64,000 nucleotides of DNA, from assembly GCA_964016885.1 (NCBI GenBank), contig OZ024743.1:29326001-29390000 (forward strand), read 5' to 3'. Source of the DNA: Eledone cirrhosa (taxonomy: Eukaryota). The position numbers were made by a program, and so were the translations under genes. The notes under the pieces were generated by a model that did no database searches, was not told the DNA's origin, and worked only from the letters and a program-made list of their open reading frames with translations. Positions 1 to 64,000 of the stretch are shown here, one piece after another; positions within the stretch are counted from its first letter, which is position 1; the number at the start of each line of letters is the position of its first letter.

Positions 1-299
1 GGTATTGCAATAGCCAGGGATTCAAGGGCCCTCAACTCTTCAACAGGCTGCCGAGGCATCTGCGAGACTTGCATGACGTGGAGGTGGATGTCTTTAAGAA
101 ACATCTCGACACCTTGTTATCCCGGATCCCGGATGAGCCCACAGCAAGTCACGAGGGAAACCTAAGGGCAGCAGCAACAAACTCCCTCCTACACCAGTGG
201 CCAACCTATACAGGCTGGATATAAAATGTGTAGCAACAAGGGCGGTGCCCCAGCATGGCCTCAGCCGGATGGCTGAAGCAGGTAAAAGAGTAAAAGAGT
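1..299 (+). mobile_element. 3' end of a CR1-like LINE (ORF2 C-terminus 3-224, short 3' UTR, TAAAAGAG tail)
   Basis: Frame from nt 3 reads [46 protein letters not shown]...[12 protein letters not shown]..., stop TAA 222-224. GPxLFNxLP/FKxxLD/PDEP is typical of CR1-clade C-termini. The 3' UTR GGCGGTGCCCCAGCATGGCCTCAGCCGGATGGCTGAAGC and (TAAAAGAG)2 run into (TA)n. Confidence 0.75.
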
Positions 300-3732
<3,433 letters not shown>

Positions 3733-6675
3733 CTAAGGCGGGTAAAATTCCCGAGATCCATGGACGAGTTCTCTCCAGCGGTCTCTGTCCCTCATTATCG
3801 CTGCCATATCCTGCATCTCCAACAGACCAGTGTCTGTCCTTAGGGCATCAACATATGTTAACCTTGGTCTTCCTCTTCTAGTGTGTCCATGTAGGGGCTC
3901 CCAAAGGAGCACTGAGTGCAATGTCAACTCTGGATGTCGGTGAGCATGTCCAGCCAACCTCAGTCTCCTCTGTGTCACTTTTGAGCTGACTTTTGGGATG
4001 CTCCCATACAGCTCTGAGTTTTTCATCCTCAGTGTATACTGATTAATGTTCAGAGCCATCCTCAGCATTCTCGTGTAGCACCCATCCACCATCTGAGTGA
4101 GTCTCTTGGTCAGTGTCCAAGTCTCAGACCCATACAGCAGCACAGACTCCACTACAGCAATGAAGAGGCGGATTTTCAGGTCTCTACGAAGGTCCGACTT
4201 CCACACCGATCTCAAGCTGTGACACGCCGCCCAGGCCTTGCTCTTCCTCCCAACCACATCATCTTCCGTATTCCCAATCTTTGCTCCCAAATACAGGAAG
4301 TCCTCAACCAATTCCAGCGGCTTCCCGCCTACATTAGTGATCCCCTCTGGCTTCTCAACATTCTCCACCAGATATTTTGTTTTAGTCTCATTCATTCTCA
4401 GCCCCACACTCATCGACACAGTCTCAACCTCCCGCATCAAATCCTCTGCCTCCTTCACTGTATTTGTCACCAAAACTATGTCGTCGGCAAATTCAGCATC
4501 CGATACCTTTTTCGCCCCAACTCTCCTGCTCTGAGCCGGTGCTACAGTAAAGCCAGTGTCCTGGTATTTCTCCAGTGCAAGGCGCATACAATAGTCCACT
4601 ACGATGATAAAAAGGTAGGGAGCCAATGTATCTCCCTGGAGCACTCCAGCCAGTATCTCAAAGAACTCTGTCATCCCATCAGGTGTAATGACTTGGGCTT
4701 TGGTGTTGGTGTAGAGCAGTGATATCAGGTCCACTATCCTCTTGGGGATTCCATAAGCCTGTAAGATCTTCATCAGGCAGTAACGGTCCACAGAATCAAA
4801 GGCCTTCCTAAAGTCAATGAAAACCATGACCGCAGGAAGGCACTTTGCTCTAGCTCCCTCTAATATCCTCCTCAGCATCAGGATGTGACTGGTGGTTGAT
4901 CTACCCTCTCTGAAGCCGTTCTGATTGCCCCTGAGCTTCTTCTCCATCTCAGGCTGGATCCTGTTAAGAATCATCCTGTTGAGGGTCTTTGCCACAAGTG
5001 ACGTCAGTGAGATCCCCCGGTAGTTGTTGGTGTTAGAGAGATCTCCCTTCTTTGGCACTGGGACGATGTTACTGATCCTCCACTGATTCGGGGCAACTCC
5101 TTTCTCCAGTGCCCCGTTACAGAACCCCAGGATGATATCATCAAAATCACACCTCTTCATCACCTCTGATGCCACTCCATCCTCTCCATGAGCCTTGCCC
5201 TCCTTGATCTTCTTCTTGGCTCTCTGAAGCTCCTCTCTGGTGAAGGGCTCTGTCTCAACATCCAGTTCCTCTAACAGCCGCCTGATCTCCCCACTGCTCT
5301 GGGCTGTGGAGGGTGGCTCTCCTAGTAGGGTCCTAAAATGGTCTAGCCATTTCCTCTTCCTATCCTCGGGCCCCGTTCCCTGGATCTGACTCGAACACCT
5401 TTTCTTCCTCCCTGTGATCTCGTTGATGATCATCCAGCTCTCCCTACATCCAGATCTGTCAACCGCTCTCTCCACACTTCTGATCTTCTCTATCAGTGCC
5501 TCCTCTCTGACCTCAGTGTAAGCGGTACAGAGCTCTTCCCTCATCACCTCCACAGTCTCCATCCTCTCCTCCGTAGGATCAGCATAGAATTGGTCCCTGG
5601 CAGCTTTCAGGTGTTCTCTGGCTGCACACACTTTTGGGTTTGCAGAGCTGACGTGCTTCCCTTTGTTCTTTTTTCTCGGCACCAGGGTTTCACTTGCTTT
5701 CGCCACTGCATTGGTGAAGTGCCCGTACCTCCTCGTCACACTCTCCTCAGTCCATCCAATCTCTCTCTCCTCTGACTCTCCACACAGAGCACTAAACCTG
5801 TTTCTCACTTCCACTGTGAACCGCTCCTGTAGCTTATCATCTTCCTTGAAAGCTCCCCAGTCATAGATTGTTCTCCGGGGCTGAGCCTTGCTCTTTCTTA
5901 AGCTCACGCGGACCTCACCCATAACAAGCCGGTGGTCACTACCCAGTGTACTGAAATAGCTGTATGGTTCCGTGTTCAGAACACTATTCCGCCACTTTTT
6001 CCTCACCAGAATGAAATCAATCTGGGACTTGGACAGGTGCATATCTGAGATGTAGGTCCACATCTTCCCCAGATTCTTCCTAAACCTTAGGTTGGTTGCC
6101 ATCAAGTTCGCCTCCAGCAGGGTGTCTCTCAGTAGTCTTCCATTTCGGTTGGTGTTGTTATGGAAGTACCAGCAAGGATCTTCACTGCCCTCCTTACTCA
6201 GATGTGCATTGAAGTCCCCCAAAACAAGCAGGATATTGTGTGCCTGAGTGGTGTTGACAGCCCCACACACCTCCTCATGGAACTCCTCGGCATTCACATC
6301 ACTGTCCCCCTCGGTTGGACTATAGGCTGAGATGACTGTCAGTCTTGGGTTTCCATTGAAGGTCACCCTCAACACTCGCGGGGAGATAGGCATTATTTCC
6401 CTCACCAACAGATTGGTTTTTGCACTGAACACAAAACCCACTCCTCCTACTGCAGCATTTGTTGTGTTCTTCACTGCCGATGTAGTGATGAGCTGGCTCT
6501 TCCTCCCGATCATCACACTCCTCACGGGCTCATCGTGTAGAATCCTGTGTTCTTGGATCGCAAGTATCTGTATACCACTCTCCTCGAACAGATGTCCCAA
6601 CTCCTCTCTCCTCTCCAGCGTCCGAATAGTCCTCACATTCAAAGTGCCCATTTTGATGGCTCTTCTGCAGGACAA
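3733..6675 (-). CDS. RTE-clade non-LTR retrotransposon ORF (APE endonuclease + reverse transcriptase), uninterrupted, 980 aa
   Basis: APE motifs [34 protein letters not shown] motifs [61 protein letters not shown]-terminus [24 protein letters not shown]. First ATG at 6651; the frame is open back to the TA junction (~6688). Confidence 0.95.
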
Positions 6676-6688
6676 AACTGCATTCTTC

Positions 6689-9120
<2,432 letters not shown>

Positions 9121-9132
<12 letters not shown>

Positions 9133-12100
9133 GATCGAGTATCGAAAAATCGGCGCACGAGTTCACGATAAACGAGATTCGACATGAGCGGCAGAGGGCT
9201 CAATAATTCAGATGAATCAGAGCTATAACTATCGTTAAAATACCGTCACATATAGAACAAGTCTACAATCAACCATACGATATAAAATCGATAAAGGAAG
9301 ATTCGGGACAAACAGATAAAAAATATCAATAAAACAATACGTCAATAATTTAAATGAATGTAAAATCATACCCGGACCCACTAGACAGGTGTTAAATCTA
9401 GCTTCATGGGTTTCTGTAAATCCTTAGACTGTACTCTATCAGCTCACATATAAATATAAAAGCCTACTAGAGCAAGCTGAACGGAGTTTTACTTTCTCAA
9501 CGAGCTTTTTTCCTGGCGGTAGAGGAGCCAACTACCAGTGAAAAACGCACATGGCATTAGACAAGGGAGATAACCCCTATATCCGCGAAAACAATTCGAG
9601 TGAATGTGGAAATACACATATCGAATTAGAGTGCTCAATAGACATGTTAAAATAAAACAAAAGCTATTCATCACTCAATAGAATCGACAAAAAATGAGCA
9701 ATAAAATTAACTGGTGGATAGCTATGTCCAGAGCTAAATATATTAGAAAGATCGAGTATCGAAAAATCGGCGCACGAGTTCACGATAAACGAGATTCGAC
9801 ATGAGCGGCAGAGGGCTCAATAATTCAGATGAATCAGAGCTATAACTATCGTTAAAATACCGTCACATATAGAACAAGTCTACAATCAACCATACGATAT
9901 AAAATCGATAAAGGAAGATTCGGGACAAACAGATAAAAAATATCAATAAAACAATACGTCAATAATTTAAATGAATGTAAAATCATACCCGGACCCACTA
10001 GACAGGTGTTAAATCTAGCTTCATGGGTTTCTGTAAATCCTTAGACTGTACTCTATCAGCTCACATATAAATATAAAAGCCTACTAGAGCAAGCGGAACG
10101 GAGTTTTACTTTCTCAACGAGCTTTTTTCCTGGCGGTAGAGGAGCCAACTACCAGTGAAAAACGCACATGGCATTAGACAAGGGAGATAACCCCTATATC
10201 CGCGAAAACAATTCGAGTGAATGTGGAAATACACATATCGAATTAGAGTGCTCAATAGACATGTTAAAATAAAACAAAAGCTATTCATCACTCAATAGAA
10301 TCGACAAAAAATGAGCAATAAAATTAACTGGTGGATAGCTATGTCCAGAGCTAAATATATTAGAAAGATCGAGTATCGAAAAATCGGCGCACGAGTTCAC
10401 GATAAACGAGATTCGACATGAGCGGCAGAGGGCTCAATAATTCAGATGAATCAGAGCTATAACTATCGTTAAAATACCGTCACATATAGAACAAGTCTAC
10501 AATCAACCATACGATATAAAATCGATAAAGGAAGATTCGGGACAAACAGATAAAAAATATCAATAAAACAATACGTCAATAATTTAAATGAATGTAAAAT
10601 CATACCCGGACCCACTAGACAGGTGTTAAATCTAGCTTCATGGGTTTCTGTAAATCCTTAGACTGTACTCTATCAGCTCACATATAAATATAAAAGCCTA
10701 CTAGAGCAAGCGGAACGGAGTTTTACTTTCTCAACGAGCTTTTTTCCTGGCGGTAGAGGAGCCAACTACCAGTGAAAAACGCACATGGCATTAGACAAGG
10801 GAGATAACCCCTATATCCGCGAAAACAATTCGAGTGAATGTGGAAATACACATATCGAATTAGAGTGCTCAATAGACATGTTAAAATAAAACAAAAGCTA
10901 TTCATCACTCAATAGAATCGACAAAAAATGAGCAATAAAATTAACTGGTGGATAGCTATGTCCAGAGCTAAATATATTAGAAAGATCGAGTATCGAAAAA
11001 TCGGCGCACGAGTTCACGATAAACGAGATTCGACATGAGCGGCAGAGGGCTCAATAATTCAGATGAATCAGAGCTATAACTATCGTTAAAATACCGTCAC
11101 ATATAGAACAAGTCTACAATCAACCATACGATATAAAATCGATAAAGGAAGATTCGGGACAAACAGATAAAAAATATCAATAAAACAATACGTCAATAAT
11201 TTAAATGAATGTAAAATCATACCCGGACCCACTAGACAGGTGTTAAATCTAGCTTCATGGGTTTCTGTAAATCCTTAGACTGTACTCTATCAGCTCACAT
11301 ATAAATATAAAAGCCTACTAGAGCAAGCTGAACGGAGTTTTACTTTCTCAACGAGCTTTTTTCCTGGCGGTAGAGGAGCCAACTACCAGTGAAAAACGCA
11401 CATGGCATTAGACAAGGGAGATAACCCCTATATCCGCGAAAACAATTCGAGTGAATGTGGAAATACACATATCGAATTAGAGTGCTCAATAGACATGTTA
11501 AAATAAAACAAAAGCTATTCATCACTCAATAGAATCGACAAAAAATGAGCAATAAAATTAACTGGTGGATAGCTATGTCCAGAGCTAAATATATTAGAAA
11601 GATCGAGTATCGAAAAATCGGCGCACGAGTTCACGATAAACGAGATTCGACATGAGCGGCAGAGGGCTCAATAATTCAGATGAATCAGAGCTATAACTAT
11701 CGTTAAAATACCGTCACATATAGAACAAGTCTACAATCAACCATACGATATAAAATCGATAAAGGAAGATTCGGGACAAACAGATAAAAAATATCAATAA
11801 AACAATACGTCAATAATTTAAATGAATGTAAAATCATACCCGGACCCACTAGACAGGTGTTAAATCTAGCTTCATGGGTTTCTGTAAATCCTTAGACTGT
11901 ACTCTATCAGCTCACATATAAATATAAAAGCCTACTAGAGCAAGCGGAACGGAGTTTTACTTTCTCAACGAGCTTTTTTCCTGGCGGTAGAGGAGCCAAC
12001 TACCAGTGAAAAACGCACATGGCATTAGACAAGGGAGATAACCCCTATATCCGCGAAAACAATTCGAGTGAATGTGGAAATACACATATCGAATTAGAGT

Positions 12101-13033
12101 GCTCAATAGACATGTTAAAATAAAACAAAAGCTATTCATCACTCAATAGAATCGACAAAAAATGAGCAATAAAATTAACTGGTGGATAGCTATGTCCAGA
12201 GCTAAATATATTAGAAAGATCGAGTATCGAAAAATCGGCGCACGAGTTCACGATAAACGAGATTCGACATGAGCGGCAGAGGGCTCAATAATTCAGATGA
12301 ATCAGAGCTATAACTATCGTTAAAATACCGTCACATATAGAACAAGTCTACAATCAACCATACGATATAAAATCGATAAAGGAAGATTCGGGACAAACAG
12401 ATAAAAAATATCAATAAAACAATACGTCAATAATTTAAATGAATGTAAAATCATACCCGGACCCACTAGACAGGTGTTAAATCTAGCTTCATGGGTTTCT
12501 GTAAATCCTTAGACTGTACTCTATCAGCTCACATATAAATATAAAAGCCTACTAGAGCAAGCGGAACGGAGTTTTACTTTCTCAACGAGCTTTTTTCCTG
12601 GCGGTAGAGGAGCCAACTACCAGTGAAAAACGCACATGGCATTAGACAAGGGAGATAACCCCTATATCCGCGAAAACAATTCGAGTGAATGTGGAAATAC
12701 ACATATCGAATTAGAGTGCTCAATAGACATGTTAAAATAAAACAAAAGCTATTCATCACTCAATAGAATCGACAAAAAATGAGCAATAAAATTAACTGGT
12801 GGATAGCTATGTCCAGAGCTAAATATATTAGAAAGATCGAGTATCGAAAAATCGGCGCACGAGTTCACGATAAACGAGATTCGACATGAGCGGCAGAGGG
12901 CTCAATAATTCAGATGAATCAGAGCTATAACTATCGTTAAAATACCGTCACATATAGAACAAGTCTACAATCAACCATACGATATAAAATCGATAAAGGA
13001 AGATTCGGGACAAACAGATAAAAAATATCAATA
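9121..13033. repeat. Tandem array of a 617-bp unit, ~6.3 near-identical copies, inserted in (TA)n
   Basis: ATATTAGAAAGATCGAGTATCG recurs at 9123, 9740, 10357, 10974, 11591, 12208 and 12825. The only variant I saw is GCTGAAC vs GCGGAAC. Confidence 0.98.
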
Positions 13034-13091
13034 TATACATATATATATATATATACTATATATATATACATATATATATATACATATATAC

Positions 13092-14663
13092 ATATATATA
13101 TATATAAATATTTGATATCGATGAATATTACTCATCGATATCACTTGAAACTTTGAATAGAGCCATTAAGTTTGCTAAGGATAACTCTGACCTTACAAAC
13201 GATGAAATTAAGATTATATTAGAAGCTAGGAAAACTATAGTCAAATTTGAGAACAGTTATTGGGTACGTAAAGATAGACCCTCTAACTTTGACATAACAA
13301 TGGGCTCTAACGATTCGGCGGAAATAACTGATATTGTGGGGTTATTTATCGCCTTTAGACTCCAGGAAAAATTCAGCAATCTCCACGGCGGAATATACCG
13401 CGACGATGTTCTCCTCCTAGCTAAAAACCTTAATAACCAAAAACTAGAAAAACTACGCAAAGATATAAGAAAACTACTACTCGAAATAGGACTAACTATA
13501 ACATATGAATACAACCTTAAAGTAGTTAACTTCCTGGATGTCACACTCAATTTAAACTCTGGTTTGATTAAACCGTTTCATAAATTGAATGAAAATCTCA
13601 AATACGTAAATGTTGGGTCTAACCACCCCATCTCTATAATTAAATCTATCCCTAAAATATTTCCCTTAGAATCTCGGGTCTATCTTCTAACATACAAGTA
13701 TTTAAGGAACACGCCGAGTACTACGATAACGCCCTTAGTAAAGCAGGCTACCTCAACAAAATAGAGTACATAGATGGGAACAATCAAAACACCCAAAATA
13801 AATCCCACATAAGTAGATATAATAACACAACACCAAACCACACTTACTACCATAGTATGCACACCAGTAAACCAACAAACAAAACTAATAGAAAGCGATG
13901 CAAAGAGTACTTATGGTATAACCCCGAATACAACAGCTCCATTAGTACAAATTTACCAGTACTCTTCTTTAAAATAATTAAAAGACATTTTCCCACATCA
14001 CACAAATACCACAAAATCCTAAACCCTACCACTATAAGACTGTCATACTCTACAGCGTTAAACCTTGAACAACACATAAAAAAGATCAATACTAGAAGGT
14101 TAAACGAAAACACTAAGAACTTAAGTACAAAGAACACAAAAAAAACAGTAGACAATACACTACAGAACATAAATAAACCACACCTAAGTTCGTCCGCAAT
14201 ACTACTCCAGAGAAAACCCAACGTACACAACTGTAACTGCACCTATCCTGACAACTGCCCCCTCGGCAATAACTGCCTGGAAAAAAATATTATTTATAAG
14301 TGTACCATTAAATCCGGAGGCAACGAGTGGTATTACGTGGGATCAACGGCAACATCGTTTAAATCTCGATTGTATAGGCATTCTTACTCAATAAAACACC
14401 AGAGCCAAAGAAATGTAACAACTTTAGCAGAAAAAGCTTGGACGCTCAGGGATAGCGACCAAAAGTTTACCCTAAAATGGGAAAAATTAGCTAAAACCCA
14501 AAGCTTTTCCAGGAGCCAAAATTTCTGCAAATTGTGTAATCTTGAGATTTATTACATAATCACACACAAGAAGAAACTGCTGAATAACAGAATTGAACGA
14601 ACATTATTCTGCCGTCACAGAACTAAAACCCTTTTTTCCCACTACAAGCCGAATATTACATAA
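13092..14663 (+). pseudogene. PLE RT + C-terminal GIY-YIG endonuclease ORF with one frameshift (~13655)
   Basis: FDIDEYYSSI, FDITMGSNDSAE, GIYRDD, VNFLDVTLNL, SNHP; then WYNPEY, CNC..CPLGNNC, IIYKC, YYVGST, FKSRLYRH, CKLC..E, LNNR..CRH. Restoring one A in CCTAAAATATT joins the two ORFs (KNISLRISGLSSN..YYDNALSKAGY). Confidence 0.9.
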
Positions 14664-14775
14664 AAGAGGGACATCCCCCAACTATATAAACCTTAATCTA
14701 GTTAGAAAAATATAAAAACAATCTCTTCTCAACATATATTAATAACCTTAAATTACCATACTAATAATGAAAAGA

Positions 14776-14833
14776 TATGCTGATGAGAATAGGTACAAAT
14801 ATGCGATAATGAATGTGTCTAAAAACGTCCATA
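14776..14833 (+). ncRNA. Degenerate hammerhead ribozyme (GAAA mutated to AAAA)
   Basis: TATG-CTGATGA-gaaTAGGTACA...TGTGTCTA-AAAAC-GTC-CATA: stems I and II pair, but G12 is lost. Confidence 0.45.
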
Positions 14834-14932
14834 AGTATGTATATATATGTGAAAATGTATATAAATAAGTAAATATATATATATGTTTGATGTGTATAGT
14901 TAGATGTAAGTGTATTCATGTACTAAAGTGCT

Positions 14933-14963
<31 letters not shown>

Positions 14964-14988
14964 GTATATGTATATATATGTATATATG

Positions 14989-15021
<33 letters not shown>

Positions 15022-15022
15022 G

Positions 15023-15053
<31 letters not shown>

Positions 15054-15617
15054 GTATGTATATATGTGTATATGGATGTGTAAGTATGTGTATGTGTGTA
15101 CACATGGACTAGAGTATGTATGTATATATGTGTGTGTCTATACGTGTGTATATAAAGATAAGTTGAGTATGAAAATGTATACACATGAGCGCGTATGTAT
15201 GTACATGAATACATGTGCGTATATATATGTGTATGCATGTGTATATATATGTAAGTATGAATATGTGAATTGTGAGTATATGTATTTTGTAGAGGTGTGC
15301 AAATATATTTGTGTGTGAATGCGTGGGTGAAAGGATACGTACACTTGAAAGAAAAATTTAAGTCTGAATGTTAATTAAGTGCAAACACAAAACCAACCAC
15401 GCATATCTTTACTATATCTAATCCTTCTATAGATTTAGAAAAATAACCAATAATATATTCTATAAAAAATGTCAAAACAACAGATGGGAATCTAATTACT
15501 CACTGCCACCAAGAATTCTCACTGCTATCGAAAAACCACTCCTTCAACTATTCTTCTAACAACTTCACCCCTCCCTCCTAATATTCTCTATAAAAACTAA
15601 ATAGGTCCTCAGTAATA

Positions 15618-15734
15618 TTATTCTGATGAAATGACAGTAAATAATAACATTGAAATATTGAATGTCTGCATAACTAAAAGTTTGTAGATAGCTGTTTTAG
15701 GTTATGTAACTGTTATAGAAACACGTGTCAATAA
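15618..15734 (+). ncRNA. Minimal type-I hammerhead ribozyme with long helix II
   Basis: TTATT-CTGATGA(15623)-aATGACAGT...ACTGTTATa-GAAAC(15718)-ACGT-GTC-AATAA; palindromic helix III ACACGTGT. Confidence 0.8.
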
Positions 15735-15919
15735 ATTCCTTTCAACTAAACTGTATCCATTCAAATCTTTCTATTTTTCTCCGGATTACTTTTGGAACTA
15801 CAACTGGAACCGTCGAGCAAACTCTACGTGAGCTGATAATCTACTGTGTGTAATATTTATATTACAACACAACGGAAAATACTGTATATATATATATATA
15901 TATATATATGCATATATAT

Positions 15920-16190
15920 ATAGAAATAGTTCGACTACAGTTAGTTCACCATACTGAGAACAAATGTTTCACCTTATTCGGACCCTCAGCTCGGTCTAAG
16001 TGAAGTTGTGGGGAAAAGGAAAAAACAACCGTACAACTTCATTTAGACCGAGCTGAGGATCCGCACAAGGTGAAACATTTGTTCTCGGTATGGTGAACCA
16101 ACTGTTGTGGATCTACTTCTACCAAACATGTACCATGGATTGAGTGCTCTACTACTACGGATATAACCCTCCAGTGTTATACTATTCTAC
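15920..16190 (+). mobile_element. ~270-bp fold-back non-autonomous element carrying a hammerhead
   Basis: ~15920-16009 is an imperfect inverted copy of ~16033-16120; the flanks are (TA)n and (CA)n/(TA)n. Confidence 0.75.
16047..16089 (+). ncRNA. Minimal type-I hammerhead ribozyme
   Basis: ACCGAG-CTGAGGA-tCCgcacaaGGt-GAAAC-ATTT-GTT-CTCGGT: 6-bp stem I, weak stem II, GUU triplet. Confidence 0.65.
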
Positions 16191-16192
16191 AT

Positions 16193-16246
<54 letters not shown>

Positions 16247-16315
16247 TATGAAGAGAGAAGAAACATTTAGATATAATTAGTAATAAAATGTATCATACCT
16301 AAACTGTTCCTAAAT

Positions 16316-16403
16316 TCCTCGACTACGTAGTTTCGTGGCATAAACAAAAACAATATATCAAAGATATAGAGTCCTTGCGAGGTCTGCCGACTTATCAAGA
16401 GGA
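16316..16403 (-). ncRNA. Hammerhead ribozyme, U3-A8 core variant (inverted copy)
   Basis: Reverse complement of the 17098-17185 motif. Confidence 0.8.
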
Positions 16404-17097
16404 TGCCTCATTTTACTAGTCTCAAGAACGCGTCTACACGACGTGAGAAAGAATCCCAAAAGGCGGAGGGGGAGATAGTCACGCGATATAACGGTCGAGA
16501 AACAGAGCTAAGCCTCTTATAACCACGAAAAAAATACCACGGAGGCGGAGGGGGTATTCATATCGAGGCCGTAGAAGAGGTAGTGAAGAAGGCGAGAAGT
16601 ATGAGTAATGGAAGCTTTCCAGTTGTCCCCACACTTCAAAGATTGCTCGACCAGAGGGAGTTATTAATACATTTAGAAACACACAGATACATGCGGACAC
16701 ACACATATATACATGAATGCATCCGCACCCAATTGTGAGTTAAGGGTGCCAACTTCACCGATGTTGCTCAATGAATGACTGGGACAGACCAATTCAGTTT
16801 GAACCAGACTGAACCAGTATCAGAGTTAAAAATACATTATGAAGAGAGAAGAAACATTTAGATATAATTAGTAATAAAATGTATCATACCTAAACTGTTC
16901 CTAAATTCCTCGACTACGTAGTTTCGTGGCATAAACGACGTGAGAAAGAATCCCAAAAGGCGGAGGGGGAGATAGTCACGCGATATAACGGTCGAGAAAC
17001 AGAGCTAAGCCTCTTATAACCACGAAAAAAATACCACGGAGGCGGAGGGGGTATTCATATCGTGTAGACGCGTTCTTGAGACTAGTAAAATGAGGTA

Positions 17098-17185
17098 TCC
17101 TCTTGATAAGTCGGCAGACCTCGCAAGGACTCTATATCTTTGATATATTGTTTTTGTTTATGCCACGAAACTACGTAGTCGAGGA
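17098..17185 (+). ncRNA. Hammerhead ribozyme, U3-A8 core variant
   Basis: TCCTC-TTGATAA-GTcGGCA...TGCCAC-GAAAC-TACGTA-GTC-GAGGA; 10-nt palindrome ACTACGTAGT in helix III. Confidence 0.8.
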
Positions 17186-17688
17186 ATTTAGGAACAGTTT
17201 AGGTATGATACATTTTATTACTAATTATATCTAAATGTTTCTTCTCTCTTCATAATGTATTTTTAACTCTGATACTGGTTCAGTCTGGTTCAAACTGAAT
17301 TGGTCTGTCCCAGTCATTCATTGAGCAACATCGGTGAAGTTGGCACCCTTAACTCACAATTGGGTGCGGATGCATTCATGTATATATGTGTGTGTCCGCA
17401 TGTATCTGTATGTTTCTAAATGTGTTAATAACTCCCTCTGGTCGAGCAATCTTTGAAGTGTGGGGACAACTGGAAAGCTTCCATTACTCATACTTCTCGC
17501 CTTCTTCACTACCTCTTCTACGGCCTCGATATGAATACCCCCTCCGCCTCCGTGGTATTTTTTTCGTGGTTATAAGAGGCTTAGCTCTGTTTCTCGACCG
17601 TTATATCGCGTGACTATCTCCCCCTCCGCCTTTTGGGATTCTTTCTCACGTCGTGTAGACGCGTTCTTGAGACTAGTAAAATGAGATA

Positions 17689-17776
17689 TCCTCTTGATAA
17701 GTCGGCAGACCTCGCAAGGACTCTATATCTTTGATATATTGTTTTTGTTTATGCCACGAAACTACGTAGTCGAGGA
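17689..17776 (+). ncRNA. Hammerhead ribozyme, U3-A8 core variant (tandem copy)
   Basis: The same motif 591 bp downstream. Confidence 0.8.
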
Positions 17777-18010
17777 ATTTAGGAACAGTTTAGGTATGAT
17801 ACATTTTATTACTAATTATATCTAAATGTTTCTTCTCTCTTCATAATGTATTTTTAACTCTGATACTGGTTCAGTCTGGTTCAAACTGAATTGGTCTGTC
17901 CCAGTCATTCATTGAGCAACATCGGTGAAGTTGGCACCCTTAACTCACAATTGGGTGCGGATGCATTCATGTATATATGTGTGTGTCCGCATGTATCTGT
18001 GTGTTTCTAA

Positions 18011-18059
<49 letters not shown>

Positions 18060-19392
18060 TCCTTTCAACACAGTTGATTATTTGATTGAATGAAGTGAAC
18101 ATATCCATTTTCTAGGTTTCTACACGTCTTCACTGTTCCTATTTCTGATACAGTCTCCAACGCAGTCACATTTTGAAGTATATGAATATAATTCGTGGGT
18201 TGTCGCTCACAGTTAATCAGTGCGCGTTGCTGACCATAGTAACAGTTATTTCTTCAGAATCCTTTACATAGTAACCGTCCAGTCACAATATTTGCCTGGT
18301 TATCTTTTGAGTTAATTTTACAAACCATCATATAGTTGTATATTGGCGGTGAGTCTCTTTCAAGTGAGATTATGAACAATCTGTTCAATGTGGCTGTATG
18401 TATATTTCGTATAACGGAATTTAAAATTTCTCTGTGAATATCTATGTCTCGCAAATATATATAATTTGAAACGTTACCAAAAATAGCCCCGATCTTATTA
18501 CTCTTCACTAGGCACGACTTTCATGTCATCGATAATTTATGACATATTTGCTTCGAGATTGCCTTTCTTTTATTGATATATCATTTTGGGTGACTATCTA
18601 AGTTGCAAGATGTTTTAAATTTTCAACAATTCTTTGTTGCTGACCAAATTTTGAATTATTGATAACTGAGTCTGGGTGATTTATTTGTTTCTTTATTACT
18701 GACGAATAGACCAGCTTTCTTAGTTCCTTTCTTCATATTTTCTAGTCGTTCTTATGTATATCTTATAATAAGGCAATGACATAAGATCAGCATACATAAG
18801 GTCAGACATTGCCATTATTTAGTACATGGCTATTTCTCCTGATTATTAGTTTAAATTCAAGTTCTTGAGATATGACACAAAATCTGTGTCTCATTTGTTA
18901 ACTAGAAAATTGAAGAAATAAAGTCTAACTTCAGTATGCCTGAAAATCTGTTTCAACAGCTGGAGCCAAATACTAGCTCTGAGAGCAGCGTGATTGCTTT
19001 CACATGTTTCAACGTGATTGCTTTCACATACAACATGTCATAGTGTTTTTAGGTTGTTTCATTCAACTCCTTTAATCAACCCCCTGAGATCAAGTATAAG
19101 AGTTATAGTTGATGATTTGTATCTGAAGTCACTTTGGTTTCGTCTTAGATGAGGTTTGAGATTTAATTGAATTCTATTTAGTAACATTTTGCTTGTAAAT
19201 TTTGTGCACTAGATGTTAGATGTTTCCCTCTGTAGTTTATTGTAGACTTCAAGGCACCAGGTGTAGAGAGGGGTATTATATCAACCTATGAACAAGCCAT
19301 TTTATTCACGCTGTTCCGCTTCAATGGGTTATAGCCCCAATGTTGTTCAACAATATTATAGTTAATATACATTATATTATAGTTAATATACA

Positions 19393-19581
19393 AGGGCGGT
19401 GAATTGGCAGTATCGGTAGAGGGTCGGCCGCCATGCTTTCCAGCATAGAGTTACGCCCTTTTATGTCATGAGTTCAAATCCCACCGAGGTTAACTTTGCC
19501 TTTCATCCTTATGGGGTCGATAAAATAAAGTACCAGTAATGCACTGGTATAATTGCTGGCCTTGTGCCAATAGTAGAAACA
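19393..19581 (+). mobile_element. tRNA-type SINE with probable target-site duplication
   Basis: A-box-like TGGCAGTATCGG, B-box GAGTTCAAATCC, body TTAACTTTGCCTTTCATCCTTATGGGGTCGATAAAATAAAGTACCAGT. ATTATAGTTAATATACA occurs on both sides. Confidence 0.85.
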
Positions 19582-20874
19582 ATTATAGTTAATATACATT
19601 GTACTAGACCTTGCACAAAGCACAACATATATTTAAATTTCAGACTTTCTAAACGCTCTTTAACCTTTCCATTGTTTACATCCTAACAGTCTAATTGAAA
19701 GATATGAGGTTTAAATTAACGGAAAGGACTGGCAGATCCATATGATATTCCGGTAGACGGTTGTTCCGTGGTTCGATAACGGCGGGCGATTCTGTTCACT
19801 TTTCCCGTCTAGATTATTCAGCAACTTAGCTATATTATAATTTATATGCGCTGTAGCAGTATTTGCATAAAGCCAAATTAATACATACATACATGCACAT
19901 CTACATCCATGTATACTCACAGAGACTCACAAATATATATGTATATATATATATTATATTATATTATATATATATATATCTATATGTATGTGTGTGTGTG
20001 TGTGTGTTTGTGTGTAATCATGATAATCCACTGAAGTATTCTATTGTAAAACATGTTAAGAGAGGATCATAGTGCATTCAAGTGAACTGTATGACCTGGT
20101 CGATGTGCGATATTAGCTGTTGATTCATCAACATATTTAATACTGTTATGTAGTTTCGTTTACAATAATATAACTTAATGCAATATGATCTTACTTGATC
20201 TTACTTTCTTTTACAGTTATCTGTAACGACTGCTTGGTTAAACACATTTTCAGCTAATATAGATTATTCTGCATTGAATAGACCTATAGATATTCGCTTT
20301 CAAATGTTCAACATTACCGATATAGAGCACGAAAGTCTTGTCACCGAGTGAATTATGTTGGAACCGGAAATAACATGCTATATATGCAGTAAGAGCTTTG
20401 CGAAAGTGAAACTAAAATAATTGTGATCACATGCTAAAGCGATAAACAGTGAAAGGCACCTTGACAGTTACTATGCAGCATAAAGACACAAACGATAAAT
20501 TACGAACCAGAAAGAAATATTTTAAATAAGTGGAGATCGAGAAAGTTGAACAATGGTTACCTGGATGATTTATTGTGTTTCGAGGTTCTGATTGCATAAT
20601 CTGCCATGTTTAACTGCATATTAAAATAAATCTTTTGGCGAAAAAATAAGTAACTAACATGTAATTACTTGCAATCTTTCAACCATACATCTTACTACTT
20701 ATAAACTGAGTCTATGTTATAAGAAAAACGTTGACAGTTTGAAACAGGAGTTCCATAATACATTAATGTTCAATAGGGTTATAGTTTTGTTGTTGTGTAT
20801 ATTGAATTAGCTGATTAATCACGTAATAGCAATCGTTCTCTCTCTCTCTATCTATCTACACATACACGCACGCA

Positions 20875-20935
<61 letters not shown>

Positions 20936-21289
20936 TGAAGCGATTTGAACTCAGTTCTGCCAACAAAGCGATCTTTAATTAGATCATTATATCGTTGTTT
21001 AAGTAAAATACATACTGTATCATGACTACAATTACATTTAGATTAAAGAGTAGAGCAAATGCCGCGTGTCTTCCATATGTCTATAGTACAGCATTGATGA
21101 TTCATAATAAAACCTCCAATGATGAATAATCAATTATTTGTTCAAATGAATGCCTTACTCGTTAAATTAACGTCTGGAAAACTGAGTATTCAACAGGCAC
21201 GTGTAACCATAACGTAATTTCCTGGTTGCATCAATTTGAGGATACATTGGATATATGCAACTCTTCGAATTACATGTACAAATACATTG

Positions 21290-21420
21290 GATAGGCTTCC
21301 ACAGAGTTTCCGCCAACCCAATGTTACTCATATGGCTTAGAAGATCCGATGTCACGGTAAAAGACACTAACCCAAGATACCCCTCAGTGATATAAAAATT
21401 GGGACATCGTGATTGCAAAG
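21290..21420 (-). mobile_element. Old SINE fragment (second family)
   Basis: Reverse complement resembles 30850-30970 (..GAGT..TTGG..GGAAACT..GGAAGCC). Confidence 0.45.
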
Positions 21421-23214
21421 AAATATCCCAATCAAGTGGTAACTAACTCTTTTCTCATACACTCGAAGGAAACTTCAGCTAAACTAATGATTTATGGTAA
21501 CAAATTAAGTAATATATGAAGGTATTAAAACGTCTAAATTTTGAATGCATTTCAATAAATAAATGACAGAAGTGATGGCACCAGTGGTAGAGTGCTCAGC
21601 TTAATGATACGTGATCCTTCATTATATAGCTTTACTTGCTTTATCTATATACTAGTAATCCCATCTGAGGTACGATAAATACGTACCAATGAGGAGCTAT
21701 GATTAAATTAATCGGCTACACTGGGATTGAATATAATCGACATCGACTGAACAGTTTAACTGTATGATAATGTGTGAGAACTCATCGTTAAACTTAATTA
21801 AATACAATAGAGTAAAATGAAAAACATTCTGGCAGAAACATTACAACCTCACAAGATTTGAAGTTATTTACAATATAAATATACGTTTTTAAATCACATC
21901 GATAAAATCTTCTCGATAAAATACGGACGACCAATATACTGAGATCCATTATATCGACAACACCTCTCCTGAAACATCTATGGTTTTGTATCAGCATATT
22001 AAATCATTATGAAGCTAAATATTTTTTTAAAAGTGAATCATTGCTTAACAGTCAAATAGATATCAGCATGGAATGTAATCAAAATGAAAAAAAAACAAAA
22101 GAGAAAATACACTGAAAATGTAACTCTTCAAGTGCTGACTATGAACATCATGATTATTGCGTTGAAGTTCACTATCGTTTCTGACGCTTAATCTCCTGTC
22201 AGATCTATACCTCAAAGGATTCTACTATTTTGATTATGTATAACTGCCACTGTAGTTACATTATTTCAAATTATACAGAGTTTTATTGTGTTTGAAAGAT
22301 ATTCTCTTCAGGCTGGTTACATAGGTGTTTTGAATAGTGCTTATCATTAGATTATTTTGAGATTCACAGATTACTATTGTATCGTCCTTAGGTTCAAACT
22401 GCTATTGACAATTTTGCGTTTCCGATTTGGCTGCTTTCATGCTTTCAACTTCGGTACTGTAGCGTCAACGCATTTCCTGGCTTCAAACGCTTATATTGCA
22501 CACAAAATCAATAAAAGATTACACTTACAGATAGACTAAGTTATTTTATTGAAGTAAACTGAGACACCAAGAAATTTTATGATTTCCGAAGACTCTCACA
22601 TCGAATATTCAGTGCTGATACTGCTTATCTATAATAAAAAATGCCCACATGATGAATACTTATTAAGTAAATGCAGTTACCCATTCCCTACCACGCTAGC
22701 TATAGTCAATCGTTTTGCGGTCAGTTTCCTCTGAATCACAATGACACATTCAACGCATCCTCATCATCACTGATGTTATATCTAACTTCACCTACTAATT
22801 CTTATATAAACCAACATATTTGCAGTTGTCGAAGAATCTTTGACGTCAAACATACACTTAAAACTAACGTAACCTTCGGTCTCCAAGTAAGTTTTCCAGG
22901 CGTATTTTGTAGAAAAAATACCGCTTCATCCACACCGGTAAATAAAATATTATTGTGCTCTGGTGTTAACTCAAGACCACGCTTAGTGGATACACATATA
23001 CAGAACCAGATACGCGTGAGTATAAGGGCTCACACCTTACACAAAATTTGCGTTATCACAGCACAAATCAAAATACAAAATTTGCGTTATGACAGCAGAT
23101 ATCAAAATACAAAATGCTTATAAAAGAGAATTTGAAAAGATTGAAAAATGAGAACACCGACTGCTTGAAAACCAAAAAATCAACTTATGGAATATATACT
23201 TCAGAAAACTGTAA

Positions 23215-23625
23215 TAATAGTTTATATTTTAGGCACAAGGTAATCAATTTGGAAATTAAATAGATACCAGATCTTCACAGGTACTTTATTTCATTGACCG
23301 CGGAATGATGAAATGTAAAGTTGACCTTGGCAGGATTTGAACTCAGAATGTCATACAAAGTATTTTCTTCCATGCTCTACCAATACTGCCAATCCATGAT
23401 CTTTAGAATGAATCGACCCATGTACTGGACTGGTACATTTTTAAAGAATGTTTTGAGAAAAATCTAGCTTTTTATATTGTTAAATATTTCATGATGTCTG
23501 CATCAAATTGTTGATTGAGGAGAGAAGGTAAAGTTGACCTCGAAAGGAATGGAATTCAGAGAGCTCTGATAGGCGGAACGAATACTGCAAAGCATTCTAT
23601 CCAATACCCTAACAATTCTGTCAAT
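23215..23625 (-). mobile_element. Two degraded SINE copies
   Basis: AAAGTTGACCTTGGCAGGATTTGAACTCAGAA and AAAGTTGACCTCGAAAGGAATGGAATTCAGA match the reverse complement of the 19393 SINE. Confidence 0.65.
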
Positions 23626-24084
23626 CTGACACACGTTTAATGCATCATAAACATAATATGCTTCTCACAAGACCCATTTACGAGTCAACTCTGCCAGCAT
23701 ATACACATTTCGAAATGCCATCACAAAGAAAATGCTTCGTTGCTTTCGCCGGGCGCATATTTGGCGAAATAATATAGATTGTGTGGTCTATATTGAATAG
23801 TGCCATCACCTGCTGTAATAGTTTAAGGTGGTGCAATATATGTTTAACTGAGAAATATTACTACACAAACTACTACACACCAATACTGACAGAAAAGCAG
23901 CGCTTGAGTGACATGCATACAAAGTATGAAAGTTTGGCTGTATCTCTTTCGGTAATACACACAAACCATTATACAGCCGCTATCGTTTCTTCAAAATTTA
24001 TAATAGAATACACTGCAGATAGCTGGATCTAAATACTTGTATACTAGCATGAACCATCGAACATTGGTAGCTATTAATCGCACA

Positions 24085-24260
24085 AACAGTATCGGTAGAG
24101 CGTCGGCCAACATTCTTTGTGGTATAGAGTTACGGCTCTTTATATTGTGAGTCCAAATCCCGCCGTGGTTAGCATTGTTTTCGTCCTTACGGGGTCGATT
24201 TGGTCTATTTACCCCTCCTCCCCAAATTGTTGGCCTTGTACCTAAATTAGAAACCAATAT
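24085..24260 (+). mobile_element. Degraded SINE copy
   Basis: CAGTATCGGTAGAGCGTCGGCC..GAGTCCAAATCCCGCCG..GGGGTCGAT..TTGGCCTTGT, homologous to the 19393 copy. Confidence 0.75.
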
Positions 24261-24500
24261 TTTATAAGAATATTATGATGTATCATAAGGTACGGAACTC
24301 ATTTGTCATACCTTAATAACCTTACAATGATACTCTACTTCGCGTTTACTGTTACAAGTCAACTCTTAGGCAGTTCTTATATTTAGTGTTGTAGATATTT
24401 TCTCTCTCACACTCGCTCTCTCTATTTTCTCTCTCTCTCTCTCTTTCTCACCCTCTCCATTTCTTTCTTTTTTCTCACACTCTCTGTTGATATCTGAGTG

Positions 24501-24547
<47 letters not shown>

Positions 24548-24580
24548 ATATACATATATATATATACATATATACATACA

Positions 24581-26690
24581 CTCGGTGAAGTGTATGGACC
24601 ACCTACATCACCAGTTGCGCCTCTTAGGACAAAGGATGGCAATCAGCTCCTTAGAGATCCCAATGATATCCTGTTGAGATGGCGGGAACACTTTGACGAG
24701 CTTCTCAATAGGGATTCAGAGGTTGACGAAGAGTTTATCAGGTCCATACCTGATAGGCCAGTAAAGGAAATCCTTGCTGAGCCTCCAACGATCGAGGAGG
24801 TTAAAAGTACTGTCTGGAAACTCAATGGTGGGACGTCGCCTGGATTGGATGGGCTGTATGCTGAGATTTTGAAGCACGGCGGAGAGAATCTGTTGCACCG
24901 ACTTCATTCTTTGGTTCTAGATGCCTGGAACAACAATCATGTTCCGGATGACTGGAAGGATGCTGTGATGGTTGTTTTGTACAAGAGGAAGGGAGACATG
25001 GATGACTGCGGAAACTATCGTGGGATATCACTGTTGTCTGTTGTCGGCAAAGTTCTCTGTAGAATTCTGTTGGACCGTTTATTGCTATATTGCTGATGAA
25101 GCTCTACCAGAGTCGCAATCGGGCTTTCGGGCTGGGCGTGGCACTGTGGACATGATCTTTACAGCCAGACAACTGCAGGAAAAGTGTGTTGACATGAAGC
25201 CATGGGTAAATGTTGGTGGAAAGCTCTCTGAGCCGGTGACGGTCGATAATGGAGTCAAACAGGGTGACATTCCAGCTCCAACGCTCTTTGCTTTGTACTT
25301 CTCCATTGTCTTCGAACAGGCCTTCGGGGACTGCAATCATGGTAAATATGTTCGCTATCGATCAACTGGAAAGCTGTTTAATATCAGGAGGTTCAATGCT
25401 AAGTCAAAGGTTCACTTGTCACTAATAAAGGATTTGCTTTATGCAGATGACTGTGACCTGGTAGCGCACACGGAGATTGATATGCAGCATCTCATGGATG
25501 CATTCTCTAATGCGTGTACTGCATTGGGACTTACCATAAGCCTGAAAAAGACAGTAGCCATGTACCAACCAGCCCCTGGGAGACCATGTTGGGAGCCCAA
25601 CATCTTGGTTTATGATGAACGGCTAAAGGTCGTTGGCAGTTTTGTATATATTGGAAGCACTCTGAGTATCTCCTGCGATCTTGATGGGGAAATATCAAAC
25701 AGGATACAGAATGCTAGTGATGCTTTTGGATAACTGAACAAGCGTCTCTGGTCTGAACACGGAATTTCGGTAAAGACAAAGCTCAAAGTGTATCATGCGT
25801 GAGTGCTCGCGGCACTTCTTTATGCTTGTGAGACGTGGGTGGTCTCTACCGTAGACAGATGAAGCGACTTGAGAGGTTCCACCAGTACTGCTTACGTCGG
25901 ATCCTCCGCATAACTTGGCAAATGTTTGTCAGTGACGTCGAGGTTCTGGACAGAAGTGGCTGTGATAGTGTCGAGTCCTTGATTTTGAAGCATCAGCTGC
26001 GCTAGACAGGCCATCTTCTAAGGATGAATGACAAGTGAATGCCGAAGCAGCTGCTTTATGGCGAGCTCCAAATGGGAAAAAGGAACGCGAGCAAACCCAA
26101 GATGCGTTTTAAGGACTGCATCAAGGGGCCGCTCAAGAAAAGTAACAACCCTTATGAGCACTGGGAAGCATGCGCTAGCGACCGATCACATTAGAGGAAA
26201 GCAGTGGCTAGTGGCAAGAGTCTATTTGAGGAAACAAGAAGAAGGCACGCGACACTAAAAAGAGATGTCCGGAAAGGAATCCATGTTGGTCTTCCCGAAG
26301 GCACTGACAGACGGCCTGACCTGACATGTGAGACCTGTAATAGGGTTTGTCTGAGCATGGCAGGTTTAAAGAGTCACCTGAGAGTGCACAAGAACAGAGA
26401 AGCAGGCACCTGTGGAGCTATAAGTGTTCATCAGACGACGGCATGTAATGTTTATGTAATGTTTGTGGAAGGGGATGCAGGTCGAGTAGTGATCTCACAC
26501 GACACCTTGGGTCACATGGTACCATGGGCTCAGCACTAGGTGTCAATAATTGTCACAAGTGTCGTGTTTGCACCAGAGGTTTCAAGTCCCTGGCTGGACT
26601 AAAAAGCCACACTCGTTCAGCGCATCGGTAGGGGTTCTCCTACATGGATATAAAGTAGTGGCCGTACTCGAAAACGAGTTGGAGCCACCA
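24581..26690 (+). pseudogene. 5'-truncated, decayed RTE (BovB-like) LINE with C-terminal C2H2 fingers
   Basis: NYRGISLLS, ESQSGFRAGRGT, GVKQGD..AP, LLYADD, CETCNRVC..GLKSHLRVH. Contains frameshifts, stops and an in-frame RT deletion at 25190. The 3' end GGCCGTACTCGAAAACGAGTTGGAGCCACCA runs into (TA)n. Confidence 0.92.
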
Positions 26691-26712
26691 TATATATATA
26701 TATATATATATA

Positions 26713-27610
26713 TATACAAAGATCGGAATTCAGAGTATTCCGCGGTTCACTGTAATAATAATAATAGTATTAGCTCAAAGAAGAATAAAGAATTTCCTTC
26801 TGAGCTCAAATGCAAGTATATATTACACAAAGAGAAATGTGTTACACAGTGAGATGTGTGTAAAGAATTATTACAAGTGATTTTACCGTTACTGTATAGA
26901 GAACAATATCTACAGGTTAGCAATTAAATAGAAAAAAACTAATTCAGAATCAAATCTCTGGATTAGAGTTTTAAATCATAAACCTTATAACTATATTTTG
27001 CTGATTCGAATCTCGCTTCGTTTCACCACTTATATTTGAAGTATCAGGTCACAAGATCCTCAGTCAGCAAATGCGAACACTGAACACTACACATCTAACC
27101 TCATGGATGGAGAGATTGCTAATAGACACGCTGCCCAGAGTAGGGCGAAATCACGTGTTATTTGCATCAAATAACGGCTCTCGTGGATTGGGGAAGACGC
27201 TAGAAAGTGCAGCCCAACCATTCGAATTATTAGCTCAACAATTTGGAGCTCATTAAGTATACAAAGATCGGAATTAAGAGTATTCCGCAGTTCACTGTAA
27301 TAATAATAATAGTATTAGCTCAAAGAAGAATAGAGAATTTCCTTCTGAGCTCAAATGCAAGTATATATTACACAAAGAGAAGTGTGTTACAGTGAGATGT
27401 GTGTAAAGAATTATTACAAGTGATTTTACCGTTACTGTATAGAGAACAATATCTACAGGTTAGCAATTTCAATAGAAAAAAACTAATTCAGAAGCAATTT
27501 CTTTCTATTTAATTGCTAACCTGTAGATATTGTTCTCTCTACAGTAACGGTAAAATCACTTGTAATAATTCTTTACACACATCTCACTGTGTAACACACT
27601 TCTCTTTGTG

Positions 27611-27613
<3 letters not shown>
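26713..27613 (-). mobile_element. Partial tandem (period ~545) plus terminal inversion; non-coding, with a decayed hammerhead
   Basis: TACAAAGATCGG at 26715 and 27260; ~27499-27613 is an inverted copy of part of the unit. Minus strand 26998-27070 reads TTGCTGA-CTGAGGA..GAAAC..GAA-TCAGCAA (7-bp stem I, U16.1 lost). Confidence 0.7.
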
Positions 27614-27672
<59 letters not shown>

Positions 27673-27681
27673 ATACAGGTA

Positions 27682-27737
<56 letters not shown>

Positions 27738-28157
27738 TATATAACAATACTTACAGGCAGATCGTTGGTTAAAGCACTCACAGCTGCTACGAGGTTCCAT
27801 TACGTGTGGGTTTATATTTCATTGACAAATGTTTTGATATCGTTCAGCCCAGGGTTCTATCATAATGGCCGGGGCCTGACTCTGCACCAGCATCTCATCA
27901 GATATGCGTTCGTAGGCACAGAATACGTTCAAACCTTTAAAAGAGTTCAAGTCATTCCTTTATGTATACTTATTTCGGGGTATGGGGGAGGGTGATAAAT
28001 AAATAAATTGACAAATAGGTAAGAAATAAATTGTAAATAGATATAATAAAATACCCCTTAGAGTGTCAGAAGTTAAGGGCCGAAACGATCGCTAGCGTGG
28101 GGTGAGGTGTTCTTCTCTGAATAGCTCTGCTGTACAGCTCTCCTGAGAATGTCTCAC

Positions 28158-28196
<39 letters not shown>

Positions 28197-29171
28197 GACA
28201 GTTTACTTCCGTTCTCTTTCTTTCCTATGTTTTGTTCAAACTTTCCTTCTATTCAGATTTATGTTTCTTTTCTTAGTAAGACCAATGTCTAAGTAGGATA
28301 TTTATTTCGTCTTACAATACAACTTCTTTCTCTCAATCTCACTTTCAAACATTCTTCTTATATTGTCTCACATTTTCTTCCCCTCCAAAAATGTCTATGC
28401 TGATAGCTGTCGTTTATAACAAGTGTTCAGGCGCTGCTGTTGTTTGGTTGGTGCTGAAGAGGTGTGAGAATGTGGGACCACACTCCACTGCGTTTTATTA
28501 CTAGCAATATTTTCTATCGTATTTCTAGTATTTCTTACTCTTTCTGTTTTCTGTGCATCTGTTTGTGTGATCGCTATAGCGTCTTTTATTTTTATGACTC
28601 TCTAGTCAGTCCCTTGATGTCTGGAAATGTCGTCTACTATTTCTTTATGACTTTCATGAATTTTACGTTGTTATAAATGTTTAGCACCAGGTCAGCTTTG
28701 ATCGAGTACATTTATGCTAAAATACGATCCAGCCGTGATCGTGTCATTTATTGTTTCTAGTTTCTAGAACAACATTATTCAGTATACCCTTCCTTCTATA
28801 AGACAATAGTGTGTGATTTGAGGGAGATGAGGCTGCTATTTCTAACAATTACATAAATCCACATGATGAATTCATCCCAACTACACTAGACAATAGTCTT
28901 TAAATTAAATTATAATAAATAGCCACAACAATATATAAAAAATAATATTATAATAGTTTTATAATAGTTTTATAGTGATATTATATTTAATAGCTTTTCA
29001 GTTATGTTGTGTGTTTAATAACATTATAATTATACGGTTTATGATAACTAGTTTTATTTTTCTAAACTACCTTTAAAATTATACTGTGTATAATAATCAT
29101 ACAGTTATATTTTGTATATCTTTATAGCTATATTATGTGAATGACAGCTTATAGTTTTATTGTGAATGTTA

Positions 29172-29390
29172 TGGTTTCTTATATAGGCACAAGGCCAACA
29201 ATTTGTGGGGAGGGGAAAGTCAATTAAATCGACCCCAGTGCGTGACTGGTACTTTATTTTATCGACCCCATAAGGATGAAAGGTAAAGTTAACCTCGGCA
29301 CGATTTGAACTCAGATCATAAAAGGACGTAACTCCATGCTGCAAAGCATGTTGTCCGAAGCCTTACCGATACTTCCAATCCGCTGCCCTT
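29172..29390 (-). mobile_element. tRNA-type SINE, near full length
   Basis: Reverse complement of the 19393 family (GATTTGAACTC, TCGACCCCATAAGGATGAAAGG); TATTG(T/C)GAAT flanks both ends. Confidence 0.85.
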
Positions 29391-29419
29391 ATATTGCGAA
29401 TATAATAAAAAGAAAAAAG

Positions 29420-29550
29420 GGGAGCGGTCACAGCGTCGGATTGAATGCTTCGGTATTTTCTGATGGATTTCTGCGCTCTGATTTCAAATTCCACTGAGGT
29501 CAAATTTGCTTTTCCTATTTTGGGGTCGATAAATAAAGTACCAGTTCATG
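29420..29550 (+). mobile_element. Degraded SINE copy
   Basis: CTCTGATTTCAAATTCCACTGAGGTCAAATTTGCTTTTCC..GGGGTCGATAAATAAAGTACCAGT. Confidence 0.65.
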
Positions 29551-30199
29551 GGCGGGAAATTGATGGAATTGTTAAGGAGCTGGCTCTGTGTATTCTGAAA
29601 TAAATTTCGTCTCCTATGACCTGAAGAATGGTGAGGGTTCATTCAGGAGTTGCAGCTAACAGATAGTACAAGCAATGGAAAAAGCAATGGAAAATGTTTA
29701 TTTGGTCTGATCTAACGATCAGTTATTTCCCCTTTCTCTTTTATAATTATATTGTGTATATAACAGCGCATTGTTATATTATGTATATAATAGCTTCATA
29801 GAAACATGGTGTAGATAATAGCGTATACAAACGTGTATACTAGTTTTATGACTGTTGTGTATATAATAGTGTTATAGTTAAGTTGCGTTTTATAACTATA
29901 TTGTATGCATAATAGCCTTATAGCTATATTGCGTATGATAACTTTATAACTGTAGTATGTGTATAATACCTTTATATTTATAGTGGTTGTATAACAGCTT
30001 CATAGATATATTGTGCGTATAAAAGCTTAGCGTATAATAGCTTAATAACTAGTGTTATAATTATATTGAATGTATTGCTATAAAGTTACACCGAGATGCT
30101 ATTTTTATAACTATACTGTATATACATTACAGCTTTATAGACACAATGTCTTTAAAAGTTAATACTTTTAGATATATCTAACATGATAAAAATTTAGCA

Positions 30200-30352
30200 A
30201 GGAAGCAGAGTTGTTAGATCGTCGGATATAATGCTTCCGGCGTTGATCCGGGTTCTCTGCCCTCTGAATTCAAATACCACCGAGATTAAGGTTTGTCTTA
30301 TACTCTTTCGATGCTGATAAATACTGTGCCAGTTCAATACTGTAGTCGATAA
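30200..30352 (+). mobile_element. Degraded SINE copy
   Basis: GCAGAGTTGTTAG..CTCTGAATTCAAATACCACCGAG..GATAAATAC..GTCGAT. Confidence 0.55.
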
Positions 30353-30819
30353 TTCCTCTCAATCTTCTTGTTCTCTCTTTTTATCCCCCCTCTCTCTTTC
30401 TCTTTCTTAGGCTGTGTTCTGACCTGGAGACGGATGGGCTCAAGTTTAAATGCTCAAAACACGCCATAAGTCACTACGGTCTCCCACTGACTTTAACGGG
30501 AATTAATGGATGGATAAAAATGAACAAGTCAAAATATAAAAAGATAGAAGTAATATTGATATATTGGGGCCAAAATGATAGTACTGTTTGGTCATGATGC
30601 ACTGGTATTGTACAGTGCAGTTTCATGGCTAATGTCCGGGTTACAGTTTCGTGTACTTAAACTAATTGAAAGGCCTTTAACAGTAGTGATCTTGGAAATG
30701 ATTGATATAGTACCGGCTTTGATCAAATTGATCTACTATTGAAACACATCCAGCCACAACCATCTCGCATTTTTGTATCTTTAGAACCATATTGTCAAGT
30801 GTACTGTGGAAGATTCAAG

Positions 30820-31098
30820 GCTGAATAGGTAAGAATTTCGTTTTGCAATCACTAGGTTCCGAGTTAAATCCCAGTGCATGCTAAATTGGGCAATTTTGAG
30901 GTATCATACCCTTAGTTTGAATCATCCCTTGTGAGTGAAACTAAGTAGATGGAAGCTGTCTGGAAGCCCGTCGGATGAATTGTACCTGTAATTCAAAGGG
31001 TCTACCATGACAGTCACAAACCCACGCTAAATCTCCCCGAGAATTACATTAAGGCTGCACGGAATTGTGGAATGTTTAGATTCCTGCATGTTAATTTC
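30820..31098 (+). mobile_element. Old SINE of a second tRNA-headed family
   Basis: GGTAAGAA..GGTTCCGAGTTAAATCCCA..TTGGGCAA..CTTGTGAGTGAAAC..GTAGATGGAAGCTG..GGAAGCCCGTCG; recognised by eye. Confidence 0.55.
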
Positions 31099-32754
31099 CC
31101 TAACACACGTACAGCTTCCATCGTAGAAATTGAGATAGGTCCACTCCAGACCCATTCCATGCCAGTGTGATTATTGGTTTATTTTTTAAACGATCATATA
31201 GCGGCTCATCTACCGTCGTTGACCTATTCTCTAGAAAGTATAGGCAACATATAGAAGAACGGTTCCTTCGATCTAATTGTTCCAGGCTTCTTCCTATCCT
31301 CCACACCTATATGAGAATCGATGAGAATTTCATATGTGCTTATCAAGCATCTTATATAATGTCTAATACATGTGTTAATAGGTGGGTTTGTTACAATAAT
31401 CTTGTTATCTTTTCTATGTATACGTCTATGATATTACAGATAATAGAGCTGATGATCAATATTCCAGCATGGAAGCTCTATATTCTATAACTATCATTCA
31501 TATTCTACTCAAAGTCTCTAAAGAAATACGATCGTCAATAATCTTACTGTAGGCATTATATGATATTTTTTTTAAGTGTTCATTGCTACCATAGGTAGCA
31601 GAATCATCTAGCACGTGAGGATAAACTTGTCTTTAACTGTAACCCTATGTTATGATACACCTTACTCTGAAGCCTGTACAAGGCTCTTCGATTTGCTAAA
31701 ATAGCAGCTAACACAGCTTACTAATAAATAAAGAAGGACACATTAGACAAAGAACTTCCCGATACACACAAAAAAACCCGGATAGGTCATGGCTGAAATA
31801 TCTTTGGTCATAAATGCGCTATAGATGGATGAAATGGAACTAAGGAACAAAATACTTTAACAACCAAAATTCAATGAATACCAAATCAGTCCGACTTACA
31901 ATACTGTTTGATTTCTATTAACAAAACTACTTACATTTTATACGCAATAAAAATATAAAGCTATTATACAGAGTAGACAATTTCGAAAATATTGTGCACA
32001 AGTGAAAGTATAGTTTAGAAATAACAAGATTATATTTAAAACAAATGAATATATATTATCTTTATAGATTCAAATATTCATATTTAATTGAAGTTGTGAC
32101 TTTATTAAATATATCTCCAAGATATAATAAATATAATTAGATGATCATATGTAGTTGTGAATATTTGAATAAATGTATGTAAACAAATTGCCATAATTAT
32201 TTTTACATTATGAATTTCATAAAGAAATTTTAGCTGACGTATCCAGCCAACAAGGGACCACATAACCATAAAAATTACAGACACTAAGGCGACCAGATAA
32301 ACAACATTTCTCAAAACAGTGAGAGCAAGTAATATCAGTAAAACAATAACAAACACATAAAAATTAGTAAAATGCTGTAGAATATGTTCAAAGATTTCCT
32401 GTTCTATCTGTTCCCTCTCCATACAAAAGGTCATAAACCAAATCAAGAAATATAGACATTGCCGGGGGATATGGTGTGAGGTTGTGCAGTAGACAGAGAA
32501 AAAAGAGAGAGATGGAGATCGTAGGACAGAGAGATAGAGAAAGTGTCTGTCTGTGTGAGACAGACAGAGCGAGAGAGAGAGATAGATAAACAGAGAGAGA
32601 AAGAAAGAGAGATACACATACTTACAGACACATATATACGTACACGTGTACGAACGGAATAAATAAAAGAACATTCAAGAGTTTGCGGATGGAATTAATA
32701 TTTGCAGATAAGCAGATGGATACTTCAGTGAATAAATGTTCATCTACATATATA

Positions 32755-32830
32755 TTCTTTTATTTTTACCGGTTTTAGTCGCTGAACTGAGACTGCCTTG
32801 AAGCACTGTCTTCAAGGGTTTAGTCGACCA
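32755..32830 (-). mobile_element. SINE/LINE 3'-tail fragment resembling the CR1-like tail at 241-299
   Basis: Reverse complement GACAGTGCTTCAAGGCAGTCTCAGTTCAGCGACTAAAACCGGTAAAAATAAAAGAATA. Confidence 0.45.
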
Positions 32831-32931
32831 TAGATATACACACATATATATGAATATATATATACGAACACACACACTCATACATATATATATACATACA
32901 CACACACACACTCATATATATATAGAGACAT

Positions 32932-32967
<36 letters not shown>

Positions 32968-33005
32968 GCAGAAGTTATATTTAATTTGTTGGGATTCAAC
33001 ATACC

Positions 33006-33045
<40 letters not shown>

Positions 33046-33063
33046 CACATACGCACACACACA

Positions 33064-33094
<31 letters not shown>

Positions 33095-33096
33095 TA

Positions 33097-33151
<55 letters not shown>

Positions 33152-33627
33152 CACGTTTCAACATAAGTTACATAATCATATTTATTATACGTATTTCTGT
33201 AACACCCACATGGTGCGGCTGTGCAGTTTTACAGTTTTTATAACACAGAGTGTGGCGTCATCAGATGTTAACACAATTATGTAGGTGGGTTAATATGTTG
33301 TTGGCTAATGCTAGCATGTTTGAGAAATTCCCGAGAACATACGATATATTACTTGTCTCTAAACGTTAATTTCGTAAATGGTAAATCCGTTAAGTTTGAT
33401 CGCCACTTTAAAGCTGAATATATATACAGCTGACGCAGTGTGCTCTTACCTGTTTACACCTCTTTATTAACAAAGAAATCATAATGCAATTCCTGTGGAT
33501 AAACAGCACAGTAAAAAGCAATAAACCACGCAGCGAAATGTTAAGACCCTCTTCCTGCTATATCAAGCGTTAACCTAGTATATCCCTTCCATATACTGTA
33601 CCGATTGTGTTGTTATTTCTGTTTACC

Positions 33628-33735
<108 letters not shown>

Positions 33736-33813
33736 GTGTGTGTGTATATATATATAGGGAAAAAAGATGAAATCAAAAATGCAACTGGAGTTTTTTTAAG
33801 CGTATTTATTTGG

Positions 33814-33854
33814 TTCCTTTACCGGTTTCGCAGTTCTTGTGCTTTTCAAAAGTA
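33814..33854 (-). ncRNA. Minimal hammerhead (U3-A8 variant) within a ~138-bp insert (33757-33894) in (TA)n
   Basis: Minus strand reads CTT-TTGAAAA-GCAcaagaacTGC-GAAAC-CG-GTA-AAG; helix III palindrome ACCGGT; stem I only ~3 bp. Confidence 0.6.
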
Positions 33855-33891
33855 GAATTGAGATGGAGGGATTGTGGTTTTTCTCGCATCT

Positions 33892-33942
<51 letters not shown>

Positions 33943-33947
<5 letters not shown>

Positions 33948-34282
33948 GTAAATTTGTATTCCAATGTTACTAAGTAGTTGCATTGGATGGGGTCAACCGA
34001 CGTCAGAGATTGCTCAACGTATAATAAGGTGTGTTTTAAAATCCGAAGAAAATATGAAGAAGAAGTTTACGAAATGGAAATGCGGGTATACAGAATTTAT
34101 TAGGTAACAATTGTTTCTATAGTGTATGGGTTACAGTGTGTTTGCTTACAGTGTACCTTCGGTTTACGATAATATTTTTATATTATTCAAATAGCGAGGC
34201 ATAGGTAACCCATACACTATAGAAACAATTGTTACCTAATAAATTCTGTATACCCGCATTTCCATTTCGTAAACTTCTTCTT
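33943..34282. mobile_element. Fold-back insert in (TA)n with a hammerhead 3'-half-like motif
   Basis: ~34060-34134 and ~34205-34280 are near-perfect inverted repeats containing GAAAC-AATT-GTT (palindrome AACAATTGTT). No CTGANGA half found. Confidence 0.6.
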
Positions 34283-34316
34283 TATATATATATATATATA
34301 TATACATATATATATC

Positions 34317-34382
<66 letters not shown>

Positions 34383-35115
34383 CATACATATATATATATA
34401 TACATACATATACATATATATATACATACATATATATATATACATACATAAACATACATATATATATATACATACATATACATACATATATATATATATA
34501 CGTACATATACATACATATATATATATATACATACCTATATATATATATATATACATACATACATATACATACATATATATATATACATACATATACATA
34601 CATATATATCTATACATACATATACATACATATATATATATATACATACATACATATACATACATATATATACATACATACATATACATACATATATATA
34701 TACATACATATACATACATATATATATATATATATACATACATATACATACATATAAATATATACATACATATACATACATATATATATACACATACATA
34801 TACATACATATATATATACACATACATATACATACATATATATATACATACATATACATACATATATATATACATACATATACATACATATATATATACA
34901 TACATATACACATATATATATACACATACATATACATACATATATATATACATACATATACATACATATATATATACATACATATACATACATATATATA
35001 TACATACATATACACATATATATATACATACATATACACATATATATATACATATATATAAATACATATATATATATATATACATATATATATTTATATA
35101 TACATATATATATAT
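34283..35115. repeat. (TA)n/TACATA array
   Basis: Seen directly. Confidence 0.97.
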
Positions 35116-36766
35116 AGAATACTAGGGAGAGGATCAGGGGTGTATAACACTCCACTTATCCAGCAGGCAGTATAAGGTTAGCTCGATTATCCGTGGTGGT
35201 GGGTCTTGCCTAATGTGGTATTTCTGTGTTTAATATCAGCTTTGACCCGGGTGTCCTACGCTGTGTGTGTGTGCGTGTGTGTCTGTGTATACATTTATAT
35301 GTGTATGGGTGTAGGTGGTTGTATATGTCTGTATATAAAAAAATATATATATATGTATACCGTCTCTGCATATGCATGTGGTGTGTATATGTGCATATAC
35401 GTGCTGAACATATTGGTGTGTACAATCTTGTGATGTCCCAATGCGGTGACTTCATGGCTTTTGAAGCTATTTTTTATATATCTTTTGTCTTTTTATATAT
35501 CTTTTGTATGCGCTCCAACTGTGTCTGCTTGCTTTGGCTAACCCGCCTGCACCTCGCTTGCTACTGCACGTGAATTCTCCTACCTTCCTTCGATGTACCT
35601 CTGTTTGACCATTGGACTCCTGCCCGGGTGTGAACCGGTTTGTGATTACCCCACCGCTCAACTGTGTGAATGCACACCCGTGACTTTCGAGTGAACTTTT
35701 GAGACTGCCCAACCTGGGACGCCTCCATTGCCTTGCAATGGTCAAGTGATACTGGTGACTGTGACACTTAGTGCCTTCGTGGGCCCCTGATATTTTCAAG
35801 AAATATATTCTAAAAAAATGGTCAAGTGATACAGATAACTGTGACACTTAGTGCCTTCGTGGGCCCCCGATATATTCAAGAGATATATTCTAAAAAAATA
35901 TATATCTTATCTCAATTTACTTTATTTCATTTTATTTTATTTCATTTCATTTTATTTAATTTTATTTATTTATTTATTTAATTTCATTTATTTATTTATT
36001 TATTTACTTATTTATTTATTTATTTATTTATTTAATTTTAATTTTAATTTTAATTTTATTTATTTATTTATTTAATTTTATTTATTTATTTATTTATTTA
36101 TTTAATTATTTATTTATTTAATTACATTTAATTATATCTTATATTATATTATTTTACTTTAGTCTATTTTATTTTATTTTAGTTTACCTTATTTTATCCT
36201 ATTTTATGATTATATTATATTATGTTCTATTTTATATAATTTTAATTTTAATTTTATATTATTTTATTTCATTCCTTACCCTGTATCACTATTATCTGTA
36301 TATTTTATATTTTATATGTAAGTCTGTTATATATTTTTTTATATTTTCTTATATATATTATAAGTCTGTTTTTCACCTATTTTTTACCTACTCTTACCTA
36401 ATCCTATCTATCTTATCTACTCTTGTCTGTTCTCTTATCCATGTGTATGCTTGTATGTAACTATATGTTGACAGCACCCCGCCCAACTGTGACTGATAGC
36501 ACCCCTTATTTTTCATTGTTTATTATATTATTTTTATTCTTATTTTTATTTTTATTTTTATTTTTATTCTTATTTTTACTTTTACTTCCTTAATATCCTT
36601 TATCTTCTATTATTTTTCATTCTTCAATGTCTTGGATTTGTTATTGCTTGTGTGGTATGTAATTAACCTTTATGCTCTGATGAGTCCCACTTATAGTGCG
36701 GATGAAACAATGTTAGCAAGTAAAGATATGCATATACTATAGGCGTTCTTTGTTATTTATTATATC

Positions 36767-36767
<1 letters not shown>
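35116..36767 (+). mobile_element. Non-coding PLE-3'-region-like insert ending ~50 bp after a hammerhead
   Basis: Bounded by (TA)n. Contains an 80-bp tandem duplication (35738-35898), a (TTTA)n tract and a terminal hammerhead. Confidence 0.55.
36673..36718 (+). ncRNA. Minimal type-I hammerhead ribozyme
   Basis: TGCT-CTGATGA-GTCCCACTtatAGTGcGGAT-GAAAC-AAT-GTT-AGCA. Confidence 0.75.
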
Positions 36768-36821
<54 letters not shown>

Positions 36822-36830
36822 CATATACTC

Positions 36831-36883
<53 letters not shown>

Positions 36884-36953
36884 TATATATATATATTTAT
36901 GTATATATATATATATATATATACACATATATATATATATATATTTATGTATA

Positions 36954-37049
<96 letters not shown>

Positions 37050-37188
37050 CACATATATATATATACATATATATATCTATATATATACATATACACAATA
37101 TGCGTACAATGACTCACGTTCTATGCAAATTAGTCTACCCACTACTAATTTTCATAGAAAAAGCATATAACGATATGTGCTTTTACAA

Positions 37189-37281
37189 TTCTCCAGAGAA
37201 GCCGGAAGATGGGTAAATATTACTGATGAGATGTAATAACATCGAAACTAGTCCAATATTCCTGTCTGGCCCTCTGGAGAA
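37189..37281 (+). ncRNA. Minimal type-I hammerhead within a ~450-bp insert (37097-37548)
   Basis: AATATTa-CTGATGA(37223)-GATGTaataACATC-GAAAC-TA-GTC-cAATATT; palindrome ACTAGT. Stem I is extended by TTCTCCAGAG/CTCTGGAGAA. Confidence 0.82.
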
Positions 37282-37637
37282 TAGAGGAAATGTTTTTCCT
37301 TGAAAACTCGTATGACTCTAAAACCCGGTCCGTCTGTGTGGTTACATACAGACTAGCTGACACTCACTGTAAAGTGTCTAGTGAAAAACTCAGTACATGT
37401 ACATATGTATACATGTGTGTATTTATATGCATACTAATACTTCCGTATACATATGTAGATGTACACTTTAACTTAATTGTTTAAGCGTCAGTCATACAAA
37501 AGTGAGTTAGAAGCGAAACGAAATTTAATTTCGTTTCGTTATTTGTTTTTATATATATATACATATACATATATACATATATATATACATATATGTATAT
37601 ATATATATATACATATATATATACATATATGTATATA

Positions 37638-37759
<122 letters not shown>

Positions 37760-37798
37760 ATTAAATAAATGGAAACTATATTTATAAAACCATATTTA

Positions 37799-37860
37799 TT
37801 TCATTATATATATTTCGGGGATATCATATTAACAATATGCTATGCCTTCCTCAGACAAAA
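37799..37860 (-). ncRNA. Hammerhead in the inverted pseudo-LTR
   Basis: Reverse complement of 41537-41598. Confidence 0.65.
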
Positions 37861-38333
37861 TACAATATAAACAGTTTTATAGATAAATAGATTCGACATA
37901 CCGTAACAACACCGACTTGCATTTGAAGAGGTTGGATTGGCAGTGAAAAAATTTTACACAGAGAGAAAGAAAGAGAGAAAAAAAAAGAAAAGAAAGAAAG
38001 ACAGAAAACGAAGAAAAGGAAGAAAAAGAAGAAAAAGAAGAAATGCATGGAACAAAATAGAGAGATGGAAAGATAGATAAAGAGAAGAAATTCATGTAAA
38101 GAAAGATATATATATATATATAGGGAGAGGAAATAGAGATAGATACATATATATATAGAAAATTAGGTAGTGGGAGATCAGTTGGGTAAATGTATCAATG
38201 ATACATTTATTTATTTATTTATTTATTTAGCTCTAGTATTAATGTAAGGGAGATATATAGAGAGATAAAAAATATAGAGAGAGAAAAAAAATAGCGAGAG
38301 AAAAAATTTAAAAATAGCCAGATATATTCGAGG

Positions 38334-40126
38334 AAAAAGTACAAGGTAGCAGATAAGGCCGAACTTGAGAAAATGAATGTCGAAGCATCTTGTATAATGC
38401 ACGAGTTGGAAATTGAGAACAGAACACAACCTTTCGTGCCCAGGAAACCGAAGATCAATATGAAGGATCACAAGAGGAATTTTGAAAATGACCTGCCAGT
38501 TAGATTGATCGCACCATCAAAATCGGACCTGGGCAAATTAAGCAAAAACATTCTTGACAGGGTGATACAGCAAATTAAGAACTTGGATTGTGTATCTAAC
38601 CTGAGCTTGTGGAAGGGAACTGGAGAGGTTGTTGAGTGGTTTAAGCAAATTAAATATAACAATAATAATAGGTTTATTCAACTTGATATAGCTAACTATT
38701 ATCTTCTATTACCCCTAGTCTACTAAATAAGGCACTAAATTACGCATTCAAACATACTGACCTAACTAGCAAAGAAATGCATATTATATTATCGGCTAGG
38801 AAAACTTTGATAGAATTTAATGACAAACTATGGACCAGTGCAGATAGAGATAGCAATTTTGACATAACTATGGGATCATCCGACTCAGCTCAGGTAACTG
38901 ACCTTGTGGGCTTATTTTTAATCAATTCGCTACATAGGAAAATACCTGGTACTACCGGAGGTTTATATAGAGATGACATGCTTTTACTTATTAATAATAA
39001 TAACCCTGAACTAAATAGAAAATGTAAACAAATTACAAAATTTTTTAATTACTTTAATCTTAAAATAGAAATTGAGAACAACCATAGAATAGTCAATTTC
39101 CTAGATATAACATTAAATCTCAACACATGTCTCCACTATCCTTTTCACAAGTTGAATGAAAACTTATACTATGTCAACTTTAACTCTAACCACCCCAGAT
39201 CTGTCAAAAACACTATAGTAAACTCTGTTCAAAAACGTATCTCTAGGATCTCGTCGAATAGAAAGATTTTCGACGAAAAGGCCCAATACTATAATGAAGC
39301 ATTAGCTAGAGCAGGATATGCTGATAAGATTGTGTACATAGATAATGATAGACAAACTAAACAAAGTAACAACTTTTTTAATTACGGCAACAACCTTAAC
39401 AACTATAATAGAAAGCACTACAATAATTCCAAAGGCCAAAAAAGAAATAGAACTAGGAACATAATTTGGTTTGCCCCCCCTTTCTCACTAAACATTAAAA
39501 CCCACATCGCTAAACTATTTTTCAAAGCTCTTGATAATCGCTTCCCTAGAACACATATGTATCACTCAATTTTCAATAGGCATACAATTAAATTAACCTA
39601 CTCATCCACCAAAAATTTAGCACAAAATATTAATAGAATAAATAATAGGAACTTAAAACCTAGTGATAATAGCATAAATAATATACAAGTTAACAAATGT
39701 AACTGTAGAGATAGATCTAAATGTCCGTTAAATAACAACTGCTTAGTTAAAAATATAGTATACAATTGTAATGTTAATACTAACTCTAATTCTTTTAACT
39801 ACGTCGGTTCCACATCGACGGAATTTAAACTTCGCTATAATAACCACAAGAATTCTTTCACAGATCCAAGCAAAAAATCTTCAACGGCACTATCAGGCGT
39901 ACTCTGGCAACTTAAGCTAGATAACGTTAGATATTCGACGGCTTGGAATATAGTCTCAAGAGGGATTCCTTTTAATTCATCCTCTGAGACATGTGACCTC
40001 TGCGCAGAGGAGATATTCTTTATACTAAAATCTAAAAATTCCCTTAATCTACGGACAAATTTATTCAGTTGTTGCAAATATAGATTAAACTCAACGTTTA
40101 AATATAAATTTAAATTTAAAATGTAG
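38334..40126 (+). pseudogene. PLE RT + GIY-YIG ORF, 5'-truncated, one frameshift (~38703)
   Basis: KDHKRNF..RLIAPSKSDLGK, QLDIANYY(PSI), FDITMGSSDSA, GLYRDD, VNFLDITLNL, SNHP, IIWFAPPFS, CNC..CPLNNNC, YVGST, FKLRYNNH, CDLCAEE. Confidence 0.92.
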
Positions 40127-41536
40127 TATATTTAGTTTGATTTATATTTATATGGGAAACTAGCCGATAAATCTTTGATTCCTTCTTTTTATTCTTTTTA
40201 TTTCTTATTTTTATTTTATTTTTATTTAAACATTCCTCATGAAAAATTAAGCTACCCTAAAAGCTGATGCTCCAAATAATTTGAATAAACCTTACACTAG
40301 ATAAACTTCTATATTAAATATAAGAACACATGTAGACCAAATTGAGCATCATAAACTTTTTGAAATGATCTTTGCTTGATGTGATTTGATAGATAATTTT
40401 TGGCTTTGTCTGTTATTCGACTCTGATGCTTATAATGAACTTGGCAATATATTGTCAATTAATTTTGAAGGGTTGATCTTTGTGGTTTATTTTTATTTTT
40501 ATTATTGTAGTATTTTCTAATATTTTTTATTTTTATTTTTATTTTTAATATCTTTAATATGTAAATTTTTTAATATGTAATATTTTTAATATGTAATATT
40601 CTTTCGTAATATTTTTTTTAGTTTTCTATTTTCTATTTTATTATTACTTATTATTATTATTGTTATATTTTTTTAGTTTTGTTTCTGATATATATTTTTT
40701 TAGTTTTGTTTCTGATATATATTTTTATTAGTATATTGAAATCTGCTCTCTATTTCTGCTTGATAGATAATCTTCTAGAGTAAAGACAGGAATAATAATA
40801 CACATATATGTATACTCAAATTTTTATACCACATTGAGAATGTTTTCCGTGAACTTAGAGTTTGCAGAGTTAATCATGTGGATTCACATGGATGTTTGTA
40901 GCTATTACATAAACATATGAATTTTTTTAAAAAACTAAACATAAGATAATTAATTTTCACACACTATGGATACTTGTCTCATTCAGGAATACTGATATTT
41001 ACAATATAGTGGAAGTTTTATAAATACTAATACATTAAAACAGGGTTTTTACGCCTCGAATATATCTGGCTATTTTTAAATTTTTTCTCTCGCTATTTTT
41101 TTTTTTTTTTTCTTTCTCTATATTTTTTATCTCTCTATATATCTCCCTTACATTAATACTAGAGCTAAATAAATAAATAAATAAATAAATGTATCATTGA
41201 TACATTTACCCAACTGATCTCCCACTACCTAATTTTCTATATATATATGTATCTATCTCTATTTCCTCTCCCTATATATATATATATATATCTTTCTTTA
41301 CATGAAGTTCTTCTCTTTATCTATCTTTCCATCTCTCTATTTTGTTCCATGCATTTCTTCTTTTTCTTCTTTTTCTTCCTTTTCTTCGTTTTCTGTCTTT
41401 CTTTCTTTTTTTTTTTTTTTTTTCTCTCTTTCTTTCTGTGTAAAATTTTTTCACTGCCAATCCAACCTCTTCAAATGCAAGTCGGTGTTGTTACGGTATG
41501 TCGAATCTATTTATCTATAAAACTGTTTATATTGTA

Positions 41537-41598
41537 TTTTGTCTGAGGAAGGCATAGCATATTGTTAATATGATATCCCCGAAATATATATAATGAAA
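41537..41598 (+). ncRNA. Minimal hammerhead with (AU)n helix III
   Basis: TTTTGT-CTGAGGA-aGGCATAgCATATTgttAATATGaTATCCCc-GAAAT-ATAT-ATA-ATGAAA. Confidence 0.65.
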
Positions 41599-41791
41599 TA
41601 AATATGGTTTTATAAATATAGTTTCCATTTATTTAATATTGTAAATATACTCCAAATATTTGTCGAGTGCTTTTATATCAGTTATAAATATTTACTAGTT
41701 GTAACCCAACAATTTTAAATATAACTTTCCATATATATATATATATATATATATGTGTGTATATGTATATATATATGTATATATGTATATG

Positions 41792-41866
<75 letters not shown>

Positions 41867-41875
41867 GTGTATATG

Positions 41876-41930
<55 letters not shown>

Positions 41931-41947
41931 ATATGTATATGTATTTA

Positions 41948-42003
<56 letters not shown>

Positions 42004-42018
42004 GTTTTAATATAGATG

Positions 42019-42069
42019 AGATTCTACAGGACTAGAACTGTTTCATTCATTAGAAATCATCAGGAATCT
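42019..42069 (-). ncRNA. Hammerhead (inverted copy)
   Basis: Reverse complement of 42739-42789. Confidence 0.8.
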
Positions 42070-42738
42070 GGGTATCAAAAAATAAATACGGTATTTATAG
42101 GTCTCTACAAGTGGTAGGAGAGGGTGGGGAGTTGGATGGGTGCAGGTCATTGGTTGATAGAAAAGGGAATTCATTAAAAGCTAATTCTACAAAGCTATAG
42201 TCAATTTTTATTTTTATTTATGTGTGTTTTTTTGTTTTTCTGTTATTTTGTTTTTTTGTTTTTTTGTTTTTTTGTGAATGTGTCTGTTGATTTTGGCATA
42301 TTGTTGATTAGTTTAAGAGAAGTTCGAAGATAATAGTAAGATATGCACTCAGTATTTTGAATCTGTCTGCAGAATTCCCTAGACCTTTGTCACTTAGTAG
42401 AACCTTAATGACTTTAGCTTTTAAAGAATCTCCCTCTTCTTTAATTCTATCGAGCTTGACTGACCCCCCACTGATTTTATAGACATCTGTTAGCTTAAGA
42501 GAAACTTATTGACAAGGAATGGTATGCCATCCGGAACCTGTTTATAGAATTCTGTCTGCCTTTGTTATCTAAAAACATAAATAAATATAAATAAAAATAA
42601 AAATTAACTATAGCTTTGTAGAATTAGCTTTTAATGAATTCCCTTTTCTATCAACCAATGACCTGCACCCATCCAACTCCCCACCCTCTCCTACCACTTG
42701 TAGAGACCTATAAATACCATATTTATTTTTTGATACCC

Positions 42739-42789
42739 AGATTCCTGATGATTTCTAATGAATGAAACAGTTCTAGTCCTGTAGAATCT
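42739..42789 (+). ncRNA. Type-I hammerhead with a real 4-bp helix III
   Basis: AGATTC-CTGATGA-tTTCtaatGAAt-GAAACAG-ttctagtc-CTGTA-GAATCT; GUA triplet. Confidence 0.82.
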
Positions 42790-42885
42790 CATCTATATTA
42801 AAACTGTTATACTCTGCTATGTATTGAGTACCTTACTTACTGTGGTTACCTCCGATTCAACCCGGAATAACGTATATATATATAC

Positions 42886-42917
<32 letters not shown>

Positions 42918-42919
42918 AC

Positions 42920-42971
<52 letters not shown>

Positions 42972-42982
42972 ATATATATATG

Positions 42983-44737
<1,755 letters not shown>

Positions 44738-44740
44738 CAT

Positions 44741-44824
<84 letters not shown>

Positions 44825-44858
44825 ATATATACATACATATATATATACATATATATAT

Positions 44859-44987
<129 letters not shown>

Positions 44988-44992
44988 TATAC

Positions 44993-45083
<91 letters not shown>

Positions 45084-45086
<3 letters not shown>

Positions 45087-45272
45087 CGAAGGAAATGTGG
45101 TAAGGAACCAGGTGGACCATAACGCACCAAAGTACTCAATACTTGAGGTAGTAGAGTGGGTAATAGGAACCAGTAAGACCCCGACAGCTGAGCTCAAGCC
45201 GTTTCGACGGCTAATTCAGAGAATTAGCCGTCGAAACGGCTTGAGCTCAGCTGTCGGGGTCTTACTGGTTCC
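45084..45272 (-). mobile_element. Fold-back mini-element containing the 3' half of a hammerhead
   Basis: Perfect ~55-bp inverted repeat centred at ~45219; GAAACGGCTTGAGCTCAGCTGTC-GGGGTC. Confidence 0.75.
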
Positions 45273-45296
45273 TATATATATATATATATATATATG

Positions 45297-45330
<34 letters not shown>

Positions 45331-45573
45331 CATATATATATATATACATACATATATATATATACATATATATATATATACATACATATATATATATATA
45401 CATACATATATATATATATATATATACATATACATACATATATATATATACATATACATACATATATATATATACATACATATATATATATACATATACA
45501 TACATATATATATATACATATACATACATATATATATACATATACATACATATATATATATATATATACATAC

Positions 45574-45618
<45 letters not shown>

Positions 45619-45644
45619 GACATATATATATATATACATACATA

Positions 45645-45680
<36 letters not shown>

Positions 45681-45697
45681 CATACATATATATATAT

Positions 45698-45760
<63 letters not shown>

Positions 45761-45779
45761 CATATATATATATATATAT

Positions 45780-45830
<51 letters not shown>

Positions 45831-45867
45831 CATACATATACATACATATATATACATACATACACAT

Positions 45868-47104
45868 ACCCTCTAAGAAGGAATATGACGTCACTTTCAG
45901 CTTATATCTGGAGTCTAAAAGACAACCACACCCAATATAAGTTACACTGGGAGATCCTAGCTAGGGCTAGATCGTATAACGGAAATAAAAGACCATGTGA
46001 CCTCTGCGCCGCTGAGGCCCTGGAAATACTCTACGCTACAGACCACATCTTAAACAAAAAATCTGAGGCAATTTCGGCTTGTAAACATAAATTGCACAAA
46101 ACTTTCCTGTATTACAGCCCCACGTTATACCCTAACGGATAGCACGATCTATACGTGGATATTTTACGTCTTGATGTGGGAGCTAAGTATGTGTTTTGTT
46201 TATTCCTTTACTTATTTGCATAGGTAAGTATATATTACCCGTATGTTTTGTGAAGGTATGTATACCTTCCCGTACGTATATTTGACTGTTATAGCGTATA
46301 ATTTTTACATATTCTGGTATTTAGGGTTTGGCTATGTGTATACGGGAGTTTTGCGTCCGCGTGAGTGTGCAGGTTCGTACGTATGGTGGGTGTGTGTATA
46401 TGTGTACTTCTTGTTTTAGTTGAGTTACGTCTCCGAACATTCGTGTATTTATATGTAGGTATGCGTGTGCGCTTGTTATATACGTATTTATTTACTTATA
46501 TACGTTTATATAATTATTTATTTATTTGTACACAAGCATACACACACACACATTTATATGTGCGTGGTTTAGTATACCCATGGTAAGGTTTTGCGTATGC
46601 TTGTGTATGTACGTATCTGTTTGCGTGTATGTATTTATTTGTTTCTATTACTTCTGTATTGTATTTATTTACTTTGTTCTTAACTCTGTAGCGGAGATTC
46701 ATTTGGTCTCCTAGTTAGAATTTTAGTCTACAACTTCTGCTATACCATTTACGTGGTTCTGTCTTTGCGTGCTAATGTTCTCCACGCTCCACATATGACT
46801 TATTATCTTCGTTTTTTCGTTCATTGCCAGAGAACGTCTCTATGCACCACCTAAGAGAACATTAGTCTACGACCTCTTTTATACCATAAACGTGGTTTTG
46901 TCTTTGCGCGTAATTGTTTTTCACCGTTACTATTAATGACGTATTATTCGTTTTTTCCCGTTCTTTGCCAGCGAACGTTACCACGAACCAAAGTATCGTC
47001 TTCCTGTCTTCCTCCGGTTGCAACGTTTTTTGAAATATCCAGTTCTGCGTTTACAGATTGACTTTGTTAGTTTCAGAAGATCCCGTTAAGGGTGAAAGCA
47101 GCGA
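45868..47104 (+). mobile_element. 3' fragment of another Naiad-type PLE
   Basis: [50 protein letters not shown], stop 46142. The UTR has a diverged ~140-bp duplication (46741-46980) and ends in a hammerhead-like motif at 47074-47103. Confidence 0.85.
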
Positions 47105-48110
<1,006 letters not shown>

Positions 48111-48794
48111 GATAAATCTACCAAAAGTTTACGGTAGTGTCCAATCCGTATGAAGAACTCAATGTAATCAGGATATCATGGAAAGAAGAGATGCATTCAA
48201 AAATCACTTTCGGTGAAAGATAAACGGAATACAGATTCAAGATAAAATATTAAAAAAATAATGAATAAAACAAAGAAACAGTTCCTTATATTAAACAAAA
48301 AAAGTTCAGGACGTTTCTAGGACATATATGTGTTAGAATTGGCATGCACATTCAATAGATCTATGTACAAAATTATACAAACTATGAAGGAGAATATACA
48401 TACCATCACATATATATGCTGTCTTCAGAAATAATGAAGTATATTTATTGATAATAACAACAATTCAAAATTACAGGTCTGTTTGGGAACAGATTTTAAT
48501 TAGACCAATGAAATACATAAAAATTCATCAAGAAAATACAGTTAGGTGTGTATATATATGTAAGTAACTTCGTTCACAGATATGCATAAAAATGTATGTT
48601 CACATGCATACGCATGTCGAAAAAGTGTATGTAAATATAAAAATTTAGGGCTAATGTCTCTGTATGTTTATAATCCACAGACAAAATATACATACATATA
48701 CATATATATATACATACATATATACACACATATACATACATTCATACATACACACGCATATATACATAAACACACACATACCTACGAACACTCA

Positions 48795-48826
<32 letters not shown>

Positions 48827-49218
48827 TACGTATATATTATTATTATAACTATATGGATATTGAGGCGCACACATAAACACGGCCACAAACACTTACATTT
48901 AGATGCAGAATTAAAAGGAGGTAAGGGAGTAAGTAATTAAAGGAGAGTGTCAAACTCAGCATATTTATAAAAATGTATCTATAAAGTTAGAAATAAAAAG
49001 AAATATAATAAAAGAAATATAATAAAAACATAAAAAAACATAAAAGAGAGACATAAAATATACATGCTTATATATATACGCACATTTACACATCCATACG
49101 TTCGATACATACATACGTACATACTCACACATACACATACTTAACCTCACGCATATTAACCTGTTTGTATGCATATACATAAAAACAAGTAAAACATATA
49201 CTCATACATATAAATACA

Positions 49219-50184
<966 letters not shown>

Positions 50185-51410
50185 AAACTAGAGAATAAAT
50201 TCCAAACCTGGAAGCAGGGACTAGAGAGAAAGGGCCTCAAAGTCAACATGACAAAGACTAAGGTCCTTGTAAGTAGACGAGAAAACAGAACCCAGATCCC
50301 CTCAGGGAAATGGCCTTGCTCAGTATGTAGGAAAGGTGTAGGTAGAAACTCCATTCTCTGCCCCAAATGCAAACAATGGGTACACAAGAGATGTAGCGGG
50401 ATCTCAGGAAGCTTAATTAAGAATGTAGGATTCACATGCAGCAGCTGTGCTGAAACAGCAAGCAAACAGCCACAGGAAACAAGTACCACCAATCTCTGGG
50501 AGGGCCCTGTAGAAACAGTAGACAGCTTCTGCTACCTAGGTGACCGAATTAGCAACGGAGGTGGGTGCTCAGAAAGTACAATAACTAGGGTAAGAACGGG
50601 ATGGAAGAAGTTTAGGGAACTACTACCACTGCTAGCTGCAAAAGGCTTCTCCCTCAGAATGAAAGGCAGACTGTATGATGCGTGTATCCGAACAACGATG
50701 TTGCATGGTAGTGAGACCTGGGCGCTGAAGGTGGAAGACTCACGTAGATTAGAGAGAAACGAAGCCTGCATGCTCCGATGGATGTGTAACAGTAATATAC
50801 GTGAACGACAAAGCATAAAGGAATTGAGAGAGAGACTGAGCATAAGAGGAATCAAATGCTGCGTGCAGGAGAGGCGGTTACGCTGGTATGGACATGTGAT
50901 GCGTATGAAGGATGACAGCTGCATAAAAAGGTGCAGAGCACTAGAAGTTGATGGAAACCGCGGAGTGGGGAGACCCAAGATGACTTGGGATGAGGTGATA
51001 AAAGCCGACCTTACCCAACTACACCTCTCAAAGTCAATGACACACGACCGTGACTTCTGGCGTCACGCAGTAATACAGGGTACCCGACCTCCCATGGGTA
51101 CATGCTGAAGCATATAAACAATATGCCCCCCCCTCCACCGCAAGGTGGCCGTGGAGGTGCCACGGCAAAAAAGCACCCAGCCCACACTGTAAAGTGGACG
51201 TGTAGGCGCCACGAAAAAGCACCCAGCACTCACTGTAAATGAGGTTGGTGTTAGGAAGGGCATCCAGCTGTAGAAATCAAGCCAGATCAGTTCCTGTATG
51301 AGCAAGGCATGGTCAGCCGACCAGACACTGCCCACAACAGGACAACCCGTCTAACCCATGCTAGCGTGGAAGAACGGACCTAAAACGGTGATGATGATGA
51401 TGATGATGAT
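50185..51410 (+). mobile_element. 5'-truncated RTE-clade LINE (ORF C-terminus 50185-51108 with Cys/His finger, (GAT)n tail)
   Basis: [56 protein letters not shown]; tail AACGGACCTAAAACGGT(GAT)n. Confidence 0.92.
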
Positions 51411-51412
51411 AA

Positions 51413-51461
<49 letters not shown>

Positions 51462-51522
51462 CATACATATATATATACATACATATATATATATATATAT
51501 ACATACATACATATATATATAT

Positions 51523-51577
<55 letters not shown>

Positions 51578-51598
51578 CATACATATATATATATATAC

Positions 51599-51629
<31 letters not shown>

Positions 51630-51674
51630 CATACATACATATATATATATATACATACATATATATATATATAT

Positions 51675-51771
<97 letters not shown>

Positions 51772-51792
51772 CATACATATATATATATATAC

Positions 51793-51829
<37 letters not shown>

Positions 51830-51869
51830 CATACATACATAGATATATATATATACATATATATATATA

Positions 51870-52092
51870 TAGGAACCAGTAAGACCCCGACAGCTGAGCT
51901 CAAGCCGTTTCGACGGCTAATTCTGGACTCAAGCCGTTTCGACGGCTAATTCTGTCCAGAATTAGCCGTCGAAACGGCTTGAGCTCAGCTGTCGGGGTCT
52001 TACTGGTTCCTATTACCCACTCTACTACCTCAAGTATTGAGTACTTTGGTGCGTTATGGTCCACCTGGTTCCTTACCACATTTCCTTCGTTA
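51870..52092 (+). mobile_element. Second copy of the 45084 fold-back mini-element, opposite orientation
   Basis: Same arms and termini; the centre differs and carries a ~30-bp re-copied piece. Confidence 0.8.
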
Positions 52093-52230
52093 TATATATA
52101 TATATATATATACATACATACATATATATATACATACATACATATATATATATATATACATACATATATATATATATATACATACATATATATATATATA
52201 TACATACATATATATATATATATACATACA

Positions 52231-52840
52231 TGTTGGCTGCCAACTCGTTTTCGAGTACGGCCACTACTTTATATCATGTAGGAGAACCGCTACGGATGCG
52301 CTGAACGAGTGTGACCCCCTAGTCCAGCCAGCGACTTGAAAACTCTGGCACAAACACCACACTTCTGACAACCACCGACACACAGTGCCGGGCCCATGGC
52401 ACCACCCGACGACAAGCGCAGAGAGATCTCCAGATATAAATCAATGCCTGTGCCGTGAAGCTTTTATAGTGAGCAAAGGCACTGCACAAAGCCAGTCCCA
52501 CTCTCTTAACCAAGATGATATGTACCAAAAAGAAGAACAAGTCAACATCATTGGATACCATCAGGGTTGCAGGTGTAATATCAGAGTTTTCCTTCTCCTA
52601 GAATTCTGCCTTGACAAAGGCTAAGGGGTCATCTCTCCCGGTGATTTTGGATGGCCATTGACTCTTAAGATCTCCTTTGCCCTTTGACAGGTTTTGTTTT
52701 TAGTCCTGCAGGATGTCCAAAGTCACCCTCCTCACCAAGAAACCGTGGTGGCGTTGCCAGTCTAGTCGCCAACGACCCGACCATGAGACAGGTTGTACTG
52801 GGATACATGTTACCAGTAGCACCAACTGGTGACCTGACAT
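52231..52840 (-). mobile_element. Bipartite RTE-derived short element (5' UTR + 3' end), full-length copy 1
   Basis: The 3' ~190 bp matches RTE 26490-26690; the middle matches the RTE 5' UTR at ~62000-62220. Confidence 0.85.
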
Positions 52841-52873
52841 ATACATACATATATATATATATATAAATATATA

Positions 52874-53193
52874 TGGTGGCTGCCAACTCGTTTTCGAGTA
52901 CAGCCACTACTTTATATCCATGTAGGAGAACCCCTACCGATGCGCTAAACGAGTGTGACCTTTTAGTCCAGCCTGAAACATGAAAACTCCGGTACAAACA
53001 GTACACTTGTGACAATTATTGACACATAGTGCTAGGCCCATGGTACCATGTGACGACAAGTGCAGAGAGATCTCCAGATATAAAGCAATGCCTGTGCCGT
53101 GAAGCTTTTATAGTGATATAATACCATAAACCCTGATGGTATCCAATGATGTTGACTTGTACTTCTTTTTGATAAATATCATCTTGGTTAAGA
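52874..53193 (-). mobile_element. Bipartite element copy 2, 5'-truncated with 5' inversion
   Basis: 52874-53116 is minus strand; 53128-53193 is upstream element sequence in + orientation. Confidence 0.8.
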
Positions 53194-53284
53194 TATATAT
53201 ATATATATATATGCATACATATATATATATACATACATACATACATATATATATACATACATACATACATACATATATATATAC

Positions 53285-53319
<35 letters not shown>

Positions 53320-53494
53320 CATACATACATATATATATATACATACATACATATATACATACATATATATATATATATACATACATATATATATATATAC
53401 ATACATACATATATATATATATATACATACATACATATATATATATACATACATACATATATATATATATATACATACATACATATATATATAT

Positions 53495-53525
<31 letters not shown>

Positions 53526-53542
53526 CATACATACATATATAT

Positions 53543-53573
<31 letters not shown>

Positions 53574-53576
53574 CAC

Positions 53577-53613
<37 letters not shown>

Positions 53614-53700
53614 CATACATACATATATATATACATACATACATATATATATATATATACATACATACATACATATATATATATATACATACATACATAC

Positions 53701-53813
<113 letters not shown>

Positions 53814-53835
53814 CATACATATATATATATATACA

Positions 53836-54447
53836 TGGTGGCTGCTAACTCGTTTTCGAGTACGGCCACTACTTTATATCCATTTTGGAGAACCCCTACC
53901 GATGCGCTGAACGAGTGTGACTTTTTAGTCCAGCCAGCGACTTGAAAACTCTGGTACGAACACTACACTTGTGACAATTATTGACACATAGTGCTGGGCC
54001 CATGGTACCATGTGAGGACAAGTGCAGAGAGATCTCCAGATATAAAGCAATGCCTGTGCCGTGAAGCTTTTATAGTTAGCAAAGGCACTGCACAAAGCCA
54101 GTCCCACTCTCTTAACCAAGATGATATTTACCAAAAAGAAGAACAAGTCAACATCATTGGATACCATCAGGGTTGCAGGTGTTTATATCAGAGTTTTCCT
54201 TCTCCTAGAATTCTGCCTTGACAAAGGCTAAGAGGTCATCTCTCCCGGTGATTTTGGATGGCCATTGACTCTTAAGATCTCCTTTGCCCTTTGACAGGTT
54301 TTGTTTTTAGTCCTGCAGGATGTCCAAAGTCACCCTCCTCACCAAGAAACCTTGGTGGGGTTGCCAGTTTAGTCGCCAACGACCCGACCATGACACAGGT
54401 TGTACTGGGATACATGTTACCAGTAGCACCAACTGGTGACCTGACAT
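53836..54447 (-). mobile_element. Bipartite element copy 3, full length
   Basis: Same termini as copy 1. Confidence 0.85.
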
Positions 54448-54740
54448 ATGTCTCGACATATGCCTGGTTTTCGTATGTATGTATGTATATATATGTATGT
54501 ATGTATGTATGTATATGTATGTATGTATATAGACGTACATACATACATACATACATATATATATATATACATACATACATATATATACATACATACATAC
54601 ATATATATATATATATAAATATACATACATACATACGTATATATATATATATACATACATATATATATATACATACATACATATATATATATACACATAC
54701 ATACTTATATATATATATATACATACATATATATATATAT

Positions 54741-54865
<125 letters not shown>

Positions 54866-54917
54866 CATACATATATATATATATACATACATACATACAT
54901 ACATATATATCTACATA

Positions 54918-55320
54918 TGGTGACTGCCAACTCGTTTTCGAGTACGGCCACTACTTTATATCCATGTAGGAGAACCCCTACCGATGCGCTGAACGAGCGT
55001 GACTTTTTAGTCCAGCCTGCGACATGAAAACTCTGGTACAAACACTACACTTGTAACAATTATTGACACATAGTGCTGGGCCCATTGTACCCTGTGATGA
55101 CAAGTGCAGAGAGATCTGGAGATATAAAGCAATGCCTGTGCCGTGAAGCTTTTATAGTGAGCAAAGGCACTGCACAAAGCCAGTACTACTCTCTTAACCA
55201 AGATGATATTTACCAAAAAGAAGAACAAGTCAACATCATTGGATACCATCAGGGTTGCAGGTGTTATATCAGAGTTTTCCTTGTCCTAGAATTCTGCCTT
55301 GACAAAGGCTAAGCGGTCAT
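54918..55320 (-). mobile_element. Bipartite element copy 4, 5'-truncated
   Basis: Homology ends at AAGCGGTCAT. Confidence 0.85.
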
Positions 55321-55330
55321 ATATACATAC

Positions 55331-55373
<43 letters not shown>

Positions 55374-55554
55374 CATACATATATATATATACATACATAT
55401 ATATATATATACATACATATATATATATATATACATACATACATAGATATATATATGTATATATATATATATACATACATACATATATATATATATATAC
55501 ATACATATATATATATATATACATACATATATATATATATATACATATATACAG

Positions 55555-55617
<63 letters not shown>

Positions 55618-55638
55618 CATACATACATACATATATAT

Positions 55639-55751
<113 letters not shown>

Positions 55752-55753
55752 CA

Positions 55754-57545
<1,792 letters not shown>

Positions 57546-57564
57546 CTATGTCACACATAGAGCG

Positions 57565-57745
57565 GCTAGAATTCAAATTTTGCTAAGAGAAGAAAACAGT
57601 CAAATGAACTAGATACATCTCACTGTCCCCACCACCACAATAACTTCTACACCCTCTCCCCACCATCACATGTCATTACCATACCATACCCTATCGAGAC
57701 TAAAGTCATCGACCTGTTGTCAAACTCTCTACTCTCTGTTGAATG
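57565..57745 (-). repeat. Inverted copy of 63075-63258
   Basis: GCTAGAATTCAAATTTTGCTAAGAG...CTCTCTGTTGAATG is the reverse complement of 63078-63258 with few substitutions. Confidence 0.9.
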
Positions 57746-57777
57746 TATATATATATATATATATATACATACATACA

Positions 57778-57823
<46 letters not shown>

Positions 57824-57910
57824 CATACATACATACATACATATATATATATATATACATACATACACACATATATATATATATATATATACACACATAC
57901 ATATATATAT

Positions 57911-58177
57911 ATGATGGCTGCCCTCTCGTTATCGAGTATGGCCATTGCACGAGAAAAAAAAAAAAAGAAAAAAAAAGAAATATATATATATATATATACA
58001 TACACACATATATACATACACACATACATACACATACACTTACACATATACACACACATACATTAATAACAATAATAATAATAATAATAATAATAATAGC
58101 AATAATAATAATAACGACAACAACAATAATAATATACATATTCATATATATATACACACACACGCACGCACATAAGC

Positions 58178-58231
<54 letters not shown>

Positions 58232-61200
58232 TAGCAACTAACAGTGCTGCGATCGAATGTGGCTTTTTAGCCCAGCCAATGATTTAAAATGTCTTGCACA
58301 GAGTCGGCAACCAAAACATTCACTGGGAATAGTCGGCTGTGGTTGGAGTTCGTGTACTTTTGCATGTCGCTTGAGCCCTCCTGCTGATTTACATTCTCTA
58401 CCACATGTTTGGCAAGCATGATGAGTAGCATCTCCAACAGCAGCCTGGTAGTCAACCACTGGTCTTACTTTATGACAGCGAAGATGACTTTCGAGTCCAG
58501 CTTTGCTTAGGCAGAGTCTCGCACAGACGCTGCATGTCAGCACCATAGGAGGACCCTCGCCGTCTGGAAGTGCAACAGCAATGCCCTTCCTCACGTCCCG
58601 CTTTACTTTCTCGTGTGCGATTCGAGATGCCTCAATGGCAACTTTTCCCTCATATACAGTCTTTCTCCATTTATTACGATCAGCAGCAATATTTTCCCAT
58701 GTATCAGCAGAGATGTTAGCGTCTTTCAGAGAGGCTTTCAAGGAATCCTTATACCTCTTTTTTGGTTTATGTGGCGGTCGTTTTCCTTTAACCAACTCTC
58801 CATAGAAGAGTTGTTTTGGTATTCTAGAATCCTTCATCCTGGCAAGGTGACCACTCCAACGGAGTCGTTGCTTAAGCACAAGAGCTTCTATACTGTCACA
58901 CATAGAGCTTTCCAAAATCTCGACATCACTGATGTGGTCCCTCCAGTGAACGCCATGGATCCGTCTGAGACACATCTGATGGAAACGCTCCTTAAGGTGA
59001 CGTCGATATGTGACCCAGGTCTCGCAGGCATAAATAAGACAAGAGAGTACACATGCCCTGTACACCTTTACCTTTGTCCTCCTGCATATGTCTCGCCACC
59101 CCAGAGTCGCCTTTCTAGCTTTCCGAAAGCATCACTTGCTTTCCTAATCCTAAGTGAGATTTCACTGTCAAGGTTGCCGTATCGATTGACAGTGCTTCCC
59201 AGGTAGACAAACTGATCAACCACTCCAAGTCGTTTGCCATACACATAGATGTTTGGTTCAGTGTACTGCTTACTAGGGGCAGGTTGGTACATGACGACGG
59301 TTTTCTTGAGACTGACAGTCAAACCCAGGGCAGAGCAAGCGTCAGAAAATGCATTCAAAATGTGCTGCATATCACTCTCTGTGTGCGCTACAAGATCGCA
59401 ATCATCTGCATACAAGAGGTCTCTTATGACTGATGTAAATACTTTTGTCTTCGCAGCAAAGCGCCTGATGTTAAATATGCTGCCTGAGGTTCGATATCGG
59501 ATGTAAACACCATGCTCGCAATTCCTGAAACAATACAGAAAACCATTGCAAAGTATATGGCAAACAGGGTCGGTGCTGGAATATCCCCCTGTTTCACTCC
59601 ATTTTTTACTGAGATAGGCTCCGACATGTTACCTCCGACATTAACCCAAGCCTTCATGTCGTCATGGAAAGACCTAACTAAAGCAAGGAACTTATCAGGG
59701 CAACCAAGTTTCTGGAGAACCTTCCATAATGCATCTCTGTTGACAGTATCGAAAGCCTTTGTCAGATCGACAAAAACCTGATACAGATCCAAGCCTTGTT
59801 CAATGCACTTCTCCTGGAGCTGTCTAGCTGTGAAGATCATATCAGTAGTGCCGCGTCCAGCACGAAAACCAGATTGACTTTCAGGAAGGACACAATCTGC
59901 AATGTGTGTCAGCAGACGGTCCAGAAGCACCCTACATAAAACTTTCCCTACGACAGAAAGCCATGATATACCTCTGTAGTTCCCTCAATCATTCCTGTTA
60001 CCCTTTCCCTTGTACAAGACCACCATTACTGCATCTCTCCAGTCCTCAGGCACAGATTCATTAGCCCATATCCTCCAAACAAAGAGTGAAGATGTTGCAG
60101 GAGTCTCTCACCACCATATTGTAGGAGCTCAGCATGTATGCCATCCATACCTGGAGATCTTCCACTGTTCAGCTTCGAAATAGCCACTGCAACCTCCACA
60201 AGCGTCGGAGGTTCTGCGAGAGCTACTTTCACAGGACTTTCCGGAATGAGATTGAGGAAATCTTCACTGACGACAGACGGCTGATTCAAAAGATCATGAA
60301 AGTGCTCTCGTCACCTTCGTAGAATTCCCTGTGAGTCACGAAGAAGTTCTTGGCCATCCTTGCTGCGAAGCGGTGTCACCAGAGAAGAAGACGGTCCATA
60401 AACCTCACACAAGAGACTGTACAACAGCTTTGTGTTATTGCAATCAGACGCAGTTTGTATCTCACCAGCCTTCTCACTCCACCACTGATCCTTCATCTGA
60501 GAAAGACTCCGCCTAACACGTGATTTTACATCCCTGAGCTCCTCATGCAACGTATTCCTCTCCTGTGGTTTTGCCGTCAAGTAGCGTGACAGAGCACGCC
60601 TCTTATCAGCCAACAAGTCTTCTATATGTACATCATTCTCATTAAACCAGTCCTGATGTTTTCTCTGCACCAATCCCAGAACACGTCTGCCTACATCATA
60701 CACCGACTTTTTAAGGGTCGGCCAATCCTCACCAAGATCTGCAGCCTGCATCTCTTCTTCCAATGTCCTCTTCACATTTTTATCCTTAAGACGAGCAGCA
60801 TTCAATCTTTTGGGCAGGGTAACACCAGGAGCCCGGATTTTACGTTTGGTGATTAGATTCACTTTTGCGCGTACCAGGCGGTGGTCCGTCCAGCACTCAG
60901 CTCCACGAAGAACACGAACACACTGCACATCCTGTCTGTCACGCATCCTGACTAGGACGTAGTCCAAAAGATGCCATTCCTTAGATGCAGGATGCATCCA
61001 TATGGTCTTGAATTTGTTCTTTTGTTGGAACATGGTGTTGGTAACACACAGATCCAGCTCCTCACGCATCTGCAGCAAGAGCATACCATTGCTGTTACAC
61101 TTTCCCACCCCATGCCTTCCGATTACATTCCATGTGTTAAAATCCCTACCCACTCTAGCATTAAAGTCACCAAGCACGATGACTTTGTCTGCCTGAGGGA

Positions 61201-61825
61201 TATTTCTTAGAACACCTTTCAAGGCATGGTAAAAGGACAGTTTTTCTTCATCGACAGAATTCATAGTTGGAGCATACACACTCACCAGGGTAACATATCT
61301 TCCCTTGTCCAGCGGAACTCTCATGGACATAAGACGCTCACTAATCCCTACTGGGAATTCTTCTAATTTATTCACAAGTACAGTCTTAACAGCAAATCCT
61401 ACCCCAGCCTCTCTTCTGGTTCCTTCATCTCTTCCTTTCCAGAAGAATGTATATTCTCCACAAAATTCCGTAAGATGACCATCTCCAGCTAACCTCGTCT
61501 CAGATAAAGCCACGATGTCAAGATCGTAACGTCGAAGCTCCTTTGCAACAAGAGCGGTCCTTCGTTCAGGACGCTCCAAAGAATCCCTGTCAAGCAGCGT
61601 CCGTACGTTCCAGCAGCCAAGACTAAATGCCCTGTTTGGCTCTATTACAATGGCACGATGACGGGCCGGCCCAGGTTGTGATAACTTGGGGCCCCTGCCC
61701 TTATTGCCAATGATCTTTTTTGTTCCAGAACCTAAATTGGCAATTATCTCGTTTACATTGTTCTGGAACATCATTGAATTTAAAAAAAAAAAAAAAAAAA
61801 AAAAGTAATAATAATAGTAATAATA

Positions 61826-61856
<31 letters not shown>

Positions 61857-62260
61857 TAGTACACTATCTGAGGCTGCAGGTAGTGGCTTGATATTCAATC
61901 CAACGGACTTTCCAGTTAACCAACATCAATGACTGAGATTCAAGGAATAACAATAACAATAATAATAGTACACTATTAATAATTATTAATGCACTCGTGC
62001 AATGCCTGTGCGTGACGAATATTTTTAAAGTGAGGAAAGACTGTGCACTGAACCAATCCCACTCTCTGAGCGACTAGCTATAACCCTAAAGAAGAAAAGA
62101 TCAACATCATCGGTAACTACTGAGCCGCAGGTTTTATATCGGAGTTAACCCAGTTTCCTGAGATGCCTTCTCCTAGAAGAATGCCCTGACAAGGGCTAGG
62201 GGTTCTTCACTCCCAGTGGTTTAACTGCGCGATCGGGCATCCAGCCCGATTATTTCTATG
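57911..62260 (-). pseudogene. Near full-length decayed RTE (BovB-like) LINE: 5' UTR, APE, RT, three C2H2 fingers, microsatellite-rich 3' UTR
   Basis: LGCWNVRTLLD, ALSETRL, LGDFNARVG, TDHRLV, FVDLTKAFDTV, GVKQGD, YADD, CSVC/CQTC/CRLC fingers. Stop at 60311 and several frameshifts; ORF spans ~58238-61775. Confidence 0.93.
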
Positions 62261-62404
62261 TCCCAGCGCAAAAAAAAAAAAAAAAAAAATCACTTATTGA
62301 CACTTATACGTACGAGATTCACACACTCGCATACATATGCGCGCACACAGCAACACTCATACATACAACAAACACACACACACGCTACTCTACTCACTTA
62401 CACG

Positions 62405-62445
<41 letters not shown>

Positions 62446-62736
62446 CCGTCATTACTGATACAAGATTACAAATTTATGTCAACTGTTGACTTTCAAGAGT
62501 TTGTATAGTTGAAGCCGATCCTATTACAGTCCAGTATTACTATAATTGCTTTACAGCATAGAGTTATGGCTCTCCACGGAGTCAACAAAAGAGAGTACCA
62601 GTGATGCGCTGGCCAGTCGCTGGATCCGTGCCAAAAGCAGAAAAATTATTATTAAAGTTGTTTTCTTAAGGCCAGGTCGCTGGTGATGGTGATGGCGGCG
62701 GCGGTGGTGGTGGTGGCAGTTGATGTTGTTGTTGTG

Positions 62737-62813
<77 letters not shown>

Positions 62814-63609
62814 GTTATTTTGAGTTTTTTTTTTCTTTTCTTTTTTTTTTTCCCGTCCCCTTTTCTTTTTTCTTTTCCCTTCCTTTTTAATGTTTTGATG
62901 CCGCTGTTGTTGTTGTTGTAATTGTTGTAAATGTTCATTTCAGTTCATTCTGAAGCTGTTGTTGCTGTAAACATTAGTGCCAGTGTTGTTGTTGTTGTAG
63001 ATGTTGGGGTTGAAATCTGGTTTTTGACTGAGTGATGTATATACACACATATACATACACACACATATATATATATACATTCAACAGAGAGTAGAGAGTT
63101 TGACAACAGGTCGATGACTTTAGTCTAGATAGGGTATGGTATGGTAATGACATGTGATGGTGGGGAGAGAGTGTAGCCGTTATTGTGGTGGTGGGGACAG
63201 TGAGATGTATCGAGTTCATTTGACCGTTTTCTTCTCTTAGCAAAATTTGAATTTTAGCCATGTTATATTGAGATGTAAGTAAATGTAAAATGTAAAATAT
63301 AAATAAGGATTGCTCTGCTAAAATATACTAAAATATTTGTGTAACTTCCACAAAATTCTGTCGTGTCATTCCCGAGTCCAGTGACCAAAAAATTGTTGTA
63401 TTTTGATGTTTCAGAATACAAAAAATAATTAAAAACTTACCCCACGAAAAGACAGCGTGTGTTGTCCTATCTATAAGCTACCTCATACATATATATATAC
63501 ATACATACATATATATACATACATATATACATACATACATATATATACATACATACTTATAAACATACATACATACATATATATATATACATACATACAT
63601 ACATACATT

Positions 63610-64000
63610 TTCAGCAATCACACTGACAATATCCACAATATTGCAGTGGAGAAAACTCTACTCTCTGATCATGACATGGTTCTCTGTGATCTGAGTTTCC
63701 ACCGTCCAATATACAAACCCAATGTCATTTCTCCTGTCCATCCGTTTGACGCTATGGATTTCCACAATGCAAACTGGGAAGCGATCAGTCATGATCTTGC
63801 ACATGTCGACTGGTCCTTCACGCACACTCATACACCCACTAACATCAAAAAGTCCTGGCAGACATTTGTGGACACTGTTACAAACATATGTGCTAAACAC
63901 ACCCCATTAAGAACTATAAACAAATCTAAGAGCAGAATCCCTAGAAATAGAAAAACACTCATCAGAAAAATTAAGAGAACGAACAAAAAAATCAACAAGC
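63610..64000 (+). mobile_element. 5'-truncated CR1-like LINE ORF2 fragment (APE C-terminus and linker), runs off the window
   Basis: Open frame FSNHTDNIHNIAVEKTLLSDHDMV..DFHNANWEAISHDLAHVDW..WQTFVDTVTNICAKHTP; begins at a TACA array. Confidence 0.75.

What the first reader, a model, noticed from the sequence alone, without database searches (positions are those of the whole stretch)
16243..18014. 591-bp retrozyme-like unit, multimeric in both orientations, with a compensated U3-A8 hammerhead core
Seen: ~1.4 units on the minus strand are joined head-to-head to ~1.6 units on the plus strand, each arm ending at a different register. The core reads UUGAUAA instead of CUGAUGA, and helix III is the palindrome ACUACGUAGU. 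Known: positions 3 and 8 pair in the active fold, so C3G8 to U3A8 is compensatory. Inference: catalysis is under selection, and >1-unit arms with permuted ends point to a circular or tandem RNA template. A search for CTGANGA alone would miss this motif.
Basis: partly seen in the sequence, partly recalled or inferred. Interest (0 to 1): 0.75.

Follow-up and report, generated by a model that had tools for sequence, protein, structure and literature searches.

The report
Two-armed Penelope-copied hammerhead retrozyme
This is one of thousands of recent copies of a small non-coding repeat that carries a predicted self-cutting RNA motif, a kind already known in animals; its back-to-back insertions almost always end at two different fixed points inside TA repeats, which likely records a borrowed retrotransposon enzyme copying one RNA, probably a circle, into both ends of a DNA break.

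Summary
Real, mostly as described, and a known kind: an animal non-LTR retrozyme. The 591-nt unit carries a type I hammerhead with a U3-A8 core (6,107 exact motif copies). U3-A8 is already published for Schistosoma Penelope-like elements (PLEs) and also sits in an autonomous PLE of this genome. Corrections: the minus arm is 1.18 units plus a 128-nt piece, and the ends are not permuted. Sense 3' ends fall at two fixed registers about 161 nt apart, in (TA)n. Of 96 two-arm insertions, 93 pair one end of each kind; none pairs like with like. This is the PLE 'tail' signature, and the autonomous PLE shows it with a 68-nt tail. Both arms share alleles (31 of 1,623 polymorphic calls differ; 18-30% when permuted), 44% of arms exceed one unit, and there is no hard 5' stop. 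Best reading: a PLE protein primes twice on one template, probably a circle (about 0.6); an uncleaved multimer remains possible. Cleavage is untested. One contig splices a copy into a host gene. The scan reported this family and reading earlier at other loci.

The parts
16205..16243 (.). left (TA)n target/flank
16241..16936 (-). minus arm, unit 96 to 200 over 1.18 units; its sense 3' end is register A (unit ~200) at the left (TA)n
16316..16403 (-). intact type I hammerhead, U3-A8; predicted cut between 16321 and 16320
16907..16936 (-). 3' half only of a hammerhead (5' half absent at the jump from unit 3 to unit 96)
16935..17062 (-). 128-nt inner piece, unit 467 to 3; either a deletion in the minus arm or an inverted continuation of the plus arm (three-piece junctions in 5 of 182 whole insertions)
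17060..18014 (+). plus arm, unit 591/1 to 363 over 1.62 units; its sense 3' end is register B (unit ~361-363) at the right (TA)n
17098..17185 (+). intact type I hammerhead: helix I, core UUGAUAA (17103-17109), long helix II, GAAA, palindromic helix III; predicted cut after 17180
17181..17771 (+). predicted 591-nt monomer between the two cut sites; folds better than shuffles (z -5.2; sense z -4.9, antisense z -0.6 as circle)
17202..17208 (+). splice-donor consensus (unit 142|143), used by a copy on contig C22 in one contig of run X2
17253..17264 (+). internal copy of register A (unit ~193-204); predicted to pair with the 3' half of the hammerhead in the monomer circle
17415..17424 (+). internal copy of register B (unit ~355-364)
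17689..17776 (+). second intact hammerhead on +; predicted cut after 17771
18014..18056 (.). right (TA)n target/flank

Best explanation
The locus is one insertion of a young, non-coding 591-nt hammerhead repeat (an animal non-LTR retrozyme) whose two arms end at two fixed points in a (TA)n tract, and it was likely written there by the reverse transcriptase-endonuclease of a Penelope-like element copying one RNA template, probably a circle, from both ends of the cut. Shown: the anatomy, about 6,100 hammerhead copies, two fixed 3' registers, one-of-each pairing, shared alleles between arms, arms longer than one unit with no hard 5' stop, and an autonomous PLE with the same end rule. Inferred: (1) multimeric transcripts are cut at the hammerhead, likely as dimers through the palindromic helix III or with protein help; (2) monomers are ligated to circles, in which the hammerhead is predicted to be locked by pairing with register A; (3) a PLE protein, likely a dimer, cuts both strands of (TA)n and starts cDNA at register A on one end and register B on the other; (4) each cDNA runs round the template for about 650 nt on average; (5) the two cDNA ends are joined head to head by short microhomology. 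When one arm is lost, a one-arm copy results.
For: Ends: 2,747 register-A/(TA)n and 2,172 register-B/(TA)n exact junctions. Tail-out junction pairs in the first 99 Mb of C1 are A+B in 41 of 41 cases (p about 3e-13). Pooled, 93 of 96 whole two-arm insertions are A+B, 3 have a non-canonical outer end and none is A+A or B+B; in the 100 loci picked by one junction only, 54 of 56. One template: arms differ at 12 of 802 and 19 of 821 polymorphic calls, against 30% and 18% for permuted pairs; adjacent units differ at 111 of 31,724 sites; 41 haplotypes among 60 insertions. Endless template: stop rate about 0.0015 per nt, 44% of 153 arms longer than one unit, length close to exponential across the one-unit mark. 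The autonomous PLE instead stops hard: 21 of 37 arms end within 16 nt, about 70 nt upstream of its cut site. Partner class present: PLE with RT + GIY-YIG and a C-x4-C-x2-C linker, U3-A8 hammerhead (6,336 copies), ends at two registers 68 nt apart in (TA)n, first register 82 nt after the cut site against 80 nt here. Literature: two internal RT start sites define the PLE tail, both strands are cut and extended, and a dimer is predicted (PMC11167929); circles are shown for other animal retrozymes (PMC7229834). Hints of cutting: two arms begin exactly at the first base after the cut (0.32 expected, p=0.04); (TA)n/5'-end junctions number 71 in the window that spans the cut against 50 and 47 in two control windows (p=0.017), and 29 of 34 listed loci begin at or after the cut.
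Against: No cleavage, circle or RT reaction was observed. The PLE found has no significant sequence alignment to the unit (shuffles reach the score in 71-270 of 300) and its end motifs are no better a match than many other unit positions, so the actual partner is not identified. In the anole PLE, hammerhead cleavage is not needed and uncleaved RNA is the main substrate. Here 34 of 37 PLE arms read through their hammerhead, and the one spliced contig extends upstream of the cut site. The first set of loci had 0 stops at the cut in 174 passes (2.8 expected; that set was biased against them). The junction excess after the cut is confounded by TA microhomology. A minor stop at unit about 300 (22 stops at unit 271-300 against 7.4 expected) could be a transcription start. 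Shared alleles could also come from one source locus active per cell, or from conversion between arms. The active fold is not populated in predicted ensembles of the full transcript.
Confidence: 0.62

Rival explanations
1. Same PLE two-site priming, but the template is a linear, uncleaved multimeric transcript of one or more source arrays; the hammerhead is dispensable for copying.
For: PMC11167929 finds uncleaved RNA the dominant substrate. The autonomous PLE here reads through its hammerhead (34 of 37 arms). The spliced X2 contig spans the cut site. Minor 5' stop at unit about 300. 5 of 182 three-piece insertions and 4 with a non-canonical outer end could be read-through of a donor junction.
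Against: No dominant 5' stop, unlike the PLE. Most genomic copies are short (mean arm 643 nt), so read-through of donor flanks should be common, but it is rare. Many haplotypes, each uniform within its insertion, would need many long uniform donors. Among 101 head-to-head junctions only one sequence recurs (L288, L336), and there the arms have swapped registers.
Confidence: 0.25
2. The template is the cleaved linear monomer, and the RT makes multimers by jumping from its 5' end to a 3' end (R2-like template jumping; recalled).
For: A few arms begin at or just after the cut site.
Against: Jumps should scar the cut junction, but unit 120 is C in 199 of 200 calls and unit 121 is G in 195 of 196; only 2 of about 207 passes stop there.
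Confidence: 0.07
3. The tandem units and the inversion arose at DNA level after insertion (unequal crossover, fold-back), as the 2026 preprint suggests for retrozyme arrays.
For: Proposed in 10.64898/2026.07.22.740005; conversion could homogenise neighbouring copies.
Against: Fixed A and B ends at (TA)n, strict A+B pairing, non-integer lengths with no break at one unit, and dispersal over many contigs are all set at insertion.
Confidence: 0.04

Closest known systems
Animal non-LTR retrozymes (Cervera and de la Pena 2020, PMC7229834: parts 2-3 of 6, Discussion and passages read; Li, Clavereau and Pollet 2026, 10.64898/2026.07.22.740005: parts 1 and 3 of 5 and passages read)
   Same: Non-coding tandem unit with one type I hammerhead per unit, thousands of dispersed copies, GC under 50%, self-paired sense strand, PLEs in the same genome; both papers propose PLE mobilisation and the 2020 paper proposes RT on a circle.
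   Different: Unit is 591 nt (170-400 nt reported for invertebrates). Core is U3-A8 and helix II is long. About half of insertions have two inverted arms with two fixed ends; I did not find this described for retrozymes (searches; 'tail' occurs 0 times in the preprint; supplements not seen). RNA circles and cleavage are not shown here.
Penelope-like elements: insertion structure and internal initiation (Frangieh 2024, PMC11167929, parts 1-2 of 4; Craig 2021, PMC8557442, passages)
   Same: Two internal start sites downstream of the hammerhead, tail on one end only, inverted 5'-truncated copy, (TA)n/AT-rich target, partial tandems.
   Different: No ORF (longest ATG frame 75 codons). Tail is about 161 nt against 30-40 nt published and 68 nt in the local PLE. 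Arms run to about 5 units with no hard 5' stop. Both registers end in an AUGUAU-like or AUAU-like motif that resembles the target, whereas the anole PLE starts at a non-homologous site.
U3-A8 minimal hammerheads of Schistosoma mansoni Cercyon PLEs (Cervera and de la Pena 2014, PMC4209133, parts 1-2 of 4)
   Same: U3-A8 in place of C3-G8 (about 1,300 hits there), missed by the standard descriptor; an unpaired base near the 5' start of helix II; palindromic helix III; motifs on opposite strands 100-700 bp apart.
   Different: There mostly single, heterogeneous motifs from truncated PLEs; here a homogeneous, ORF-free tandem unit with a 3-bp helix III.

Membership tests
animal non-LTR retrozyme | type I hammerhead in each tandem unit | tested here: met
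   177 whole hammerheads extracted; core deviates at 8 of 4,774 calls
animal non-LTR retrozyme | head-to-tail units, at least two hammerheads in a row, dispersed copies | tested here: met
animal non-LTR retrozyme | non-coding, no LTR-type flanks | tested here: met
   longest ATG frame 75 codons; ends abut (TA)n in 274 of 280 arms; PBS/PPT not searched separately
animal non-LTR retrozyme | unit of about 150-450 nt | tested here: not met
   591 nt; a descriptive range in PMC7229834, not a criterion in the 2026 preprint, which allows periods to 1,000
animal non-LTR retrozyme | transcribed in the sense direction | tested here: inconclusive
   one X2 contig joins a C22 copy to a host exon across a 3,690-nt GT-AG interval; the run's kind is not on record; this may be host-driven transcription
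animal non-LTR retrozyme | self-cleavage and circular RNA | not testable with these tools
   only indirect footprints
PLE-mobilised element | two fixed 3' registers (tail), tail on one arm only | tested here: met
   93 of 96; 41 of 41
PLE-mobilised element | inverted 5'-truncated arm and (TA)n target | tested here: met
PLE-mobilised element | sequence homology to the pLTR of an autonomous PLE | tested here: inconclusive
   no significant alignment with the one young PLE examined in depth; 50 GIY-YIG loci of 10,596 candidates screened, weak hits only
autonomous PLE | RT + GIY-YIG ORF | tested here: not met
   none in the unit; tblastn of the PLE protein finds nothing in the window
type I hammerhead | conserved core with 3-8 pair, G10.1-C11.1, A15.1-U16.1, UH site, three helices | tested here: met
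   14 of 14 pairs Watson-Crick; active fold 1.4 kcal/mol above the minimum for the 108-nt fragment; palindrome dimer -12.9 kcal/mol; numbering recalled
type I hammerhead | loop 1-loop 2 tertiary contact | not tested
   helix II is long and capped by an extended stem; no contact assigned

The most novel reading that the evidence does not exclude
A single 591-nt RNA circle is copied by rolling-circle reverse transcription from both ends of one double-strand cut at once, by the two active sites of a Penelope dimer that each use a different start site 161 nt apart. The hammerhead is locked in the circle by pairing with one start site, and occasional A-to-I edits of the circle are fixed in every unit of the new insertion (L098: the same two private A-to-G changes in all 7 copies over both arms). 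The roughly 3,800 insertions would then be an in vivo record of PLE chemistry and the first direct link between retrozyme circles and their enzyme.
Probability: 0.4. Interest if true: 0.72.

Novelty: new variant of a known kind. Interest (0 to 1): 0.5.

Why it matters
How animal retrozymes move, and how PLEs build their tandem and inverted insertions, are both stated as open in the papers read. This family gives a short, ORF-free substrate with two mapped start sites, a strict pairing rule and a co-resident autonomous PLE that follows the same rule. That makes 'circle against multimer' and 'one template, two primers' directly testable in vitro and by census. It argues that these arrays are made at insertion, not by later unequal crossover. 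The U3-A8 core is not itself new, but standard CUGANGA searches and Rfam miss all 6,100 copies. One copy appears to supply a 5' exon to a host Anp1-family gene.

Tried and rejected
Rfam: no hit at gathering; only low-complexity miRNA-like noise at E up to 10. No RNA holder listed; contig depths in runs X1-X6 were not used as expression evidence. A 621-nt X1 contig (591+30) fits a circle and a tandem array equally. A-to-I editing of the template: first set 13 A>G against 6 T>C among private variants shared by all copies (p=0.008; one-copy variants 19 against 37), but the 100 new loci gave 4 against 4; pooled 13 against 7, p=0.02, driven by L096 and L098. Kept as a weak lead only. Covariation at positions 3 and 8 within the family: none. 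Homology to the local PLE: not significant. Inherited donor junctions: 3 near-coincident pairs among 101, one with the same letters but swapped arms; no listed contig of X2-X5 bridged the window's own junctions (a hole proves nothing). My pattern missed the plain (TA)n form of register B; one search supplied it. Rows dropped: overlapping loci of one insertion were reduced to one (90 loci in set A); 2 of 100 set-B loci held no element; 6 insertions cut by a locus edge were left out of the 182; L067 and L070 are one segmental duplicate (counted twice among the 41 pairs). The 41 pairs overlap sets A and B and are not independent of them. Paper search for U3-A8 terms gave nothing useful; the precedent came from PMC4209133. 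Sequence look-up among earlier findings was empty. The species was not determined.

Full report
Unit coordinates below count from window 17061 (unit 1) over 591 nt. Set A is 90 non-redundant loci, mostly chosen by the hammerhead 5' core pattern, consecutively along contig C1. Set B is 100 further loci chosen by one end junction only.

1. Observation. The element lies between two (TA)n tracts, 16205-16243 and 18014-18056. It has a plus arm of 955 nt (17060-18014, unit 591/1 to 363), a minus arm of 696 nt (16241-16936, unit 96 to 200) and a 128-nt inner piece (16935-17062, unit 467 to 3); all are 99.6-100% alike. Three hammerheads are intact (17098-17185 +, 17689-17776 +, 16403-16316 -). The core reads UUGAUAA ... 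GAAA ... UC; the 14 pairs of helices I-III that I tested are all Watson-Crick; the active fold of the 108-nt fragment lies 1.4 kcal/mol above the minimum; the helix III palindrome forms a -12.9 kcal/mol intermolecular duplex. The sense strand folds better than shuffles (z -4.9 as a circle, -5.2 linear) and the antisense does not (z -0.6). Rfam misses the motif. The unit has no ATG frame over 75 codons. Elsewhere in the window there are LINE-type ORFs and a PHD-finger ORF, none near the element.

2. The family. The genome holds 6,107 exact matches to the 5' core pattern with positions 3 and 8 left free, against 0 in the control; 99 of the 100 listed read U3-A8 and one U3-G8. Exact junctions with (TA)n number 2,747 at unit about 200 (register A) and 1,268 + 904 at unit about 361 (register B). 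Scaling the first 99 Mb of C1 gives roughly 3,800 insertions. Copies are mostly 94-100% identical to the window's unit, with a few down to 81%.

3. The ends are fixed, not permuted. Sense 3' ends sit at A or B, followed by AT-rich flank in 274 of 280 arms; 5' ends are scattered. Among 182 whole insertions, 93 have two arms ending A and B, 3 have two arms with one odd outer end, none is A+A or B+B, 85 have one arm (51 A, 34 B) and 1 is odd. In set B alone 54 of 56 two-arm insertions are A+B. From junction coordinates alone, 41 of 41 tail-out pairs are A+B (p about 3e-13 if ends were independent; these overlap sets A and B). The window's copy follows the rule: A on the left, B on the right. This matches the PLE tail. 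In the anole PLE, RT starts at two internal sites, the stretch between them is the 30-40-nt tail, both strands are cut and extended, and the protein is predicted to be a dimer (PMC11167929, parts 1-2 of 4). PLE insertions often carry an inverted 5'-truncated copy, a tail at one end only, and a microsatellite bias (PMC8557442, passages). Here the tail is about 161 nt.

4. An autonomous PLE with the same rule. GIY-YIG has 10,596 first-look candidates. Of 50 loci screened, one young family (L206, L207; period 4,979 nt) encodes RT + GIY-YIG with a C-x4-C-x2-C linker of the Neptune/Nematis type (motif; no tree built). It carries a minimal hammerhead with U3-A8 (6,336 exact copies). It ends in (TA)n at two registers 68 nt apart, paired one of each in the two-arm copies listed. 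Its first register is 82 nt after the cut site; the retrozyme's is 80 nt. The two sequences do not align better than shuffles, so this family is a candidate helper, not a proven one. U3-A8 itself is published for Schistosoma Cercyon PLE hammerheads, about 1,300 hits (PMC4209133).

5. One template per insertion. At 43 polymorphic sites the two arms of an insertion differ at 12 of 802 calls in set A (permuted mean 30%, minimum 21%) and 19 of 821 in set B (permuted mean 18%, minimum 13%). Adjacent units in an arm differ at 111 of 31,724 sites, while 60 insertions show 41 haplotypes. One molecule is the simplest reading; one active source per cell, or conversion between arms, is not excluded.

6. 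Circle or multimer. In set B, 153 arms have a mean length of 643 nt, 44% exceed one unit, the longest is 4.35 units (4.92 in set A), and survival follows an exponential across the one-unit mark (0.44 observed, 0.40 expected). Stops are near uniform round the unit, apart from an excess at unit 271-300 (22 against 7.4) and a smaller one at 511-540 (14 against 7.1). The autonomous PLE behaves differently: 21 of 37 arms stop within 16 nt about 70 nt upstream of its cut site, as a linear RNA with a fixed 5' end would give (loci chosen by its hammerhead). Possible read-through of donor junctions is rare (5 three-piece and 4 odd-ended insertions of 182; one junction sequence recurs among 101, with registers swapped). 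This favours an endless template. Against it: hammerhead cleavage is dispensable for the anole PLE in vitro, and 34 of 37 local PLE arms read through their own hammerhead. I put the circle at about 0.6 and the uncleaved multimer at about 0.25.

7. Is the ribozyme working? Untested. The 13 core positions deviate at 8 of 4,774 calls against 1.3-2.0% elsewhere (set A was picked on part of the core). Variants shared by three or more insertions occur at 1 of 42 hammerhead sites and 94 of 516 others (p=0.005); for the 3' half alone, 0 of 24 (p=0.013); at thresholds of 2 and 5 insertions the 3'-half test is not significant (p=0.23, 0.06). Set A had no 5' stop at the cut in 174 passes; set B had two arms starting exactly at unit 121 (0.32 expected). 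Genome-wide, minus-strand (TA)n/5'-end junctions number 71 at unit 105-135 against 50 at 141-171 and 47 at 75-105 (p=0.017), and by hand count 29 of 34 distinct loci in the first 100 rows begin at or after the cut. TA microhomology shapes these junctions, so this is only a hint that some templates were cut. In the predicted circle the hammerhead's 3' half pairs with unit 187-204, which holds register A, and helices I and III do not form. PMC7229834 says most animal retrozyme circles are not predicted to be blocked this way.

8. Transcription. One 1,396-nt contig of coded run X2 (kind not on record) joins unit 103-142 to host sequence. In G000 that sequence starts right after an AG acceptor at C22:8,279,896. 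A sense copy of the unit lies 3.7 kb upstream; its GT donor at unit 143 defines a 3,690-nt intron, and it differs from the window at two places in unit 103-142, the number the contig shows. The exon holds a 363-aa Anp1-family ORF (E 1.5e-52). So X2 is probably RNA and this copy probably serves as a 5' exon. It is one contig in one run, and it shows uncut sense RNA, not a circle.

9. Comparison and novelty. The kind is known (PMC7229834; bioRxiv 10.64898/2026.07.22.740005), PLE mobilisation and RT on circles were proposed there and in PMC4209133, and U3-A8 is known. I did not find in print the fixed two-register ends, the strict pairing or the shared alleles for a retrozyme (searches; the library holds open papers only; no supplements were read, and those of the preprint and Figure S9 of PMC7229834 may bear on this). 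The preprint's suggestion of later local amplification does not fit these arrays. Earlier notes of this scan describe the same 591-595-nt family at other loci with the same reading, and a 316-320-nt U3-A8 family with the same footprints; I reached my reading before seeing them, and they are not independent support.

10. Verdict. A real, young, PLE-type retrozyme insertion: a new variant of a known kind, valuable for the testable mechanism its ends record. Interest 0.5.

Noticed in passing
window 15921-16121: Palindromic element with 89-nt arms, each holding a hammerhead-like motif with a CUGAGGA core, 120 nt left of the finding; related copies occur in about ten other fetched loci. It looks like a short two-arm product of another PLE family.
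   Followed up: partly
window 33759-33891: Decayed minus-strand piece of the autonomous PLE's hammerhead region, next to TA/CA repeats.
   Followed up: no
L385:5628-6263 and L385:9896 to L404:1124 (G000 C22:8,275,628-8,281,124): A copy of the unit is spliced into the coding exon of an Anp1-family gene in one contig of run X2; possible exaptation as 5' exon or promoter.
   Followed up: partly
L206, L207, L210, L214, L225-L254: Young Neptune/Nematis-type PLE with a U3-A8 minimal hammerhead (6,336 copies), 68-nt tail and a sharp 5' stop about 70 nt upstream of the cut site that yields many short palindromes.
   Followed up: partly
L190:2900-3140 and L201:150-450: An older related PLE family with a U3-A8-like motif and a similar AT-rich end before (TA)n.
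   Followed up: no
L098 (G000 C1:50,594,441-50,601,566) and L096: Private A-to-G changes shared by all copies of one insertion (two adjacent sites in all 7 copies of L098; three sites in L096); possible RNA editing before reverse transcription, not replicated in set B.
   Followed up: yes
unit about 300 (window about 17360): Recurrent 5' stop at the base of a strong hairpin: RT pause or minor transcription start.
   Followed up: partly
window 3736-6687 (-), 60314-61894 (-), 49654-51105 (+): LINE-type endonuclease/RT ORF of 984 aa, an endonuclease ORF of 527 aa and a PHD-finger ORF of 484 aa.
   Followed up: no
L105, L106, L111, L292: One-arm copies whose 5' end falls exactly at unit 363, next to register B; may be microhomology or collision with the other primer.
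   Followed up: no
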